Source: an uncultured Nitrososphaerales archaeon
Lineage (GTDB): Archaea; Thermoproteota; Nitrososphaeria; Nitrososphaerales; Gagatemarchaeaceae
Length of the DNA: 64,000 nt
Assembly: GCA_963706445.1 (NCBI GenBank)
Contig: OY970160.1
Span: forward strand, 288,001-352,000
Reading direction: 5' to 3'
Shown here: one piece after another, positions 1 through 64,000 of the stretch
How positions within the stretch are numbered: position 1 is the first letter of the stretch
Layout of the letters: each line of letters begins with the position of its first letter
Made by a program: the position numbers and the translations under genes
Notes under the pieces: model-generated
Told to the model about the DNA's origin: nothing
What the model saw: only the letters and a program-made list of their open reading frames with translations
Databases searched by the model: none

Positions 1-698
1 CTCATCTTCGCGTTGTCCTTCCCCAGGGACGAGGACGCATCTTCGTTGTCCCTTACGGCCCGCAGGGTCCTCCCCAGGGGGGACCTCACGACCTTTTCGA
101 TGAAGATGAACACCGCAATCGCGAAGGCGACCATTACCATCATCGCGATCAGGTCCCTCACCCCGGGCCCCAGGGTCGACCAATAGTAGTACGGGTCCGG
201 GACGAAGATCGGCTGGGAACCTCCAATGAGGGGCGTGTAGGTCCTCAACACGACGTCGAAGAACTGGGCCGTCCCGAGTAGGAGCAGCCCGAGATAGTCC
301 TCTCTAAGGCGGAGCGCTGGATACGACGCAAGGAACCCGAGGAACCCCCCGACCAGGGCAGCGACGACCAGCGCAATCACGACGAGTTCGACCGCCAGCG
401 TCGGGTCGGTCACGAGGTCGTTGTTGACTTGTGTGATTATCCTCGCGTTGAACGTGATGAAATCCAGGTTCGTTCCTACCCCCAGGATGTTGGCGGCCAG
501 TCTTCCCGCGACTGCACCGCCGAAAGCGGCGCCTCCCGCGATGAACATCACCTTCCCGAAGTTTGGAATCCCTGTGTAACCGAATTCCAAGTTGAGGGAG
601 AGGCTTATGGCGAGATATAGCGCGTAGAACTCGATGAAATCGATGCTGAAGGACACCCAGTCTATCCCGAGGAAGACAAGTTCTGGAAGCCCTGACAT
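1..698 (-). CDS. livM: Branched-chain amino acid ABC transporter permease LivM (runs off window start)
   Basis: Not in the ORF track. Manual translation from ATG 698 gives MSGLPELVFLGIDW...LSLNLEFGYTGIPNFG...PALRLREDYLGLLLLG, typical LivM motifs; lies directly downstream of livH. Confidence 0.9.
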   Translation of the reverse strand, partial: MSGLPELVFLGIDWVSFSIDFIEFYALYLAISLSLNLEFGYTGIPNFGKVMFIAGGAAFGGAVAGRLAANILGVGTNLDFITFNARIITQVNNDLVTDPTLAVELVVIALVVAALVGGFLGFLASYPALRLREDYLGLLLLGTAQFFDVVLRTYTPLIGGSQPIFVPDPYYYWSTLGPGVRDLIAMMVMVAFAIAVFIFIEKVVRSPLGRTLRAVRDNEDASSSLGKDNAKM

Positions 699-700
699 GC

Positions 701-1810
701 CTACTTCTTCTCCCTCCTCAGAAGGCGCCTGAAATTGATTGAGAATATCCCCTGGGGGATGATCATGAGGGTCGCCACCATTATGAGCAGGGGAATGGCC
801 TGCTGGAAGGGAGTGACGTTCGGACCGAACCCATTCACCAGCTCGTAGGACATGAAATCTACAGGGAATCCCGCGACCATGTCTGCAATGATCCAGACCC
901 CGAAGCCCGCAAGGACGATTCCGACCACCCTGGCTCTCATCCTCGCGCTACTTCTGATCAACAGCATCCCACCCAGAAGGAAGACGGCCGCTATTATCAC
1001 GGCCCCGGGGGTCCCGAATCCCAAGCCCAGGCCGAGGGTCACGAGGATCTCGCTCCCCCCGATTATCAGGCCTCCGACTGCCGCCCCGAATATGCTGGTC
1101 AGGCCCCCTAGGACGCTCGACGAAAAGATCTCGACGATGAAGTTTGACCCAGTGGCGGTCCCGGCGGGGAGCTGAAGGGTGAGGAGCGCCCCCGCGTAGC
1201 CGGCGAACCCCCCCGCAAGCATCCAGGAGACGGTGGTGACCATGTCGACGTTTATGCCTAGGACCCTCGCCAATGGAGGGTTTTCGACTGCGGCCCGCAT
1301 CGCCACCCCGAACTTCGTCCTGGTGAAGAGAAGGTAGATCGCAAGCACTATGACGACCACAGAGATGGGGGCAGCGAAGGTGACCCCCGAGTAACCCCAC
1401 AGGCTGAAATCAGGCAGAGCGTAGAACTGGGGGGCGTCGATGTGGCCCAGGTTGTACTGAAGGTAGTCCGTGTAGACCCCGAACACCCCTATGAATCCAA
1501 TGTCAACCCCGAAGGTAGCTATCATCAAGGAAACAAGGGAGGAGCCCCTCCTAGCCAGCGGACGAAGAATTGCAATGTACATCAGCGCCGAGACGAGGGC
1601 TCCGACGACAAACCCCAGGGCGCTCCCCACGTAGGGGGTGGAGTTGTACACCTTCACCATCGTGTAAGACGAATAGATCCCAAGGGTAACGAAGGAACCA
1701 TATGCGAAGTTCGGAACCTTTGTGGTCATGTACGTCAGGGTCAGGCCCATGGCCATCATAGCGAAGAGCGAGGCGTAGACCAGAGCCGAAATTAGATACT
1801 CAGGTACCAA
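701..1810 (-). CDS. livH: Branched-chain amino acid ABC transporter permease LivH
   Basis: GLTLTYMTTKVPNFAYG, RTKFGVAMRAAVENPPLARVLGIN, VLGGLTSIFGAAVGG motifs; hydrophobic. Confidence 0.92.
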   Translation of the reverse strand: MVPEYLISALVYASLFAMMAMGLTLTYMTTKVPNFAYGSFVTLGIYSSYTMVKVYNSTPYVGSALGFVVGALVSALMYIAILRPLARRGSSLVSLMIATFGVDIGFIGVFGVYTDYLQYNLGHIDAPQFYALPDFSLWGYSGVTFAAPISVVVIVLAIYLLFTRTKFGVAMRAAVENPPLARVLGINVDMVTTVSWMLAGGFAGYAGALLTLQLPAGTATGSNFIVEIFSSSVLGGLTSIFGAAVGGLIIGGSEILVTLGLGLGFGTPGAVIIAAVFLLGGMLLIRSSARMRARVVGIVLAGFGVWIIADMVAGFPVDFMSYELVNGFGPNVTPFQQAIPLLIMVATLMIIPQGIFSINFRRLLRREKK

Positions 1811-1876
1811 CTATGAAAGGCCCTCTCAGGGCTTGGGAAGCGTTAAAATACTTTCGCATATCACGCACAGGTTCCG

Positions 1877-3274
1877 TTGAAAAAGAGAGGTGCATCTACT
1901 GCATCACTTATCGGAATACTGATCGTGGGACTTCTAATCGGCGCGGCAATCACCTATGTCGCAGCACCATCGCTCGGCCTGGGGGGTACTAGTACCGTCT
2001 CAGCCGGCACATCATTCGTCACCACCACTGTAACCACATCCAACGCGCAGGCGTCCGGACTCTGCAATGGAGGATCTGTCACCATCGGCGCTCTCAACGA
2101 CCTGAGCGGAGGCCTATCCTCCCAGGGCAAGGGAGACTTGGCCGCTGAGCAGCTCGCCATACAGGATGTCAATGCCTACACTAAGGCATCAGGCTGCAAT
2201 CTGACCTTCTCCCTGAACAACCAGGACTACAAGCTGGACACCCCGACAGCTCTGTCTGAGCTGACGGCAATGTACGCCCAGGGCATCCAGGTCGTGGTCG
2301 GGCCGCTCAACAGCGGCGCGGCCGCGGGTATCCTGAACTACGCAGACTCCAACCACATCGTCCTCATCAGCCCGTCCTCGACTTCCCTCGCACTGGCGAT
2401 TCCCAACGACTACCTGTTCAGGACTGCGCCCAACGACGGCGCCCAGGGACAGGCAGACGCCAAGGAACTGCTGGCATCTGGAGCGAAGGCCGTGATTGTC
2501 GTCAACAGGGACGACACCTACGGTGACGGACTGGCCAACTCGACCATAACATGGTTGAAGATTGACGACCCCAGCATAGTCATCGGCGGGCCTACAAAGT
2601 ACGACACTACCACCAGCGACTTCACTTCTGTCATTTCGACAATGAACAGCGAATATACAACGTTGTCCAACCAGGTCGGCGCTGCAAATGTGGCGATATA
2701 CGTCGTCGCGTTCCAGGAGTATGGTAGCATACTAACGCAGACCAACACCCAGCAACCGGGTCTACTGGCGACAAAGCTCCCGTGGTTCGGAATGGACGGG
2801 ATCGCCCAGAACTCGGACCTATCCAACTCCTCCTCCAGCGTAGCCAGCATCGCAGCGAAGGTCGGGGTATACTCGACACTCTTCGGCGATCTCAGCAACA
2901 ACTCGAAGGCCGTCGCTTTCTACACCAGAATCGCAGGCACTCCAGCGGGAGCGCAGATCCTTGGTGGCGGAGCGTTCTATACCTTTGAGGGGTACGACGA
3001 CGTCTGGCTGGCAGCCCTATCCATCATATCCGCGGGCCAGAACTCTGGCTCAGCAATCCAGGCAATATTCACAACAGTCGCAGGTAACTTCTACGGCCTA
3101 ACAGGTGCTGAAGTGCTGGGCCCATCGGGCGATAGGTCACTGTTCGATGGCTCTGGATACCAGATCTGGAAGGTAGTCTCAGCAGGAGCTAGCTCCTGGC
3201 ACTGGATCCTCGCCGGACAATGGGACTACGCCAGCAACGCAGTCACCTATTCTGCAGGCAACGCCCCCGCATAG
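1877..3274 (+). CDS. livK: Branched-chain amino acid ABC transporter substrate-binding protein (LivK/LivJ family), N-terminal anchor plus Ser/Thr linker
   Basis: IGALNDLSG, VVGPLNSG, ISPSST, YLFRTAPND motifs; liv gene context. Confidence 0.9.
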   Translation: MKKRGASTASLIGILIVGLLIGAAITYVAAPSLGLGGTSTVSAGTSFVTTTVTTSNAQASGLCNGGSVTIGALNDLSGGLSSQGKGDLAAEQLAIQDVNAYTKASGCNLTFSLNNQDYKLDTPTALSELTAMYAQGIQVVVGPLNSGAAAGILNYADSNHIVLISPSSTSLALAIPNDYLFRTAPNDGAQGQADAKELLASGAKAVIVVNRDDTYGDGLANSTITWLKIDDPSIVIGGPTKYDTTTSDFTSVISTMNSEYTTLSNQVGAANVAIYVVAFQEYGSILTQTNTQQPGLLATKLPWFGMDGIAQNSDLSNSSSSVASIAAKVGVYSTLFGDLSNNSKAVAFYTRIAGTPAGAQILGGGAFYTFEGYDDVWLAALSIISAGQNSGSAIQAIFTTVAGNFYGLTGAEVLGPSGDRSLFDGSGYQIWKVVSAGASSWHWILAGQWDYASNAVTYSAGNAPA

Positions 3275-3278
3275 AATA

Positions 3279-3301
3279 AGGAGTCCCCACTCCTCTTTTT
3301 T
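3279..3301 (+). terminator. Stem-loop plus T-tract after livK (terminator or attenuator)
   Basis: AGGAGT-CCCC-ACTCCT followed by CTTTTTT. Confidence 0.55.
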
Positions 3302-3312
3302 CGTGGTCACAT

Positions 3313-4071
3313 TTGGCTGAGCTACTCCGGATAAACGAAGTCAGGAAGGCGTTCGGGAACCTCCGTGCGCTCGACGGGGTCACACTCGGTGTCGAGGAGA
3401 AGGAAATCCACATCCTCATAGGCCCCAACGGGTCAGGAAAAACCACCCTGATTAACGTGGTCAGCGGCTTCTACAAAGCAGATTCGGGGACCGTCACGCT
3501 TTCAGGCAGGGACATCACCGGAGTTCCCCCTTACAAGCTGTACGGCATGGGGATCTCCAGGACGTTCCAGATCCCTACCCTATTCACAAAGCTCACGATC
3601 ATGGAGAACGTCCTAGTCGCTGCGAAAGGAAACCCCGGCGAGTCCTTCGCAAAATCCATCTTCAAAAGGTCCTGGATGAAGAAGGAGACAGAAGCGACAG
3701 AAAGGGCATTCGGCATCCTGCAACTCCTCGGGCTTGACAAGCTTTGGGATAGGAAGGCCAGCACCCTAAGCGGGGGGCAGATGAAACTTCTCGAGATGGC
3801 TCGCGCTCTGATGAGCGGGGCAAACCTCATCCTCCTGGACGAGCCGATATCAGGGGTCAACCCGACGCTGGCCCACGAGATATTCGGACGGATCCTGAAG
3901 CTGCGAGACGAACTTGGGGTGACCTTCCTCATAGTCGAGCACAGGCTCGAAATAGCGCTAGGCTACGTCGATTCCGTCACTGCCATGGCCCTGGGGAAGG
4001 TCGTCGCCGCAGGCAAGCCGGAGCTCGTCATGACGGACCCCAAGGTAATAGAGGCCTACCTAGGTGCATAG
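3313..4071 (+). CDS. livG: Branched-chain amino acid ABC transporter ATPase LivG
   Basis: GPNGSGKT Walker A, RTFQ, LSGGQ, LLDEP, C-terminal VIEAYLG. Confidence 0.93.
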   Translation: MAELLRINEVRKAFGNLRALDGVTLGVEEKEIHILIGPNGSGKTTLINVVSGFYKADSGTVTLSGRDITGVPPYKLYGMGISRTFQIPTLFTKLTIMENVLVAAKGNPGESFAKSIFKRSWMKKETEATERAFGILQLLGLDKLWDRKASTLSGGQMKLLEMARALMSGANLILLDEPISGVNPTLAHEIFGRILKLRDELGVTFLIVEHRLEIALGYVDSVTAMALGKVVAAGKPELVMTDPKVIEAYLGA

Positions 4072-4074
4072 GTT

Positions 4075-4794
4075 ATGCTGAAGGTCGACAACATCTCGGC
4101 GGGGTACGGGAAACTGCAGATCCTCACCGACGTCTCACTTGAGGCGGCGCCCGGAGAGCTGACCATCGTCGTCGGCCCAAACGGGTCCGGGAAGAGCACC
4201 CTGCTCAAGAGCGTAGCCGGCCTCACGAACATCTACAAAGGGAGCATCACCATGGACGGCAAGATGCTGAACGGCCACCCCCCTCATGTCATAGCCCGGT
4301 CAGGGCTCGCCTACCTCCCGCAGACGGAGAGCGTCTTCACCAAGCTCAGCGTCACGGAGAACTTCAAGATGGCAGCGTACATGGTACCCAAGTCTGAGTT
4401 CGAAGGCCGACTCAAGGACTCGCTGGAGATATTCCCGCAGCTGAACGCCTACCTGGATTCCAAGGTGGTAAACCTGAGCGGTGGGGAGAGACAGATGGTC
4501 GCCATGACCATGGCTCTCCTCAGGAAGCCCCAGGTCATAATGTTCGACGAGCCGACGGCGAACCTCTCGCCGAAGTACGCCACCGAAGTCCTCAAGACCA
4601 TCCAGACCCTCGGCAAAGAAAGGGGCCTCACCATCGTCCTCGTCGAGCAGAACGCCAAGAGGGCGCTGGAGGTAGGGGACAGAGCCTACCTGCTGGTCGG
4701 GGGGAAGAACGCATTCGTAGGCACCGCGAAGGAGCTCCTTTCGCATCAGGAGTTGGCCCGGATGTACCTCGGCATGAAAGTCGCGAGCGCCTAA
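4075..4794 (+). CDS. livF: Branched-chain amino acid ABC transporter ATPase LivF
   Basis: GPNGSGKS, LSGGERQM, FDEP, LVEQNA. Confidence 0.93.
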   Translation: MLKVDNISAGYGKLQILTDVSLEAAPGELTIVVGPNGSGKSTLLKSVAGLTNIYKGSITMDGKMLNGHPPHVIARSGLAYLPQTESVFTKLSVTENFKMAAYMVPKSEFEGRLKDSLEIFPQLNAYLDSKVVNLSGGERQMVAMTMALLRKPQVIMFDEPTANLSPKYATEVLKTIQTLGKERGLTIVLVEQNAKRALEVGDRAYLLVGGKNAFVGTAKELLSHQELARMYLGMKVASA

Positions 4795-4884
4795 CATCAT
4801 TTTTCCCGCCAACGGATAAATAAGAAGAACAGTCGCCGTATGCAGAAGTTGTTGAGACAACGCGCCAAGGGGTGCCCAGCCTAG

Positions 4885-5853
4885 GTGCCAGTGGAAGACC
4901 TCATGTGGGTCGAGAAGTACCGGCCCGCAGAACTCTCCGACCTTGTCGACCAGGTGACCATCAGACACAGGCTCGAGCTCCTGATCCAGAAGAAAGCCCA
5001 GCTCCCTCACCTGCTCTTCGCGGGCCCCCCGGGCTGCGGGAAGACGACCACCGCGATGGTCATTGCGAGGCAGCTCCTCGGCGACCGATGGCGGGACTAC
5101 ACCCTTTCACTGAACGCCAGCGACGAACGCGGCATTGAGACCGTCCGCCAGAGGATCAAGACATTCGCCCGATTCACCGACAGGGTCGAAGGGGTCCCAT
5201 TCCGGCTCGTGGTCCTGGACGAGGCCGACGAGACCACGGGCGACGCCCAGACCGCGCTCCGCAGGGTCATGGAGGAGAACTCCGAGCACACCCGGTTCAT
5301 CCTGATCTGCAACTACTCGTCAGGGATCATAGAGCCCCTGCAGAGCAGGTGCGCCATATTCAGGTTCCAACGGCTGGATGAGGCCTCGGTGACCGAACGC
5401 CTGAAGTCCATAGCCAAGAAAGAGAAGGTGAAGCCGACCTCGGACTCCGTCTTCGGTGCGATCTACGAGGCGTCCAACGGCGACCTCAGGCAGGCTATCA
5501 ACCTGATGCAGGCAGCTTCGGCCTCTGGGGAGTTGACCACCGACGCCGTGAAGTCAGTCTCTGGGGCGAGCGCGAAGTCCCGGGTCTCGGAAATAATCCA
5601 GACGGCCCTGGACGGGAACTTCGATGGCGCCCGGACGAAGATGATAGAGCTCACCAGGGTCTACGGCGTCCCCGAGAGGGACTTCCTGAGGTTCGCCAAC
5701 GAGGCCCTCTCCTCCCTGAAGGTCCCGGACATGGCCAGGGTCATATCCATACTGGCCGAGTACGATTTCCGCCTCGTCCAAGGGTCCCAGCCCGAGCTCC
5801 AACTGACCGCCATGCTCGCCCAGCTCTCGTCCCTGAAGGAAAAGGCAGACTAG
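4885..5853 (+). CDS. rfcS: Replication factor C small subunit
   Basis: WVEKYRP, GPPGCGKT, LNASDERG, LDEAD, LQSRC; no intein. Confidence 0.96.
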   Translation: MPVEDLMWVEKYRPAELSDLVDQVTIRHRLELLIQKKAQLPHLLFAGPPGCGKTTTAMVIARQLLGDRWRDYTLSLNASDERGIETVRQRIKTFARFTDRVEGVPFRLVVLDEADETTGDAQTALRRVMEENSEHTRFILICNYSSGIIEPLQSRCAIFRFQRLDEASVTERLKSIAKKEKVKPTSDSVFGAIYEASNGDLRQAINLMQAASASGELTTDAVKSVSGASAKSRVSEIIQTALDGNFDGARTKMIELTRVYGVPERDFLRFANEALSSLKVPDMARVISILAEYDFRLVQGSQPELQLTAMLAQLSSLKEKAD

Positions 5854-5854
5854 C

Positions 5855-7123
5855 TTGGACCTGTCCCTCCCCCGCGGCATCTCCGACATAGAGCCCGAGA
5901 GGTTCGAGCTCCAGAACAGGGTGCGGTCCTCCTTTGAAAATGTGTGCCGTATCTACAACTTCCAGCTCATGGAACCCGCTTCTCTCGAGCACCTCAACAC
6001 ACTCAGAGTGAAGAGCGGACCGGACGTCGACAGGGAGATCTATGCTTTCAAGGACAAAGGGGGCCGTGACATCGGTCTCAGGTTCGATCTGACCGTTGGC
6101 ATTGCCCGGTACGTCTCCTCTCGCAAGGACCTCAGGCTCCCCGCCAAATTGGCCGCCTTCGGAGGAATATGGCGATACGACGAGCCCCAGTACGGGAGGT
6201 ACCGCTGGGCCCACCAGTGGGATTTCGAGGTATTCGGGCCGCCGTCAGTGGCCGCCGACGCAGAAGTCATCGACGCGAGCGCTGCCATACTCAAGGGGGT
6301 GGGCCTTACCGACGTCGCGGTCAAGGTCGGAGACAGGCGCGTCGTGGAAGAGTTCATCCGAAAGGAGCTGAAGATACCCGAACAGGACAGGCTCGTCGAG
6401 CTCATGCGGGCTCTCGACAAGGTCGAGAAGAAGACCAGAAACGACCTCAAGGCGGAGTATGAGGCCAAGGGGTTCACAGCTTTACAGCTGGACAAGCTCC
6501 TGGAGTTCGGGCGTTTGCACGGCACCCCTGCCGAGGTCCTCAAGAGGGTCTCAGAGCTGAAGCTGGACTCGGCGAACGAGCTTTCTGAACTCGCGGGCAT
6601 CCTCAAGTCAAGAGGAGTCCAGGTCGAGTACAACCTGAGCATAGTTCGCGGAATAGATTACTACACAGGCATCGTGTTCGAGGGGTTCGACAGCAAGAAC
6701 CCTAGGCTTGGTTCCCTCTTCGGTGGGGGCCGCTACGATGCGCTGCCTAGGCTCTTCGGAAGGCCTGACCTGTCCGCCACCGGAGCCGCCGGAGGCATCG
6801 AACGGACCGCGATGTCGCTGTCGAAGGTTGCCGTCGGACCCAGGAACCTTGTCTACATAGCGGTCGTGGGAAAGAGCGTCGGAGCCTACGCGCTTGCTTC
6901 CCAGAGGTCGGTAAGGGACGCCGGAGTCCCTTGCGAATCGGCGCTCGCTCCCAAAGTCCTCTCCAAACAGATGGAAGATGCCAGGCGCCTCGGCGCCTCA
7001 TGGGCGCTCATCATCGGAGAGAAAGAAGAGGAAGCGAGGGCAGTGACTCTCAGGGACATGGAAAGCGGGAAGGAGGAGATGCTCCCTCTGGAAGAGGCCA
7101 TAGACCGCGTCAGGCGCGCCTGA
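5855..7123 (+). CDS. hisS: Histidine--tRNA ligase
   Basis: LRFDLT, WRYDEPQYGRYR, RGIDYYTG, GGGRYD. Confidence 0.96.
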   Translation: MDLSLPRGISDIEPERFELQNRVRSSFENVCRIYNFQLMEPASLEHLNTLRVKSGPDVDREIYAFKDKGGRDIGLRFDLTVGIARYVSSRKDLRLPAKLAAFGGIWRYDEPQYGRYRWAHQWDFEVFGPPSVAADAEVIDASAAILKGVGLTDVAVKVGDRRVVEEFIRKELKIPEQDRLVELMRALDKVEKKTRNDLKAEYEAKGFTALQLDKLLEFGRLHGTPAEVLKRVSELKLDSANELSELAGILKSRGVQVEYNLSIVRGIDYYTGIVFEGFDSKNPRLGSLFGGGRYDALPRLFGRPDLSATGAAGGIERTAMSLSKVAVGPRNLVYIAVVGKSVGAYALASQRSVRDAGVPCESALAPKVLSKQMEDARRLGASWALIIGEKEEEARAVTLRDMESGKEEMLPLEEAIDRVRRA

Positions 7124-7171
7124 TACAGGCATAATCTTTATTCCAAGGCATAGGATTGCATTCGCATCGGC

Positions 7172-7402
7172 ATGGAGCGGGCAATAGTCCTCGTCAATCT
7201 GAGCCCCGGCTCTGAGGAGCAGAGCGTCTCGGCGTTGAAGGGGATGTCTGGGATCAAGTCGGTGTACCAGCTCTATGGCCTCTACGACCTCCTTGTCATG
7301 GTGGAAGGGGCCGACGACCAGGCCGTGAAGTCCATAATCGCGGACAACCTGAGGTCCAGGCCCGGGGTCGTCTCGACCATCACGATGAAGATTCTTTCCT
7401 AG
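7172..7402 (+). CDS. Stand-alone Lrp/AsnC ligand-binding (RAM) domain protein
   Basis: 76 aa; VYQLYGLYDLLVMVE and GVVSTIT pattern; no HTH domain. Confidence 0.8.
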   Translation: MERAIVLVNLSPGSEEQSVSALKGMSGIKSVYQLYGLYDLLVMVEGADDQAVKSIIADNLRSRPGVVSTITMKILS

Positions 7403-7445
7403 GCAGCGTCAACGTTTTATCATCAGCGGGGTCGGCCCGCGTTCA

Positions 7446-8426
7446 GTGCCTCCCAGAATCCTTGTCACAGGGGCCGGAGGACAGATCGGCTCCGAGCTGG
7501 TCACCGAGCTTATTCGAAGATACGGCAAGGACAGTGTGGTCGCGACGGACAAGGTGACAGCCCGAAAGAACGGGGGCGACGTCACTCTACAGCAGCTCGA
7601 CGTCCTCGACCTAGCGTCGGTGGAGCGGGCCATCAAGGCGCACGACGCCGACACTGTCTATCACCTGGCCGCGATCCTCTCCGCCGTAGGGGAGCAGAAC
7701 CCCGACAACGCATGGGACGTCAACATGCGGGGGCTCAAGAACGTCCTCGACGCGGCCCGAAATTCCGGGGTCAGGCGGATGTTCTGGCCCAGCTCCATCG
7801 GGGTCTTCGGCCCCGACGCTCCGAAGGTGATGGCCCCCCAGGAGACCTGGCTTAACCCCACGACGATGTACGGGTTGACCAAAGTCGCCGGAGAGCTTCT
7901 CTGCGAGTACTATTCACTCAGGCATGGCCTCGACGTGAGGAGCGTCAGGTTCCCGGGTCTCATCAGCAGCGAAGCTCCCCCCGGGGGAGGCACGACCGAC
8001 TACGCCGTGGAGATATTCTACTCAGCGATCCAGGGAGGGGGTTACACTTGCTTCCTCAGGGCTGACACCACGCTCCCCATGATGTACATGCCCGACGCGC
8101 TCCGGGGGGCCGTCGAGCTGATGGAGGTCGAGGCCAGCAGGGTGAAGCTCCATATCGGATACAACCTGGCTGCCATGAGCTTCTCCCCAGCCGAACTCGC
8201 AGAAGAAATCGCGAAGCAGGTCAAGGGGTTCAGGGTCGTCTATTCGCCAGACTCCAGGCAGCGGATCGCAGACTCCTGGCCGAAATCCATCGACGATTCG
8301 GCGGCGAGGAGCGACTGGGGGTGGAAGCCTCAATACGACATGCATGCGATGGTCGAAGACATGCTCCGAGGGCTGCGAGCCAATCTTGCGAAGGGCAGGA
8401 ATGCGGGCCCGGGGCGCCATCCCTAA
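7446..8426 (+). CDS. tdh: L-threonine 3-dehydrogenase (extended SDR type)
   Basis: TGAGGQIG, HLAAILSAVGE, YGLTK, PGGGTTDY, PMMYMPD, RQRIADSWP; adjacent to kbl. Confidence 0.88.
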   Translation: MPPRILVTGAGGQIGSELVTELIRRYGKDSVVATDKVTARKNGGDVTLQQLDVLDLASVERAIKAHDADTVYHLAAILSAVGEQNPDNAWDVNMRGLKNVLDAARNSGVRRMFWPSSIGVFGPDAPKVMAPQETWLNPTTMYGLTKVAGELLCEYYSLRHGLDVRSVRFPGLISSEAPPGGGTTDYAVEIFYSAIQGGGYTCFLRADTTLPMMYMPDALRGAVELMEVEASRVKLHIGYNLAAMSFSPAELAEEIAKQVKGFRVVYSPDSRQRIADSWPKSIDDSAARSDWGWKPQYDMHAMVEDMLRGLRANLAKGRNAGPGRHP

Positions 8427-8470
8427 CCAAGGAAAAGCGTTTAACCGGAAGGTTTCAGAAACAGACTCCC

Positions 8471-9682
8471 TTGAGGGACCCTACGTTGTTCCTTCGGCAG
8501 GAGTACGACGACCTCGTCCAACAGGAGCTCGATTGGAAGCTCAGGGTGCTCGGCGGTCCGAGCACGCCTTGGTGCATCGTCGACGGAAGAAAGGTGCTCA
8601 TGTTCTGCTCTAACAACTATCTCGGGCTCAGCAACCACCCCAGGCTGAAGGCTGCTGCCATCGAGGCGGTCGAGACCCACGGAGCCGGGTCTGGTTCCGT
8701 CAGGCCCATCGCAGGGACCATGGACATACACATGGAACTTGAGAAGAGGCTGGCGAAGTTCAAGGAAGCTGAGGCGTCACTCGTCTACCAGACAGGCTTT
8801 GCAGCGAACGCGGGGCTGATCCCGCAGCTCGCCGGAAAGGGGGACCTCATCATCAGCGACGAGCTGAACCACGGAAGCATCATCGACGGGGTCAGGCTTT
8901 CGCAGGCCGAGCGCAAGGTGTACAAGCACGCCGACGCTGACGACCTCGGCAGGGTACTCGAGGAATCTGAGAAGGCTTCTCCCAACTTCCGCAGAATCTT
9001 GATAATCACTGACGGGGTGTTCTCCATGGACGGGGACATCGCCCCACTGGACAAGGTCGCAGCCCAGGGGGCGGAGCACGGGGCCATGGTCTACGTCGAC
9101 GATGCCCACGGAGAAGGGGTCCTCGGAGAGGGGGGCAGGGGCATTGTGTCCCACTTCAGACTCTCCAGGGAGAAGGTACATGTTGAGATGGGGACGTTCT
9201 CAAAGGCGTTCGGGGTGGTGGGGGGGCACATCTCCGGGTCCAGAGACCTGGTCAACTTCGCCTACAACAAGTCCAGGACCTGGCTTCTCAGCGGTTCACA
9301 CCCTCCGGCGGTCGCGGCCGCATGCCTTGCCGCCGTTGACGTCCTGGAAAGCGAGCCGCAGCACGTGCAGAGGCTCTGGGAGAACACCCGCTACTTCAAG
9401 AAGGCAATGAAGGACCTGGGGTTCGACCTGGGGAGGAGCGAGACCCCGATCACCCCTGTGATGGTGGGGGACAGCGGGAGGGCGAAGAAGCTCAGCTCCC
9501 GGCTCTTCGAAATCGGCGTTTTCGCACTCCCAATAGTATACCCGATGGTGGCCCAGGGGAAGGCGAGGATACGGACGATCATGAACGCCGCGCTCACGAA
9601 GGAAGACCTGGACTTCGCAATAGGTGCCTTCGAGACAGCGGGCAGAGAGATCGGCATGATCCCCATGCGGTCCTCTGTTTAG
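8471..9682 (+). CDS. kbl: Glycine C-acetyltransferase (2-amino-3-ketobutyrate CoA ligase), BioF/Kbl family
   Basis: SNNYLGL, SDELNHGSIIDG, DGVFSMDG, DDAHG, GTFSKAFG; start placed at TTG 8471. Confidence 0.85.
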   Translation: MRDPTLFLRQEYDDLVQQELDWKLRVLGGPSTPWCIVDGRKVLMFCSNNYLGLSNHPRLKAAAIEAVETHGAGSGSVRPIAGTMDIHMELEKRLAKFKEAEASLVYQTGFAANAGLIPQLAGKGDLIISDELNHGSIIDGVRLSQAERKVYKHADADDLGRVLEESEKASPNFRRILIITDGVFSMDGDIAPLDKVAAQGAEHGAMVYVDDAHGEGVLGEGGRGIVSHFRLSREKVHVEMGTFSKAFGVVGGHISGSRDLVNFAYNKSRTWLLSGSHPPAVAAACLAAVDVLESEPQHVQRLWENTRYFKKAMKDLGFDLGRSETPITPVMVGDSGRAKKLSSRLFEIGVFALPIVYPMVAQGKARIRTIMNAALTKEDLDFAIGAFETAGREIGMIPMRSSV

Positions 9683-9687
9683 GTTAA

Positions 9688-10140
9688 GTGAGCACAGGCG
9701 GAGCGGGACCCGGTTACTTGACCTTCAGGTTCCTCCCCGACGTTGCCCTGGCCGACATCGCCTTCGAAGCTGAATCGGGGTCTGTGGACGGCCTCTTCGA
9801 AGAGTGCGCCCTTGCCATCACTGACATCATGGTGGACCCGAAGTCCCTCAGAATCACAACCAGCCGTGAGTTCAAGGTCATCTCCCCTGACCTTGACAGG
9901 CTCCTCTACGATTTCCTTACAGAGCTGATAATCGCCAAGGACGTGGACTCGCTGCTCTTTGGGAAATACGCGGTCAAAGTCTCACCTGACGGAAAATCCT
10001 TGGCATCAACGGCAAGCGGCGAGCCCATCGACAGAGGACGGCACCGCCTGCGCAACGACGTCAAAGCCGTCACGATGCACCTCTTCGGGATCAAGAAGGA
10101 GGGGAAGAAGTGGAAGACGACGGTCGTCCTGGACATCTAG
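9688..10140 (+). CDS. Archease
   Basis: ADIAFEA, DVKAVTMH, C-terminal VVLDI; upstream of rtcB. Confidence 0.93.
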   Translation: MSTGGAGPGYLTFRFLPDVALADIAFEAESGSVDGLFEECALAITDIMVDPKSLRITTSREFKVISPDLDRLLYDFLTELIIAKDVDSLLFGKYAVKVSPDGKSLASTASGEPIDRGRHRLRNDVKAVTMHLFGIKKEGKKWKTTVVLDI

Positions 10141-10195
10141 CTCCGAACGCTTAAAGTAGCAAATCCGAGGCAGCCGAGATTCGAGGTTCAGTCTC

Positions 10196-11653
10196 CTGCC
10201 AGCCAACCCTGCGTTCAAGCAGATCTCGGAAGTCTCATGGGAGGTCCCCACCTCCTACAAGCCCGGGATGAACGTCCCTGCACGGATCTACGCGACAAAG
10301 AAGCTACTAGAGGCGATGGACTCTGGGGTCATCGAGCAGGCGACGAACGTAGCGTGCCTCCCGGGAATAGTCAGGTACTCCTACGCCATGGCTGACGCCC
10401 ACTGGGGGTATGGGTTTCCCATAGGCGGGGTCGCTGCATTCGACCCAGAAAAAGGGGTGATTTCGCCTGGAGGAGTCGGTTTCGACGTCAATTGCGGTAT
10501 GCGCCTCATAAGGACTAACTTGCACTATTCGGAGGTCAAACCGAAGATTAAGGAACTTGTAGACCTCATCTTCAACCTCGTCCCCGCCGGGGTCGGCGTA
10601 AAGGGCTCTCAGAACTTCTCCCAGTCCGAAATGGGGGACATCACCTCGCTGGGGGTGAAGTGGTGCGCCGAGCACGACCTCGCCTGGGATGACGACCCGG
10701 CCCATGTGGAAGAAGGGGGGTACATCAAGGGGGCAGACATCTCCAAGGTGAGCAGGCAGGCCATAACCCGGGGGGTCAACCAGTTCGGCACCCTCGGCTC
10801 CGGGAACCACTACCTGGAGATCCAGGTGGTCGACCCGGCTAGGTACCTGGACCGGGACCTCGCCAAGGAGTTCGGCATCGTCCACGACGACCAGGTCATG
10901 GTCATGATCCACTGCGGGAGCAGGGGCTTCGGGCACCAGGTGTGCAGCGACTACCTTAGGACCTTCGAGTCGGGGATGCGGAAGTTCGACATCCAGGTGA
11001 GGGACAGGGACCTGGCGTGCCTCCCCTTCAGCTCCAAGGACGGCCAGGACTACTACTCCGCCATGGTCTGCGCTGCCAACTTCGCCTTCGTCAACAGGCA
11101 GATCATAGTCAACAAAGTGAGGGAGGCCTTCTCCCGGGTCTTCCACAAGGACGCCGACGCCCTAGACATGCACCTGATCTACGACGTCTGCCACAACGTG
11201 GCCAAGGTCGAGACGCACTCCTACGACGGAAAGAAGGCGAAGGTCCTCGTCCACAGGAAGGGGGCCACCCGGAGTTTCGGTCCGGGACACCCTGACGTCC
11301 CCGAGGCGTACAGGGCTGTGGGACAGCCCGTAATCATCGGAGGCTCCATGGAGACAGGCTCGTATCTCCTCATCGGGACACAGAAGGCCATGGAGGAGAC
11401 CTTCGGGTCCACGGCGCACGGCTCCGGGAGGACCATGTCGCGGACCCAGGCCAAACGGGAGGTCAGAGGGGCCGAGCTGCAGAGGAAGATGCTTGACAGA
11501 GGGATCTACGTGAAGGCGGCCACCATGGACGGGCTCGCCGAGGAAGCCGGGTTCGCTTACAAGGACATCTCTGAAGTCGTGGAGACCATGGACAAGGCCG
11601 GAATATCCAAGAAGGTCGCCGCCCTCCGCCCGGTGGGCAACATCAAAGGGTGA
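10196..11653 (+). CDS. rtcB: tRNA-splicing ligase RtcB
   Basis: DAHWGYGFPIGG, GFDVNCG, GSGNHY, HCGSRG, HRKGAT, HGSGR. Frame is open upstream to CTG 10196 (first ATG at 10268). Confidence 0.96.
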   Translation: MPANPAFKQISEVSWEVPTSYKPGMNVPARIYATKKLLEAMDSGVIEQATNVACLPGIVRYSYAMADAHWGYGFPIGGVAAFDPEKGVISPGGVGFDVNCGMRLIRTNLHYSEVKPKIKELVDLIFNLVPAGVGVKGSQNFSQSEMGDITSLGVKWCAEHDLAWDDDPAHVEEGGYIKGADISKVSRQAITRGVNQFGTLGSGNHYLEIQVVDPARYLDRDLAKEFGIVHDDQVMVMIHCGSRGFGHQVCSDYLRTFESGMRKFDIQVRDRDLACLPFSSKDGQDYYSAMVCAANFAFVNRQIIVNKVREAFSRVFHKDADALDMHLIYDVCHNVAKVETHSYDGKKAKVLVHRKGATRSFGPGHPDVPEAYRAVGQPVIIGGSMETGSYLLIGTQKAMEETFGSTAHGSGRTMSRTQAKREVRGAELQRKMLDRGIYVKAATMDGLAEEAGFAYKDISEVVETMDKAGISKKVAALRPVGNIKG

Positions 11654-12072
11654 TGAGTCTGGTCTCGTTCCACTTCCCTGCCGACCCGCTGGGGTTCGTG
11701 ATCTATCTCGTCGGGCTCCTGGTCCTCTGGATCGTTATCTCCATTCCAGTCTATTTCGCAGGGAGGGCCATCAAAGGGAGGACTGCGAGCTTCGGGGACG
11801 CCCTTGGCGCGACCCTCGGCGGGGTCATCGTCTACTATATCATCTATTTCGCCGTTGCACTCCTTCTCGGGGCAGTGATAGGAAGCTCCGCGGAGGTCCT
11901 CGCCCTGCTACTGGGTCTGATCGCATGGCTTGCAGTGTTCAGGGCCGCGTTCCACACAGGGTGGTTCGGGGCGGTCGGAATCGTTATCCTCTCATGGCTT
12001 ATCCTGCTGGTCCTCGACTTCTTCCTGGTGGCGATCTTCGGGGTAAGGTTCCCCGACTTCTTCCCGTTCTGA
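11653..12072 (+). CDS. Hypothetical four-TM membrane protein
   Basis: Hydrophobic 139 aa; TGATG overlap with the rtcB stop. Confidence 0.75.
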   Translation: MSLVSFHFPADPLGFVIYLVGLLVLWIVISIPVYFAGRAIKGRTASFGDALGATLGGVIVYYIIYFAVALLLGAVIGSSAEVLALLLGLIAWLAVFRAAFHTGWFGAVGIVILSWLILLVLDFFLVAIFGVRFPDFFPF

Positions 12073-12076
12073 GGAT

Positions 12077-12862
12077 TTACCCTATGTATCCGGGCCTCTG
12101 CTCGCGGCTCGGCTGAGGGGTCGTCTCCCTCGCCTGCTCCGCCATGGCCTGAAGCTGGCTGATGACCTTCTGGGTCTCTTCGGCCTTCGCTTCGAGCTTC
12201 GAGGTGTCTAAGGGGAGGTCCACCACCTTGGATAGTGTCTCCAGGACCGCCTTCGACGCCCCGGCGTCGACCACGTACCCCGAGGTCTCGCCGAGCAGGC
12301 ACGCCCCCTCGAGCCCCCGAAGGGCTGCGATCCCTATGAGGACCCCGTTCATGCCGCTAATCCCCCCATCTTTCATCAATGTGGCTCCGTTCTCGGAAAG
12401 CGACTTCACGATATCCTTGGAGGTCCCTGCTCCGAACACCCGCGGAGACTTCGAAAAGTTCCCGGTGATGTATGCCGCCAGGGTGTAGACCTTCTTCACC
12501 CCGCACTTCTTGGCGAACTTCACCACGGCGTCCGACAGCTCGTACTCTCCCTCCGCTGTCGTAGGCTGCGCGTCAGCCGTAAAGACGAAAAGCCCCCGCC
12601 CCCTCTTGACCGAGGCGTAGTACAGCTCCCCTCTCGGCGGGTCCACTGTCCCGTCCTCCTTGACGCTCACCTGCGGTGGAAAGGTCGAGCTCGAATACTC
12701 TGCGACCCGTTTGAGCTTGAACGAGCTGACCAGGTGGTCTGCCGCCAGCTTCCCCACGTATCCGCTCCCGGGGAGCCCGCAGACCAGGACCGGGTTCACA
12801 GCCTTCGGCACGTCAATGACCTTCTCCGAGATTATGGGAACACCTGCTTTTCCGCCCGTCAT
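12077..12862 (-). CDS. PAC2-family proteasome assembly chaperone (PbaB-like)
   Basis: GLPGSGYVGKLAADHL, GISGMNG, CLLGET, C-terminal HbYX-like GYIG. Confidence 0.88.
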   Translation of the reverse strand: MTGGKAGVPIISEKVIDVPKAVNPVLVCGLPGSGYVGKLAADHLVSSFKLKRVAEYSSSTFPPQVSVKEDGTVDPPRGELYYASVKRGRGLFVFTADAQPTTAEGEYELSDAVVKFAKKCGVKKVYTLAAYITGNFSKSPRVFGAGTSKDIVKSLSENGATLMKDGGISGMNGVLIGIAALRGLEGACLLGETSGYVVDAGASKAVLETLSKVVDLPLDTSKLEAKAEETQKVISQLQAMAEQARETTPQPSREQRPGYIG

Positions 12863-13239
12863 TCCTTCTTCCTCCCCAACTTCTCGCTGAGGTCGACCAG
12901 CTTCCCCTGGTCCATGACCTTGATCGAAGTGTTGAGCCTGAACCTCAGCCCAAGCTGCCTGAATATCGAAAGGAGCTCCCCACCCGCAATCTTCTCGGCG
13001 AGCCTCCCGTCCCTGATCATTACCGCAATCTCCTTCATCAGCCTCTCTGTCTCTTCCGGGTAGAACGAATAGGCCGCCTCAAGGACCTCGTCCCCGCGGT
13101 CGTAGAGCATACCCTCGACCACCTGCCTGTCCGTCTTCTCCTGCTTTGCAGAAGGGGGAGCCGCCTTCATCCTCCGCCTGATTGCTTCCAGCTTCCTCTG
13201 CTCCAGCAGCTTCAGGTCCGCGTCCTCTTCCATGGTCAT
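12859..13239 (-). CDS. PDCD5-like double-stranded DNA-binding protein
   Basis: EEDADLKLLEQRKLEAIRR N-terminus and family-like helical core; the upstream part of ORF 12859..13779 is a shadow of eamA. Confidence 0.75.
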   Translation of the reverse strand: MTMEEDADLKLLEQRKLEAIRRRMKAAPPSAKQEKTDRQVVEGMLYDRGDEVLEAAYSFYPEETERLMKEIAVMIRDGRLAEKIAGGELLSIFRQLGLRFRLNTSIKVMDQGKLVDLSEKLGRKKE

Positions 13240-13277
13240 TGTGGCGACCGATTCCTTCGAAATAAAACGATTGCTGA

Positions 13278-14150
13278 CTAATGGTGGCCGCTTGTCGCAA
13301 GGGCCACAGCGACCAGGAGCAACGCACCTCCGGCTATCGTCGCCGCAGCGAGGCTCTCTCCGAGTATCAGCACCCCCCCCACGGCGCTGACGGCAGGCAC
13401 TAGGTAGAGCTGGACCCCCAGCCTTGAGAGCTGGTGCCTGGAGACCAGGGTGAAGAATATCATGTTTGCCAGCACCGTGCTGAGCAGGGCGAGGTATAGG
13501 ACCGAGACCCACCCGTAGGCAGACATGCTCTCCGCCTGCTGGACCAGACTCGGCGAGATGAGCGGGGTTAGGATTGCTGTGCCGAGGAAAGCGGCCCAGG
13601 CCGCCACTGGGAACGGCCCATACTTCATGGCCAGGGGTTTCGAAGCGACTGTGAAAGTACCGCCCGATATCGCGGCGATTACCACGAGGAGCGGACCAGT
13701 CCAACTGGAGCCGCTCAATATCAGGTCTGGAGAGGCGACAAGGACTGAACCCACTATCGCTAGAGCGACCGCCCACCACAGCCTGGACCGGGTCTTTTCG
13801 TGGAGGACTAGGACCGAGAGAAGCACGGTCGTGAGGGGGCCTATGGAGATCAGAAGACCCGCAAGCGACGCGTCCACCTGCACCTCGGCTGTGTTCAGCG
13901 CCAGGTGGTAGATCACGACGCTGGTGAGCGCGACGACGAGGAGCCTAGGGAAGTCTCTTCTTTCGAACTTGGTCTTCGACTTGATTACGAACGGATAGAT
14001 GACAAGGAATCCTGCGCTGACTATGAACCAACGAAGAAGGGTAAGGTTGATCGGGCTTAGTTCGAAGTCTGCGCGCCTAATTGCTACGAACGCCAAGCCC
14101 CAGATGACTGACAGTGTGATCAGAAGGGAGTAGCTCCGAAGGCTGACCAA
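13278..14150 (-). CDS. EamA/DMT family transporter
   Basis: IWGLAFVAIR, about 10 TM segments, LILGE; start placed at TTG 14150. Confidence 0.9.
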   Translation of the reverse strand: MVSLRSYSLLITLSVIWGLAFVAIRRADFELSPINLTLLRWFIVSAGFLVIYPFVIKSKTKFERRDFPRLLVVALTSVVIYHLALNTAEVQVDASLAGLLISIGPLTTVLLSVLVLHEKTRSRLWWAVALAIVGSVLVASPDLILSGSSWTGPLLVVIAAISGGTFTVASKPLAMKYGPFPVAAWAAFLGTAILTPLISPSLVQQAESMSAYGWVSVLYLALLSTVLANMIFFTLVSRHQLSRLGVQLYLVPAVSAVGGVLILGESLAAATIAGGALLLVAVALATSGHH

Positions 14151-14254
14151 CCGAGGTCCGACGGAAAAGTTCGCTTTAAGGGACGCGATTGTAGGTTGAG
14201 GGTATCCGTTGGTCCCAGCAAGCCTATACTCTCCGACTGGATTCAATCTAACAA

Positions 14255-15370
14255 TTGCTCGACCCGCAGGTCTCCCTCGACGAAAATCAAGAGGAACTCC
14301 TCACCCTCCTGCGGACCAAGAACCTGAGCATCAAGTACCTCGACGAGAATAAGAAGGCCGAGCTCAAACAGTTCCTGGACTACCTCCACAACACGAGAGG
14401 CTTGTCCCTCAACGACGTGGCGAAGCTTGTGGGGAACAAGACAAGCGGATACACATCCTGGTTATGCAGGCAGCTGGGGGTTCCGAGACGGCCCTTCGAA
14501 GAAGCCAGGCTAAAGGGGATCAGAGAGAAGAGGAGGAAGCACGAGCGGACGCCCTTCGACGGGACGGACGAGGACAAGGCGTACCTGCTGGGGCTCAGGC
14601 ACGGGGACCTGTCCGTGTACAAACCCTACAATGGCGTTCTGCGCATATCCACGAGCACAACTCATCCTGCCATGGTGCAATTGTTCCGTTCTCTGTTCGA
14701 ACCATACGGACACGTCTACCAAGATCCTCGTTTCAAGAAGGATACAAATTCTTACGAATGGAACACCTATGCTTTCGTAGACGAGAGTTTCGATTTCCTA
14801 TCCCTCACCTTCTCGGACGCTGCGGACTGGATTCTTTCGAAACCTTCGATTACCAAAGCGTACCTAGCAGGATTTCTCGACGCCGAAGGTAGTATCGGGA
14901 TCTATGCGGCTAAGCTGCTAACCAGTGTTAGAATCACTTACTACAATACGAACCTCCCATTGATGAGATTTGTACACACAGCCATAACAAGTCTGGGATT
15001 CCATCCGGTTGAGCCCTACCTTGACAAGAAGAAAGGATTCAGATCGCCTGGCTACCACATTGAAATGAAGAAGGACTATTGGCGGGTCGTCTTGGGTAGA
15101 TTCGCAGAATGTCAGAGGTTCCTCAGAGAGATTCCCACTAGACATTCAGAGAAGATTCGAAAGTGCGAATTGGCTTGTTCGCTAATGCCGATGCATCCCT
15201 GGAAAGACTCTGGACCTAAAATGCAGGAAATCAGAAACTCGATCAAATCCGCCCGGGATCTGTTCGTTGGAGAAGCCGAGAAAACCCACCTTGCCATGCC
15301 GCACAGAAAAGCAACGAGAGAGAAATCAGGCATTGCCTTGGCCGAGCCTCGTGGCGCTACGGCTGTGTGA
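14255..15370 (+). CDS. Free-standing double-motif LAGLIDADG endonuclease-like protein with N-terminal HTH
   Basis: AYLLGLRHGDL and AYLAGFLDAEGS motifs; HTH-like GLSLNDVAKLVG...SWLCRQLGV; AT-richer 3' two-thirds. Confidence 0.85.
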   Translation: MLDPQVSLDENQEELLTLLRTKNLSIKYLDENKKAELKQFLDYLHNTRGLSLNDVAKLVGNKTSGYTSWLCRQLGVPRRPFEEARLKGIREKRRKHERTPFDGTDEDKAYLLGLRHGDLSVYKPYNGVLRISTSTTHPAMVQLFRSLFEPYGHVYQDPRFKKDTNSYEWNTYAFVDESFDFLSLTFSDAADWILSKPSITKAYLAGFLDAEGSIGIYAAKLLTSVRITYYNTNLPLMRFVHTAITSLGFHPVEPYLDKKKGFRSPGYHIEMKKDYWRVVLGRFAECQRFLREIPTRHSEKIRKCELACSLMPMHPWKDSGPKMQEIRNSIKSARDLFVGEAEKTHLAMPHRKATREKSGIALAEPRGATAV

Positions 15371-15785
15371 TTTTGATACTGAGCGTCGGGCACGAAGTCT
15401 CACATGCCATGCAGAAGATACAGTCCATCTCCCTTACGGGCTCGGACTTGTCGCTTCTGTACTGGTCCCAATCTGGCGTCCCCTGCTCGACGACCTTGTC
15501 TTTGCCTGTCCCGGCCTGACCTGGGTTCAGCTGCCACTCGAATACGAATACCGGGCAGACGTCCATGCAGACCCCATCCGCTACGCACGACTCCCAGTCG
15601 ATGGCTACCTGGGTCCCGTGAATCCCATTCGTGGTAGGATAGGGCTTCCCTTCTCCGTCCATCCTGGCCGTCCCCTGGGCCCTTACCTTGTGCCCGGCGT
15701 GCTCGCCGGTGATAGGGAACTGGTCCGGCTTCGACAGAAACGCCGGGTCTATCGGCGCTGATTTGTAGCCTACATCACGAGTCAA
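15357..15785 (-). CDS. zfx: Zinc-containing (Zfx-type) dicluster ferredoxin
   Basis: IDP..GEHAGHKV..GIHGT His ligands, CVADGVC..CP and CIFCMACETSCP. Confidence 0.88.
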   Translation of the reverse strand: MTRDVGYKSAPIDPAFLSKPDQFPITGEHAGHKVRAQGTARMDGEGKPYPTTNGIHGTQVAIDWESCVADGVCMDVCPVFVFEWQLNPGQAGTGKDKVVEQGTPDWDQYRSDKSEPVREMDCIFCMACETSCPTLSIKITQP

Positions 15786-15822
15786 TGTGTTGGACTTGCG
15801 TCTCCGTCAGGTGGTTATAAGT

Positions 15823-16515
15823 TTAGTCGTCTCTTTTCAGGACTTCGAACTTTCCATCGGGCCTTAGCTTGTAAACGGTGATCGGTTTGAAGGTGAAGAT
15901 CCCCACCTCAGCCACACCGGGGGTCGACTTCACAGTCATCTCCAACCCTCGCGGGTCTTTGATGGGCTCGAATAATGTGTCGAGCATTATGTTACCATTC
16001 TCTGTAAAATACGGATACCCCTTCGGCATCAGCCTCTGATCAGGTACTCCTCCGAGCATCGACAGCTTCACCTTCGCGCTCTCCCTGGCGATTGGGTAGA
16101 CCTCCACGGGGACCCTGACCCCGTTCTCGCCGAGCTTCGACACGAACTTGTTCTCGGCAGCTACGACCGCCACGCTCCTGGCGCTCCCCATGACCACCTT
16201 CTCCTTCAGAAGAGCCCCTCCTCCCCCCTTCATGAGGTTGAGCTCAGAGTCCACCTGGTCCGCACCGTCTACAACCAGGTCCACCGACCCCCTGAACGGG
16301 ACGAGGTTGATACCGCACTTGCTGGCTACGAGTTCGATCTGTGTCGATGTCGCGACCCCGTTGATGGCTTTCCCTTTAGCGATGACCAGGGGGGAAAGCT
16401 CCTCCAACAGCATGGCGACCGTGGACCCGCTCCCGAGCCCCATGGTGGTGCCCGAGCCTATGGTCTTGGCAAGCTCCCTGGCTACACCCTTCAGAGCCTC
16501 CCTGATTCGGTCCAT
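15823..16515 (-). CDS. rpiA: Ribose-5-phosphate isomerase A
   Basis: GLGSGST, DGADQVD, KGGGGALLKEK. Confidence 0.95.
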   Translation of the reverse strand: MDRIREALKGVARELAKTIGSGTTMGLGSGSTVAMLLEELSPLVIAKGKAINGVATSTQIELVASKCGINLVPFRGSVDLVVDGADQVDSELNLMKGGGGALLKEKVVMGSARSVAVVAAENKFVSKLGENGVRVPVEVYPIARESAKVKLSMLGGVPDQRLMPKGYPYFTENGNIMLDTLFEPIKDPRGLEMTVKSTPGVAEVGIFTFKPITVYKLRPDGKFEVLKRDD

Positions 16516-17177
16516 CAGTTTTCCTGCTGCTTCTTCTCCATGTCTATCTGTTCTAAGCGCGCCAGCTCTCCCATCACGTCGTCCATAATCTCCTTCCTCC
16601 GCTTCTCCGACTCTGTCATCTCGGTCTTTGCCTTCCTCTCGACCGCCTTCTCGAGCTCGGCGCCGCGGTCGGCCTTCGGGGCTGCCTCCTTCTTCGCTGG
16701 TGCCGGGGCGGCGGGTCCGAGCCTCTCCCGGGCCACATCGAGCCTCGCCTCTATGTTCTGGATCTTGCCTTCGAAAAGAGAAATCAGGTCGTTCCTCAGG
16801 CCCTCCAGCTCACCCACCTCCACGACAAGCTCCACGTCCTTCAGCTTCGACTGGAGGTCCTTTATCTGGTCGCTGTAGCGCTTCGATATCATCTCCCTCT
16901 CCTCCTTTGTGATCCTTCCCTCTGTCTCTGCCTCGTAGAGCTTCATCATTGCCGACGAGAGCAGGTCCCTCTCCACCATTACGGTCCGCATCTCTCTCCT
17001 CGAGCGCTCCAGGTCGGTCGAGGTGACGGTGGATTCCTTTGCCCTTGGACTGGATTCCGCCCGGGGGACCGCGACCTTCTCAGACTTTGGACGCGAGTAG
17101 TACACGTAGCGGGCGACGACACCACCTAGGCCGAGGCCTACGGCCAAAGCGACTACGGCAGTCAGAACATCGACCAT
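16515..17177 (-). CDS. Hypothetical membrane-anchored coiled-coil protein
   Basis: N-terminal TM, long heptad-rich helices, host-like codon usage; stop overlaps the rpiA start. Confidence 0.75.
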   Translation of the reverse strand: MVDVLTAVVALAVGLGLGGVVARYVYYSRPKSEKVAVPRAESSPRAKESTVTSTDLERSRREMRTVMVERDLLSSAMMKLYEAETEGRITKEEREMISKRYSDQIKDLQSKLKDVELVVEVGELEGLRNDLISLFEGKIQNIEARLDVARERLGPAAPAPAKKEAAPKADRGAELEKAVERKAKTEMTESEKRRKEIMDDVMGELARLEQIDMEKKQQEN

Positions 17178-17238
17178 GTAGGTGATTCCTGCCCGTGCTC
17201 CAGGGCCTTCGATATAAAAGTAGGATTCCTGTGTTTTA

Positions 17239-17469
17239 TCAGCCTGGCGGCGGAGAGATCATGATGATGTTGTCCCCGCGGACGATGAGCGTCCCCAACG
17301 ACGTCGAGGCGCCGTCCTCGGTGACCTCCTCTGCCTTCTCTAGCGAGAGGTTCATGTGCTGGTCGAAGCCCTGAAGGTTCCCCCTGATCACTTTCCCTCC
17401 CTTAAGCTTGATTAGTACGACCTTCCCCATGCTCGTCTCGAGCTCCTTGACAGCCATGTCTGCTGACAA
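17239..17469 (-). CDS. Sm-like archaeal protein (SmAP/Lsm)
   Basis: GNLQGFDQHMNLSL and IVRGDNII Sm1/Sm2 motifs. Confidence 0.95.
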   Translation of the reverse strand: MSADMAVKELETSMGKVVLIKLKGGKVIRGNLQGFDQHMNLSLEKAEEVTEDGASTSLGTLIVRGDNIIMISPPPG

Positions 17470-17531
17470 TCGAATTCCTTGTGCCGGCCTCTCGAATTGA
17501 TTTATTTAAGGAGTCATACATCTCTTGGCAG

Positions 17532-18011
17532 TTGAAGAAGTGGGTCCTGTCCCGGCGGGATTCCGTCGAGACCATATCGAAGATCGAGTCCTCCCTCGGA
17601 CTTGCTCTGGACCTTTCGAAATCAGCCCAGGCGCAGTGCACCGAACCAGAGGAGGGCGCGGTGTTTGTCGCCCTGGACGGCTATGAGTTCGTGCAGGAAG
17701 GGGAGAGCTACATCCCATACCTCGGTTCACAGCCGACCCTGGGGTTGTTCCCGCAGGCGGTGGTGGACGAGGGCGCGATCAAGTTCCTGCTCAACGGGGC
17801 AGACGTGATGCGGCCGGGGATAAGGAAGTTCGACGACTGGGGCCCGGCCGGAAGGATGGTGGTGGTCAGAGAGGAGAAGAAGGGGAGGGCGATCTCCGTG
17901 GGGCCCACTCTGGTGAGCAGCTCCGAGGCCCAGGGGATGTCCAAGGGGGGGTGCATAAGGAACGTCCACCACGTCGGGGACAGGTACTGGAACCTCCACA
18001 AGGCCCTGTGA
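17532..18011 (+). CDS. PUA-domain RNA-binding protein (Tma20/MCT-1-like)
   Basis: VDEGAIKFLLNGADVMRPGI, HHVGD; start placed at TTG 17532. Confidence 0.88.
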   Translation: MKKWVLSRRDSVETISKIESSLGLALDLSKSAQAQCTEPEEGAVFVALDGYEFVQEGESYIPYLGSQPTLGLFPQAVVDEGAIKFLLNGADVMRPGIRKFDDWGPAGRMVVVREEKKGRAISVGPTLVSSSEAQGMSKGGCIRNVHHVGDRYWNLHKAL

Positions 18012-18157
18012 CGTAGGACACTTTCACCGAACCCTCCCCTTATATGCTGAGAACGAAATTCGCCATCTCTGAACTATTCTCTACAACTCGGTCTAACTAA
18101 TTCATACGCTTCATAGAATTGCAGAGCCGCCCTATGCTTAATAATAGGGGACGGGTC

Positions 18158-18472
18158 ATGGACAACAACCAAGAAATGTCTGGAGTTATGCAGGAGCGCA
18201 AGATGGAAGGGAAGAGCAAGGAGATCCTGCTGAAGGCCCTCAACCTAAGGAGCATAGAGGACATCCCAAAGATCCAGGAAGACGTGGCCAATAAGACGAT
18301 CATCATCCTGAAGGTGACCCCTCTAGCGCAGAAGAGCCTCGAGGAGCTGAAGTCCTCCGTCGAACAGCTGTATGAATATGCGACTTCAGTGGGCGGCGAC
18401 ATCGCCAGGCTCGGGGACGAAAGGGTAGTGATAACCCCGCCCGGCGTCAAAATCTGGCGCGGGCTGCAGTAG
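18158..18472 (+). CDS. sepF: Cell division protein SepF (archaeal type)
   Basis: GGDIARLG..VVITP signature; start uncertain (18158 or 18176). Confidence 0.85.
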   Translation: MDNNQEMSGVMQERKMEGKSKEILLKALNLRSIEDIPKIQEDVANKTIIILKVTPLAQKSLEELKSSVEQLYEYATSVGGDIARLGDERVVITPPGVKIWRGLQ

Positions 18473-18532
18473 CGTCGTTAACCCAAACCCCGCAGAGCTC
18501 ACATGGCCGATAAGAAGGCTAACAGATTCGAA

Positions 18533-20446
18533 CTAGTAAACCCGGATTGCTTCCTGCACGGCGGGATGGATGGCTGGTATCCTGTATATCCTCTGTATCG
18601 AATAGGCTAGATTCTCGGTCTTCCGCTTCTCACCGTGGTTGACGAGCACCAGTTGGAGCTTCGGCCTGACCTTGCCGACGAACCGGATTATCTGATTGTA
18701 GTCGCTGTGTCCGCTGAACCCTTCTATCTTCTGGACAGACGCCTTCACGTCGACGATATTGATCTTCCCGTTCTGCTCCATCAGGCTCGCCTGGCTCCCT
18801 CCGTCCAGGACCCTTCGCCCGATGGTCCCCTGGACCTGGTACGAAACGAACAGGATCTTGTTCTTGTCTGACGGAGCTAGATGTTCGAAGTAGTCTAAGA
18901 CCGGTCCCCCCTCCAACATCCCCGAGGTGGCCATTATGATGGCCGGCCCTTCGCGGTAGGCCTCCTCCCTGTCGGATGGGTGCTCGACTTCCGTGAAATA
19001 TTCGGACTTGAACGGATTAATCCCCTCGTCCAGAATCTTACTCCTGAGCTCCCTCGACAGGTAGTCGGCATATGAAACATGGATTGCCGTGGCCTCGGAT
19101 ATCATCCCCTCGGTGAAGACGGGCGCCTCCACCAGGACCTTATTCCTCATGTACTGATCGATGACGAGAAGTATCTCCTGGGCCCTCCCCACGGCTGGGA
19201 TGGGTATCAGCACCTTTCCCCCGTTCTTCAGGGTCCCGTTGATGGCGTTGACGAAGTTCATCTCCACCTCCTCGCGGACGGGCATGATGTCCTCCTTGGC
19301 GCCGTATGTGCTCTCAGTGATGAGGGTCTCGACCCGCGGATAGTTCCAGGTGGCCGAGTCAAAGAGCTGGGTCCTTCCGTACTTGTAGTCCCCGGTGTAC
19401 ACTATGTTGTGCGCCCCCTCCCCTATGTGCAGGTGCACCGTCGCCGAGCCTAGTATATGCCCCGCGTTGTTGAAGACAAGCTTGATGTCGGGGGAGATGT
19501 CCGTCACCATGCCGTAGGGGAGAGTTATGGCGTGCTGGATGACGTCCCTGATGTCCTTCTGGTCGTAGATGAGCCTCCCTCCCTCTATCTGTGCTATCTT
19601 CACGAAATCGTGCTGCAGGAGGGTCATGAGCGGAAGCGTAGGCTCCGTGCAGTAGACCGGCCCGTCGTACCCATACTTGTACATCGCGGGGAGGAACCCC
19701 ATGTGGTCGAGGTGGGAGTGGCTTATCACGATGGCGTCTATGTCCCCTGGGGAAACGTCTGCCCAGTCAAGCCGCGGGTACGCGTCCCAGGTGTTCCTCG
19801 AGCCCGGATGGATGCCGCAGTCGAGCATGACCTTGCTCTCAGCGGTCTCGACGAGCATGCAGGACCTACCCACTTCCTGGAACGAACCCAGTGTCTTGAT
19901 TGTGACGTGCTCCTCGGTGGCCATCCGGGGCCTGAATATCGCCTCTCCCAGCTCTCTGAGGAACTTTTCCCTGGCCTCACTCCCGGTCTTCAGGGCGTAG
20001 TAGACGTTCTGGATCGCAGTCGATTTGATGTGGGGCGCCTTCCTGACCTTCACCTTCCACCCTGTCTGGTCCATGGCGTTCCCGAGGTCGAAGCCCGCCT
20101 CCTGCGAGAGCAGCTTGGGGTTGTCGGCCTCCACGGTTATCTCGCCGAGAGCGTCGTCGAAGAAATAGTTCGACACCCCCGCCTCAGGTGGGAAAAGCCT
20201 CTCCAGGGCCTGCCTCGCCTCGCTCTCCTGCTTGCGTATCGACTTCTCTGTCCTGGTCACCACCCGCTTCTTCAGGGAGTTGACAATCTCAGAGATCACG
20301 TAGCTGTTCTTGTGGAGGTAGGCGGGGTTCTTCGTGTAGAGGGCGATCCTCGGCCCCTCATACTCAATCCTGGTGATCTGAGCTTCCGCTGGGATGTTGT
20401 TCAGAATGGCGCCCATAAGGCTCGCGCCGTTTGCTTTCTGTTCCAA
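18533..20446 (-). CDS. fttA: beta-CASP ribonuclease aCPSF1 / transcription termination factor FttA
   Basis: N-terminal KH region, EVGRSC, HSHLDH, AGHILGS, FSGHSD, NHGE. Confidence 0.95.
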   Translation of the reverse strand: MEQKANGASLMGAILNNIPAEAQITRIEYEGPRIALYTKNPAYLHKNSYVISEIVNSLKKRVVTRTEKSIRKQESEARQALERLFPPEAGVSNYFFDDALGEITVEADNPKLLSQEAGFDLGNAMDQTGWKVKVRKAPHIKSTAIQNVYYALKTGSEAREKFLRELGEAIFRPRMATEEHVTIKTLGSFQEVGRSCMLVETAESKVMLDCGIHPGSRNTWDAYPRLDWADVSPGDIDAIVISHSHLDHMGFLPAMYKYGYDGPVYCTEPTLPLMTLLQHDFVKIAQIEGGRLIYDQKDIRDVIQHAITLPYGMVTDISPDIKLVFNNAGHILGSATVHLHIGEGAHNIVYTGDYKYGRTQLFDSATWNYPRVETLITESTYGAKEDIMPVREEVEMNFVNAINGTLKNGGKVLIPIPAVGRAQEILLVIDQYMRNKVLVEAPVFTEGMISEATAIHVSYADYLSRELRSKILDEGINPFKSEYFTEVEHPSDREEAYREGPAIIMATSGMLEGGPVLDYFEHLAPSDKNKILFVSYQVQGTIGRRVLDGGSQASLMEQNGKINIVDVKASVQKIEGFSGHSDYNQIIRFVGKVRPKLQLVLVNHGEKRKTENLAYSIQRIYRIPAIHPAVQEAIRVY

Positions 20447-20448
20447 TC

Positions 20449-21147
20449 CTAATTTTCAGATGTAAATTGAGCGAGGAGCTTGTCCTTCTCCTGCTCCGAA
20501 AGTTCCCTGAACCCTTCCTTGTCAAGGATGGCCACGTCGAAGTGGTCTCCGGTGGCCACGTTGCGCCTGGTAGCTGCGATTATCGCCTTTGCAGCCAATG
20601 GGTACGCCTTCATCACTGTCATCCCGTCTTTGAACTCGGACTCTAGGATCCCGTAGGCTACCGGGGAACCGCTCCCCGTCGCGATGACGTTCTCCTTGTT
20701 CATCGACCCGAAGAAGTCGACGTTGAACAACGAGCCTCCGCTCGAATCGACCCCCCCGACGAGGACGTCGGCGATGTACGGGTAGAGCCTAGACGAGAAG
20801 AGCATGTTGGAGACTACCTGTGCAGCCGCCTTCACCGGCATGGGCCTCCCTTTCTCGATGCGGTAGAGGTTTGTGTAATACTTCAGGGTGTCCACCACAT
20901 TCTGAGCGTCAGCCACCCCTCCTGAAATCGTCATGGCAATGTTGTCGTCGATTCGGAGGAGCTTCTTTCCACGCTTGTGGGCGATGAAGCCTCCCGCCGT
21001 CACCCTGGTGTCAGTGGCGAGGACGACCCCGTCAGAGCAGACGAGACCCACAGTGGTGGTACCGTGATAGACCGCCGAGCCCAGCGTCTTCCCTCCTACT
21101 TGATTCGAGTCTCTAGACACCTTTCCAAAACCTCTCAGAACGGACAA
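20449..21147 (-). CDS. psmB: Proteasome beta subunit (catalytic, with propeptide)
   Basis: HG/TTTVG processing site, TGSGS. Confidence 0.95.
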   Translation of the reverse strand: MSVLRGFGKVSRDSNQVGGKTLGSAVYHGTTTVGLVCSDGVVLATDTRVTAGGFIAHKRGKKLLRIDDNIAMTISGGVADAQNVVDTLKYYTNLYRIEKGRPMPVKAAAQVVSNMLFSSRLYPYIADVLVGGVDSSGGSLFNVDFFGSMNKENVIATGSGSPVAYGILESEFKDGMTVMKAYPLAAKAIIAATRRNVATGDHFDVAILDKEGFRELSEQEKDKLLAQFTSEN

Positions 21148-21262
21148 ATCCCGCGTGAGGCTGTTAGTTATTTAATCTTTCGAGGGTCGTTTCAATCTGC
21201 AATCGGAGAGCCTCTCTTTCTTCGCATTGTCCTTAAATCACAACAGGAGGCCCTCGGCCAAC

Positions 21263-22303
21263 GTGGACCCCGGGTACCACCTGATGGAGCTCCCTGCTAA
21301 AGTTCTCATCGGCGATGGTGTCATTTCGAAGCTCGGTGATTTCATCAAGGACTCGGCGGGAGAAGGCAGGGTGGTAATCTCAGCCGGCTCGAACGTGGCC
21401 ATCAAGGTGAAGAAAGCCGTCAACTCGTCGATCAATAACGAGCCAGTCTGGGTGGAGGTCACTGCGGCAGACACCAAGAACGTGGACAAGGTGATGGCCG
21501 AGGCCGCCTCTTCGAGGTGCATCATAGGAGTCGGAGGAGGGAAGAGCGTCGACGTCGGAAAGCTCGCCGCATTCAAGATGCACCTGCCGTTCTACTCCGT
21601 CCCCACTAGCGCCTCGCATGACGGGATCGCGAGCCCCTTCGCGTCCCTCAAAGGCCTGGATCGGCCATACTCACTGATGGCCAAGCCTCCAGTGGGAATA
21701 CTGGCGGACATCGACATCATTGCCTCAGCCCCACGAAGGCTCCTCGCTTCGGGGTGCGGAGACCTTGTCTCGAAGCTCACGGCCGTCAAGGACTGGGAGC
21801 TGGCCCACAGGGTGACCGGTGAATATTACGGGAGCTACTCCGCTAGCCTCGCTCTGATGAGCGCGAACGCCGTGCTCGACCGGTCGAGGGCCTTTGGAAG
21901 GTTCAGCAAGAGCAGCGTCAGGGACCTCGTTGAGGCTCTCATCAGCACCGGGGTGGCCGCCGGCATCGCCGGGAGCTCTCGTCCATGCTCGGGCTCGGAG
22001 CACCTCTTCAGCCACTATCTAGACATACTCGCCCCGGAGTCCGGCCTCCATGGGGAGAAGTGCGGCATCGGGACCATAATGATGGCGAAGCTGCACGGAA
22101 TCGACTGGAGGAGGGTCAGGACCTCGCTGAAGAATGTGGGGGCGCCTGTCGAAGCGTCCCAGATCGGGGTGGACGATTCAATGGTGGTCGAATCCTTGGT
22201 GAAGGCGAGCTCGATACGCCCCGACAGGTACACGATCCTGTCCAAGAAGAAACTGACGAAGAAGAGCGCAGAATCCCTGGCGAAGACTACTGGCGTTATC
22301 TAG
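21263..22303 (+). CDS. egsA: sn-glycerol-1-phosphate dehydrogenase
   Basis: GVGGGKSVDVGK, PTSASHDG, SRPCSGSEHLFSH, LHGE; start GTG 21263 or TTG 21227. Confidence 0.95.
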   Translation: MDPGYHLMELPAKVLIGDGVISKLGDFIKDSAGEGRVVISAGSNVAIKVKKAVNSSINNEPVWVEVTAADTKNVDKVMAEAASSRCIIGVGGGKSVDVGKLAAFKMHLPFYSVPTSASHDGIASPFASLKGLDRPYSLMAKPPVGILADIDIIASAPRRLLASGCGDLVSKLTAVKDWELAHRVTGEYYGSYSASLALMSANAVLDRSRAFGRFSKSSVRDLVEALISTGVAAGIAGSSRPCSGSEHLFSHYLDILAPESGLHGEKCGIGTIMMAKLHGIDWRRVRTSLKNVGAPVEASQIGVDDSMVVESLVKASSIRPDRYTILSKKKLTKKSAESLAKTTGVI

Positions 22304-23091
22304 ACTGTCTTAGGCGCTGCCGCGGCCTTCTTCTTCCTCGGCTTCGGAGCTACTGCAGCGGCCTCAATCGGCTTCTCCGTCTTCTGTTCCTCAGGCTTGG
22401 CCTGGGGCTTCGGATTGTTGAACCTCTCCATGAATGTCAGCGTGGAAACCGAGGGGACGAATTTGAAGACGTCGTTTGCAATCCCTCTCTTGATGATCTG
22501 TAGCCCCTCGAGGAGGAACATGTCCTCAGGGACAGTCACAGTCAGAGTGCCGTCCATCAGCTCGAATGTCGCCTTGCTCCCCTCCCCGGCCAGCCTCCTG
22601 TCCACCAGGGCCCTGACCTTGTCCTGGTCCGTGTCAACCGTCTTCAGGACCTGGAAATCATAAACGATGGACTTGCCCGCAAGCCTGTGGTTGAAGTCGA
22701 CCTGGGCCCTTCCAGAACCGACGAACCTGATTATCCCTACGCGGTTATCAATATCGACGGAGTCCCCCACGGAGAGCTCGTGCTCTCTTTCTCCGAACTT
22801 CCTGAGGGGGATCATGCGCAGCTGGGTCGGGTTCCTAACTCCGAACGCCTTGTCCGGCGGGAGCTCGATCGCCTTCTTGTCCCCTACGGACAGCTTCGCT
22901 ACTTCGGCGTCCAGCCCGGAGATCAGCCACCCTTCGCCGACCGCGACAAGCCTAGGCTCATACTTCCTGGACTCCTCATAGATCTTCAGCTTCCTGGCTT
23001 CGTCCTCGAGAGTTGACTCTATCCCCTCCCCGGTGTCCTTCACGCGGGCTGTGTAGTTGGCAAAAATCAGAGTCCCTTTCTCGAAAGCCAT
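22300..23091 (-). CDS. Long-type archaeal FKBP peptidyl-prolyl isomerase (SlyD-like)
   Basis: VGEGWLISGLD, PDKAFG, VDFNHRLAGK. Confidence 0.92.
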   Translation of the reverse strand: MAFEKGTLIFANYTARVKDTGEGIESTLEDEARKLKIYEESRKYEPRLVAVGEGWLISGLDAEVAKLSVGDKKAIELPPDKAFGVRNPTQLRMIPLRKFGEREHELSVGDSVDIDNRVGIIRFVGSGRAQVDFNHRLAGKSIVYDFQVLKTVDTDQDKVRALVDRRLAGEGSKATFELMDGTLTVTVPEDMFLLEGLQIIKRGIANDVFKFVPSVSTLTFMERFNNPKPQAKPEEQKTEKPIEAAAVAPKPRKKKAAAAPKTV

Positions 23092-23128
23092 CGGATTCGA
23101 CCAGCCGCGGTGTTGGGTTTATAGACTT

Positions 23129-24238
23129 TCACGGGTTTCGGAAGGTCTTCATCGTTTCACCGATGGCCTTCAACGTGGTGTCGACGAGCCCTTCGTTGAT
23201 CTGCCCCATGCACCCTACCCTGAACACCTTCCCTTTGAAGGGGCCGAACCCTCCGGCGATGACGACCCCCTTGTCATGGGCCAGGGCTTTCCTGAACTTT
23301 GCGTCGTCCACGCCTGGCGGGTAGAACGAAGCCACCACCGTCTTCGAACGGACGGATTCCTCCGCTACGGGGCCCAGCCCCATCCCAGCGAGCCCCTTGT
23401 AGAGCAGCGCCGACATCCTGTCGTGCCTCTGGACCCTGGTCGCCAGCCCCTCCTCCAGGAGCTCATTGAGTGCTTCATCGAGGGCGTAGAAGAGCGGAAG
23501 GGCCGGGGTGAAGGGCGTCTCTCCGTTTGCCCCGTACTCTAGATACCTGGGAATCTCGAAGTACCTCGTCTTAGGAGGAGACCCCCTGAGGAACTCCACC
23601 ACCCCCTGACTCACAGAAAGAAGCGCCAGCCCCGGAGGCGCGGCGATGCACTTCTGGCTCCCCGTGATGCACATGTCGACCCCCCACTTGTCCACGGGGA
23701 TCGAATAGCCCCCGAGGCTCGAGATAGCGTCGATGACCGCGAACGCACCGTGGTCTTTGGCCAGCCTGGTTGCCTGCTCGACGTAGGGAGCCGCAACACC
23801 TGTGCTTGTCTCGTTATGTACCAGGAACATGGCCTTGAAGTTCCCCTGGGCGTCCATCGCCGCTTTCAGCTGTTCGATGGTGGGGACCTTCCCAAAGTCC
23901 GAGCTGACCCGCACGGCCTTCCCGCCCGCCAGCTCGACCGTCTCCGCCAGCCTCGTGCTGAACTCCCCGAACACCAGGACGACTGCGACGTCCCCGGGCC
24001 TGATGAGGTTCCAGACCGCCGCTTCGACCCCGCCAGTCCCCGACGAGGAGAGCACAAGCACCTCCCCCTCCGTCTGGAATAGGTGCCTCGTCTTGTCGAG
24101 GACCCCCTTGTAGAGCTCTCTGAACGCGTCCCCACGGTGGTTGATTATCGGGCCGAGCATCGACCGCATCACGCGGTCGGAGACGTTGGTCGGCCCCGGG
24201 AGCATTATCAGCTTCTGCTTACTGTCCATGCTCTCCAC
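23129..24238 (-). CDS. Class V PLP aminotransferase (serine-pyruvate / alanine-glyoxylate family)
   Basis: PGPT, HNETSTG, DAISSLGG, GSQKC, FRVGCMG. Confidence 0.9.
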   Translation of the reverse strand: MESMDSKQKLIMLPGPTNVSDRVMRSMLGPIINHRGDAFRELYKGVLDKTRHLFQTEGEVLVLSSSGTGGVEAAVWNLIRPGDVAVVLVFGEFSTRLAETVELAGGKAVRVSSDFGKVPTIEQLKAAMDAQGNFKAMFLVHNETSTGVAAPYVEQATRLAKDHGAFAVIDAISSLGGYSIPVDKWGVDMCITGSQKCIAAPPGLALLSVSQGVVEFLRGSPPKTRYFEIPRYLEYGANGETPFTPALPLFYALDEALNELLEEGLATRVQRHDRMSALLYKGLAGMGLGPVAEESVRSKTVVASFYPPGVDDAKFRKALAHDKGVVIAGGFGPFKGKVFRVGCMGQINEGLVDTTLKAIGETMKTFRNP

Positions 24239-24758
24239 CCCTCAAGTCCTTACGCATAAGCGCTCTGACCCTCTCCACCCCTCCGAACTTCTTGACGAGC
24301 TTCGCCACCTGGGGGGGGACCAGGCTCTCCCAGTTCTTCTTCTCCAGTATCCTATCGCGGACGTTCGTGGCCGAATACCTGCTCCTGTCAAGGTAGGGGA
24401 CCGCCCTGACATCCATCTTCTCCCCTGCGAAGAGCAGGAAAGTCAGCGCGTCGTTCGTGAACACGACGTCGAATTTCGGCACCATGGACACGACGGTCGA
24501 CGCCCACAGGGAGTGCGAATCCGCGTCGGCTATGGGGATGGCCATCCATTTCGATGGGTCGACTCCGTTGCCGTCCAGGGCGCTCTTGATCATGGTGATC
24601 CTCTCAGCGGCAGTGAATGGGTTGTCTCTTTCATGGCTCCTCTGGGCCGAACCGACCACAACGTAGAGGTAGTCCACCTCCATCAGTGCAAATTTCACCG
24701 CCTCCAGGTGGCCAAGATGGAAGGGCTGGAACCGGCCCACCAGAAGACCGACTCTCAT
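24219..24758 (-). CDS. nadM: Nicotinamide-nucleotide adenylyltransferase
   Basis: GRFQPFHLGH, NPFTAAER, SATNVR. Confidence 0.93.
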   Translation of the reverse strand: MRVGLLVGRFQPFHLGHLEAVKFALMEVDYLYVVVGSAQRSHERDNPFTAAERITMIKSALDGNGVDPSKWMAIPIADADSHSLWASTVVSMVPKFDVVFTNDALTFLLFAGEKMDVRAVPYLDRSRYSATNVRDRILEKKNWESLVPPQVAKLVKKFGGVERVRALMRKDLRGGEHGQ

Positions 24759-24842
24759 CCGCTCTCGATTTCGGCGGCCCGGTCAGGCCTATTTAAGACA
24801 GCACGGCCGCGAGTTAATCAGGACAGATTCTCACGCCCCAGC

Positions 24843-25910
24843 GTGGACGCGATCGAAGTAGACGGCTCCCAGGGCGAGGGGGGCGGGCAGACGCTGCGCA
24901 CGGCCGTTGCCTTCTCTGTAATCCTCGGCAGGGCAGTCAGGGTCGACAGGATCCGCGCAGGCAGGGAGACTCCGGGGTTGAAGAGGCAGCACGTCTCGGC
25001 CCTAGAAGTACTGGCCAAGGTATTCGGAGGAAGATTGGAAGGCGCAGCTGAAGGGTCCACCACGATTTCATTCGTCCCAGGGGCGCAGCGAGTGCACGAG
25101 CTCCGCGTCGACATGGGCACAGCCGCGAGTATCACGCTTGTCCTGCAGGCCGTAGTCCCGGCTGTTTCACTTACGGGGTCGAGGCTCAAGTTACATCTTG
25201 TCGGCGGAACCGACGTCCCCTGGAGCCCCAGCTATGACTACTTAGAGCGAGTGGCGAAGGAGGCATACAGGACGATCGGGATTAATTTCGACATCACCAC
25301 GAGCAGGCGCGGATACTACCCAAGGGGAGGTGGGAGGGTGACCGCCTCCATTGAGCCCTCTTCGTCGGTGGCTCCGCTCGACCTTTCGTCAAAGAATCCG
25401 CTGAAAGAAGCCAACATCGTGAGCCGCTGCGGGTCGCTGCCAAGGCATGTAGCAGAACGCCAGCTGACTTCGGCTATCGCGGTCCTTAACGAAGCCGGTA
25501 TCAAAGTGGCCCGCGGCGAGGTCTCGGAGGAACCATCCGATTCTCCTGGCTCGTCCGTCCTCTCCTCACTCGTCGCTCCGGCTGTCTATGTGGGGTCCGA
25601 TGGTCTGGGAGCCAGAGGGACACCCGCCGAGGATGTGGGGAAGGATGCAGCGACCCGGTTCGCCAAGATCGCGAAGTCGGGCTCTGCCCTCGACGCAAAC
25701 GTGGCTGACATGATACTCCCATTGCTGTCTCTCGCCACGAGCCCGTCGAAGGTCAGGATACCCGAGGTCACTTCGCATCTGAAGACCGGCATGGAACTCG
25801 CCGCACAGTTCACCGGATGCTTGTGGTCGACGGAAGCGTCGGACGGAAGTGTAATCGTCACCATCATGCCCAAGCAGGGCCAATCGGACTCTGTCGGGCA
25901 CAATGTCTAA
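24843..25910 (+). CDS. rtcA: RNA 3'-terminal phosphate cyclase
   Basis: DGSQGEGGGQTLR, PGLKRQH, GGTDV, RGYYPRGGG, TSHL; start GTG 24843. Confidence 0.93.
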   Translation: MDAIEVDGSQGEGGGQTLRTAVAFSVILGRAVRVDRIRAGRETPGLKRQHVSALEVLAKVFGGRLEGAAEGSTTISFVPGAQRVHELRVDMGTAASITLVLQAVVPAVSLTGSRLKLHLVGGTDVPWSPSYDYLERVAKEAYRTIGINFDITTSRRGYYPRGGGRVTASIEPSSSVAPLDLSSKNPLKEANIVSRCGSLPRHVAERQLTSAIAVLNEAGIKVARGEVSEEPSDSPGSSVLSSLVAPAVYVGSDGLGARGTPAEDVGKDAATRFAKIAKSGSALDANVADMILPLLSLATSPSKVRIPEVTSHLKTGMELAAQFTGCLWSTEASDGSVIVTIMPKQGQSDSVGHNV

Positions 25911-25943
25911 AAGGGCGCAACTTCGCCGTTGAATTGAATCCCG

Positions 25944-26543
25944 ATGTCCTACGAACAGTACATGCCAGGGGCGACGGCCGTTGGCATCGCTTACAAGGAC
26001 GGAGTCGTCCTAGGGGCCGAAAGGAGGATCACTCTCGGAAGCTTTGTCCGGAGCAAGACAGGGAGGAAGGTCTTCCGCATAACGGACAGCGTCGGAGCGG
26101 TCTGCGCCGGAATGGTCGCAGACATGCAGAACCTGGTGAAGGAAGTCGCTGTCTATTCCAAGCTGAAGGAGTTAGAGTCGAGAAAGAGTCTGAAGCCAAA
26201 CTCCGTGGCTAAGCTCATGTCCACGCTGATGTTCCAGAACAGGTACGCGCCGCTCCTAACCCAGGTGATACTTGGCGGTGTGGGAGACAAGCCACTGGTC
26301 TACGTCCTCGACCCCCTCGGAAGCGTGATTTCGGACCAATACGCGACCGTGGGAACAGGCGAAGAGACAGCCATAGGCGTGGTTGAAGCAGGGTACAGCC
26401 CGACCATGACCCAGAAGGAGGCCCGTGACCTAGCGGTTTCGGCCATCAAGGCGGCCATCGCAAGGGACGCTATGAGCGGAAACGGCATCGACATACTAAC
26501 CATAGACAAGACAGGCATCAAGGAAGAAGGGATAAATCTCTAG
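25944..26543 (+). CDS. psmB: Second proteasome beta subunit (Ala at the Thr1 position)
   Basis: PGATAVG, DPLGS, RDAMSG. Confidence 0.92.
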   Translation: MSYEQYMPGATAVGIAYKDGVVLGAERRITLGSFVRSKTGRKVFRITDSVGAVCAGMVADMQNLVKEVAVYSKLKELESRKSLKPNSVAKLMSTLMFQNRYAPLLTQVILGGVGDKPLVYVLDPLGSVISDQYATVGTGEETAIGVVEAGYSPTMTQKEARDLAVSAIKAAIARDAMSGNGIDILTIDKTGIKEEGINL

Positions 26544-26556
26544 GAGGGCCCAGCTC

Positions 26557-27210
26557 GTGTGGACATACAAAGGGATCAAGGTCCACTGGCTCGGGCATGA
26601 CTCGTTCGTCCTGCAGGGCTCGAAGACAATCATCATAGATCCGTTCCAGGCGAAGGGGGACTACAAGGCCGACATCCTCCTGATTTCGCACGAGCACTCT
26701 GACCACTTGAGCGACGACGACATCAAGAGGTTCTCCAACCAATCCACAATCCTGGTCGCCCCGAAGATCTGCGAGGAGCCGCTGTCCAAACACCCGCACG
26801 AGAAGAAGTTCGTTTTGCCCGGCTCGAAGATCGAGCTAAAAGGGGTGGGAATCGAGGCGGTCCCGGCCTACAACATCAATAAGTTCAGGGAGCCGGGGAA
26901 GGTCTTCCATCCGAAGGCGGACGGCAAGGTGGGGTACGTGGTGACCCTCGACGGTGTCAGGTTCTATCATGCCGGGGACAGCGACGCCACCCCGGAGATG
27001 AAGGCTCTCAACGTCGACGTGGCACTGCTCCCTGTATCAGGGACCTACGTGATGACCGCCGAAGAGGCTGGAGAGGCTGCCAAGGCCATGAAGGCCAAGG
27101 TGGTTGTCCCCATGCACTACGGCAAGATCGTCGGAGACAGGCGCGACGCTGAGAGGTTCAAGAAAATCCTCGAAGGCGTGAAGACAGTAGAGATACTCGA
27201 ACCCGAGTAG
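26557..27210 (+). CDS. Metallo-beta-lactamase fold hydrolase
   Basis: WLGHD, SHEHSDH, YHAGD, PMHYG. Confidence 0.9.
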   Translation: MWTYKGIKVHWLGHDSFVLQGSKTIIIDPFQAKGDYKADILLISHEHSDHLSDDDIKRFSNQSTILVAPKICEEPLSKHPHEKKFVLPGSKIELKGVGIEAVPAYNINKFREPGKVFHPKADGKVGYVVTLDGVRFYHAGDSDATPEMKALNVDVALLPVSGTYVMTAEEAGEAAKAMKAKVVVPMHYGKIVGDRRDAERFKKILEGVKTVEILEPE

Positions 27211-27212
27211 CC

Positions 27213-27359
27213 CTATTCGGGTACGCTCGTCGAGCTGATCTTCCCGTTGTCCAGTTTGACGAAGAGGTACCTGTTGTCTGCGAACACCAGGGTCAATTCG
27301 TTTTCTTTCTCTTCGACAGTCAGCAGCGCTTTTCCGACTATTCCGTCGAACTTTGCCAT
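27213..27359 (-). CDS. Small hypothetical protein (48 aa)
   Basis: Below the ORF-track cutoff: MAKFDGIVGKALLTVEEKENELTLVFADNRYLFVKLDNGKISSTSVPE; fills the gap exactly. Confidence 0.65.
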   Translation of the reverse strand: MAKFDGIVGKALLTVEEKENELTLVFADNRYLFVKLDNGKISSTSVPE

Positions 27360-27403
27360 GTTTGCCTATAGGCTGACGAAGTTCGTATTTCTGTTTTGCC
27401 GAT

Positions 27404-27592
27404 TCAGTCCTTCAGGTACTTGGTGAGCTCCCCTTCCTTCGAGTCGGACTCCACGGGTTCGACCGAAGAGCCAGTGGATGCCCTGATCATCTCTCGGATC
27501 ACCTGGTCGATGCTCTGGCTCCTCCTCTTCGCCTTCAGGCGTTTCAGTGCGCGGTGGGTGTCGTCGTGGACCCTGACCGACTTCGCCATCAC
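27404..27592 (-). CDS. Ribbon-helix-helix protein (VapB-like antitoxin or regulator)
   Basis: MAKSVRVHDDTHRALKRLK...SIDQVIREMI. Confidence 0.75.
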   Translation of the reverse strand: MMAKSVRVHDDTHRALKRLKAKRRSQSIDQVIREMIRASTGSSVEPVESDSKEGELTKYLKD

Positions 27593-27629
27593 CCTCCAGC
27601 CGACCCGGGCCTATCTAAACCTAGAATGT

Positions 27630-27714
27630 CTGACTCAGTTTCGTCGCGAGTTCATCATCTGCCCGGGAGCTTACTCCGGACTATGACTGGGACGGCGTTC
27701 ACCTCATCGTCGGT
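27630..27714 (-). ncRNA. Candidate box C/D sRNA
   Basis: ACGAUGA (C-like), internal hairpin, AUGAUGA (C'), 13-nt spacer, CUGA (D); intergenic, about 25 nt downstream of an AT-rich TATA-like element. Confidence 0.5.
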
Positions 27715-27768
27715 GCGACCTGTTTCGTCCGCGATTTATCTTTATTTGCGGAGGGTGGAACCGCGGCC

Positions 27769-28914
27769 GTGGGTTTTCTCGACGGCGTGCTGATCGTCGA
27801 CGCCACCAGGCTCCTCCCGGGCGGCTTCTGCTCCATGCTTCTCTCTGACATGGGGGCTGACGTCATCAAGATCGAAGAGCCGGGTCTGGGTGACTACATG
27901 CGGGCCACCCCTCCCACGAAGAATGGTAGGAGCCCTGTCCATTCGACAGTGAACAGGAACAAGCTTAGCGTCGGCATCAATCTCAAGTCGCCCGAGGGGA
28001 AGGAAGTGATGCGCCGGCTCCTCAGGAAGGCAGACGTGTTCATCGAAGGCTTCAGGCCCGGGGCGATGTCGCGGCTTGGCTTCTCGTTCAGCGAAGTCAG
28101 GAAGGTCAATAGACGCATAATCTACTGTTCGATTTCCGCCTACGGCCAGGACAACAAGCTCAGCTCGATGCCTGGACATGACATCAACTTCCAGGCAATG
28201 GCTGGGACCTTGGGATACTCGTCGGGCCCCGAGGTCCCGCAGCTGCAGCTCGGTGACATGACTTCAGGCACCTACGCCGCCCTCGGAATTCTCGGAGCGC
28301 TTGCGGGACGAAAGGGAGCCGTCCACCTTGACGTCCCCATCGTCTCGTCTCTTCTCTCCTGGATGGTCATCCCGGCCTCGGCGTACCTGGCGACCGGCCG
28401 CCCACCAAGAGAGGGCCACAGTCTGGTCTTCGGGTCCACCCCGTTCTATAGGCTCTACAAGACCTCCGACGGCAAGCACATGGCCGTGGCGGCGATAGAA
28501 GAGGGCTTCTGGAGGAACCTCCTCAGAGAGCTCGGCATCCCAGAGATGGCCAGGATGAGGTTCGGGTCGCAGGCGGAGAGAAGCAAAGTTTCCTCTGCCC
28601 TCACCCGCATATTTGCGACCAAGACGAGGGACGAATGGGCCAGGCGCCTGATGCACAGGGACACTTGCACCACCCCCGTTCTTACGGTCGAGGAAGCGCT
28701 GACAAGCGATTGGGCCAGGAACCTTTCGATGCTGCTTCAGGTCTCCAGGGGCGAAACAATACTCAACGGTCCCATCAGATCCAGCCCCAAGATGCGGACC
28801 AAGCCCTTCACGAGGGCCCCGGACCTGGGGCAGGACACGCAGGCAGTGATGAAGTCCTTGGGCTACACCAAGGATGAGACGGCGGCGCTGAAATCAAAGG
28901 GCGCCATTCAGTGA
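27769..28914 (+). CDS. Class III CoA-transferase (CaiB/BaiF family)
   Basis: GADVIKIE, NRNK, EGFRPG, GHDIN, catalytic Asp in QLGD, APDLGQDT. Confidence 0.92.
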   Translation: MGFLDGVLIVDATRLLPGGFCSMLLSDMGADVIKIEEPGLGDYMRATPPTKNGRSPVHSTVNRNKLSVGINLKSPEGKEVMRRLLRKADVFIEGFRPGAMSRLGFSFSEVRKVNRRIIYCSISAYGQDNKLSSMPGHDINFQAMAGTLGYSSGPEVPQLQLGDMTSGTYAALGILGALAGRKGAVHLDVPIVSSLLSWMVIPASAYLATGRPPREGHSLVFGSTPFYRLYKTSDGKHMAVAAIEEGFWRNLLRELGIPEMARMRFGSQAERSKVSSALTRIFATKTRDEWARRLMHRDTCTTPVLTVEEALTSDWARNLSMLLQVSRGETILNGPIRSSPKMRTKPFTRAPDLGQDTQAVMKSLGYTKDETAALKSKGAIQ

Positions 28915-28923
28915 TGGCCTTGC

Positions 28924-30117
28924 CTAGGCCCGCTGCATCAAAATCGCGAAACCCTGGCCTCCCCCTACGCACAGGGTGGCCACCCCGTATTCCTTCCCCG
29001 AGGCCTGCAGTTCCCTGGCGAGGGTCCCCACCAGCCTGGCCCCTGAAGCGCCCAGCGGGTGCCCGATTGCAATGGCACCTCCGTGCAGGTTTACCCTGGC
29101 CGGGTCGAGTCTGAGCTCTCTGATCGCGTACTGGACAACCACCGCGAAAGCCTCGTTGATCTCCCAAAGGTCCACCTGGTCTGCCTTCATGCCAGCCCGC
29201 GCGAGCGCCTTCTGAGACGCAGGGACCGGTCCCTTCCCCATCACGCTCGGGTCCACCCCGGCCCACCCCATCGAAACTATCCTGGCGAGAGGCCTCAACC
29301 CGTGCTCGTCGAGCTTCTCCCTGGAGGCCAACACAACCATGGAGGCCCCCGCGTTTAGGGGCGAGGAGTTCCCAGCGGTTATCAGACCGCCGGCCTTGAA
29401 CGACGGCGGGAGCTTCTCCATCTGCTCCATCGTAGTGTCTTTTCTGATGCTCTGGTCACCGTCGATGACTTTCTCTTCCCCGGAGACCTCCACCTTCAAA
29501 GGCAGCAGCTCGTCCCTGAACCAGCCGCCGTCCAGGGAGTTCGAAGCCTTCATGTGGGACTCCACGGAGTACCTGTCCATCTCCTCTCTGGTGAATCCCT
29601 CTTCCTGGGCGAGCTTCTCGGCGGTCAATCCCATGGAGTAGCCAGTGCTCATCTGGTATCGCATGTACTCGGGTCTGGTGAGAAGGCGCGTGTTCGGCGC
29701 CAGGGCCGGGTTGTTGCCCATGGGGATGTGAGTCAGGTGCTCCATCCCACCCGCGAGGACGACATCCGAGTTTCCGGTCATTATCTCCATGGCCCCTTCG
29801 GCGGCCGCGTTCATCGACGACGCGCAGGCACGGTCCATCCCCATCGCCGGGACGGTAACAGGGAGCCCTGCGAGGAGGACGGGGTGCCTCCCTCCGTAGA
29901 GCCAGTTCTCCCCCGTCTGGAACGCGCACCCGGTCACCACGTCTCCGATCTCCTCGGGCTTGAAGGTGGTCTTCTCGAGGAGCCTCCTGATCAGAAGGCT
30001 GAGGGCCTGGTCCATCCTGATCGAATTGTACACGTCCCTCTCCGGCTGCGACGGCCGAGAGCGAGAGAAGGGCACGCGCAGGAAATCGGCGACATAGACC
30101 TCCTTGAGCTCGACCAT
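28924..30117 (-). CDS. Acetyl-CoA C-acyltransferase (classical thiolase)
   Basis: RACASS, EINEAFA, GHPLGASG, LCVGGG. Confidence 0.95.
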   Translation of the reverse strand: MVELKEVYVADFLRVPFSRSRPSQPERDVYNSIRMDQALSLLIRRLLEKTTFKPEEIGDVVTGCAFQTGENWLYGGRHPVLLAGLPVTVPAMGMDRACASSMNAAAEGAMEIMTGNSDVVLAGGMEHLTHIPMGNNPALAPNTRLLTRPEYMRYQMSTGYSMGLTAEKLAQEEGFTREEMDRYSVESHMKASNSLDGGWFRDELLPLKVEVSGEEKVIDGDQSIRKDTTMEQMEKLPPSFKAGGLITAGNSSPLNAGASMVVLASREKLDEHGLRPLARIVSMGWAGVDPSVMGKGPVPASQKALARAGMKADQVDLWEINEAFAVVVQYAIRELRLDPARVNLHGGAIAIGHPLGASGARLVGTLARELQASGKEYGVATLCVGGGQGFAILMQRA

Positions 30118-30124
30118 GGCCTGA

Positions 30125-32128
30125 CTACTTGCCTTTGAACTCCGGTCTCCTCTTCCCCAGGAACGCAGAGACCCCCTCCTTCAGGTCTTCGGTCCCGAAT
30201 ACAACGCCCGCAGCCATCGCCTCCATCTCCAGACCGACGTCTGTGGTGGTCTCCGCTCCTCTGTTCAGAAGCTTCTTCGCGAGCATCGTCGCCACCGGGG
30301 CCTGAGTCGACGCGAGTTCCCTCGCGTAGTTCACCGCGTCCCCATCGGGGTCCTTCGCAGAAACGAGCCGGTTGACGAGCCCTATCTCGTAGGCGCGTTT
30401 CCCCTTGATCCTCTCCCCCGTCAGGATCATCGAGCTCGCATGCGACACACCCAGCAGCTGTGGCAGCCTCTGGCTCCCTGACCATGCGGGTATCAGACCC
30501 CTGGACAGCTCTGGGAATCCTATCTCCACGTCTTCGGTACCAAGTCTGAGGTCGCAGGAAATTGCGAGCTCTAGCCCGCCTCCCAACGTGTACCCCTTGA
30601 GCACGGCGATGGTGAGCTTGGGCACGTCGCCGAGCTTCCTGAGAGTCCTTGCCCCCTTTCTGGCGAACTCCATGAATGAAACGGCGTTGCTGTAGTATTG
30701 CGAGAGGTCTGCCCCAGCGGAGAAGACCGACCCCTCTCCGGTGACGAGTACCACCCTGACCTCGTTGTCCGCGCTCAGCTCATCGGCGATGCGATCAAGG
30801 CTGTTCAGCACTTCTGCGTTGATCAGGTTCAGGCGCGGGCGGTTGAGAACAATCCTAGCTACGCCCCCCGCGAGCCTCTCGAAACGCACTACCTCTGCGC
30901 CACTCTGATCGGCCGATCGGACCCTCGGCTCCGCGGGGGCGCCTGGTGCCGGCGTGGCGCCTGGAGGTGAGAGCCTGCCTTCGATGGCGTCGCGGAGTTT
31001 GCCTTCAGCGATCGACTTCGCGGGGGCGAAGACCTTGCAATCGTACTTCGAAGCGAGCTCTTCTAGCTTCGACTTCACCTCGGCATTGCTCAGGTCCTTG
31101 GCTACCGCTATGGGGCCGAATGGCCGGTTCATCCCCAGGGTCACCCCCTTCTCGATGTCTCCCGGAGTCGCCACTCCCTCCTCTATGAGCTTGACCGCCT
31201 CATTGATCTCGAGTGCGAATATGTCCATGATGGTGACCTTCTCGGTGGCGGGGGCGGCAGGAATCTGCGCCCTCCCTGTGGACCAGTCATAGAACCCCCT
31301 CCCCGTCTTCTTTCCGAGCCTCCCCTCCTTCGCCATCAGCGCGAACGTCTTCCCTTTCCCGTATTCGGGGGAGAGCGCCTGGGAGAAGTATGCCAGCGAG
31401 TCTGCTCCAATGTCGACCCCGACGAAGTCGAGGAGCTCGTAGGGTCCCATGGGGAGCCCCTGGGCCTTCGCGAAGCTGTCGACCTCCGCGGGAGTCGCGA
31501 CTCCCTTGTCCATTATCAGGCAGAAGAACAGGGTGTCGGCTGCGTTAATCCTGTTAACTATGAACCCGGGGCTGTCCTTGGCGACCTTCACCGCGGTCCT
31601 CCCCAGCTTAGCGCTCACCTCCATCATCGTCTGTACGACCGCCGGGTCTGTCTTGGAGCCGGGAATCACCTCGACGAGTTTTATCAGCATAGGCGGGTTG
31701 AAGAAGTGCAAACCCACCATCCGCTCGGGCCTGTCGGTGGCGGATGCCAGGTCAGATATCCTGATGTTCGAGGTGTTGGACGCCAAAATCGCGTCCCTTG
31801 GCGCGATGGCACTTGCCTCCTTGAATACAGACTTCTTGAGCTCGATGGACTCGGGGACTGCCTCCACTATCAGGTCGGCGTCTGACACCGCCTTGTCCAT
31901 GGACTCGAAGTACGCCAGTCTTGACAGCGCGGCGGCCGAGTCTTCCTTGGTTATCTTCCCCTTCTCGACGAGCTTGTCGAGGCTCGCCCCGATTCTCCCC
32001 TTCGCCTTCTCCAACATCGCAGGGAACTTATCAGTCACCCTGACGTCGTAGCCGCTGACGGCAAAGAGCTCTGCGATGCCGTGCCCCATGTCCCCGGCGC
32101 CTATGACGGCGACCTTCCTGATCTCCAC
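30125..32128 (-). CDS. Fused 3-hydroxyacyl-CoA dehydrogenase / enoyl-CoA hydratase
   Basis: GAGDMG, SNTS, HFFNP, GFIVNR; crotonase FSAGADL, GGGLE, PELSRG. Confidence 0.95.
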   Translation of the reverse strand: MEIRKVAVIGAGDMGHGIAELFAVSGYDVRVTDKFPAMLEKAKGRIGASLDKLVEKGKITKEDSAAALSRLAYFESMDKAVSDADLIVEAVPESIELKKSVFKEASAIAPRDAILASNTSNIRISDLASATDRPERMVGLHFFNPPMLIKLVEVIPGSKTDPAVVQTMMEVSAKLGRTAVKVAKDSPGFIVNRINAADTLFFCLIMDKGVATPAEVDSFAKAQGLPMGPYELLDFVGVDIGADSLAYFSQALSPEYGKGKTFALMAKEGRLGKKTGRGFYDWSTGRAQIPAAPATEKVTIMDIFALEINEAVKLIEEGVATPGDIEKGVTLGMNRPFGPIAVAKDLSNAEVKSKLEELASKYDCKVFAPAKSIAEGKLRDAIEGRLSPPGATPAPGAPAEPRVRSADQSGAEVVRFERLAGGVARIVLNRPRLNLINAEVLNSLDRIADELSADNEVRVVLVTGEGSVFSAGADLSQYYSNAVSFMEFARKGARTLRKLGDVPKLTIAVLKGYTLGGGLELAISCDLRLGTEDVEIGFPELSRGLIPAWSGSQRLPQLLGVSHASSMILTGERIKGKRAYEIGLVNRLVSAKDPDGDAVNYARELASTQAPVATMLAKKLLNRGAETTTDVGLEMEAMAAGVVFGTEDLKEGVSAFLGKRRPEFKGK

Positions 32129-32299
32129 GCCCTATCTAAAGGCGGGCCGGCCGGCGGTCGCTTTAGTCTTTGTGGGGCGACCCCAGCTCTCATGAGAGGA
32201 AAGGTTATCTTCGACTCGAAATCATGGTTACCTCAAGGATACCACCATGCTGGGCATCAGTTTGCCGATGGCCACCCTGAAGTTTTCAGGCGAGAGCGC

Positions 32300-33493
32300 A
32301 TGAGCACGCTTTCTCCGTCCCCTTCCGACTATAACATCACGATAACCGAGGAACAGGAGGCGTTCAGGAAGGCGGTGAGAGAGTTTGCCGAAAAGGAGCT
32401 CGCCCCTGTCGCCCAGAAGATAGACAAGGAGAACCAGATGGACATGGGCCTTGTCAAGAAGGCTGCAGACCTGGGCCTCTTCGGCATCCCATTCCCCGAA
32501 GAATACGGCGGGGGAGCCGGAGACGATCTCTCACTCGTACTCGCGACAGAGGAAATTGCCAGATTCTCAGCGGCCTTCTCCGCAGTGGTGGGAGCGACAT
32601 ACCTTGTCTCGACTCCGATCTTCCTATTCGGGAACGAAGAACAGAAGCAGAAGTACCTGATTCCCATCGCCAAAGGACAGAAGATAGCAGCCCACGCGAT
32701 GACAGAACCGGGGACCGGCTCGGACGTCGCCGCCATCAGCACGACCGCCACCAAGAACGGAGACAAGTATTCGATAAACGGCAAGAAGATGTTCATCACA
32801 AACGGTGACAAGGCAGAAGTCTTCCTGATCTTCGCGAGGACTAGCCCGAAGGAGGAGGGCAAGAGGCACCACGGGGTCACCGCTTTCATCGCCGAGAAGG
32901 GGATGCCCGGCCTGACAGTCGGCCAGAGGACAGACGTCATCGGCCTCAGGGGTGACCAGCCCGTCGAGCTGATAATGGAGAACCTCGAAGTCCCAGAGAG
33001 CAACATCGTCGGCGAGATCGGGAGGGGTGTTAGGATAGCCCTCACCTGCTACGACCACGGCAGGGTGGGGGTCGCAGCGCAGGGGGCCGGACTAGCCCAG
33101 GCCGCCCTCGAGGCCGCCCTGGACTATGCTACCCAAAGGCAGACCTTCGACAACTACCTCCTCAGCTACCAGCAGGTGCAGTTCAAGATAGCCGAGATGA
33201 CCGTGGCGGTGCACACCGCGAGGCTCCTGACCTACTGGGCGGCCACTCTCACCAAGAAAGGGAAGGACTTCATCAAAGCCTCCTCCATAGCTAAGATTGT
33301 CGCCACCGAGGCCGCAGAGACGAACGCCCACATGGCAATGCTGATCATGGGCGCCTACGGGGTGTCGGCCGACATGCAAGTGGAGCGGATTCTCAGGGAC
33401 TCGCAGATCATCAAGACCTACGAGGGGACCAACGACATCCAGCGCCTCACCATCATGAAGGAAGTGGCGAAGGAAATGGGCGTGCTGGGCTAG
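32300..33493 (+). CDS. Acyl-CoA dehydrogenase
   Basis: TEPGTGSD, GKKMFITNG, YEGTNDIQR; start ATG 32300. Confidence 0.95.
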   Translation: MSTLSPSPSDYNITITEEQEAFRKAVREFAEKELAPVAQKIDKENQMDMGLVKKAADLGLFGIPFPEEYGGGAGDDLSLVLATEEIARFSAAFSAVVGATYLVSTPIFLFGNEEQKQKYLIPIAKGQKIAAHAMTEPGTGSDVAAISTTATKNGDKYSINGKKMFITNGDKAEVFLIFARTSPKEEGKRHHGVTAFIAEKGMPGLTVGQRTDVIGLRGDQPVELIMENLEVPESNIVGEIGRGVRIALTCYDHGRVGVAAQGAGLAQAALEAALDYATQRQTFDNYLLSYQQVQFKIAEMTVAVHTARLLTYWAATLTKKGKDFIKASSIAKIVATEAAETNAHMAMLIMGAYGVSADMQVERILRDSQIIKTYEGTNDIQRLTIMKEVAKEMGVLG

Positions 33494-33547
33494 CCCAAGA
33501 ACGAGATTGAAATACGAGCCTGAACCCCGAAACAAGAGACTGAAAGT

Positions 33548-34708
33548 TTGAGCAGAGTAGCCATCGTCGGCATAGGCCACAGCAGGTTCGGGAAGCGTAC
33601 GGACGTCAACGTCGGGGAGCTGGCCTTCGAGTCAATCAAGCAGGCCATCGACGACGCCGGGGTCGACAAGAAGGACATCGGCAACGTTGTCGTCGGCAGC
33701 GCCGGGGGGTGGTACGAGGAGTCCCTCCCCGCCGTGGTGGTGAACGAGTATGCTGGGCTGAGCGGGGCGGGGACCATGCGGGTCGAGGCGGCGTGTGCGA
33801 GCGGGAGTGCTGCCGTGAAGTCAGCTTACAACAGCATACTCAGCGGCGAGACCGAGGTGGCCATGGCCGTGGGGGTGGAGAAGATGACCGAGGTCGATAC
33901 CCCGACGTCGGTGGAGCTCATCGGAAGGGCAGGCTCGTACATGTGGGAGTTCGAGAACTACGGCATGACCTTCCCGGCGTATTACGCGCTCTACGCTGTC
34001 GCCCACATGAACAAGTTCGGCACCACCGAAGAGGACATGTCCAGGGTCTCGGTGAAGGCCCACCACTACGGTTCGATGAACCCCCTGGCCCAGTTCCAGA
34101 AGGAGATCACGCTCGAAAAGGCGATGGGGTCTCAGGTTGTCGCCTGGCCGCTGAAGCTGTATGACGCCTGCCCGTTGACCGACGGCTCGGCCGCGGTCGT
34201 CCTCGCTTCGGAGGAGGCTGCAAAGAAGCTGTCGGACACCCCGGTCTGGATCAAGGGGGTCGGTTACTCGTCTGACACGGCGAACCTCAGCCGGAGGTCA
34301 GACTATGTTGGGCTTCAAGCAGCGGTGTCGGCTGCGAAGACCGCCTACTCGATGGCAAAGGCGACCCCTCAGGACATCGATGTCGCCACAGCCCACGACT
34401 GCTTCACCATCGCCGAGCTGATGGCCTACGAAGACCTAGGCTTCTGCAAGAAGGGGGAGGCGGCGAAGATGATATGCGAAGGCGAGACCGAGCTCGGAGG
34501 GCGGATTCCGGTGAATCTCGATGGCGGCCTCAAGGCCAAGGGGCACCCCATAGGAGCGACGGGGGTCTCTATGGCGGTGGAGATCACAAAACAGCTGAGG
34601 GGGGAGGCCGGAAAACACCAGGCCCCGATAAGGAACTGCCTTGGGCTGGTCCACAACATCGGGGGGACAGGGCACTACGCCTACGTGACGATACTCTCCA
34701 GGGACTAG
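33548..34708 (+). CDS. SCP2/SCPx-type archaeal thiolase
   Basis: EAACASG, HDCF, KGHPIGATG. Confidence 0.92.
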   Translation: MSRVAIVGIGHSRFGKRTDVNVGELAFESIKQAIDDAGVDKKDIGNVVVGSAGGWYEESLPAVVVNEYAGLSGAGTMRVEAACASGSAAVKSAYNSILSGETEVAMAVGVEKMTEVDTPTSVELIGRAGSYMWEFENYGMTFPAYYALYAVAHMNKFGTTEEDMSRVSVKAHHYGSMNPLAQFQKEITLEKAMGSQVVAWPLKLYDACPLTDGSAAVVLASEEAAKKLSDTPVWIKGVGYSSDTANLSRRSDYVGLQAAVSAAKTAYSMAKATPQDIDVATAHDCFTIAELMAYEDLGFCKKGEAAKMICEGETELGGRIPVNLDGGLKAKGHPIGATGVSMAVEITKQLRGEAGKHQAPIRNCLGLVHNIGGTGHYAYVTILSRD

Positions 34709-34710
34709 CC

Positions 34711-35142
34711 ATGTCAGAGATACCATCCCTACATTCGAGAAGGACCCTCAATTTGAGGTTCGACATCCCGATCTCGAAGACCCACGAGTTCTGGGACGCC
34801 CTGAAGGAGGGAAGGTTCGTCACCACCAAGTGCACGAAGTGCGGGAATGTGTCCTTCCCGCCCCAAGCCGACTGCCCGAAGTGCATGAGCAACGAGTTCC
34901 AGTGGATCGACTTCGGCCGGGACGCCGTCCTCGTGACCTACACCCAGGTCAAGATACCTCCCGCGAGCTTCGCAGGGAGCGAGCCCTACACCATAGCCAT
35001 AGGAGAGCTATCAGATGGTCTGAAGGTCCTCGCCTGGCTCGAAGGGGTCAAACAGGAGGAAACTAAGCCTGGAATGGAACTCAGGATCGAGGCCAGGTCC
35101 AGCAAAGAAGGGAACGCGTACTACGTCTTCGTGAAGGCCTAG
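34711..35142 (+). CDS. DUF35 zinc-ribbon/OB-fold protein
   Basis: CTKCG..FPPQADCPKC; directly after the thiolase. Confidence 0.92.
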   Translation: MSEIPSLHSRRTLNLRFDIPISKTHEFWDALKEGRFVTTKCTKCGNVSFPPQADCPKCMSNEFQWIDFGRDAVLVTYTQVKIPPASFAGSEPYTIAIGELSDGLKVLAWLEGVKQEETKPGMELRIEARSSKEGNAYYVFVKA

Positions 35143-35516
35143 AATTCCTTCGGGGTGTCCCGCATTATGTCGGCCACTCTCGCCAGCTTGTCCCTGTACA
35201 TCAGGACCTTCGTCAACGAACCTTTGAACTTCAGCTGACCCTTCAGCACTGCCGACTGGAGGTCCACTTCTCCCTTCGCTACCTTGCACCATGAGTCATA
35301 GGTCCCGTCGAGGGCGAACTCGGTCGACGATCCAGGCACAGCCTTCTGGAGCGTCGTGACGCCATTCTCCACGCCGAGGACATAGTTCTGCCCGATGTCA
35401 GAGACGTTCAGGGCGATGCTCGTCTTGAGGGTCTTCGTGCTCTCCGTCCACTTCGGGTCCTGGTTGAGAGCCGCCAGCACCTGTGAGAAGTACTCGTCAC
35501 TAAGGTACTTTGCCAT
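35139..35516 (-). CDS. SCP2 sterol/lipid-binding domain protein
   Basis: W..VAKGEVDLQSAVLKGQLKFKG motif. Confidence 0.88.
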   Translation of the reverse strand: MAKYLSDEYFSQVLAALNQDPKWTESTKTLKTSIALNVSDIGQNYVLGVENGVTTLQKAVPGSSTEFALDGTYDSWCKVAKGEVDLQSAVLKGQLKFKGSLTKVLMYRDKLARVADIMRDTPKEF

Positions 35517-35793
35517 TGGCTTTCGCTCCCGATGCTCTCTTTTTGAGGTTAACTATGGCCCCTGAGGTCAGCACAGTGACCAGCTTCTTTCCTCCGATCA
35601 CGATACTTTCCGAGTCCCCCCGAAGCTTGGGTGCCACCGCATCCGTGGTCTTCACAATCAGTGCTCGGGGACTCCCCTTGACCGATATGACTTTCATTGG
35701 TCTGTGCCTGCCTTCCATTATTTCTGTGAAGGCCCTAACGTCCTCTTCTGAGAGGTCGGAGTCTGCCTGAAAGAGGACGTACCGCTTTGACAT
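35500..35793 (-). CDS. Short Pop5/Rpp14-like RNase P protein
   Basis: KRYVLF, LIVKT, TVLTSGAIVNLKKR; downstream of the COG1325-type gene. Confidence 0.6.
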   Translation of the reverse strand: MSKRYVLFQADSDLSEEDVRAFTEIMEGRHRPMKVISVKGSPRALIVKTTDAVAPKLRGDSESIVIGGKKLVTVLTSGAIVNLKKRASGAKANGKVP

Positions 35794-35795
35794 GC

Positions 35796-36227
35796 TTAGG
35801 TTTCACCCAGGAGGTTGGTGAAGAATTCCCTCCCGTGCCCCTTCATGACGAAGGCCCTTGGTTTGACCTTCAGCCGGATCACATCGCTAGAGCCGAGAGA
35901 GAGCTCTCCCCGCACTAGCTTTTGTTTGTCGAGCCTCAAGAACAAGGACGAGTGCTCATCCACGTACTTATCCAGATCGCGGACTAGCTCACCCCTGAGC
36001 GTGCTGGGGAGCTTTGAAGTCAACTCCTGGAACGCCTTCGACGCTTCGTCCCCGTGCAGGTGCAGGTCTACTTTCTTGATGGCGTTGCCGAAGTGTCCCT
36101 CCATCTCCTCAGTTTCAAACGAAGCGTCCGACGCGAATATCTCCCTGACGGCCAAGCTCACAGTCTCAGGATCTTCAGTGGCGTGGAGAAGGTAAGACAC
36201 ATCAAATGATTGGATTGCGCCTTTCAT
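35796..36227 (-). CDS. Predicted exosome-associated RNA-binding protein (COG1325/DUF54)
   Basis: HATED, GHFGN, FLRLDKQ; start ATG 36227. Confidence 0.9.
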   Translation of the reverse strand: MKGAIQSFDVSYLLHATEDPETVSLAVREIFASDASFETEEMEGHFGNAIKKVDLHLHGDEASKAFQELTSKLPSTLRGELVRDLDKYVDEHSSLFLRLDKQKLVRGELSLGSSDVIRLKVKPRAFVMKGHGREFFTNLLGET

Positions 36228-36357
36228 CGAGAACTTCGGGTTGGAAATCCCACTATAAGCGCATCGTCCGTTCGGGACACCATCCAGTGACGACGGCAGA
36301 CGAACTCGCTCCCTACCCATCGAGAAGATTAACTACACCCACCCGGAACGCCTTCTC

Positions 36358-36882
36358 GTGGCGCCCAAGAAGCTGACCGTCGAAGACATACTCTCCGACG
36401 AGCTCAAGCGCGAGATGAACATGGACACGGAGACCTTCGCAGTCATCGACGACTGGGACTCGGTGCTGCACAGCGTCTACCAGATGCCCATCGAATACGC
36501 AGGCTACACCAACCGGGTGGGTGACATGAAGATCTTGAGGGAAATGATCGACACGCTAGCCACCTCGAATTTTGAACACGTGAAGAGGAGCGAGAGCAGG
36601 AAGAAGCAACTCGCCCAGTACACGAAGACCCTGAGCATGTACTACAACCTCGTCTTCACAAAGGGGAAGAAACGGATCGGTTACGGGGCCCTCATCCACT
36701 TTCCGAAGCTGAAGTCCAACCCCGACAGGAGCGGGGGAATAGTCCTAGCCTCAAAGATCACCCTGGACGGGAAGAAGCACGAGGCCACCTTCGAGAGGGG
36801 AAAGTTCGACGACTTCCTTGTCGAGGTGAAGCCCTACATCAACCTCCTCGGGGACCTGTACCGGCAGTCCCGCAAGATGTAG
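36358..36882 (+). CDS. Hypothetical protein
   Basis: 174 aa, strong host-like codon usage, first gene of the KEOPS run. Confidence 0.8.
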   Translation: MAPKKLTVEDILSDELKREMNMDTETFAVIDDWDSVLHSVYQMPIEYAGYTNRVGDMKILREMIDTLATSNFEHVKRSESRKKQLAQYTKTLSMYYNLVFTKGKKRIGYGALIHFPKLKSNPDRSGGIVLASKITLDGKKHEATFERGKFDDFLVEVKPYINLLGDLYRQSRKM

Positions 36883-36889
36883 GCCGCCC

Positions 36890-37882
36890 TTGAGACGCTA
36901 CATCCTCGGGGTCGAGAGCACGGCCCACACTTTCTCAGTCTCCGTTGTTTCGTCAGACGGAAAGATACTCTCCAACGCGAAGTCTGTCTACAAGCCCCCC
37001 GAAGGGAGCGGGATACACCCCTTCGAAGCGTCACAGAACCACATCGCCTCAGCCCCCAAGGTCCTCGCCGAGGCCATCGAGGCTTCGGGGGTGCCCTTGA
37101 AGGACTTGGCGGCCGTTTCCTACTCCATGGGCCCGGGACTCGGCCCCTGTCTCCGTGTCGGCGGAGTGGTCGCAAGGACCCTTGCCTCGTCTCTCGGGAT
37201 CCCCTTGGTCCCGGTGAACCACGCCGTCGGGCACATCGAGCTCGGGTGCCTGCTCACCAGATCGAAGGACCCAGTCGTCCTCCTCGTCTCGGGGGGCCAC
37301 ACGATGATACTAGCCTACTCGGCCCAGCGGTGGCGGGTGCTGGGGGAGTCCCTGGACCTGACCTTAGGCCAGCTCCTCGACCAGTTCGGCCGACACCACG
37401 GGCTCGCCTCCCCCTGCGGCCGCGCCATCGAAGAAGCTGCTTCCAGGTCGAGGAACTACCTTCGACTACCATATGCTGTGAAGGGGAACGACGTATCATT
37501 CTCCGGGCTTCTCACTGCCTCAAAGCAGTTACTGGACAGGGGGAGCACCTTCTCAGACGTCTCGTATTCCATCCAAGAGACCGCCTTTGCAATGGTGACC
37601 GAGGTGACTGAGCGGGCCCTCGCGTTTACGGGGAAGAAAGAAGTGATGATCGTGGGGGGTGTGGCGGCTAACCGACGCCTGAGCGGGATGATGACTGAGA
37701 TGGCGGCAAGGCACTCCGCCACTGTGACGGGGACCCCCATCGAATACAGCGGGGACTGCGGTGCCCAGATCGCCTGGACTGGCTGGCTCACCTACTCGTG
37801 CGGCATCGAGGTCCCCATAGAAGAAGGGGGTGTGCTACAATCATGGAGGCTTGACCGCGTCGACATCCAATGGCGTGAGTAA
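36890..37882 (+). CDS. kae1: KEOPS t6A synthase Kae1
   Basis: GVESTAHT, GPGLGPCL, NHAVGH, SGGHT, GGVAAN. Confidence 0.95.
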   Translation: MRRYILGVESTAHTFSVSVVSSDGKILSNAKSVYKPPEGSGIHPFEASQNHIASAPKVLAEAIEASGVPLKDLAAVSYSMGPGLGPCLRVGGVVARTLASSLGIPLVPVNHAVGHIELGCLLTRSKDPVVLLVSGGHTMILAYSAQRWRVLGESLDLTLGQLLDQFGRHHGLASPCGRAIEEAASRSRNYLRLPYAVKGNDVSFSGLLTASKQLLDRGSTFSDVSYSIQETAFAMVTEVTERALAFTGKKEVMIVGGVAANRRLSGMMTEMAARHSATVTGTPIEYSGDCGAQIAWTGWLTYSCGIEVPIEEGGVLQSWRLDRVDIQWRE

Positions 37883-38525
37883 GACACCAGCAGGCCGCGT
37901 GCTCTACAGGGGAGCCGAGGCCGACGTGATCAGGGGGGATTGGCAGGGGATGGACGTGGTGTTCAAGGAGAGGAAGCCTTTGCGTTACAGGCTCGCGGTT
38001 CTTGACGAGGCAATCCGAAGGCAGCGGACCATCCGCGAGGCTGAAATGATCCACCATGCCAGGGACGCGGGGGTCGCCACCCCTTACCTCTTGGACGTCG
38101 ACGTCTCCGGTTCGACATTGGTGATGCAGTTTGTCGAAGGCGACCGCCTGAAGGACATAGTCGACGACCTGGACGAAAGAGAACTCAACGCCCTATTCTC
38201 TGATTTCGGACGGGACGTCGCGAAGCTCCACGGGGCAGGTATCATGCACGGGGACCTTACCACCGCCAACGTGGTCAGGAGTGGCCGGAAGCTAGTCTTC
38301 CTCGACTTCGGGCTGGCGTTCCGGACCCCACGGCTCGAGGATCACGCAGTCGACCTGAGGCTGATCAAGGAGACCCTTGTGGGAGCCCACCCTTCTGCAT
38401 CGACTCGGGCCCTCGGCGCCTTCAACCGCGGCTATGCCTCTATCGCAGGACCCTCAAGGGCGAAGGCGGTGCAGAAGCAGCTCCAGAGCATCGAGCGCCG
38501 GGGAAGATACGCCAGGGTCACATGA
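37875..38525 (+). CDS. bud32: KEOPS kinase/ATPase Bud32
   Basis: GAEA, HGDLTTAN, DFGL, AVDL, RRGRY. Confidence 0.95.
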   Translation: MSKTPAGRVLYRGAEADVIRGDWQGMDVVFKERKPLRYRLAVLDEAIRRQRTIREAEMIHHARDAGVATPYLLDVDVSGSTLVMQFVEGDRLKDIVDDLDERELNALFSDFGRDVAKLHGAGIMHGDLTTANVVRSGRKLVFLDFGLAFRTPRLEDHAVDLRLIKETLVGAHPSASTRALGAFNRGYASIAGPSRAKAVQKQLQSIERRGRYARVT

Positions 38526-38589
38526 AACGCGTTTTCACCGGGCAACATTTATCAGCCCAACCCCCAGGACTTCGCTGAAAGGTTTCAGC

Positions 38590-39039
38590 ATGGCCCGCAT
38601 TCACTCTCATAGGCACGGGAAGTCGCACCAGACGAGACCCCCGAGCAGGAGCACCCCTTCCTGGGTCACAACTACCCCCGATGAGGCGAAGACCATCGTC
38701 CTCAAGCTCGCCAAGGAAGGGGTCACCCCGAGCCGAATCGGCCAGACCCTGAGAGACGACTACGGCGTACCGCTTATCAAGCCCCTGCTGGGCAAGTCAC
38801 TGGGAAAGATCCTCACTGAAGGGAAGGCCGCACCAAAGCTCCCCCAGGACCTCCAGGACCTTATCGACCGGGCCCATAGGGTCCAGAAGCACCTGCAGGT
38901 CCACAAGAGCGACAGGAAGAACGTCCACTCCCTCGAGCTCGTCGAAGCCAAGATCTACCGCCTGTCGAAATTCTACAAAGAGAAAGGAACCCTCCCGGGC
39001 GACTTTAGGTACACGGCCGTCGTCGCCCAACTGGCCTAG
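38590..39039 (+). CDS. rps15: 30S ribosomal protein uS15 (S13e)
   Basis: MARIHSHRHGKSH, PSRIG..LRD.YG, EAKIYRL. Confidence 0.96.
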   Translation: MARIHSHRHGKSHQTRPPSRSTPSWVTTTPDEAKTIVLKLAKEGVTPSRIGQTLRDDYGVPLIKPLLGKSLGKILTEGKAAPKLPQDLQDLIDRAHRVQKHLQVHKSDRKNVHSLELVEAKIYRLSKFYKEKGTLPGDFRYTAVVAQLA

Positions 39040-39053
39040 CCGGGGGCGGGCCC

Positions 39054-40460
39054 ATGGCCGACTTCGAAGGCCTGCTCGCGAGGTACAGGTCGATAGCTAC
39101 TGAGATACTTTCGGTAGCACGCAGCGGTAAAAGAATACTGGTCGTGACACACATCGACGCTGACGGCCTCTGCAGCGGCTCAATCGCGTTCGAAGCCCTC
39201 TGCCGGAAAGGCGCGAACGTCACTGTCCGGACGGTCCCTGACATCGATACGAAGGTCATCTCAGAGCTCGAATCACAGAAGTTCGACTACTACGTGTTCA
39301 CCGACCTCGCCTCGACCCTGATAGCGGAGCTTGAAGCGGCGCTCAAGGGGAAGTTTCTCGTCCTCGACCACCACCAGATCCCCGACGAAGACACGTCCAA
39401 CCCTTCGGTGGTCAACGCCTGGAGGTATGGGTACGACGGAGGGACTGAAGCGTGCTCATCTGCCATGGCGTGCTTTTTCGCCTCCGCCATCGACCCAACC
39501 AACGACGACCTCTCTGCGCTAGCCGTGGTCGGGGCGCTTGCAGACAGGCAGGACTCCGGGCCCGGCAGGTCACTTACTGGGCTTAACCTCGCCGCCGTGG
39601 AAGCCGCCCAGGCCCGTGGCCTCCTCCTGGTCAGCAAGGACCTCATGTTCACCGGGCGCGAGACCCGGCCCATCCACGAGGCCGTCGCTCTGACTTCCAC
39701 TCCGTTCCTCAAGGGGCTGACCGGCAGCAAGGACGCCGTCCTGGCTTTGCTCCACCAGTCCGGACTGGCCCTTAAAGACGGAGGGACATGGAGGACGATA
39801 TCAGCGCTCACCCCCGACGAGAAGATGAAGCTGACCGAGGTCATCGCCAGCGCCCTTGGACCCGCCGAAGGCGCCACAGAGGCCCTGACCAGCCTTGTGG
39901 GGGAGGCATACACCTTCGAGTTCGAGGACTCCTTCACCCCGTTGAGGGACGCCAGGGAGTTCGGCACGCTCCTGAACGCCTGTGGAAGGATGGGGGCCGC
40001 GGGGACGGGCATCTCCATCTGTCTTGGAGACAGGTCGGATGGCCTCAGGGCCGCCATGAAGACGCTTGCAGAATACAGGTCAGGGATCAGCAAGGCGCTC
40101 GACGGAATCACGTCGGAGCCATCAAGGATCGAGCAGCGCGGTAGCATCATCCTCGTCAGGGGGGAGGGCATCGTCGACGAGAGGCTCCTCGGCCCGGTCA
40201 TCTCTATTCTTACGTCCTCCCCCGAGTTCAAGGACAAGGTGGTGGTAGGGAGCGCAGAAAGCAGGGGCTCGGATCTGAAGATATCTTCCAGGGTGGGGGA
40301 CGCCTTCGTCGGGGAGGTCAACCTGGGCCTGATAATGCGAGAGGCGGCGGAGGCCGTGGATGGGGTCGGTGGTGGGCACGCCATGGCGGCAGGAGCGAAG
40401 ATACCTTCTGCCAAGGCCGAGTCCTTCTCGAAGGCCGTGGTGGAAAGAGTCTCCGCTTGA
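39054..40460 (+). CDS. RecJ-like DHH exonuclease (GAN/Cdc45-related)
   Basis: HIDADG, TD, DHH, ADRQD, GGGHAMAAG. Confidence 0.92.
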   Translation: MADFEGLLARYRSIATEILSVARSGKRILVVTHIDADGLCSGSIAFEALCRKGANVTVRTVPDIDTKVISELESQKFDYYVFTDLASTLIAELEAALKGKFLVLDHHQIPDEDTSNPSVVNAWRYGYDGGTEACSSAMACFFASAIDPTNDDLSALAVVGALADRQDSGPGRSLTGLNLAAVEAAQARGLLLVSKDLMFTGRETRPIHEAVALTSTPFLKGLTGSKDAVLALLHQSGLALKDGGTWRTISALTPDEKMKLTEVIASALGPAEGATEALTSLVGEAYTFEFEDSFTPLRDAREFGTLLNACGRMGAAGTGISICLGDRSDGLRAAMKTLAEYRSGISKALDGITSEPSRIEQRGSIILVRGEGIVDERLLGPVISILTSSPEFKDKVVVGSAESRGSDLKISSRVGDAFVGEVNLGLIMREAAEAVDGVGGGHAMAAGAKIPSAKAESFSKAVVERVSA

Positions 40461-40735
40461 AGACAGGCGCCGTCCTCGAGCTAGATCTGAAAAGCGACAA
40501 GATCAGGGACAGCCTCGCATCGGTCCTCGCCCCCGACAATGAAGGCCTCCCAAAGGGTCTGAGACTTGCCATGGAAGGGGAAGGGTCCGCCATGACCTTC
40601 AGTGTGCAGGCCGAGTCAGCTTCCACAGCCCTGTCGACCGTCCTCGCCATCCTCCGTGACGTCTCACTGTTTCAGGAGGTATGGCTTTTATCGCATGAGA
40701 AAGACGCCCGGCCCACGAGGACGAAAGACCGATGA
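40457..40735 (+). CDS. pcc1: KEOPS subunit Pcc1
   Basis: SVLAPDN motif, size, and conserved position between recJ and serS. Confidence 0.75.
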   Translation: MKTGAVLELDLKSDKIRDSLASVLAPDNEGLPKGLRLAMEGEGSAMTFSVQAESASTALSTVLAILRDVSLFQEVWLLSHEKDARPTRTKDR

Positions 40736-42012
40736 TGGACATCAAGCTGGTCAGGGAGAACCCCGACTCCATAGTGGCGAGCCTCAAGAAGAGAGGCGCC
40801 GTAGACAAGGTCCCCCTCGTCGAGGCAGCGTCCAGGGCCGACACCGACTGGCGGAAGTACAAGACCGAGGTCGACAGGCTCCGCTACAGGCAGAACGAGC
40901 TGACAGCCGAAGTGGCTGCCTTGAAGAAGAAGGGCGAGTCCATCGACGACAAACTGAAGGAGGTCAAGGACATACCTCAGAAGATCAAAGAGCTGGACGC
41001 CAAGGCCGACGAGAGCAGCGCCCAGCTGAAGAAGGCCCTGATGAGCCTCCCCAACATCCTCCACGAGAGCGTCCCCACGGGGAAAGACGAGACAGAGAGC
41101 GTCACCGTCCGGGCCTGGGGGAACCGCCCCGACTTCGGGTTCGAGCCGAAGGACCACATCGACATCCTCTCCGCCCTCGACATGGTCGACGTGGAGAGGG
41201 GAGCCAAGGTCGCCGGGGCTCGTTTCTTCTTCCTGAAGGGGGACGCAGTCAAGCTAGAGCACGCCATAATGCAGTTCGCCCTCGACTCCCTTCGGGCGAA
41301 GGGGTTCACCCCTCTCGAGCCCCCGTTCATGCTCAACCGCTCCTCCTACGAAGGAGTCGTGAACCTCGAGGACTTCGGGCCGGTGATCTACAAGATCGAG
41401 GGGGAAGACCTCCACCTTATCGCGACCTCCGAGCACCCGCTCGTGTCGATGCACAAGGACGAGATCCTGGACGCTTCCAAGCTCCCAATCAAGTACTGCG
41501 GCTTCAGCCCATGCTTCAGGGTCGAGGCTGGCGCCCACGGCAAGGACACCAAGGGGATCTTCCGAGTCCACCAGTTCTACAAAGTGGAGCAGGTAGTCTT
41601 CAGCAAGCCGGAACAGAGCTGGAAGATCCACGAGGAGCTTATAGTGAATGCCGAAGAGGTATACCAGACCCTTGGAATCCCTTACCGGGTGGTGGCCCTC
41701 TGCAGCGGTGACACGGGTTTCATGTCAGCCAAGACATACGACATCGAGGCCTGGCTCCCCGGACAGGGGAAGTACAGGGAGATGGGATCGGCCAGCAACA
41801 TTACTGACTTCCAGGCCCGGCGCCTCCTGATCCGCTACCGCGAGAAGCAGAGCGACCCGACGGTACTGGTGCACACCCTGAACTCGACGGCCGTCGTCAC
41901 CCGGACCCTGGTGGCGATGGTGGAGAACTTCCAGCAGAAGGACGGTTCAGTGAAGATCCCGAAGGCTCTCGCCCCTTACATGGACGGGATAACGGCCCTC
42001 AAGAAGCACTGA
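40732..42012 (+). CDS. serS: Serine--tRNA ligase
   Basis: ATSE, CFRVEAG, GIFRVHQF, DFQARR, HTLN. Confidence 0.96.
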   Translation: MMDIKLVRENPDSIVASLKKRGAVDKVPLVEAASRADTDWRKYKTEVDRLRYRQNELTAEVAALKKKGESIDDKLKEVKDIPQKIKELDAKADESSAQLKKALMSLPNILHESVPTGKDETESVTVRAWGNRPDFGFEPKDHIDILSALDMVDVERGAKVAGARFFFLKGDAVKLEHAIMQFALDSLRAKGFTPLEPPFMLNRSSYEGVVNLEDFGPVIYKIEGEDLHLIATSEHPLVSMHKDEILDASKLPIKYCGFSPCFRVEAGAHGKDTKGIFRVHQFYKVEQVVFSKPEQSWKIHEELIVNAEEVYQTLGIPYRVVALCSGDTGFMSAKTYDIEAWLPGQGKYREMGSASNITDFQARRLLIRYREKQSDPTVLVHTLNSTAVVTRTLVAMVENFQQKDGSVKIPKALAPYMDGITALKKH

Positions 42013-42046
42013 GCTTATTAGCCCGACTCGAACGGGGCGTTTTCGA

Positions 42047-42670
42047 TTGCCAAAGAAGGTAGCGAAGGTAAGGGACAAGTGGAAGCTGAAGACCTGGGTC
42101 ACCGTGACGGCGTCTCCTTCCTTCGGTAACACCCCAATCGCAAGGATACCGCTCACAGACATTGAGAAGCCCGAAGGGAGGGTCATCGAGACCACCCTCT
42201 ACGATATCCTGAAGCAGGACCCCCAGCACTACGCCTTCAAGCTCTTCTTCCAGGTCGACAGGGTAGAGGGGGAGACTGCCTACACAGTCTTCAAGGGGCA
42301 CGAATACTCCCGCGAGTTCCTCAGGAGCCTGATCAGGAGAGGCTCGTCCATGTCAGACTTCATCCATGACTACACCACGAAGGACGGATACGTGGTCAGG
42401 GTCTACTGCACAGCACTCTCCCAGGGGAAGATGAATAGCTCCAAGAAGCACGACCTCAGACTCATCATGGACCAGGTCATCAAGGAGAAGGCCGCGGGCA
42501 TGAACTACGAAGGCTTCGCCCAGGAGCTTGTCCTTCAGAAGGTCGCTTCGGACGTCTACAACGAAGCGAAGAAGGTCACTCACCTAAGGCACGTCGGGGT
42601 AAGGAAGAGCAAGCTCATCTCCCGGCCCGAGCCCAAGAAGGCGGAGCCGCTAGCCCCGCTTGCCGCTTGA
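42047..42670 (+). CDS. rps3ae: 30S ribosomal protein eS1 (S3Ae)
   Basis: RDKWKLKTW, GRVIETTLYD, RSLIRRGSS, RKSK. Confidence 0.95.
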   Translation: MPKKVAKVRDKWKLKTWVTVTASPSFGNTPIARIPLTDIEKPEGRVIETTLYDILKQDPQHYAFKLFFQVDRVEGETAYTVFKGHEYSREFLRSLIRRGSSMSDFIHDYTTKDGYVVRVYCTALSQGKMNSSKKHDLRLIMDQVIKEKAAGMNYEGFAQELVLQKVASDVYNEAKKVTHLRHVGVRKSKLISRPEPKKAEPLAPLAA

Positions 42671-43855
42671 AACTATCTTCACAATATCCCTGTTGCTGAG
42701 CACGTGGTCCGCCGCCAGCCTCTTCCCAGTCCTCGCGTCCACCGCGTATAGGAACGTGTCCGCGAGCTCGCTGTGCACCGTCCTCGCAAGGTCGAGGGCC
42801 GTGGACCCTCCCTTCAGCACGAACGCGTCGGGGAGTACCCTGCCGTTCTTGTCGGAGAGTTTCGTCTCGTCTTCGACCGGGAAAACAACGATAGCCTTCA
42901 GCAGGCCGAAGAAGGCGCCGTTGACGGCTTCCTGGACCCCGGTGCCTCCGTAGACTTTCAACACCTTCTCCTCCACCATCTTCAGGGCGTTGACCTGCGC
43001 CGGGTTGAGCTTCTGGGGGTCCTTGACTACGAAGCGAGGGTCTCCGGGGGTGTACTCCACAAGCGCGTGCTCGACGGCCTTGCGGAGCAGCAGCTCGGCC
43101 TCCGACGCGCATGGGACAATTACCCGACCGGTCTTCCGGAGCGCCTCTATGTTCACTGGAGATGACGGCAGGTCCGCTTTGTTCGCGGCTACAAGCGAGG
43201 GCTTCGTGAGCTTCCGGGTCTCGACGACGAACTGCATTATCTGGTCGTCGGTCCAGGCGCTCGGCTTCTCCGTCCTCAGATGGAGGTGCAGGATGACCTG
43301 CTCGACGTCCCCAAAGGTAACGGACAGCCCCGAGAGCCTTTCGGCCAGGTGGTCGACTATCTTCCCACCGGTCTGCTCCAGCGACCTTGTCGCCTTCTCC
43401 CAGTCCTTCTTCAGGATCCCGAACATCCAGAGGTCGAACTCGTGCTCCACCATCGAGATGTCTCCCACCGGGTCGTGAGACCCCACCGGCACCTTCTTCC
43501 CTTCGAGGTCAGTCGAGCCCGACGCGTCCACGACCTGTATCAGGGCGTCAGCCTGTCTCAGGTCGTCGAGGAACTGGTTCCCCAGCCCCTTCCCCTTCGA
43601 GGCTCCTTCCACGAGCCCTGCCACATCAACTATCTTGACCGGGACCAGCCTGATGCCGTTGACGCAGGCCGAGTTCCGGGGGGAGTCCGTGACCCCCATC
43701 TCTTTGCATACGCACTGAGTCTTCAGGTGTGCGACCCCGACGTTGGGCTGAATCGTGGTGAAAGGGTAGTCCGCGATGGGGACGTCCTTCAGGGTGGCCG
43801 CAGCGAAGAAAGTCGACTTCCCAACATTAGGTTTGCCGACGACCCCCACAAGCAC
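42650..43855 (-). CDS. ychF: YchF/OLA1-like Obg-family NTPase with TGS domain
   Basis: GKPNVGKST, YPFTTI, DVAGLV, NKAD; start GTG 43855. Confidence 0.92.
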   Translation of the reverse strand: MLVGVVGKPNVGKSTFFAAATLKDVPIADYPFTTIQPNVGVAHLKTQCVCKEMGVTDSPRNSACVNGIRLVPVKIVDVAGLVEGASKGKGLGNQFLDDLRQADALIQVVDASGSTDLEGKKVPVGSHDPVGDISMVEHEFDLWMFGILKKDWEKATRSLEQTGGKIVDHLAERLSGLSVTFGDVEQVILHLHLRTEKPSAWTDDQIMQFVVETRKLTKPSLVAANKADLPSSPVNIEALRKTGRVIVPCASEAELLLRKAVEHALVEYTPGDPRFVVKDPQKLNPAQVNALKMVEEKVLKVYGGTGVQEAVNGAFFGLLKAIVVFPVEDETKLSDKNGRVLPDAFVLKGGSTALDLARTVHSELADTFLYAVDARTGKRLAADHVLSNRDIVKIVSSGKRG

Positions 43856-43877
43856 GAGCCGCCGGGAACTCAGGCCC

Positions 43878-43885
43878 GTTATAAC
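43878..43885. promoter_or_regulatory. Palindromic bidirectional TATA box
   Basis: GTTATAAC centred exactly between divergent starts at 43855 and 43908. Confidence 0.65.
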
Positions 43886-43907
43886 CATCGCAGTGGAAGA
43901 GCGTTCG

Positions 43908-45131
43908 ATGGTCAGGGTCTGCGTCGTAGGAGGCGGGACGGCTGGGAGCGAGGCAGCCAACGAAGCGGCCCAGGCCGGGGCCGAAGTCACCATCGTCGAG
44001 AGGCTCGACAAGATCCAGCAGGGGTGGAGGACCTGGGTAGACCTCATCAGGCCCCAGAAGCTCGACAGCCCGCGAGGGGAGCCTTCCCTCCCCGTCGGGT
44101 GCGAGTCCCTCGTCGACGAAGCGAGATCCTACGGCCAAGGCTGGTTGCGGACGTCCGCGGGCCATCAGCTGCGGTTCGATTCGATCGTTCTGGCCACCGG
44201 CTCATCCTTCAAGCCCGTAGGGGTGCCTGGCGCAAAAGTACCGGGGGTCCACGTGCTTGACAGCCCTGCTGAGTATGCGCGTCTAGGCGAAGGAAGTGCA
44301 TCAGCTGACAAGCCGCTCATCGCTGGGGAAGGATTTTGCGGGCTGAAGGTGGCTGACAGGCTCTGCGGTGAAGGGAGGCGGGTGAATCTTGCAATGTCTC
44401 ACTGGGACCACGGGGGGCCTTCTCCCCTGGTCTACGACGTGATGGCGAAGGCGGCCCTCTCGGAAGGGGTGAGGATCTCTATGGGCCAATTCACCAGAGC
44501 CGTGGGCCGAAGCCGCGTGGAGGCCGCCGTGGTCGACTCCGAGGCCATCGGCTGCGACCTGCTCGCGGTCGTCCCATCCAGGGTACCCAGGACAGTCCCC
44601 GGTCCGGCAAAAGTTGGTCGCCTCGGCGGGATCTTGGTCGACAGGTTCCTCGAGTCGGGGACTCCGGGGGTCTTCGCAGCGGGTGGGTGCGCCGAGGTCG
44701 AGTCTGGCGTCGGTCCTTCATTCACCCTGGAAGCAGAATCCGCCCCCTCAGGGAGGCTGGCCGGCTCCAACTGCATGGGAGGGGAGCATGCCATCGGGGC
44801 GTCGAGGTTCAACGAAATCTCCTGCTTCGGGTTGAGATGGACGAGGGTGGGCTTCAGCCCGGAGGCAGCAAGGTCCTCATCTCTCCCGACCCAATCCGTC
44901 AGCCACAGTTGGGGTCCATCGGAGGCGTGCGTGATCGTGTACGAGAAGCTCACAGGCCGCTCCATCGGGGTCGAGACAGTCGAGAGGATACTCTCGTCGA
45001 GGGGTGTGGCGCTGCCGTCGTCTCCGGGGGTCACCCTCCAATCGCTGGCCTACGGAGGACTCAGTTCAAGCGATATATCGCTCGTTTCGGAGACGGCTAG
45101 GCTGGGGCTGAAAGCTTGGCAAAAGTCCTGA
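43908..45131 (+). CDS. Divergent pyridine nucleotide-disulfide oxidoreductase family flavoprotein
   Basis: VVGGGTAG, LATGS, GEGFCG, FAAGGC; start ATG 43908. Confidence 0.75.
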   Translation: MVRVCVVGGGTAGSEAANEAAQAGAEVTIVERLDKIQQGWRTWVDLIRPQKLDSPRGEPSLPVGCESLVDEARSYGQGWLRTSAGHQLRFDSIVLATGSSFKPVGVPGAKVPGVHVLDSPAEYARLGEGSASADKPLIAGEGFCGLKVADRLCGEGRRVNLAMSHWDHGGPSPLVYDVMAKAALSEGVRISMGQFTRAVGRSRVEAAVVDSEAIGCDLLAVVPSRVPRTVPGPAKVGRLGGILVDRFLESGTPGVFAAGGCAEVESGVGPSFTLEAESAPSGRLAGSNCMGGEHAIGASRFNEISCFGLRWTRVGFSPEAARSSSLPTQSVSHSWGPSEACVIVYEKLTGRSIGVETVERILSSRGVALPSSPGVTLQSLAYGGLSSSDISLVSETARLGLKAWQKS

Positions 45132-46030
45132 TCTGCGACCACGTTGAAGTGGACAAACTGTCCCTGGGCCCTTCGATCGAGGTAGACTACAAACCTGACA
45201 TCACGAGGGAGGCACTCCTCGCCGCCGCCGGCGAATACGACGCCCTGATTATCCGCAGCAGGACCAAGGTAGACAGAGAGGTCCTCGACAGGGCCACCAA
45301 ACTCAGACTGGTGGCCCGACCCGGGACTGGGCTCGACAACGTCGACACGGAATACGCAAAGTCCAAGGGGGTCACAGTAATCAACAGCCCAGAATCCCTG
45401 GTCGAGGGTGTCGCCGAGCACGTAGTCCTCCTGATGCTGGCCCTGAGCAGGAGGCTGGTCACCGCAGACGTCGGTACGAAGGCGGGCAGATGGGAGAAGA
45501 ACGCCCTCGTCGGAAGAGAGCTGAAGGGGAAGGTCCTCGGCATCGTCGGGCTCGGAAGGATAGGCAAGCGCATAGCAGAGATTGGAAAGACCCTAGGGAT
45601 GTCCGTCTTGTTCTATGACGTGATCGCCATCCCGCCCGATGTGGTCTCAGGCCTGGGCGCCAAGGTGGTCGGCCTCGACGAGCTTTTCACATCTTCAGAC
45701 TACATCACTCTCCATGTCCCCATGACCCCTGACACGGCGCACATGGTGGGCGAGGCCAGGCTCGCTATGATGAAGAAGACAGCGTTTCTTGTGAACACCT
45801 CGCGTGGAGGAGTAATAGACGAGGGGGCCCTCGCGTCAGCTTTGAAGGAAGGTAAGATCGGCGGAGCTGCACTCGACGTGTTCGAGAAGGAACCCCCTTC
45901 GGGCCCGATCCTCATCGCCCCGAACACCATACTGACCCCGCACATAGGCGGTCAGACCGAGGAGGCGCAGACGAACGCGATCGTGGTCACAGGGGAGAAG
46001 GTGAGAGCCTTCTTCTCCACAAGCAGATAG
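45116..46030 (+). CDS. serA: D-3-phosphoglycerate / D-2-hydroxyacid dehydrogenase (no ACT domain)
   Basis: GLDNVD, GLGRIG, NTSRG, DVFEKEP, TPHIGG. Confidence 0.82.
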   Translation: MAKVLICDHVEVDKLSLGPSIEVDYKPDITREALLAAAGEYDALIIRSRTKVDREVLDRATKLRLVARPGTGLDNVDTEYAKSKGVTVINSPESLVEGVAEHVVLLMLALSRRLVTADVGTKAGRWEKNALVGRELKGKVLGIVGLGRIGKRIAEIGKTLGMSVLFYDVIAIPPDVVSGLGAKVVGLDELFTSSDYITLHVPMTPDTAHMVGEARLAMMKKTAFLVNTSRGGVIDEGALASALKEGKIGGAALDVFEKEPPSGPILIAPNTILTPHIGGQTEEAQTNAIVVTGEKVRAFFSTSR

Positions 46031-46079
46031 GACCCGTCTGGCCGAACGTTTATTTGCCGACCGAAAACGAGGCGATTCG

Positions 46080-46541
46080 ATGCCCATGTACAGGCAGATT
46101 TCGAAGACCTGGCAAGACATCTTCCATGAGAAGGGAGGGGACATTAGGACCAGAGCAATCCTGCTCAGGAAGGAGCCGGCCATGCTCAGGGTCGACCGCC
46201 CATGGAGGCTCGACAGAGCTAGGGGTCTAGGCTACAAGGCAAAGGAAGGGGTCGTTGTGATCAGGATGCGGGTCTCAAGAGGAGGGATGCGCCAGCAGCG
46301 TCCAACATCCGGTAGGAGGCCAAAGCACATGGGTGTTCTCAAGATAAAGTCCGCCGTCTCGTCTCAGGCTGTGGCCGAGAGGAGGGCCTCGGAGAGGCAT
46401 CCGAACATGAAGCTGCTTGGATCCTACCTTGTCTGGGAGGACGGGATACACGCCTGGTTCGAATGCATCCTCATCGACCCCATGCACCCGGCCATCAGGA
46501 AGGACTTCAACTACAGACGGGTCCTCGGAATCGTAGACTAG
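46080..46541 (+). CDS. rpl15e: 50S ribosomal protein eL15 (short form)
   Basis: RLDRARGLGYKAKEG, GRRPK, AERRA, ILIDP. Confidence 0.95.
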   Translation: MPMYRQISKTWQDIFHEKGGDIRTRAILLRKEPAMLRVDRPWRLDRARGLGYKAKEGVVVIRMRVSRGGMRQQRPTSGRRPKHMGVLKIKSAVSSQAVAERRASERHPNMKLLGSYLVWEDGIHAWFECILIDPMHPAIRKDFNYRRVLGIVD

Positions 46542-46542
46542 A

Positions 46543-47538
46543 CTATCTCTTCATCTCGCTGCTGTGGCCTGGGAATATCTTGGAGTTCGGGTCCACATAC
46601 GCCTTGGCAACGTTGACCGCAAGGGCCGCCTGAGCATAGCCGGTGGCGATCAAATTCAGCTTGACCCCGTCCAGGGGACCGGCGATGTCCCCCGCCACAT
46701 ACACGCCCTGGATGTTGGTCTCCATCTTCCCGTTCGCCCGGATCTCTCTCCCATCTATCTGCAGCCCCCAGTCCTTGATCGGGCCAAGGTCCGCCCTGAA
46801 ACCTATGTTAACCAGAATGGCGTCGACGTCAACTGTCATCTGTTCCTTTGACCTGTTGTCGAAGATCACTGCCTGGGTGATATTCGTCCTGTCCCCGATC
46901 ACCTCTGCCACTTCGTAGAACAGCTTCATCTGCACGTTCGACTTCATCAGTTCGGCTACGCTCCCCTCGTGGGCCCGGAAGACGTCTCTCCTATGGACGA
47001 GAGTGATCTTCTTGGCGATGTCCTTGATGTTGAGGGCCCAGTCCACGGCCGAGTCTCCGCCACCGACTATGAGCAGATTCTTCCCCTTGAACACGCTCTT
47101 GTCCTTCACGAAGTAGTAGACCCCCTTCCCTTCGTAGTCTGCGGCACCCTTCGCCTCCAGCCTGTTGGGGGAGAACGCACCCACCCCTGCGGCCACCAGG
47201 ACCGCCTTCGTCATGTGCTTGGTCCCCTTGTCGGTGCCAAGCTCGATTATGCCGTTCATCTTGCGCAGGGTGGTGACCCTCTCCCCGAGGACGATGGTCG
47301 GCTTGTACTGGAACGCCTGCTCTACCAGGCTCTTCACCAGGTCCTTGGCGAGTATCTTGGAGTACCCTGGGACGTCGAAGATGTACTTCTCTGGATAGAG
47401 TACCGCCACCTGTCCACCAGGCTCCTCGAGGGCGTCGATTATCTTGGTCTTCATCTGTCTCAGGCCCGCGTAGAATGTGGCGAATAGGCCACTGGGCCCG
47501 GCCCCGATTATGGTAAGGTCGTAGATTTCATCGGACAC
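46543..47538 (-). CDS. Ferredoxin--NADP+ reductase (TrxR-like, YumC type)
   Basis: GGQ..LYPEKYIFDVPG, GGGDSAVDW, HRR, C-terminal PGHSS; no CxxC. Confidence 0.9.
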   Translation of the reverse strand: MSDEIYDLTIIGAGPSGLFATFYAGLRQMKTKIIDALEEPGGQVAVLYPEKYIFDVPGYSKILAKDLVKSLVEQAFQYKPTIVLGERVTTLRKMNGIIELGTDKGTKHMTKAVLVAAGVGAFSPNRLEAKGAADYEGKGVYYFVKDKSVFKGKNLLIVGGGDSAVDWALNIKDIAKKITLVHRRDVFRAHEGSVAELMKSNVQMKLFYEVAEVIGDRTNITQAVIFDNRSKEQMTVDVDAILVNIGFRADLGPIKDWGLQIDGREIRANGKMETNIQGVYVAGDIAGPLDGVKLNLIATGYAQAALAVNVAKAYVDPNSKIFPGHSSEMKR

Positions 47539-47588
47539 GGCCGTTCTTGGTTTGCCGCCTGTGGTCGATGTATAAGCATTGTTCGTAA

Positions 47589-48857
47589 TTACACCAATCC
47601 CGATTCGATTATGTCACTGGGTTTGATTATTTCTCGGAGGAAGGTGGTCGCGTACTGCCCCTTCCCAAGGGCGAACCTGAGGGACGCGGTACGGTCCTCC
47701 AGACTCCAAGATGCATCCTGGAGTGCCAGGTGCGGCCTTCTGAAGCCTCCTTCCGACGACGCTTCCTGCATACTTTTCACGAAAAACATCCTGGGCTCGA
47801 CCCCCTCTCCCGAAAGCACGTCCTTGACGATGGAATCGAACCTCGAGCCGTAGTCCCTGAAGGCATACCCCACGATTTGGACCATGGGGACCGCATCCCC
47901 GGCACGCAGCTCCCTGACTCCGTGGACCTGAGACGTAACCAGCCCTCCATCTTTGACCTCGGCCCAGTTGTCCCCGGGATGGTAGCTCGAAACGTCCTCC
48001 CCCTTCGTCAGGGCAGTGCTGAGGGTCCTGTTGAAGAGGAATGATTGGTAGGCCTGGACATACAACCGCCTGAGCTTCACAGGCACCGACCTCAGGGCCC
48101 TGAGCCATTCATTCGGGTGTCTTCCAAGCTCCTTCGCCACCATCTTTTCGATGTCCTTCCCGGGCGCGAGGAGCCGCGCCCCCTCCTCGAATCTTCCTGC
48201 AGCCAGGGCCTCCTTTGCGGCCTTGGCTTCGTCAGATTCCGGAGGCCTTCCCCCGAGGAGCATCTTCTCCACTGCGTCTTTGAATTCCTCTCGGACAAGG
48301 GCCCTACCTATCCGATGGGTGCCCGCACCCGCAGTTCCGAAGCGTTGAAGGCCGTAGAAGTTCGGGACCTTCCGCTCTTCCGCTGCCGCGGCTGCTTCCT
48401 CGATCCTGGGCAGGATTTCATCACAGCACCCCCTCAGAGTAACTGCGAAGCCGTTCCCGACCAAATTTCCTCGTGATATGGGCCTCGGGACAAATCCCAC
48501 CATCGTCGCCCTGAATGTCTCTCTCACGACCTCAGGGGGCCTCTCCGACCTCCGGCTCGTCGGGGTTACGTACTGTACGGCGACCGCCTTCTTGTCTTTC
48601 ATCCCGCCGTAGCTGACCTTGCTCTTGAGGGCGAACGAAAGTTCCTTCGCCATATGCATGGTGTCGACCGACCGCTTTTCGACCCGGTAGAGCGGGAGGT
48701 AATCTGCCCTGGGCTCGCTTACTATCTCCAGTCCAGCAATCTTTTCCTCAACCGCGAAGTCCTCGGGGGATGCCTTCGCTCTGGCGCTGCAGGGTGGCCC
48801 CTTGGTGGCGTACCCTTCGATGCCAGCTCCCCTTTCTGCCTCTGCGGCCTGCGTCAA
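47589..48857 (-). CDS. truD: tRNA pseudouridine(13) synthase TruD/Pus7
   Basis: PEDFAVEE, GMKDK, NFYGLQRFG, AYQSFLFN, GQYAT. Confidence 0.93.
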   Translation of the reverse strand: MTQAAEAERGAGIEGYATKGPPCSARAKASPEDFAVEEKIAGLEIVSEPRADYLPLYRVEKRSVDTMHMAKELSFALKSKVSYGGMKDKKAVAVQYVTPTSRRSERPPEVVRETFRATMVGFVPRPISRGNLVGNGFAVTLRGCCDEILPRIEEAAAAAEERKVPNFYGLQRFGTAGAGTHRIGRALVREEFKDAVEKMLLGGRPPESDEAKAAKEALAAGRFEEGARLLAPGKDIEKMVAKELGRHPNEWLRALRSVPVKLRRLYVQAYQSFLFNRTLSTALTKGEDVSSYHPGDNWAEVKDGGLVTSQVHGVRELRAGDAVPMVQIVGYAFRDYGSRFDSIVKDVLSGEGVEPRMFFVKSMQEASSEGGFRRPHLALQDASWSLEDRTASLRFALGKGQYATTFLREIIKPSDIIESGLV

Positions 48858-49201
48858 AGGAGCTTTAGTTTCCCCGTGATCCCGTCAATCTCGGCGTCGG
48901 GGGCCGGACCGATACCCAGGCACGTCACCGTCCCCGGCTCCACCTGGGTGAGGCCCCTGTCCTGGATCAAGGAAGCAGGCAGCCCCGCGGTCTTCGCCTT
49001 GTGATAGAGCTCGTTGAGCGCGTCCTCCGAATCTACCTTTAGCACGATCTTCGCCTGGCCCTCGTCCTTCCATCCGTTGAACCAACCAGATTTCTTCAGC
49101 TGAGCTGCCTCGGCTGCAGCCAGGGACGCGTGGGCGACCTGAGCAGCCACCTTCCCCTTGCCCATCTTCAGGTCTGACCTTACTACGATGGCCTGTTTCA
49201 T
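48854..49201 (-). CDS. pth2: Peptidyl-tRNA hydrolase 2
   Basis: DLKMGKGKVAAQVAHA, DRGLTQV, GIGP. Confidence 0.96.
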   Translation of the reverse strand: MKQAIVVRSDLKMGKGKVAAQVAHASLAAAEAAQLKKSGWFNGWKDEGQAKIVLKVDSEDALNELYHKAKTAGLPASLIQDRGLTQVEPGTVTCLGIGPAPDAEIDGITGKLKLL

Positions 49202-49262
49202 GTTGTAAGATTTGCCAACGGTTATTATGAGTCTGATTAAGGGTTTCCAGGAGTCCCAGACG

Positions 49263-50411
49263 TTGACGCAAACCTACGACATCCTTGTCGCCGGAGGGAG
49301 CATCGCCGGCCTCACTTTCGCCAACGAGGCAGCACATAGGGGGGCCAAGGTCCTCGTCGCGGAAGAGCATCCAGAGATTGGGGAGCCGGAGAAGTGCGAC
49401 GGCCTCGTCAGCCTCCGCGGCCTAAGGAAGTACGGCTATCCTCCCGACCAGAACGTGATTCAGAACAAGATCGACACGGCCGTCGTCCACGCGCCCTCAC
49501 GGTTGCAGTTCGCGGTCAACGCGAGCTCACTCGACGTGGTAGTCCTCGACAGAAGCGCATTCGACAAACAGGTCTCGTCACTTGCCGAAAGCAATGGGGC
49601 GGAGGTGCGAGTCGGCGCCAGGGTCGGACCTTCGACCCCTCGAAACGACGGGGTTGCGACGAAGGTGGGGGACGACACAGTGCACTCGAAGTTCCTGGTC
49701 GACGCGACGGGGCCTTCGTCGAGCCCCAGGAAGGGGATTCTTCCAGCTGCGAAATACGAGGTCGAAGCCCAGTGGATAAGGCAGCCCGTGGTCGAAGTGT
49801 TCATGGACGCGCAGAAGTACCCCGGCTTCTTCGCATGGGTCATCCCATACGGGCCACACCTGGCGAAGGTGGGTGCCGCGGGGTACGGTGTGAACCCGTT
49901 CAAGGCCCTGGACGCATTCCTGTCGGACAGGCCATGCACGATACTCCGCAAAGTTTCGGCGCCAATCTATGTCGGGGGCCCTTCTCCAAGGTTCGTGGAT
50001 GGCAGGAGGATCTTCGTCGGCGAGTCCGCCGGTCAGGTCAAGCCGACTACCGCGGGGGGGATAATGACGTCCATCGCCGGCGCCGTTATCGCTGCGAAGT
50101 GGACCTGCGAGGCCATCAACAAGAACGACCCTGCACTGCTCAGCCGCTATCAGCTCGATTGGGAAGCCGCCTTCCTCAAAGAGATGAGGTCAATGCTGAG
50201 GCTCAGAGGAGTCCTCGAGAAGCTCTCCAATGCAGACATGGAGGCGATGATGAAAGCCCTGGCATCCCCGAAGCTTGTCCAGGGGCTGTCTCAAACCGAC
50301 TTCGATTTCCACGCGACAGCCCTCTTGGGAGCCCTGGGGATATCTGGCCTACTGCGGATCGCCAGGGTTGTCGCCTCAGCTGAGGTGAGGTCGCTTTTGG
50401 TTGAAGGATAG
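49263..50411 (+). CDS. Geranylgeranyl reductase family flavoprotein
   Basis: AGGSIAG, CDGL, DRSAFDK, AWVIP, VKPTTAGGI; start TTG 49263. Confidence 0.85.
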   Translation: MTQTYDILVAGGSIAGLTFANEAAHRGAKVLVAEEHPEIGEPEKCDGLVSLRGLRKYGYPPDQNVIQNKIDTAVVHAPSRLQFAVNASSLDVVVLDRSAFDKQVSSLAESNGAEVRVGARVGPSTPRNDGVATKVGDDTVHSKFLVDATGPSSSPRKGILPAAKYEVEAQWIRQPVVEVFMDAQKYPGFFAWVIPYGPHLAKVGAAGYGVNPFKALDAFLSDRPCTILRKVSAPIYVGGPSPRFVDGRRIFVGESAGQVKPTTAGGIMTSIAGAVIAAKWTCEAINKNDPALLSRYQLDWEAAFLKEMRSMLRLRGVLEKLSNADMEAMMKALASPKLVQGLSQTDFDFHATALLGALGISGLLRIARVVASAEVRSLLVEG

Positions 50412-50453
50412 CCAGCAATCTATATCAGCCGGTTCAAAAGGGCCTTGACAGAA

Positions 50454-50636
50454 ATGTCTCAGGGAACAGTAACGCTCCCTCTCTGCAACTCCTGCAACAG
50501 GCCGATAAAGCCTGCCGAGAGGGCCGTCCACTTCAGCTGCCCCAACTGCCACGACTCCGTGATATGGCGGTCCGAGAAGTGCAGAACGTTCTCCAGGCAC
50601 TACAAGTGCGTTAACTGCGGCTTCGAAGGCCCATAG
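50454..50636 (+). CDS. DUF1610 zinc-ribbon protein (HVO_2753-like)
   Basis: CNSC, FSCPNC, RSEKCR, YKCVNCGFEGP; upstream of EF-1beta. Confidence 0.9.
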   Translation: MSQGTVTLPLCNSCNRPIKPAERAVHFSCPNCHDSVIWRSEKCRTFSRHYKCVNCGFEGP

Positions 50637-50647
50637 GCGACCGTCTC

Positions 50648-50935
50648 ATGGGTTCCTACGTGATCAGGATGAAGGTCCTTCCGGAAGACACCTCCACAGA
50701 CCTGGAGAAGATGGTCCAGGGCATCTCCGCGGTGTTGCCGAAGCCGGCCCAGATAAGGAGCCACAGGATCGAGCCCATCGCATTCGGCCTTTCTGCCATA
50801 ATCATGGACGTCGTCGCTCCCGAGGAGGACGGAGTCATCGACAAGATCGAGGAGGTCGTCTCCAAGGCCCCCCAGGTGAGCCAGTACGAAGTGATAGCCG
50901 TCAGCCGCATGTCCGCCAAGCTCCCACCCCAGTGA
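50648..50935 (+). CDS. ef1b: Elongation factor 1-beta
   Basis: KVLPED, EPIAFGL. Confidence 0.93.
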   Translation: MGSYVIRMKVLPEDTSTDLEKMVQGISAVLPKPAQIRSHRIEPIAFGLSAIIMDVVAPEEDGVIDKIEEVVSKAPQVSQYEVIAVSRMSAKLPPQ

Positions 50936-51008
50936 CGGCCTCCGAATCACATCGGCATTCCTTTTATACCTCCGTCGAGACCGCAAATCTCACCGTTTCT
51001 CATACGAT

Positions 51009-51266
51009 GTGAATGTGTTGAGATACCCACTCAGATACGCAGCATACGAATGGATAAAGGAGAAGAAGAGCGCCACCGACGACGACCTACTGGAGGCTCT
51101 GAACAAGAACGGGAGCAAGTGCTCCCCCGACGAGCGCGACAAGCTCCTGATGCAGCTCGAGATCCTAGGCCTGATCACCATCCGCTGGGTGTCGAAGGAC
51201 AAGCGGCGCATCGAGTTCCAGGAAAAGCCCACCGAGGAACCGCGGATGCCTCGGATAAGCGAGTGA
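51009..51266 (+). CDS. Small winged-helix hypothetical protein
   Basis: LMQLEILGLITIRW wHTH-like pattern. Confidence 0.75.
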   Translation: MNVLRYPLRYAAYEWIKEKKSATDDDLLEALNKNGSKCSPDERDKLLMQLEILGLITIRWVSKDKRRIEFQEKPTEEPRMPRISE

Positions 51267-51305
51267 CAACACCGATAAATTCTGCGACCTCTGGAGACCA
51301 GTCCG

Positions 51306-52331
51306 ATGGGAGTTGATTTCGGGGACTCGATCCCCAGGGAGAAGATACAGCTCGAGGACATTTCAGGCTGGAAGCTTGCCGTAGACGGGTACAATACCCT
51401 CTACCAATTCCTCGCCATCATCAGGGGCATGGACGGGGGCCACCTCAAGGACTCCCAGGGGCGCGTCACCTCGCACATCTCCGGCCTGTTCTATCGCAAC
51501 GTCAACCTGCTGGAGTTGGGAATGAAGCTCGTCTACGTCTTCGACGGCAAGCCCCCGGAGCTCAAGATGGAGGAGATCAGGCGCCGCTCCGAGCAGCGGC
51601 GGGAGGCGAAGGACCAGTATCTCCGCGCCCTTCAGAGCGGGGACATGGTCCAGGCGAGGAAGTACGCCGAAGCCTCGACCGTCCTGAGAAGGGACATGGT
51701 CGCCGATGCCAAGGAGCTCCTTGATGCCATGGGGATCCCCTGGGTCGACGCGCCGTCCGAAGGGGAAGCTCAGGCCTCCATGATGGCCATCGAGGGGACG
51801 GTGAACGCAGTCGCCTCTCAGGACCACGATTCCATAGTCTTCGGAGCCCCTATCCTCGTCCGGAACGTGACGATCTCGGGGAAGAGGCGCCTCCCCAGCA
51901 AGGGGATCATGATCAACGTGGTCCCGGAGCGTATCACCCTGGCCTCGGTCCTCCAGGCAACAGGGCTGACCCGCGAGCAGCTGATCGACTATGCAATCCT
52001 GCTCGGGACCGACTTCAACCCCGACGGATTCGAGGGGGTCGGTCCGGCCACCGCCCTCAAGTATCTGAAGAAGTACGGCAACCTGGAGGAGATCAAGGAG
52101 CTGAAGGACGGGCTGTCGACCATCCCTTACAAGCAGATCCGCGACCTGTACCTGAACGCGCCTTCGGTCAAGGGGGTTCGCCCCGAATGGAAGCCACTGG
52201 ACAGGGAAAAGGTAGTATCGTTTCTCGTCGGCCAGCACTCTTTCTCCCGAGACAGGGTGGAGGCCGCCATAAACCGGATCCAGAGCGCGAAGGCCGCTCC
52301 CACTGAGACATTGGAGAAGTGGTTCGGCTGA
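51306..52331 (+). CDS. fen: Flap endonuclease 1
   Basis: DGYNTLYQFL, VFDG, EGEAQ, SQD.D, GTDFN, C-terminal PIP-like TLEKWF. Confidence 0.97.
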   Translation: MGVDFGDSIPREKIQLEDISGWKLAVDGYNTLYQFLAIIRGMDGGHLKDSQGRVTSHISGLFYRNVNLLELGMKLVYVFDGKPPELKMEEIRRRSEQRREAKDQYLRALQSGDMVQARKYAEASTVLRRDMVADAKELLDAMGIPWVDAPSEGEAQASMMAIEGTVNAVASQDHDSIVFGAPILVRNVTISGKRRLPSKGIMINVVPERITLASVLQATGLTREQLIDYAILLGTDFNPDGFEGVGPATALKYLKKYGNLEEIKELKDGLSTIPYKQIRDLYLNAPSVKGVRPEWKPLDREKVVSFLVGQHSFSRDRVEAAINRIQSAKAAPTETLEKWFG

Positions 52332-53311
52332 GCAAGACCCTCCCCACCCTCGCTGACATCGAAGAAGCCGAGGTAGGGATCCGCAAGTACTTCCCGCCAA
52401 CCCCGCTGGAATACTCCAAGGGGATCTCAGAACTAATCGGGCGAGAGGCCTACCTCAAGCTCGAGTCATTCCTCCCCACCCGCGTCTTCAAGCTAAGGGG
52501 GGCCCTGAACAAGCTGCTCTCCCTCCCCGACTCAGCCCTGAAGAAGGGAGTCATCACCGCTTCCTCGGGGAACCACGGCTTCGCCATCGCCTATGCGTCC
52601 AGGCTCTTCGGGGTCAAGGCCGCCATCTGTGTCCCGGACAACGTGAACCCGCAGAAGCTCAGAGCAATCGAGGAGCAGGGGGCCGAGATAATCCGCCACG
52701 GCAGCGGATACGACGAAGCATACGAGTACGCCCACGCCGCCTCCGAGAAGCGGGGCCTCACATTCGTACACGCATTCAACGACCCAACCATAATCGCGGG
52801 CCAGGGGACCTGTGGCCTTGAAATCACCCGCCAACTGCCTGACCTGGACACCGTGACAGTCGCCATCGGGGGCGGGGGCCTGATATCTGGGATAGCCATT
52901 GCAGTGAAGGAGTCCCTCCCGAATTCGAGGGTCTACGGGGCCGAGACCTTCTCCATCCCTTCGATGTACGAGTCCCTCGAGCAGGGTCGCCCTGTCAAGA
53001 TCTCCCCGAAGCCAACAATCGCCGATGGGATGCAGGCAGCCATCCCCGGAGAGTTCACCTTCGAGGCCGTCAGAAAGTATGTCACCAAGGTGGGTCTGGT
53101 AACTGACGCTGAGCTCGAAGACGCGATCTACGAGCTGCTCACAAGGGCCAGGGTCCTAGCCGAACCGGCAGGAGCCTCCCCATTGGCAGCGATGAAGGGC
53201 CCCCTAAGGGACGTCCCCGGCAACAAGGCGGTCCTCGTCATAAGCGGGGGGAACATCTCCCCCGACCTCCTCGCTTCGATTATCACGAAAAGAGCGAAAG
53301 GAAGCTCCTGA
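52319..53311 (+). CDS. Threonine/serine dehydratase (PLP fold II, no ACT domain)
   Basis: FKLRGA, SSGNHG, GQGT, GGGGLISG, SGGN. Confidence 0.9.
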   Translation: MVRLSKTLPTLADIEEAEVGIRKYFPPTPLEYSKGISELIGREAYLKLESFLPTRVFKLRGALNKLLSLPDSALKKGVITASSGNHGFAIAYASRLFGVKAAICVPDNVNPQKLRAIEEQGAEIIRHGSGYDEAYEYAHAASEKRGLTFVHAFNDPTIIAGQGTCGLEITRQLPDLDTVTVAIGGGGLISGIAIAVKESLPNSRVYGAETFSIPSMYESLEQGRPVKISPKPTIADGMQAAIPGEFTFEAVRKYVTKVGLVTDAELEDAIYELLTRARVLAEPAGASPLAAMKGPLRDVPGNKAVLVISGGNISPDLLASIITKRAKGSS

Positions 53312-53885
53312 AGTCCCTGGTCATCAGGAAGGGGTTGGACGCCCTCTCCTCCCTTAGGCTCCGGAATCGAACCTCGCCGTAGTCGTGGCCAGGATACATC
53401 ACCGTCGATTCCGGGAGCCTTAGTATCACATCGTGGAGGCTCGTGTACATCGCCTCAGCTCTCTCTTTGTCGAACCTACCTATGGTCCCCACGAAAAGTG
53501 TGTCCCCGGTGAACACCTCCCTGCCGTCATACAGGCAGATGCTGTCCTCAGTGTGCCCGGGAGTGTGCAGGACCTTTACCCCCTTCCCACCGAGCCTGAG
53601 CTCCTCCCCGTCCCTCACCCGCAGGTCGCACGATATCGGAGAGTTCTCGTGCGCCACCACCTTAGCGCCGAACTTCTCTGCGACTTCCTGGAGGGTCATG
53701 ACGTGGTCAAAGTGCTCGTGGGTTGCCACGGCGAACCTGACATTGGCATTCGCCTCCTTGACCGCCTTCTCGATGGGGCCCGTCTCCCACCCAGAGTCCA
53801 CCACCATCGCCTCCCTGCTCCCTCCGTCAATGACGAGATAGACGAAGTTGGCCATGGTCCCAACGGGTATCTGCTTGACTATCAA
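53283..53885 (-). CDS. Glyoxalase II-like MBL hydrolase
   Basis: THEHFDH, HTPGHT, FTGDTLF, PGHDY, NPF. Confidence 0.9.
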   Translation of the reverse strand: MIVKQIPVGTMANFVYLVIDGGSREAMVVDSGWETGPIEKAVKEANANVRFAVATHEHFDHVMTLQEVAEKFGAKVVAHENSPISCDLRVRDGEELRLGGKGVKVLHTPGHTEDSICLYDGREVFTGDTLFVGTIGRFDKERAEAMYTSLHDVILRLPESTVMYPGHDYGEVRFRSLREERASNPFLMTRDFRSFLSLFS

Positions 53886-53953
53886 CAGCTAGGCCGCTTG
53901 GCATCCGCCGTAGGTTCACCTTTATGAAGTTCAGATGAGCCGCCACACTCCCC

Positions 53954-54442
53954 ATGGCCAGGCCCGCAGGGAAGAAGCCATCCGAGTCAGAGATGACCAC
54001 GGCCAGGCTGATGATGCCGACGGACGCCAACATCCTTGGGAACGTCTTCGGAGGCGCGATCATGAAGTACATGGACGAGATAGCCGCCATAGTCGCCTGG
54101 CGCCACGCAGGCAGGAACGTCGTCACCGCTTCCATTGACAGGATGAACTTCTTCGCACCCGTCTACGTCGGGAACCTCCTCATCCTCAAGGCGTCGGTCA
54201 ACTTCGTCGGGACCACCTCCATGGAGATAGGCGTGAGGATAGAGGCCCAGGACCCCACCACCCGCAGGGGAGCCCACACGAGCTCCTGCTACCTCACCTA
54301 TGTCGCCCTGGATGACAAGGGCAAGCCAACCCCGATTCCCCCCCTCATCGTGCACACCCCGCTGGAGAGGAGGCGGTTCAAGGAGGCGCTTGAGAGGAGG
54401 AGGAACCGCGAGGCGGAGCTGGCCGCGTCGAAGGGGGACTGA
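53954..54442 (+). CDS. Acyl-CoA thioesterase (hotdog fold, YciA type)
   Basis: DANILGNVFGG..MKYMDE, VTASID, VGTTSMEIGV. Confidence 0.93.
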   Translation: MARPAGKKPSESEMTTARLMMPTDANILGNVFGGAIMKYMDEIAAIVAWRHAGRNVVTASIDRMNFFAPVYVGNLLILKASVNFVGTTSMEIGVRIEAQDPTTRRGAHTSSCYLTYVALDDKGKPTPIPPLIVHTPLERRRFKEALERRRNREAELAASKGD

Positions 54443-54522
54443 CTTGCTGGCAGCCGATTGATTCCCGGCTCAACAAAACTAGAGCACGCCGCTCATAGCC
54501 GTCTGGAACTCCCGCTTGGAGG

Positions 54523-54882
54523 ATGCCAGACTTCGCGGAAGGTTTCAGGGTCGAAAAGATGCGCAGCGGCAACGCCGCCGTCTACCAGCTGAAGGAGGAG
54601 TTCGAGAAGTTCTCCACTTCGATTCAGAAGGTGGAGACCTGCGAGTCCATCGCAACCTGCTTCTACCAACTGGAACAGTATGACGACGCCGCCGGTTGGT
54701 ATGAAACCGCGGGGCGGCTAATCCTTGCTGAGCCTAGTGTGACCTCCACACTGAAGGCCATGAACGCCCTAGGGGACTACGAAAAGGCTCGGGATTGCTA
54801 CGTGAAAGGGGAGGACGAGGAGAAGTTCACCGAAATCTCCACTATGATTCGGGAATTGAAGCGTGCCTGCGCCTCAGCCTAG
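54523..54882 (+). CDS. Hypothetical TPR-like helical protein
   Basis: A.CFYQLEQYDDAAGWYE and YEKARDCY; GGAGG upstream. Confidence 0.75.
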   Translation: MPDFAEGFRVEKMRSGNAAVYQLKEEFEKFSTSIQKVETCESIATCFYQLEQYDDAAGWYETAGRLILAEPSVTSTLKAMNALGDYEKARDCYVKGEDEEKFTEISTMIRELKRACASA

Positions 54883-55034
54883 GCGCTGCCTTTCTCTTCT
54901 TCTGCCTTCGCCTTCTTCCTGTTGATCGTCTTCGAGTGGCACTCTTCGCAGACAGGCTCTTCCCTCGGCCCGACCTTGAAGGTGTAAACGACTAACTCAA
55001 GTTCTGAATCGCAGAAATAGCACTTGGCCTTCAA
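54879..55034 (-). CDS. Zinc-finger microprotein (51 aa)
   Basis: CYFC...CEEC with basic tail; TTG start overlaps the stop of the Hjc-like gene (TTGA). Confidence 0.65.
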   Translation of the reverse strand: MKAKCYFCDSELELVVYTFKVGPREEPVCEECHSKTINRKKAKAEEEKGSA

Positions 55035-55339
55035 TTGTTGCCTCGCTTTGCCGCGTGGACCCTCCTCTTTACTACCTTTCCTCGTCCTTTGTAGTACCAA
55101 ACTTCTGCATCCGCGTTGGAACTCTTCCCCCACTGGATGAGCTCCTCGAGTTCTTCCTTCGTGGCTCTTGCCCTGCCGCTCTTCACCTGTATCAGCAGGA
55201 CCTTCCCATCCTTGGCAGCAAAGACGTCGACGGCACCGTGTGATGCGGCACTGCGAGAAGCCATCCAACCTCCCTTTCTCAATGAATACATCGCGGAATA
55301 TTCCTTTGATCTTCCGCGGACATAGTTCGAGTTCGGCAC
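55031..55339 (-). CDS. Hjc-like PD-(D/E)xK nuclease (Holliday junction resolvase family)
   Basis: GRSKE..L...GW...RSAAS....D.FA.K.GKVLLIQVKS. Confidence 0.78.
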   Translation of the reverse strand: MPNSNYVRGRSKEYSAMYSLRKGGWMASRSAASHGAVDVFAAKDGKVLLIQVKSGRARATKEELEELIQWGKSSNADAEVWYYKGRGKVVKRRVHAAKRGNN

Positions 55340-55451
55340 GCAGCTCCTCGTCCCTCTTCCGACGAATGTAAATGTGTTCTATCAGGGGAAGCGAGCACAC
55401 CGAGGGTCTCGCGGAAGTATGCTTGTGAGTAAGCTTATCTCGGCCAATGAA

Positions 55452-56096
55452 TTGGCGGATATTAGTTTGGAAGGAGTCAGGAAGTCCCTCAAGGGGATGG
55501 AGTCCCGTTTCTCAGCTCAGCTGGAACGGAGAGACAGGGTCCTCAAGGACAGCAGGGATGTCATCTCTGCCTGCTCGAGGGCGATAATAGACGTCCACAC
55601 GAGGCGGATGAAAGAAGCTGATAAGGAGCTGTCGACCGCAAAGTCTCTGCTCTCGACTCTGAAGAAGAACTCAGACGGATCTGTCTCCCGATATTTCGTC
55701 TCCCCTGAAGCCGAGTTCGTTGAGGCGTCGGCTGTCATCGCACTCGCCAAGGACAAAGACGTGCCGTCCATAGAGAGCCTAGGCGCATCCCCGGAGGCGT
55801 ATCTCCTCGGGCTCCTTGACACCATCGGGGAGCTCAAGAGGCTCGTCCTCGACTCGATACTGGAGCGCAAGGTCTCGAAGGCGAAGAAGTACTTCGCCGT
55901 GATGGAGGAACTCTACTCCGACTGCTCGCCTCTGGCGGTCTACGACCACGTCGTCAATGGAGCAAGGCGTAAGATAGACGTCGCAAGGATGCTCGTCGAG
56001 GACACAAGGGGACTGCTTGCCGAGGAGATGGGTAGGGAGTCCGTGAGCAATTCCATGGCCCGGCTCGAGAAGAAACTCGGAAGCCGGTCCGGCTAG
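55452..56096 (+). CDS. Translin/Trax-family (archaeal C3PO-like) protein
   Basis: EFVEA, YLLGLLDTIGELKR, RRKID; start uncertain. Confidence 0.87.
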   Translation: MADISLEGVRKSLKGMESRFSAQLERRDRVLKDSRDVISACSRAIIDVHTRRMKEADKELSTAKSLLSTLKKNSDGSVSRYFVSPEAEFVEASAVIALAKDKDVPSIESLGASPEAYLLGLLDTIGELKRLVLDSILERKVSKAKKYFAVMEELYSDCSPLAVYDHVVNGARRKIDVARMLVEDTRGLLAEEMGRESVSNSMARLEKKLGSRSG

Positions 56097-56692
56097 AGCT
56101 CGTTCAGTATCTTCGTCGTCTTGATTTCCGGATAGGGTGAGTCCAGCCGCACCACCTTCAGCTTCATCCCCCTCCTCGCCGCCTCTCTCTTTACCTCGCC
56201 TTCTAGGTGGTACTGATCGTACCCCAAGGCCACGATGTCAGGCTTCACCCTCTCCAAAGTCACGTAGATGTCCCCCTCGACCCCGAGGATCGCTGCGTCG
56301 ACCTCCCTCAATGAGGACAGCAGCCGTACCCTGTCCTGCTCGTTGATAATGGGCTCCCTCTTCTTCCTCTTTCGGATGGTGCTGTCTCTGGCGACGGACA
56401 CGACCAGGGCGTCGCCCAGGCTCTTCGCCTTCCCGATGGTGTAGGCATGCCCATAGTGAATCAGCTCGAAACTCCCACCGATGAATACCACCTTGATCGA
56501 CTTCCTTCCTTTTGGGGTGACTCTCGCCCTCCCTCGTACCACGGAGACCAACCCTCGCTTCCTCAGCCCTTCGATCTCCCTCCTGGCTTCGTCTGCCCGG
56601 AGGCCCAGCCTTGCTGAGAGAGCGGCGGCGTCCGTCTTCTCCCCCTTCAGGTCCAACGCGAATATCGCCGCAAGAGCGTGCTTGTCGTTCAT
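56093..56692 (-). CDS. ribL: FAD synthase RibL-like nucleotidyltransferase with N-terminal winged HTH
   Basis: GGSFELIHYGH, VARD, PDIVALGYDQ; wHTH in the first ~60 aa. Confidence 0.82.
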   Translation of the reverse strand: MNDKHALAAIFALDLKGEKTDAAALSARLGLRADEARREIEGLRKRGLVSVVRGRARVTPKGRKSIKVVFIGGSFELIHYGHAYTIGKAKSLGDALVVSVARDSTIRKRKKREPIINEQDRVRLLSSLREVDAAILGVEGDIYVTLERVKPDIVALGYDQYHLEGEVKREAARRGMKLKVVRLDSPYPEIKTTKILNEL

Positions 56693-56695
56693 GGG

Positions 56696-57736
56696 TTACC
56701 AGTCTATCTTGACGACCCCGGCGAAAGAAAGTGAGTCCAAAAGCCCTTCGGCGTACCCTATGCTGAGCATGGCCATCTCGTCCTCCCCGTTGGCAAGGAA
56801 GGTCTCTGCATCCCTCATGTATAGCTCCGCGTTCTCGAGTACATGCTCGTATTGCGGTCCAAGCTTGGCCTTCACCGAATCGAGGGCTCGCCTAGTCTTG
56901 GCGACGTACTTCGGCACCAGGGTCTGTGCGGTCCTCAGGACCTCGTCCGAATTGCTCCTGACCCTTTGATCTTCGATGGAGAAGATCGCTGAAACGGCTT
57001 CGACCTCGGTGAAGTGCAGCTTGCCCGGGATGATAAGACAATGCGGGGGAGCTCCCATCTCTCTCATCGAAAGTTCAGCGAACGCTCCGGCGGCCAAGGC
57101 GGGGTCCTCCCTTCCAAGCCTCGAAAGAAGGATCGCGAACGTTCCTTCGCTCACTACTCCGCGCTTGAAGTTCCCCTCGGCGAGTAGCAGCCCTGCCATG
57201 GCATCGGCGGGCGTCACCCCCTGGCCGCTCTGGATGTCGTATTCCAGCAAGAGCAGCGTATGAGCCCCTTCCAGGAGATTTTCGTGGAGGATGTGATACG
57301 CCTGGGTCAGCTTCCCCACAGATTCGCGGGTGATTGTGACGGTCCTCGAGAACTTGTACGAATGCAGCCCCGAAGCGCTCGCAGCAGCAGAAGCTATGGT
57401 GGCAGCATGGATCACGCGCGTCTCGACACCGCGCTTGATCGCCCTGACTCTGAGCTCGTTGTGAGTTGTCGCAATCATAGGATCTCCAAGGACAGCTAGG
57501 ACTGCCTTCTTTCCCTCCGCGTCGCTCAGAATCTTGTTCCCGTCTTCAACGAACTGTCTGTCGACAATGGTGAGGCTCTTCCCAGTTGAGGCCTGTACCT
57601 GCTTCAGCAGCTGCGGTTCGTGGGGGGTCGTGTAGTATTCCAGGTAGATGACGTCCGAGCCTTTCATCTCCTCCACTCCCTCCAAAGTGATCCCCTTGGC
57701 GCCCAATCCGAGGCCCACGAAGCTTAGGCGACCCAA
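56696..57736 (-). CDS. dph5: Diphthine synthase with C-terminal DUF357-like domain
   Basis: GLGL, LEYYT, GDPMIATTH, HTLLLL, PPHCLIIPG; C-terminal Y..DAE.F...G....A..SIGYAEGLLD. Confidence 0.92.
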   Translation of the reverse strand: MGRLSFVGLGLGAKGITLEGVEEMKGSDVIYLEYYTTPHEPQLLKQVQASTGKSLTIVDRQFVEDGNKILSDAEGKKAVLAVLGDPMIATTHNELRVRAIKRGVETRVIHAATIASAAASASGLHSYKFSRTVTITRESVGKLTQAYHILHENLLEGAHTLLLLEYDIQSGQGVTPADAMAGLLLAEGNFKRGVVSEGTFAILLSRLGREDPALAAGAFAELSMREMGAPPHCLIIPGKLHFTEVEAVSAIFSIEDQRVRSNSDEVLRTAQTLVPKYVAKTRRALDSVKAKLGPQYEHVLENAELYMRDAETFLANGEDEMAMLSIGYAEGLLDSLSFAGVVKIDW

Positions 57737-57806
57737 TTCCCATCATCCATTTTCAGGTGGTATATGAAGCAAGAAACAGTTTCGGCGAAGTCCCTCCCGC
57801 GTTGAT

Positions 57807-57861
57807 ACCCATCCACCACCGAGGCTATATTCTGGATTTCACGCCTTGGTTGTGAATGGGT
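57807..57861. repeat. Imperfect 19-bp inverted repeat upstream of the tRNA
   Basis: ACCCATCCACCACCGAGGC / GCCTTGGTTGTGAATGGGT, 16 of 19 complementary, 17-nt loop. Confidence 0.7.
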
Positions 57862-57909
57862 TGATATCACGAATGCTTTTAATTCCATTTTATTCCGCGC
57901 TGGCTTCGC

Positions 57910-58042
57910 GGGCCCTTGGCTCAGCCAGGTTAGAGAGATGAACTCTCGGCCGGAGCGGCTGGCTCTTAGCTAGCACGTGGGAGTCACCAGCATGTCGTGG
58001 GAGGCGCAAAAGCGCCCACGAATTCGAATCCCACAGGGCCCG
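57910..58042 (+). tRNA. tRNA-Lys(CUU) with three introns (57934-57953, 57969-57985, 58002-58022); CCA not encoded
   Basis: Removing the three inserts gives a full cloverleaf: GGGCCCU/AGGGCCC acceptor, GCUC/GAGC D stem, GCUGG/CCAGC anticodon stem with CUU, GUGGG-UUCGAAU-CCCAC T arm. Confidence 0.93.
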
Positions 58043-58280
58043 CTCAAGTCTTCGTAACAAGTCTATGCGGGGCTATCTTAGGGCGAATGAAATGAGGGGA
58101 GGAAAGGTGGTTTCTCCTCACGAACTGAACCGGATTCGCGCCTGTGACAAACGTAGGGGGGTTCGCTTACCCTCGACCCCAGTTCGGGGTCACCTACCTA
58201 ATCGCCCAGACCACTTTCCAATACTGAGAATCGTCTCATCCGCTTAATAGCCCTGAAAATCGGGAAAATTTCCAATTGCA

Positions 58281-59771
58281 ATGTCCCTAAAAACCGAGAG
58301 GACCTCCAGATTCCCGTTCCCTAAGCTTGACGCTTCTCTCAGAGAGGGAAACTTCGAGGAGGTCCAGCTCCCCTACACCTTGGAAGAGGCCATGGAGGAG
58401 GCAAGCCGGTGCGTGACCTGCGGCAACCCCGTCTGCATCGATGTCTGCCCTCTTCAGACCGACATCCGGGGAATGTGCGAAGCCGTTGCAAGGGGGGACA
58501 TGCAGACCGCCTACCATCGGGTCAGGGAGACCAACCCGCTCCTGGGGACAACCGCGAGGTGCTGCCCCCAGCTCGACAGCCTCTGCGAAGCGGCCTGCGT
58601 CATAGGGACCAGGGGCCAACCGGTCGCCTCAGGAATGATCCAGCGATTCGTGGCGGACTGGGAGAGGACAGTATCCAGGCAGCCCGATCCGAAGACGATG
58701 GAGGACACCGGGAAGAAGGTGGCCATAGTCGGGGGCGGGCCCGCCGGCCTTGCCGCAGCCGAGCTCCTGAGGCGCTACGGCCACGGCGTCACAATATACG
58801 AGGAACTACCGGTGCTCGGCGGGACGGCCTGGTACGGCATCCCAGACTATCACCTCCCGAAGGACGTCCTCCAGTACGAAGCGTCGAGGATAGTCGCCAT
58901 GGGGGTAGAATCCAAGACAGGCGTCCGCGTCGGCAAGGACCCGACCTTGGACGGACTGCGCTCAGACTTCGACGCTGTGATCGTCACCACGGGGGCCAAG
59001 GACGTCTCGAAATTCGAGACACCAGGCTCAGACCTGAAAGGAGTCTACGACGGGTACAAGTTCCTCGAGGACGTCTTCGTTTCTGGAGTTGAAAGCTACC
59101 TCGAGCACCCGAAGTACCAACTGGGCAAGCGGGTGTTGGTCATCGGAGGAGGGGACAGCGCCCTCGATTGCGCCCGTACCGCTCTGAGGTTGACCGGCGG
59201 AGAGGTCACCATCGTGTACAGAAGGACCGAAGCCGAGATGCCCGTGGACGAGATACTTGTCGAGGAAGGGAAGGAGGAGGGCCTCCAGCTCAAATTCCTC
59301 CTCGCCCCGAAGGCCTACGTGGGCGAACACGGACGCCTCGTCAAAGCCACCATGACTGTGATGAAGCTCGGGGAGGTGGATTCCAGCGGAAGGCGGAGCC
59401 CAGTGGCCACCGGTGAGACCGTCGACATGGAGTGCGACTCGGTCATCATAGCCATCGGGAGGGGGCCCAATTCATACCTGCAGCAGCTGGCCGGTCTGAC
59501 TCTGGGGCCCAAGAAGTCGATCGCAGTGGACGACCGCACCATGAGCTCCATCCCTGGCGTGTTCGCCGCCGGTGACGTAGTGACCGGCGAGAGCTTGGTC
59601 GTCAAGGCAATGGCAGCTGGCAGGGAAGCGGCCCAGCGCGCACACGAGTATCTCCTTCTCCTCGACTCCCATCACATGTCTCTGTACGACTACTACTTCA
59701 CCCGGAGGACGTCGGGCCGATACTACAGGGACATGCTCGACGGAAAAGAAGAAACCCTCCCGCCCGACTGA
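58281..59771 (+). CDS. GltD/SudA/NfnA-like NAD(P)H-dependent Fe-S flavoprotein
   Basis: EASRCVTCGNPVC..VCP, CCPQ...CEAAC, GGGPAG, YGIP, GGGDSALD, YRR, FAAGD. Confidence 0.9.
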   Translation: MSLKTERTSRFPFPKLDASLREGNFEEVQLPYTLEEAMEEASRCVTCGNPVCIDVCPLQTDIRGMCEAVARGDMQTAYHRVRETNPLLGTTARCCPQLDSLCEAACVIGTRGQPVASGMIQRFVADWERTVSRQPDPKTMEDTGKKVAIVGGGPAGLAAAELLRRYGHGVTIYEELPVLGGTAWYGIPDYHLPKDVLQYEASRIVAMGVESKTGVRVGKDPTLDGLRSDFDAVIVTTGAKDVSKFETPGSDLKGVYDGYKFLEDVFVSGVESYLEHPKYQLGKRVLVIGGGDSALDCARTALRLTGGEVTIVYRRTEAEMPVDEILVEEGKEEGLQLKFLLAPKAYVGEHGRLVKATMTVMKLGEVDSSGRRSPVATGETVDMECDSVIIAIGRGPNSYLQQLAGLTLGPKKSIAVDDRTMSSIPGVFAAGDVVTGESLVVKAMAAGREAAQRAHEYLLLLDSHHMSLYDYYFTRRTSGRYYRDMLDGKEETLPPD

Positions 59772-59834
59772 ATCAGTCCGGCGACTGGGCCCTCGCGCTG
59801 TTTATAGCCCGAATGCTTTCGGGGCGACCCGTCC

Positions 59835-60344
59835 ATGTACACCAGCACAGTCGTCGACGACGAAGCTCACGCCATGAAGATCATGAGGGGGATGGAAGAC
59901 GCGTGGCAGCAGAAGGACGAGTCTTATTTCGTAAAGGTTCTCAAGTCAGAGCCAAGCCTTGTTCTGAGGGTCCACGCGGTCTGCATCCTTGCCGAAGTCG
60001 GGGGAGAGAAATCTGTCCCTGCCCTGGCCGACGTGCTCCTTCACGACCCCGACCCGCTCGTGAGACACGAGGCCGCTTTCTCCCTCGGGCAGATCGGTCT
60101 TTCAGAGGGGAACATCGCCCTCGCCGAGGCTGTGCTCAACGACAAGGACCCCATAGTGAGACATGAGTCGGCCGCAGCCCTCGGGTCAGTGGGGAGCGCA
60201 GACTCGGAGGGGGTTCTGACGAAGGCACTCTCTGACTCAGACGAAATGGTCAGGAATTCGGCCAAGGCCTCGCTCTTCAACATCAGGTTCCTGAAGCAGT
60301 ATTCTGCAGGAGCGTCGGCCCGCGACCGGGCTCCCCGCCCATAG
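59835..60344 (+). CDS. HEAT-repeat protein resembling one half of deoxyhypusine hydroxylase
   Basis: Four HEAT repeats; VRHEAAFSLGQ and VRHESAAALG. Confidence 0.85.
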   Translation: MYTSTVVDDEAHAMKIMRGMEDAWQQKDESYFVKVLKSEPSLVLRVHAVCILAEVGGEKSVPALADVLLHDPDPLVRHEAAFSLGQIGLSEGNIALAEAVLNDKDPIVRHESAAALGSVGSADSEGVLTKALSDSDEMVRNSAKASLFNIRFLKQYSAGASARDRAPRP

Positions 60345-60384
60345 TCTCGAAGGCTTAAGACAAGGAGAGCGTCGCGCCGGTCGT

Positions 60385-61134
60385 TTGAGGCTCGACGGTA
60401 AGAGAGCGCTCGTCACCGGCTCCTCCCAAGGGATAGGGGCAGAGATCGCCAAGCTGTTCGCCAAAGAAGGGGCCACGGTATTCGTCAACCACCGCAAGGG
60501 CGATTCTCACAGGGAGCCAACCCTCGATTCGATCAGACTGGCAGGTGGAAAGGCCTTCGCGGTCCACGCCGACGTCTCCGACCCAGCCAGCGTCGATGCG
60601 ATGTTCAGGGAAATCAAGGAGAGGGTGGGGGGGCTCGACGTCCTCGTGAACACCGCGGGGTTGGCGGACAGCAGGCTGTGGGGTATCAAGCTCTCTAGCA
60701 TTACACTCGACATGTGGAAGCGGGCCTTCGCCGTGGACACCTTCGGGACCTTCCTGTGTACCCAGGGGGCAGCCAAAATAATGAAACGGGGCTCGTCCAT
60801 AGTCAACGTGGCCTCCACTCCTGCACTGGTGGGGGACACAGAAGGGCTGGTCTATGCCTCGGCCAAGGGCGCGGTGGTGTCCATGACGCGGATGCTCGCC
60901 AAGACTTTGGCCCCAAGGATCCGGGTGAACTGCATGGCCTTCGGCTCCTTCGAGACGACCTGGGTCGACTGGCTGGACAAGAAGCAGAAGGAGTCCTATC
61001 TTTCAGCAATACCGATGGGGAGGTTCGGCAAGCCCAGGGAGGCGGCCAAACTTGCGCTCTTCCTGGCGAGCGACGAATCCAGCTTCATCACAGGCCAGGT
61101 CGTCATCGCGGACGGCGGAGAGGCGCTCCGCTAG
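60385..61134 (+). CDS. Short-chain dehydrogenase/reductase (FabG-like)
   Basis: TGSSQGIG, YASAK, IRVN, FITGQ. Confidence 0.92.
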   Translation: MRLDGKRALVTGSSQGIGAEIAKLFAKEGATVFVNHRKGDSHREPTLDSIRLAGGKAFAVHADVSDPASVDAMFREIKERVGGLDVLVNTAGLADSRLWGIKLSSITLDMWKRAFAVDTFGTFLCTQGAAKIMKRGSSIVNVASTPALVGDTEGLVYASAKGAVVSMTRMLAKTLAPRIRVNCMAFGSFETTWVDWLDKKQKESYLSAIPMGRFGKPREAAKLALFLASDESSFITGQVVIADGGEALR

Positions 61135-61364
61135 GCTGCCGAAGGACCCGTCTCTCCGGCAGCAGAATAGAGCCCGCCCAACTCGTCGATTTTCTCGAGG
61201 GCCTTGTCTACTGCGTCTGTTTCGTCGATGGCCCCTCTTTCAATCGCCTTTTCCCATAGCTCGATGTAGATCTCCAGGCCTTCTTTCACCTGCTCGGTCC
61301 TCCCTTCTTTGCTGCGCTCTAACTCGTCGACATAGGCCCTGACGTTCTTCACCTTCGCGCTCAT
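61131..61364 (-). CDS. Hypothetical protein (77 aa)
   Basis: ATGA overlap with the upstream GHMP gene; helical, host-like codons. Confidence 0.7.
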   Translation of the reverse strand: MSAKVKNVRAYVDELERSKEGRTEQVKEGLEIYIELWEKAIERGAIDETDAVDKALEKIDELGGLYSAAGETGPSAA

Positions 61365-62305
61365 ACCATTGTGGCCTCTCCTCCGACGGGTGAGAGGTAA
61401 GCCCTGTACCCCAGCTTCTCAATGGCCTTCAGGACCCTGCCCTCGTCCTTCTCTGAGGTGTTGATGAAGACGGAAGGACCCGTCTGCATCGAGTAGTACG
61501 CTTTGACCCCGCTCCCCCTGAGCTCCCTGACCTTGCTGATGATCCGGATCGAGTCCTCGGTCATTATGATTAGCCCGCTGTCCCCTGTCATCGTCAGGCT
61601 GTGCAGCTCGAGGGTGTCCCTCTCCGCCAGCCTCCCCACCTCGTCGAGGTCGTTTGCGAGTATCGCCTTCTGCATCTGGTCGCACCTCTTCTGGGCCGAC
61701 TCGACCCTCGCCTTGAAGAAAGGAGAGGTCAGGACCTCCCTGTGGGCGTCCTCCGTCCTCACCCTGGACGGGAGGGGGACTATCACCATCCTCAGGTCGA
61801 AGTCCTTGCCGTCGGCGAACCTCTCGGCGTAGGTGCCTTCGTCGTCCTCCCCGGCATAGAGCCTCGAGAAACCCCCGACGAGCGACCTCGAAGCCGATGC
61901 CGCGAAGAGCCGCGCCGTCCTCGACAGACGTACGAGGTCTGGCTTCCCCCCTACTAGGAGCCCGTGGCACAGCAATGTCAGCGAAGCCCCGGCTGAAGAT
62001 GAATACCCGATCCCCTTCGCCTTGCTTGTCGGAACGTTGCGGCTGTCAATTCGGAAGTCCGTGACCTTCGTGCCCGGCCTGAGCCTGTCCACCACGGCCT
62101 GAAGCCTACCGTTCGCCGATTCGTTCTCCTTCCCCTCGGTGAAGACCCCTCCGCGCCTGGTGTCTGTTATCGACGCCTCGGTCTTCATGGTCGTGGTGTT
62201 CACGGAGATGCTATCGTGATAGGGGAGCCGGAGCTTCCAGTCCTTGAGCCCGTGGTACTTCACCAGGGCCTGCATCGTGAACGCCTCTGCTCTGTGCTCC
62301 GCCAA
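61361..62305 (-). CDS. Phosphomevalonate/diphosphomevalonate decarboxylase-family GHMP protein (catalytic Asp replaced by Gln)
   Basis: ALVKYHG, DSIS, GYSSSAGA, SASRS..GGF, YSMQTGPSVFINT. Confidence 0.85.
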   Translation of the reverse strand: MAEHRAEAFTMQALVKYHGLKDWKLRLPYHDSISVNTTTMKTEASITDTRRGGVFTEGKENESANGRLQAVVDRLRPGTKVTDFRIDSRNVPTSKAKGIGYSSSAGASLTLLCHGLLVGGKPDLVRLSRTARLFAASASRSLVGGFSRLYAGEDDEGTYAERFADGKDFDLRMVIVPLPSRVRTEDAHREVLTSPFFKARVESAQKRCDQMQKAILANDLDEVGRLAERDTLELHSLTMTGDSGLIIMTEDSIRIISKVRELRGSGVKAYYSMQTGPSVFINTSEKDEGRVLKAIEKLGYRAYLSPVGGEATMV

Positions 62306-62306
62306 C

Positions 62307-62762
62307 TCAGATGACCTCTATCTCCAGCCTGCCTTCGGTCTTCTGGTCCTGAAGGAGGCGGATCATGTCTCTGGGGATGTCAATGGAAGCGGAGTCGGCA
62401 CCCACGGCCAGCGTCCTGTCGCTGACGTAATCACTTTTGCGAATGACCATGTCGTGCTCGTGAGTAAGCTCGAGCCTAGGGTCCCCCGAGGCTTTCACGT
62501 CAAACACGGCCTGTCCCACGACTATCCTGATCGTCACCCTTGAGCCGCTCCTCTTCAACCCCTCTCTCACCCTAGGGTCGAGCCCTGCGCACCCCTTCGA
62601 CGCACCTACGCCGATGATGCAGTCCCCGTTCTCGGTGAGGTGACCTTCAGTGGTTATTTCGATGGTCCTGGGGTGGGTCGACCTGACCATGGGGTGCCCC
62701 CGGAAATGGACCATGTCCCTCGCGCCAATCCTGCCGGACTGCGACGTCCGTCCAGCCTCCAT
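62307..62762 (-). CDS. DUF371 family protein
   Basis: GHP.V.STH.RTIEIT...LT..GDCIIGV, VIRKSDY.SDRT; start uncertain. Confidence 0.88.
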   Translation of the reverse strand: MEAGRTSQSGRIGARDMVHFRGHPMVRSTHPRTIEITTEGHLTENGDCIIGVGASKGCAGLDPRVREGLKRSGSRVTIRIVVGQAVFDVKASGDPRLELTHEHDMVIRKSDYVSDRTLAVGADSASIDIPRDMIRLLQDQKTEGRLEIEVI

Positions 62763-62765
62763 CGG

Positions 62766-63035
62766 TCAGCCTGGACTCCTCTGCAGGCCGTTGCAATGCG
62801 GGCACCGCTCCTCGCCTATTTTGACCGGGGTCGCGCAGAACGGGCAGAACCTGTACCCCTCAGGTGGTTCTACGGGCCCTTGGCTCGGCGGGGCGAAGAA
62901 CCCCGCGACGGTCATGATCGCACCAGCTATCGCGAACGGTATGCTCCAGAAGTAGACGAAGGGGAGGGCCAGAGCGTAGAACCCAGCGCCCATCGCCAAG
63001 ATGAGGAGCCCCCCGAAAACGAGCTGCGGCCTCAT
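62766..63035 (-). CDS. Two-TM protein with C-terminal zinc ribbon
   Basis: Two hydrophobic helices, CPFC...CPHC. Confidence 0.8.
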   Translation of the reverse strand: MRPQLVFGGLLILAMGAGFYALALPFVYFWSIPFAIAGAIMTVAGFFAPPSQGPVEPPEGYRFCPFCATPVKIGEERCPHCNGLQRSPG

Positions 63036-63095
63036 TGGCCCAAGCTACCGAATAACGCCTTTATAGTTTCGAACGCCCCGGGCTTTCCATCTGCA

Positions 63096-63341
63096 ATGAC
63101 CACTGAGTACGAGCAGCTTCTTTCGAAGATGGTCGATGAAAAGAAAGCGAAGCTCGCAGAGGTCACCGGCAAGAAAGGGAAGGAGAAGCAGTCAGCGGCC
63201 ATCATGTCGGACATAAGGTTCCTCGAGGTGGAGCTACAGCGCTACCAGCAGGGGATGGCTCTCTTCAGGACGAAGGACCCCCCGAAGGTTGGCCGCTGGG
63301 GCATACCAGAGACCGAAGAAAAGAAGGAAGAAGTAGCATAG
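63096..63341 (+). CDS. Hypothetical protein (81 aa)
   Basis: MTTEYEQLLSK...; ATG about 30 nt after TTTATAG. Confidence 0.7.
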   Translation: MTTEYEQLLSKMVDEKKAKLAEVTGKKGKEKQSAAIMSDIRFLEVELQRYQQGMALFRTKDPPKVGRWGIPETEEKKEEVA

Positions 63342-63345
63342 GCAG

Positions 63346-64000
63346 TTGACGCTGGTCCTCTCCGAAAGAGACGTCGAAGGTCTCATAGACATGAATGAGG
63401 TCGGCGCCGCAGTGGAGGAGGCGTTCCGACGTCAGGGGATGGGGGAGGTCTCCAACTACATGAGGACAAGATCGCGGGGGGTGTCGTCCGTCCTCAACGT
63501 CATGCACGCCAATCTCTCCTACCTCGGCAGAGGGGGCCTCAAGTCATACATGTGGTCGACCGCGGGGACGAAATTCGTAGTTATCCTCTTCGACGAGAAA
63601 GATTCTACTCCAATCGCGGTCATGGGGGCGGACATCCTCGGGCGATACAGGACCGGGGCCGTGTCGGGGGTCGCGACAAAGCACCTGTACGGAAGGAAGT
63701 CCGGAAAGCTGGCGATATTCGGTTCGGGAAAGCAGGCGTTGACCCAGGTGCTCGCCGTCGCCGCAGTGATGTCGGTCGACGAGGTCCGAGTATGGAGCCC
63801 CCGGGAGGACAGGAGGAAGTCGTTCTCTGACGTGCTCTCTGAGAAGGGTTTCAATGCGAGCGCCCACGACACCCCTGCGGAGGCCAACAAAGGGGCCGAG
63901 GTAGCTACTGCGATAACATCCGCGAGCCACCCCTTCGTCACCGACGAGGTGGTCTCTTCGCTCTCGCACCTAAACATCGCCGGGAACAACCAGCCGGAGC
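63346..64000 (+). CDS. Ornithine cyclodeaminase / alanine dehydrogenase (mu-crystallin) family, runs off window end
   Basis: Not in the ORF track. Manual translation: MTLVLSERDV..., GLK, RTGAVSGVA, IFGSGKQA. Confidence 0.88.
   Translation, partial: MTLVLSERDVEGLIDMNEVGAAVEEAFRRQGMGEVSNYMRTRSRGVSSVLNVMHANLSYLGRGGLKSYMWSTAGTKFVVILFDEKDSTPIAVMGADILGRYRTGAVSGVATKHLYGRKSGKLAIFGSGKQALTQVLAVAAVMSVDEVRVWSPREDRRKSFSDVLSEKGFNASAHDTPAEANKGAEVATAITSASHPFVTDEVVSSLSHLNIAGNNQPE

Follow-up and report, generated by a model that had tools for sequence, protein, structure and literature searches.

Homing endonucleases encoded by free-standing genes have been studied in depth in phages and organelles but, to our knowledge, are hardly documented in the chromosomes of cellular archaea. 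The phage enzymes (T4 SegF, mobE and others) are reported to be of the GIY-YIG or HNH type, to cut inside the neighboring gene and to co-convert flanking markers (PMC2790892; PMC5867893, citing Belle et al. 2002). Free-standing LAGLIDADG genes of the LAGLIDADG_2 type (PF03161) were reported from variable glycosylation islands of Haloferax and not analyzed further there (PMC5867893). [quoted passage not shown]

The window, i.e., the whole stretch of 64,000 nucleotides that was analyzed, comes from an uncultured Nitrososphaerales archaeon. Directly after the stop codon of the ferredoxin gene zfx, at a site that is fixed among carriers, it contains a solitary 1.1-kb gene, which we interpret as a putative selfish, free-standing LAGLIDADG endonuclease gene of the homing type, with a probability of roughly 0.58. 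The features of the locus are as follows.

14255..15370, plus strand: free-standing HTH and double-LAGLIDADG gene, 371 aa (ORF, Pfam, own-genome search, AF2 and fold matches)
14255..14554, plus strand: N-terminal helical, HTH-like module and basic linker (residues 1-100), the most conserved part, GC3-rich
14579..14614, plus strand: LAGLIDADG motif 1 (residues 109-120, ..LLGLRHGDL..), predicted catalytic Asp118 at 14606-14608
14858..14893, plus strand: LAGLIDADG motif 2 (residues 202-213, ..LAGFLDAEGS..), predicted catalytic Glu211 at 14885-14887
14630..15370, plus strand: low-GC, fast-evolving part (rest of domain 1, domain 2 and C-terminal helices), of "type A" from about residue 160-200 onward
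15357..15370, no strand: 14-nt overlap of two convergent frames, the nuclease and zfx ORFs
15357..15785, minus strand: zfx, zinc-ferredoxin-type 2x[4Fe-4S] ferredoxin, convergent neighbor (NCBIfam ZFX_Thplmales, Pfam Fer4)
13278..14246, minus strand: eamA-family transporter, divergent neighbor (Pfam EamA, E=1.4e-34)

The nuclease gene and its predicted protein

The nuclease ORF begins with TTG, with a TAA stop codon 3 nt upstream, and is single copy in its own genome, a single 1.82-Mb contig that yielded one match. LAGLIDADG_3 was its sole Pfam domain (23.7 bits), and no NCBIfam family matched. The gene lacks the marks of an intein-encoded endonuclease, as the first-pass annotation had it: Pfam detected no Hint/intein domain, a stop codon lies upstream of the start, and both neighbors are full length in carriers and non-carriers of the gene. 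An Rfam search of 12500-17500 (E <= 0.1) was empty, indicating that this interval holds no intron and no RNA gene. No target duplication around the gene was found in a repeat search, and one 12-nt inverted repeat (14975-14986 / 15358-15369) is no more than chance would give, about 4 being expected in 2 kb by our estimate.

The end of the gene had been placed at 15460. It actually lies at 15370, the extra stretch being the zfx tail; the 14-nt overlap with zfx reported along with it stands (15357-15370). Six orthologues overlap zfx (those of G020/G048, G011, G058 and G043 among them), and eight others end 4-47 nt short of it. The overlapping nuclease frame continues to a TGA that is the antisense of a conserved ..ATCA.. 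sequence of zfx. The overlap is incidental.

Two LAGLIDADG motifs with retained acidic residues had been recognized by the first-pass annotation, and we could assign these residues to D118 and E211, invariant across 57 homologues. Among the 14 intact orthologues of the genus, D118 is kept in all, and the position of E211 is occupied by Glu except for an Asp in G043. A profile search of the PDB gave marginal matches at motif 2 only, aligning it with the ..EAEG.. motif of I-AniI and I-HjeMI (E=0.014), and a PDB search with the single sequence returned no match at E <= 1. The conserved basic residues beside the active site of I-DmoI are K42/K43 and K120/K130. In the orthologue alignment of the nuclease, K123 is not conserved and R130 (R or K), in the beta2 strand, is.

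The AF2 model of the protein, built with 57 homologues, has a pLDDT of 90.7. Residues 99-330 adopt a monomeric double-LAGLIDADG fold in this model, with helices at 105-117 and 197-211 and beta hairpins after each. Foldseek matched the model to I-HjeMI, bI3 maturase, I-AniI, I-DmoI and I-OnuI, and VIA-align gave Z scores of 16.4 for PI-PfuI, 16.2 for E-DreI, 15.5 for I-Tsp061I, 15.1 for I-DmoI and 13.6-14.0 for WhiA. As WhiA nearly ties with the nucleases, the fold alone does not discriminate between a nuclease and a WhiA-like regulator. The two are told apart by the acidic residues, which WhiA lacks (PMC3384342) and which are invariant here. The model is thus consistent with a monomeric two-domain LAGLIDADG enzyme of the I-DmoI / PI-PfuI type, extended by an N-terminal HTH-like module.

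In its N-terminal module the model has five helices (10-20, 31-47, 52-59, 65-74 and 80-96). Residues 10-96 folded alone (pLDDT 82) matched HTH DNA-binding domains exclusively, all of them weakly (Z <= 5), and Pfam HTH_31 was found at E=0.13. Leads from the Atlas for this module were HTH_23/HTH_7 modules of phage homing endonucleases. The N-terminal HTH claimed at first pass is thus backed by the helices and the fold matches, and the weakness of these matches leaves it plausible but weak as a prediction.

Residues 60-110 are 80-100% identical among orthologues. In the closest pair, G060/G018, dN/dS is 0.22 for the N-terminal part and 0.13 for the C-terminal part, showing that the predicted protein is under purifying selection. 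The wider nuclease family comprises 726 representatives (50% clustering, E <= 1e-3).

Patchy presence, decay and a mosaic history

The homologues are named Nitrososphaerota or Nitrososphaerales, and the gene is contained in peat and soil metagenomes. Sixteen other families of the order, represented by one genome each, gave no match, and the best outside match has 77% identity. Within the genus, 50 of 55 genomes hold zfx, and 48 zfx loci were inspected. They follow the order dsDNA-binding gene, eamA, nuclease, zfx, rpiA, orf220, in which eamA and the nuclease are optional, giving four configurations. The nuclease is found in 18 of the 48 loci (about 40% of the genus genomes), at one spot and always convergent with zfx; among all carriers its stop reaches up to 14 nt into zfx or falls up to 47 nt short of it. 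Fourteen copies are intact, those of G041 (2), G005 (1) and G047 (1) are frameshifted, and that of G059 is cut by a contig end.

The comparison of the eamA-zfx locus among relatives, suggested at first pass as a check, thus revealed presence and absence, even between sister genomes (G007/G002, G061/G019 and G043/G006). On a flank tree of rpiA, orf220 and zfx, presence of the nuclease changes at least 10 times, at least 8 of them on well-supported branches. Homology between carriers and non-carriers stops at the zfx stop codon and restarts at the next gene. Non-carrier spacers are mutually unrelated, so a target spanning the junction would hold one conserved half only.

Most empty sites bear no trace of the nuclease. 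In the spacer of G046 a scar is left, with the 5' leader and some 22 codons from the end of the gene (tblastn E=3e-4; DNA z=4.2), which points to loss through internal deletion, and weaker traces are present in the spacers of G022 and G051. Presence or absence at one homologous site, with decayed copies among the carriers, is the pattern that characterizes a mobile homing element. An apparent remnant seen by eye in the G002 spacer was not above shuffled controls (z=-1.0).

The nuclease phylogeny is incompatible with the deep split seen in the flanks (lnL difference 214, AU p=4e-11), and also with a clade formed by G000, the genome of the window, and G060, G018 and G061 (p=2e-5). The tree of eamA is near-congruent with the flanks (lnL difference 7.3, AU p=0.04), so this gene can serve as a control for that of the nuclease. 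A distal marker (667 aa, 15 kb away) ranks the relatives as the flanks do, with G041, G052, G017 and G061 at 74-77% and G001 at ~70%. The nuclease is closest to that of G001 (70%), and merely 54-57% identical to those of G052 and G061. The history of the nuclease part differs from that of both flanks, as expected of a mobile homing element. Together, the fixed insertion point, the patchiness, the decayed copies and the deviant tree show the marks of a mobile or selfish gene, and the homing kind of element proposed at first pass is borne out to this extent.

The distal marker (30125-32128) has a 65-77% orthologue in most of the genus. Its best full-length match is ~37% in G043, G013 and G003, with a partial match of 37-38% in G004 and G021, which suggests that the orthologue was replaced or lost in the clade of these five genomes.

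The gene is heterogeneous in composition. The GC content is 0.46-0.48 at 14650-15250 and ~0.60 around it, and GC3 falls from 0.84 in the first 125 codons to 0.54 in the rest, a break shared by 14 of 14 orthologues (0.72-0.91 in the first ~116 aligned codons, 0.54-0.70 in the rest). GC3 of the N-terminal module, residues 1-100, is 0.83-0.91. Phylogenetic signal is likewise partitioned. The flank split is compatible with the N-terminal part (AU p=0.29), which rejects a split into two groups, A and B, that were named only after the C-part tree had been seen (p=1.5e-4). The flank split is rejected by domain 1 (p=0.002) and by domain 2 (p=4e-23), and the C-terminal part rejects the sister pair G011+G043 of the N-part tree (p=2.6e-7).

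In sliding windows, GC3 drops at residues 125-135 and the nearest relative switches at residues 160-200, indicating that the exchanged part is mainly the second LAGLIDADG domain. By these comparisons the nuclease is a mosaic, whose domain 2 occurs in two deep types, A and B, exchanged between lineages. The sampled paralogues, at 25-32% identity, were ruled out as donors of these types. Synonymous sites are saturated between types, and those of the C-terminal part are saturated in all pairs but the closest, which precludes dating of transfers. Any transfers would be old, given this saturation and the lack of near-identical copies in divergent genomes.

Neighboring genes, paralogues and transcription

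A recoded, cleavage-resistant zfx end and co-conversion of the neighboring gene had been proposed on the basis of an apparent excess of A/T-ending codons at the end of zfx. The last 21 codons of zfx contain 7 such codons, compared with 5.4 expected from the synonymous usage of the genome (p=0.28; reference of long ORFs, GC3 0.75), and the remaining codons contain 29, compared with 29.7 expected. There is thus no codon excess to explain. The last 20 residues of Zfx are near-invariant in all genomes, and synonymous sites there are variable whether or not a genome carries the nuclease. By alignment column, the last 33 nt are the part of zfx least associated with nuclease presence, at 0.072 per unit of diversity. 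An excess of divergence near the junction, for which the other check suggested at first pass looks, did not materialize either: divergence over the last 57 nt of zfx is 0.202 between carriers and non-carriers, and 0.202 and 0.195 within the groups. The nearest neighbors of zfx track the flanks and not the nuclease type.

The genus-wide comparison of zfx thus revealed no co-conversion tract and no carrier-specific allele. The two hallmarks of SegF-type intronless homing, co-conversion and a resistant neighboring allele, are absent, and as zfx is not recoded, the "resistant allele" model is inapplicable here. In the pair G061/G019, zfx divergence exceeds that of rpiA, which was considered as possible co-conversion; the non-carrier pair G019/G017 is just as divergent, so the excess is not linked to the nuclease.

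zfx is complete, at 142 aa, in 50 of the 50 genus genomes that have it. The copy in the window scores 232.7 bits against ZFX_Thplmales, under the cut-off of 280. Second or third zfx copies, at 63-77% identity, occur in G005, G008, G050, G051, G053 and G067, with three copies in G005 (2.9 Mb, 7% contamination); these may be real paralogues or mixed bins.

On the other side of the nuclease, eamA is itself patchy in the genus, with at least 6 changes on the tree, making the spacer indel-prone in its own right. Its relatives align only from residue ~20-31 of the ORF 13278-14246 (loci L021-L065), so the true start probably lies downstream of the TTG at 14246. The nuclease gene would then be preceded by a genuine spacer for divergent promoters. 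The 306-aa ORF at 12859-13779 is over-extended as well: only its last ~163 residues (12859-13350) match the dsDNA-binding (PF01984) family and the corresponding proteins of other genomes.

Paralogues, whose position the first-pass annotation had suggested checking, do sit beside conserved genes. Those with ~30% identity, HTH-LAGLIDADG genes as well, run convergently toward either sod, whose 3' end they overlap by 26 nt (G002 and G007; L009:1468-2547 and L019), or nuoD, to whose 3' end they leave 34-81 nt (G003, G019 and G001; L011, L015 and L020). One paralogue subfamily lies upstream of a class I Tyr/Trp-type (PF00579) tRNA synthetase gene. The genome of the window has neither the sod-linked nor the nuoD-linked paralogue.

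Three peat metatranscriptome runs from one study yielded contigs with at least 99% identity to 14392-14545, 14589-14738, 15016-15243 and zfx; such Logan contigs are blind to strand and expression level. In these three runs eamA had no matching contig, which carries no weight, as for any part of the locus that lacks RNA contigs. The contigs on the nuclease gene hint weakly at its transcription. In the best-matching peat metagenome (run X1), contigs break at 14765/14768 and 15099-15268 is uncovered, both in the variable C-terminal part; this could reflect co-existing population variants, or merely assembly.

Candidate explanations and comparison with known systems

The homing-type interpretation draws on the fold and active site, the fixed site with patchy presence, the decay and loss, the horizontal history, the selection on the protein, the habit of the paralogues and, weakly, the hint of transcription. 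The enzyme would cut a site of ~20 bp at or across the junction between the zfx 3' end and the spacer in genomes without the gene, and repair off carrier DNA would copy the gene into the cut site. Occupied sites would be safe, probably because insertion splits the site, rather than through recoding of zfx. The gene would then cycle through fixation, decay and loss, and one half-site may be retuned when lineages swap type A and type B versions of their second LAGLIDADG domain. The proposal of the first-pass annotation that the target is the Cys-motif-coding DNA of zfx is purely conjectural.

Against homing, near-identical copies are absent from divergent genomes and zfx carries no co-conversion tract. 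In addition, the N-terminal third is compatible with vertical descent, and its GC3 equals or exceeds that of the host, which would suit a gene that has been resident for long and may serve the host. The mutually unrelated spacers of non-carriers and the patchiness of eamA weigh in the same direction. We also know of no route by which cells of these archaea would exchange DNA, and count this against homing too.

A domesticated LAGLIDADG protein with a host function, whose patchiness would reflect dispensability and repeated loss, is an unlikely alternative but one with substance. It could be a WhiA-like transcription factor, whose HTH would bind DNA near zfx, or an HO-like nuclease used by the cell. 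The highly conserved N-terminal module, with a GC3 above the genome mean and compatible with vertical descent, would suit such a role, as would the purifying selection, the strictly syntenic position, the near-tied structural match to WhiA (Z 13.6-14.0) and the lack of visible recent transfer. However, both catalytic acidic residues, lost in WhiA (PMC3384342), are invariant, the HTH is N-terminal and not C-terminal, the nuclease domains have a horizontal history, and more than 60% of the genus, sister species included, either lacks the gene or has a broken copy. The paralogues, moreover, likewise sit behind other conserved genes. The locus thus departs from WhiA / DUF199 in all three of its traits, i.e., loss of the acidic residues, C-terminal HTH and universality. 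The WhiA-like regulator considered at first pass retains the support of the fold and is weakened by the acidic residues, the N-terminal HTH and the ~60% absence.

A nuclease engaged in conflict with foreign DNA (of viruses or of related strains), with domain-2 types maintained by diversifying or frequency-dependent selection, seems improbable. The two deep domain-2 types found across lineages and the low-GC, fast-evolving nature of the variable part would suit it, and a role in conflict was posed as an open question for the free-standing endonucleases of Haloferax (PMC5867893). However, the neighbors are housekeeping genes and form no defense island, none of 27 pattern matches in viral contigs was confirmed as a relative with this query, and the fixed position behind one conserved gene, echoed by the paralogues, fits site-specific insertion better.

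It is equally improbable that the gene is an inert passenger, i.e., an accessory ORF for an inactive nuclease in an indel-prone spacer, with the tree conflict arising only from interspecies homologous recombination. A dN/dS of 0.13-0.22 and catalytic residues that stay invariant across deep divergence speak for a functional protein, and the eamA tree is near-congruent whereas that of the nuclease is not. In favor of a passenger, eamA is also present or absent in the same spacer, several nuclease copies are broken and zfx lacks co-conversion.

Tentatively and with rather low confidence, the homing-type interpretation can be broadened to a whole family of free-standing homing endonucleases encoded on the chromosomes of Nitrososphaerota from soil and peat. 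Each subfamily would have a housekeeping gene of its own (zfx, sod or nuoD), after whose stop codon it resides, and the genes would persist by modular exchange. A GC-rich module of HTH and first motif and the host gene would bracket a swappable second LAGLIDADG domain, and a swapped domain would reset half-site specificity. If this is true, the genes are a footprint of interspecies DNA exchange. We know of no description of such exchange in this lineage.

Within one genus, the locus offers a series of intact, frameshifted, deleted and empty states with two exchanged domain types, which could be used to test the cycle of invasion, decay and loss and the retargeting of LAGLIDADG enzymes by domain swap. 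An active enzyme would imply recombination between species of uncultured soil Nitrososphaerota, and would enrich the meganuclease repertoire with thermally moderate, HTH-tethered scaffolds.

Among described enzymes, I-DmoI, I-Tsp061I and the endonuclease domain of PI-PfuI likewise have one acidic residue closing each motif. In contrast to these, which are encoded inside rRNA introns or inteins, the zfx-linked gene stands alone in a spacer, and its product has an extra N-terminal HTH-like module of ~100 residues, a long C-terminal helix and only 13-18% identity with them. With WhiA the predicted protein shares a LAGLIDADG scaffold fused to an HTH, and it differs in its invariant acidic residues, the N-terminal placement of the HTH and the patchiness of its gene (18 of 48 loci). 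The resemblance to SegF and mobE lies in a stand-alone gene between conserved genes, present or absent in relatives, with an extra HTH-type module, whereas the zfx-linked gene is of the LAGLIDADG type, resides in a cellular archaeal chromosome and has a neighbor without co-conversion or resistant allele. The Haloferax genes are the other archaeal chromosomal LAGLIDADG genes outside an intron or intein; unlike them, the zfx-linked gene combines LAGLIDADG_3 with an HTH, has a fixed site behind a housekeeping gene and could be compared genus-wide. As free-standing archaeal LAGLIDADG genes have been mentioned before (PMC5867893), the kind is already known, and what distinguishes the zfx-linked gene is an unusually clear comparative record.

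Follow-up and report, generated by a model that had tools for sequence, protein, structure and literature searches.

P0001, a Single-Lobe DOHH-Like HEAT-Repeat Protein of Nitrososphaerales and Caldarchaeales: a Candidate Hydroxylase of aIF5A

Introduction

A small HEAT-repeat protein, here called P0001, is encoded in the genome of an uncultured soil archaeon of the Nitrososphaerales and carries two His-Glu (HE) dyads in consecutive repeats, as does each lobe of eukaryotic deoxyhypusine hydroxylase (DOHH). We propose, at about even confidence, that P0001 forms a homodimer, each chain supplying one lobe, and acts as a DOHH-type diiron hydroxylase of aIF5A, an activity that would be confined to Nitrososphaerales and Caldarchaeales. 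The dyads themselves are directly observed and conserved; the homodimer, and the two-lobe fold of a naturally fused relative, are predicted from structural models; and from these we infer iron binding, O2 chemistry and aIF5A as the substrate.

The gene for deoxyhypusine synthase (dhs) is reported in all sequenced archaea and fully hydroxylated hypusine is present in some archaea (PMC5178350, PMC6105217), yet no archaeon is known to have a DOHH orthologue (Prunetti 2016; Bassani 2018; PMC5178350, PMC6105217). An earlier note on this locus, made from the sequence, stated likewise that no archaeal DOHH had been assigned, and the reviews agree with it. Our literature search found no published work on archaeal DOHH-like proteins of Thaumarchaeota, Nitrososphaera, Asgard or DPANN archaea, and no published report on hypusine versus deoxyhypusine in thaumarchaeal aIF5A.

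The P0001 Gene and Its Product

The window, meaning the whole stretch of 64,000 nucleotides that was analyzed, is C1:288001-352000 of a single-contig genome of 1.82 Mb. P0001 is an open ORF at 59835-60344 on the + strand, encoding 169 aa of PBS-type HEAT repeats. The motifs quoted in the earlier note (LRVHAVCILAEVGG, PLVRHEAAFSLGQIG, PIVRHESAAALGSVG and SLFNIRFLKQ) are all found in the translation, which bears out the description of a 169-aa ORF with two His-Glu dyads. P0001 is a real gene, since it has 764 database homologues, of which the closest 120 are 85–92% identical to it, measure 169–200 aa (mostly 169 aa) and are labeled Nitrososphaerota or Thaumarchaeota; orthologues range in length from 162 to 176 aa. 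A TATA-like box (TTTATA, 59801..59806, + strand), read from the sequence about 30 nt 5′ of the ATG, is probably the gene's own promoter.

Two Pfam models match P0001 above their gathering scores, HEAT_2 (2.5e-23; 82.6 bits, cut-off 27.7) and HEAT_PBS (5e-10; 39.2 bits, cut-off 20.9), and P0001 belongs to both families. Curated NCBIfam models all fall far below their cut-offs: NblB comes closest (40 bits, cut-off 300), and CpcE (17.6 bits, cut-off 330) and CpcF (14.3 bits, cut-off 220) leave P0001 outside the phycobilin lyases as NblB leaves it outside its own family. Many orthologues already carry the IMG/JGI name “deoxyhypusine monooxygenase”; those in NCBI and UniProt are named “HEAT repeat domain-containing protein” or “putative lyase.”

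The AF2 model of the P0001 monomer (pLDDT 89.2) contains nine helices. The four HEAT repeats of the earlier description are roughly right, the model showing about four hairpins together with an additional N-terminal helix and a long last helix. The N-terminal helix (residues 10–25; 59862..59909, + strand), delimited by alignment and AF2, includes the invariant pair M20-E21; the C-terminal helix, seen in the AF2 model, spans residues 137–157 (60243..60305, + strand; VRNSAKASLFNIRFLKQ); both are part of the predicted dimer interface. From sequence and alignment, the repeat with dyad 1 (PLVRHEAAFSLGQIG) occupies 60054..60140 (+ strand), with H78-E79 at 60066-60071, and the repeat with dyad 2 (PIVRHESAAALGSVG) occupies 60150..60227 (+ strand), with H110-E111 at 60162-60167. 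The extreme C-terminus reads ...RDRAPRP in the lineage of P0001, whereas orthologues from ammonia oxidizers and Aigarchaeota share a conserved tail, ...KF[AG][KR][LK]TGG, that ends in a diglycine (loci L086–L097; e.g., L087:5992-6480 and L089:5953-6471).

Conservation and Rarity of the His-Glu Dyads

The two dyads lie in consecutive repeats at a spacing of 32 residues; a dimer would have four dyads. Among 21 family members, with identities as low as 36%, three segments are invariant (R77-H78-E79-A80-A81-F82, L84-G85-Q86 and V108-R109-H110-E111), and both dyads are kept in orthologues of Nitrosopumilaceae, Nitrosocosmicus franklandus, Nitrosocaldus, Ca. Caldiarchaeum subterraneum and archaeon HR01. 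Dyads that varied among orthologues had been named as grounds for abandoning the idea; those of P0001 do not vary in the Nitrososphaerales and Caldarchaeales orthologues.

In generic HEAT repeats the same two positions form a hypervariable pair. HE stands at the equivalent position in 4 of 1825 repeats (0.2%) from 144 generic multi-HEAT proteins, and no case of HE in two neighboring repeats was found in that sample; because of this rarity, the paired dyads of P0001 are more than chance. A further histidine, H47 (in LRVHAVC), was considered as a third ligand and rejected: other lineages have Arg or Lys at this position, which is therefore not a conserved ligand.

Comparison with DOHH Lobes and Generic HEAT Repeats

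The iron ligands of human DOHH are H56, H89, E90, H207, H240, and E241, and its substrate-binding residues are E57, E90, E208, E241, and two glycines, those of the LGQ motifs (PMC9117371). In each DOHH lobe, H78-E79 of P0001 aligns with HE dyad 1 (by motif order, human H56-E57 and H207-E208) and H110-E111 with HE dyad 2 (by motif order, H89-E90 and H240-E241). The family HMM matches every lobe of the eukaryotic, Heimdall and DPANN four-HE proteins once and in register, its alignment to DOHH lobes mostly starting near residue 30. An unguided MAFFT alignment of 66 units places all HE residues in the same four columns, and the dyads of the family share their columns with those of 54 DOHH-type lobes, so by its dyads the family belongs with them. 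Profile alignment against each DOHH half had been proposed as a check, and in every DOHH lobe tested the dyads of the family match column for column.

P0001 and DOHH (DOHH, Lia1, Nero; EC 1.14.99.29; 4d4z/4d50) have in common their PBS-type HEAT hairpins, an HE dyad in both the second and the third repeat of a four-repeat lobe (with contexts resembling VRHEAAxxLGQ and VRHExAxALG), and the substrate-binding dyad Glu residues and LGQ Gly. They differ in several respects: DOHH comprises two lobes and eight hairpins in a single chain of ~300 aa, whereas P0001 is one lobe of 169 aa and homodimerization would therefore be needed; P0001 has the additional conserved N-terminal helix; dyad spacing is 33 residues in DOHH versus 32 in P0001; and outside the dyads P0001 departs less from the generic repeat consensus than DOHH lobes do. 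PBS-lyase-type HEAT proteins (CpcE/CpcF, NblB, E. coli YibA, and the designed alphaRep proteins) share with P0001 the repeat consensus and the monomer solenoid fold, but they are without HE dyads.

Overall sequence likeness cannot separate DOHH from ordinary PBS-type HEAT repeats. When the PDB is searched with the P0001 sequence, the top matches are designed consensus alphaRep proteins, and the best natural match is human DOHH (4d4z, E 4e-19, C-terminal lobe). Per-domain scores of the family HMM reach 82 bits for generic HEAT windows, compared with 52–102 bits for DOHH lobes. When two profiles were compared, family units scored 100 bits with the DOHH-lobe profile and 93 bits with the generic PBS-HEAT profile, but with the HE residues masked these scores became 76 and 90 bits; the preference of the family for the DOHH profile comes from the four dyad residues. 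Held-out true DOHH lobes favor their own profile by 55–77 bits and generic windows favor theirs by 64 bits, and the P0001 family, whose sequence is not closer to DOHH lobes than to other HEAT families, is intermediate between the two. Closer grouping with PBS-lyase HEAT proteins, which had been put forward as counter-evidence, was half borne out: the HE-masked scores lean 14 bits toward the generic profile and the monomer fold is nearer alphaRep.

A phmmer search with whole P0001 against 1.84 billion representatives matched 43,528 HEAT proteins at E<1e-3, in an order that is uninformative because giant multi-HEAT proteins sum many repeats; the search was of value only for retrieving P0122, P0195, and the fusion protein P0132. 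With P0132 as the query, the matches that follow its own family are mainly eukaryotic DOHHs and some full-length archaeal four-HE proteins (E 1e-25 to 1e-20).

Predicted Homodimer and the Natural Fusion P0132

The fold of the monomer model matches alphaRep (Z 19) and CpcE (Z 15.5) ahead of a DOHH lobe (Z 12.8, rank 34). Prediction of the homodimer, a check suggested at the outset, gave a dimer well above controls: with two Fe, ipSAE was 0.81 in all three runs versus 0.18 for the best control, with at least 81% contact agreement among runs and a partner pLDDT of at least 86. The mark used for homodimers, reached by 20 of 30 solved homodimers and by 1 of 23 solved single chains, is only a rough calibration here. 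The predicted interface is antiparallel and two-fold, with contacts 107:107, 110:107, and 75:110 on the axis (I107, H110) and with the N-terminal helix packed against the partner's last helix; the models thus suggest that the four His of the dimer converge. Conserved residues are not enriched in the predicted interface (9 of 32 interface residues, compared with 51 of 169 overall).

P0132 is a natural head-to-tail fusion of two complete units (363 aa) that are 57% identical to each other, and in the tree of lobes it nests among Nitrosopumilaceae units. Its AF2 model (pLDDT 88.9, pTM 0.87), built from an input alignment without any DOHH sequence, resembles human DOHH 4d4z with Foldseek TM scores of 0.72/0.79, compared with at most 0.45 for every alphaRep; VIA-align superimposes 263 of 290 residues on 4d4z (Z 30.6, rmsd 3.0 Å), the next match having Z 17.7 and rmsd 14 Å. 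PBS-lyase-type HEAT proteins are continuous solenoids, unlike the two-lobe clam predicted for P0132 (TM ≤0.45, rmsd 12–15 Å). Structure predictors have seen 4d4z, so the homodimer and the P0132 fold may partly be recall. An apparent N-terminal signal peptide of P0132 was discounted: the gene call is probably too long at its 5′ end, as it is for other low-GC members of the family. P0132 is the only fused form seen; no further tandem fusion was found in 80 metagenome loci.

Gene Neighborhoods

Upstream of P0001 in the window are genes for translin-like, cytidylyltransferase-like, diphthine-synthase-like methylase and GltD-like Fe-S flavoprotein products; downstream are an SDR gene, a small ORF, an MVD-like kinase or decarboxylase gene, and a DUF371 gene. 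The downstream set is kept in 54–60 of 80 related loci because the loci are related, and no more is implied. The SDR gene (FabG-like; 60385-61134, + strand) has a TTG start 40 nt past the P0001 stop on the same strand. The pairing of the two genes is kept in 57 of the 80 related loci and is absent from ammonia oxidizers; judging from this arrangement, P0001 and the SDR may be co-transcribed in this lineage.

The window genome encodes one aIF5A, with the loop FKPGKHGSAKV, and two dhs paralogues, which lie outside the window at C1:578920-579777 and C1:377588-378472. Neither dhs nor aIF5A is linked to P0001 in this genome, the distances being 30 kb to 1.4 Mb, and dhs or IF5A was found in the flanks of none of 80 genome loci of the wider lineage of the window and none of 80 AOA-type metagenome loci. 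Two diverged dhs paralogues (~27% identity) are general in Nitrososphaerales (they occur also in genomes G001, G359, and G369), adjacent in some genomes and far apart in that of the window.

The arrangement is different in some Aigarchaeota. In archaeon HR01 (G192) and in G362, dhs1, dhs2, and the HEAT gene are contiguous, the orthologue lying <200 bp from dhs2; dhs1 lies ~5 kb from the orthologue in four Caldiarchaeum genomes; and no dhs was found within 7 kb of the orthologue in five other Aigarchaeota genomes. By a rough estimate, dhs would fall within 7 kb by chance in ~1.6% of independent arrangements. Proximity to dhs in two or three of about a dozen arrangements is suggestive and not proof of a functional link, and co-occurrence with dhs within one genome says little because dhs is reported in all sequenced archaea.

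The gene for P0132 lies in a cassette at 2857-9902 of contig L109 (Logan SRR21363124, contig SRR21363124_14; GC 40%). Genes in the same direction are dhs (Pfam DS, 337 bits), a PLP decarboxylase gene, an N-carbamoylputrescine-amidase-like gene (aguB), an agmatine-deiminase-like gene (aguA), and the fused HEAT gene. An IF5A-like_N gene stands on either side of this group (29.7 and 30.9 bits, cut-off 27.1); the products of the two have the loops LKAGKHGGPKV and AKTGKQGHIKI and bear long acidic N-terminal tails. By gene content, the cassette would bring together substrate, synthase, polyamine supply, and a putative hydroxylase. The DHS of L109 is only 31–40% identical to any Nitrososphaerales DHS, and the contig looks like a self-contained hypusination and putrescine module from an organism other than a typical thaumarchaeon. 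A GBBH/TauD dioxygenase gene adjoins the cassette.

Phyletic Distribution

A survey of 401 genomes from throughout the phylum found P0001 relatives in 62 of 64 from its own order (Nitrososphaerales), in 10 of 16 from the family that includes Caldiarchaeum and archaeon HR01 (f12), and in 2 of 16 from one further family; no relative was found in the remaining ~320 sampled genomes. Relatives occur in at least 565 species genomes overall. Sulfolobus acidocaldarius, which is reported to contain hypusine (PMC5178350, PMC6105217), gave no match to Pfam HEAT_2. Because of these absences the P0001 family cannot be a general archaeal hydroxylase. The earlier note had taken P0001 for a candidate for the archaeal aIF5A hydroxylase at large, which is too broad for a family confined to Nitrososphaerales, Caldarchaeales, and one more family.

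Full-Length Four-HE Proteins and the Origin of DOHH

Full-length four-HE proteins of 250–300 aa occur in Nanoarchaeota (DPANN; ~70 clusters, e.g., P0297 and P0281) and in Heimdallarchaeia/Kariarchaeaceae (P0509 and P0515). Like P0001 they are archaeal, have HE in the same columns, and match the family HMM in register with each lobe; they differ from it in being two-lobed single chains, and in the tree their lobes group with eukaryotic lobes and not with thaumarchaeal units. In three gene contexts examined for the DPANN and Heimdall full-length proteins, neither dhs nor IF5A was found nearby. One Heimdall four-HE gene adjoins genes of O2-dependent kynurenine type (3-HAO and an FAD monooxygenase).

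With generic windows as the outgroup, the lobe tree resolves three clans (generic, thaumarchaeal plus aigarchaeal, and full-length) that meet at one node, and it is therefore silent on the root and on whether the P0001 family lies nearer to DOHH or to generic HEAT, whether the HE columns are included or removed. The N lobes and C lobes of one lineage cluster together (support 98 for eukaryotes, 91 for DPANN, and 84 for the fusion P0132), so that those of eukaryotic DOHH join each other and not the matching DPANN or Heimdall lobes. Such clustering fits duplications that took place several times independently, or lobes that evolved in concert.

The earlier description of P0001 as the unduplicated half of DOHH is supported as far as form is concerned, by its single-lobe size, by the aligned dyads, and by a fusion that models as the two-lobe DOHH fold; that it is the ancestor of eukaryotic DOHH is not established, given the four-HE proteins of Heimdallarchaeia and Nanoarchaeota and a tree that cannot be rooted. 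A fuller scenario can be drawn, which we regard as possible though doubtful: the single-lobe protein would be a present-day survivor of the unduplicated DOHH ancestor, a symmetric homodimeric diiron aIF5A hydroxylase; tandem duplication would have given rise to the two-lobe enzyme separately in eukaryotes, in DPANN or Heimdall archaea, and in the L109 lineage; and the L109 contig would carry a portable hypusination cassette of dhs, hydroxylase, putrescine-synthesis genes, and IF5A-like substrates.

Proposed Activity and Alternative Explanations

Eukaryotic DOHH holds its diiron center between two lobes, an arrangement that the P0001 dimer would mimic with two chains. Two copies of P0001 would pair antiparallel about a two-fold axis and supply 2 x (His78, His110, Glu111), the four-His, two-Glu set of the DOHH diiron center, while Glu79, Glu111, and Gly85 would take the positions of the DOHH substrate-binding residues. 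DHS would place the deoxyhypusine chain on the Lys of the aIF5A KPGKHGSAK loop, and the P0001 dimer would then activate O2 and hydroxylate deoxyhypusine on aIF5A to hypusine. The proposed activity covers Nitrososphaerales and Caldarchaeales, not all archaea. A diiron homodimer of aIF5A-hydroxylase type, as first suggested for this gene, gains from the dyads, from the predicted dimer, and from dhs/IF5A contexts in three places, and loses from the lack of linkage between P0001 and dhs or aIF5A in the window genome.

One alternative is that P0001 has no catalytic role and serves as an ordinary scaffold or adaptor of the PBS-lyase-type HEAT kind, in which HE serves structure or protein binding and the DOHH likeness is that of a common repeat consensus. 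The searches lend themselves to such an interpretation, since the best PDB matches by sequence and by fold are consensus alphaRep proteins, HEAT proteins match in the tens of thousands (43,528 at E<1e-3), generic windows score as high as DOHH lobes, and orthologues in NCBI and UniProt are named “putative lyase” or “HEAT repeat domain-containing protein.” A scaffold does not, however, account for four normally hypervariable positions being invariant over Thaumarchaeota and Aigarchaeota when generic HE stands at 0.2%, nor for the predicted homodimer, the DOHH-like fused form, and the dhs context; the CpcE, CpcF, and NblB models reach only 14–40 bits against cut-offs of 200–330. To our knowledge, phycobiliproteins are not to be expected in these archaea. 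We consider a plain scaffold unlikely.

We put at a similarly low probability a dimeric metal-binding HEAT protein that uses its dyads on a target other than deoxyhypusine-aIF5A, whether it hydroxylates some different amine or protein or senses or carries O2 or iron; its dyads could have arisen on a PBS-type scaffold independently of DOHH. Dyads conserved in a family nearly universal in Nitrososphaerales are what such a metalloprotein would also show, and it agrees with the lack of a dhs/aIF5A link in the window genome and in 160 thaumarchaeal loci, as well as with a sequence that, outside the dyads, resembles generic PBS-HEAT more than DOHH. Two gene contexts point instead to hypusination: the fused member sits in the L109 cassette with dhs, IF5A-like, and putrescine-synthesis genes, and an orthologue abuts dhs in Aigarchaeota. 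The family also retains every residue with which human DOHH binds the deoxyhypusine chain, namely the Glu of the dyads and the Gly of LGQ.

Significance

A conserved single-lobe protein with the metal ligands of DOHH in cultured ammonia oxidizers (Nitrosocosmicus, Nitrosocaldus, and Nitrosopumilaceae) and in Caldiarchaeum makes the archaeal DOHH gap testable in those organisms; hypusine in Sulfolobus is left unexplained by the P0001 family. The origin of DOHH from non-enzymatic HEAT proteins has been discussed as an example (PMC9040561), and the P0001 family bears on that rise. If the proposed activity is correct, P0001 would be a rare natural case of an oxygenase active site at the homodimer interface of a repeat scaffold. 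If the single-lobe protein is indeed the living form of the unduplicated ancestor, hypusine hydroxylation would predate eukaryotes and would have been present in aerobic archaea.
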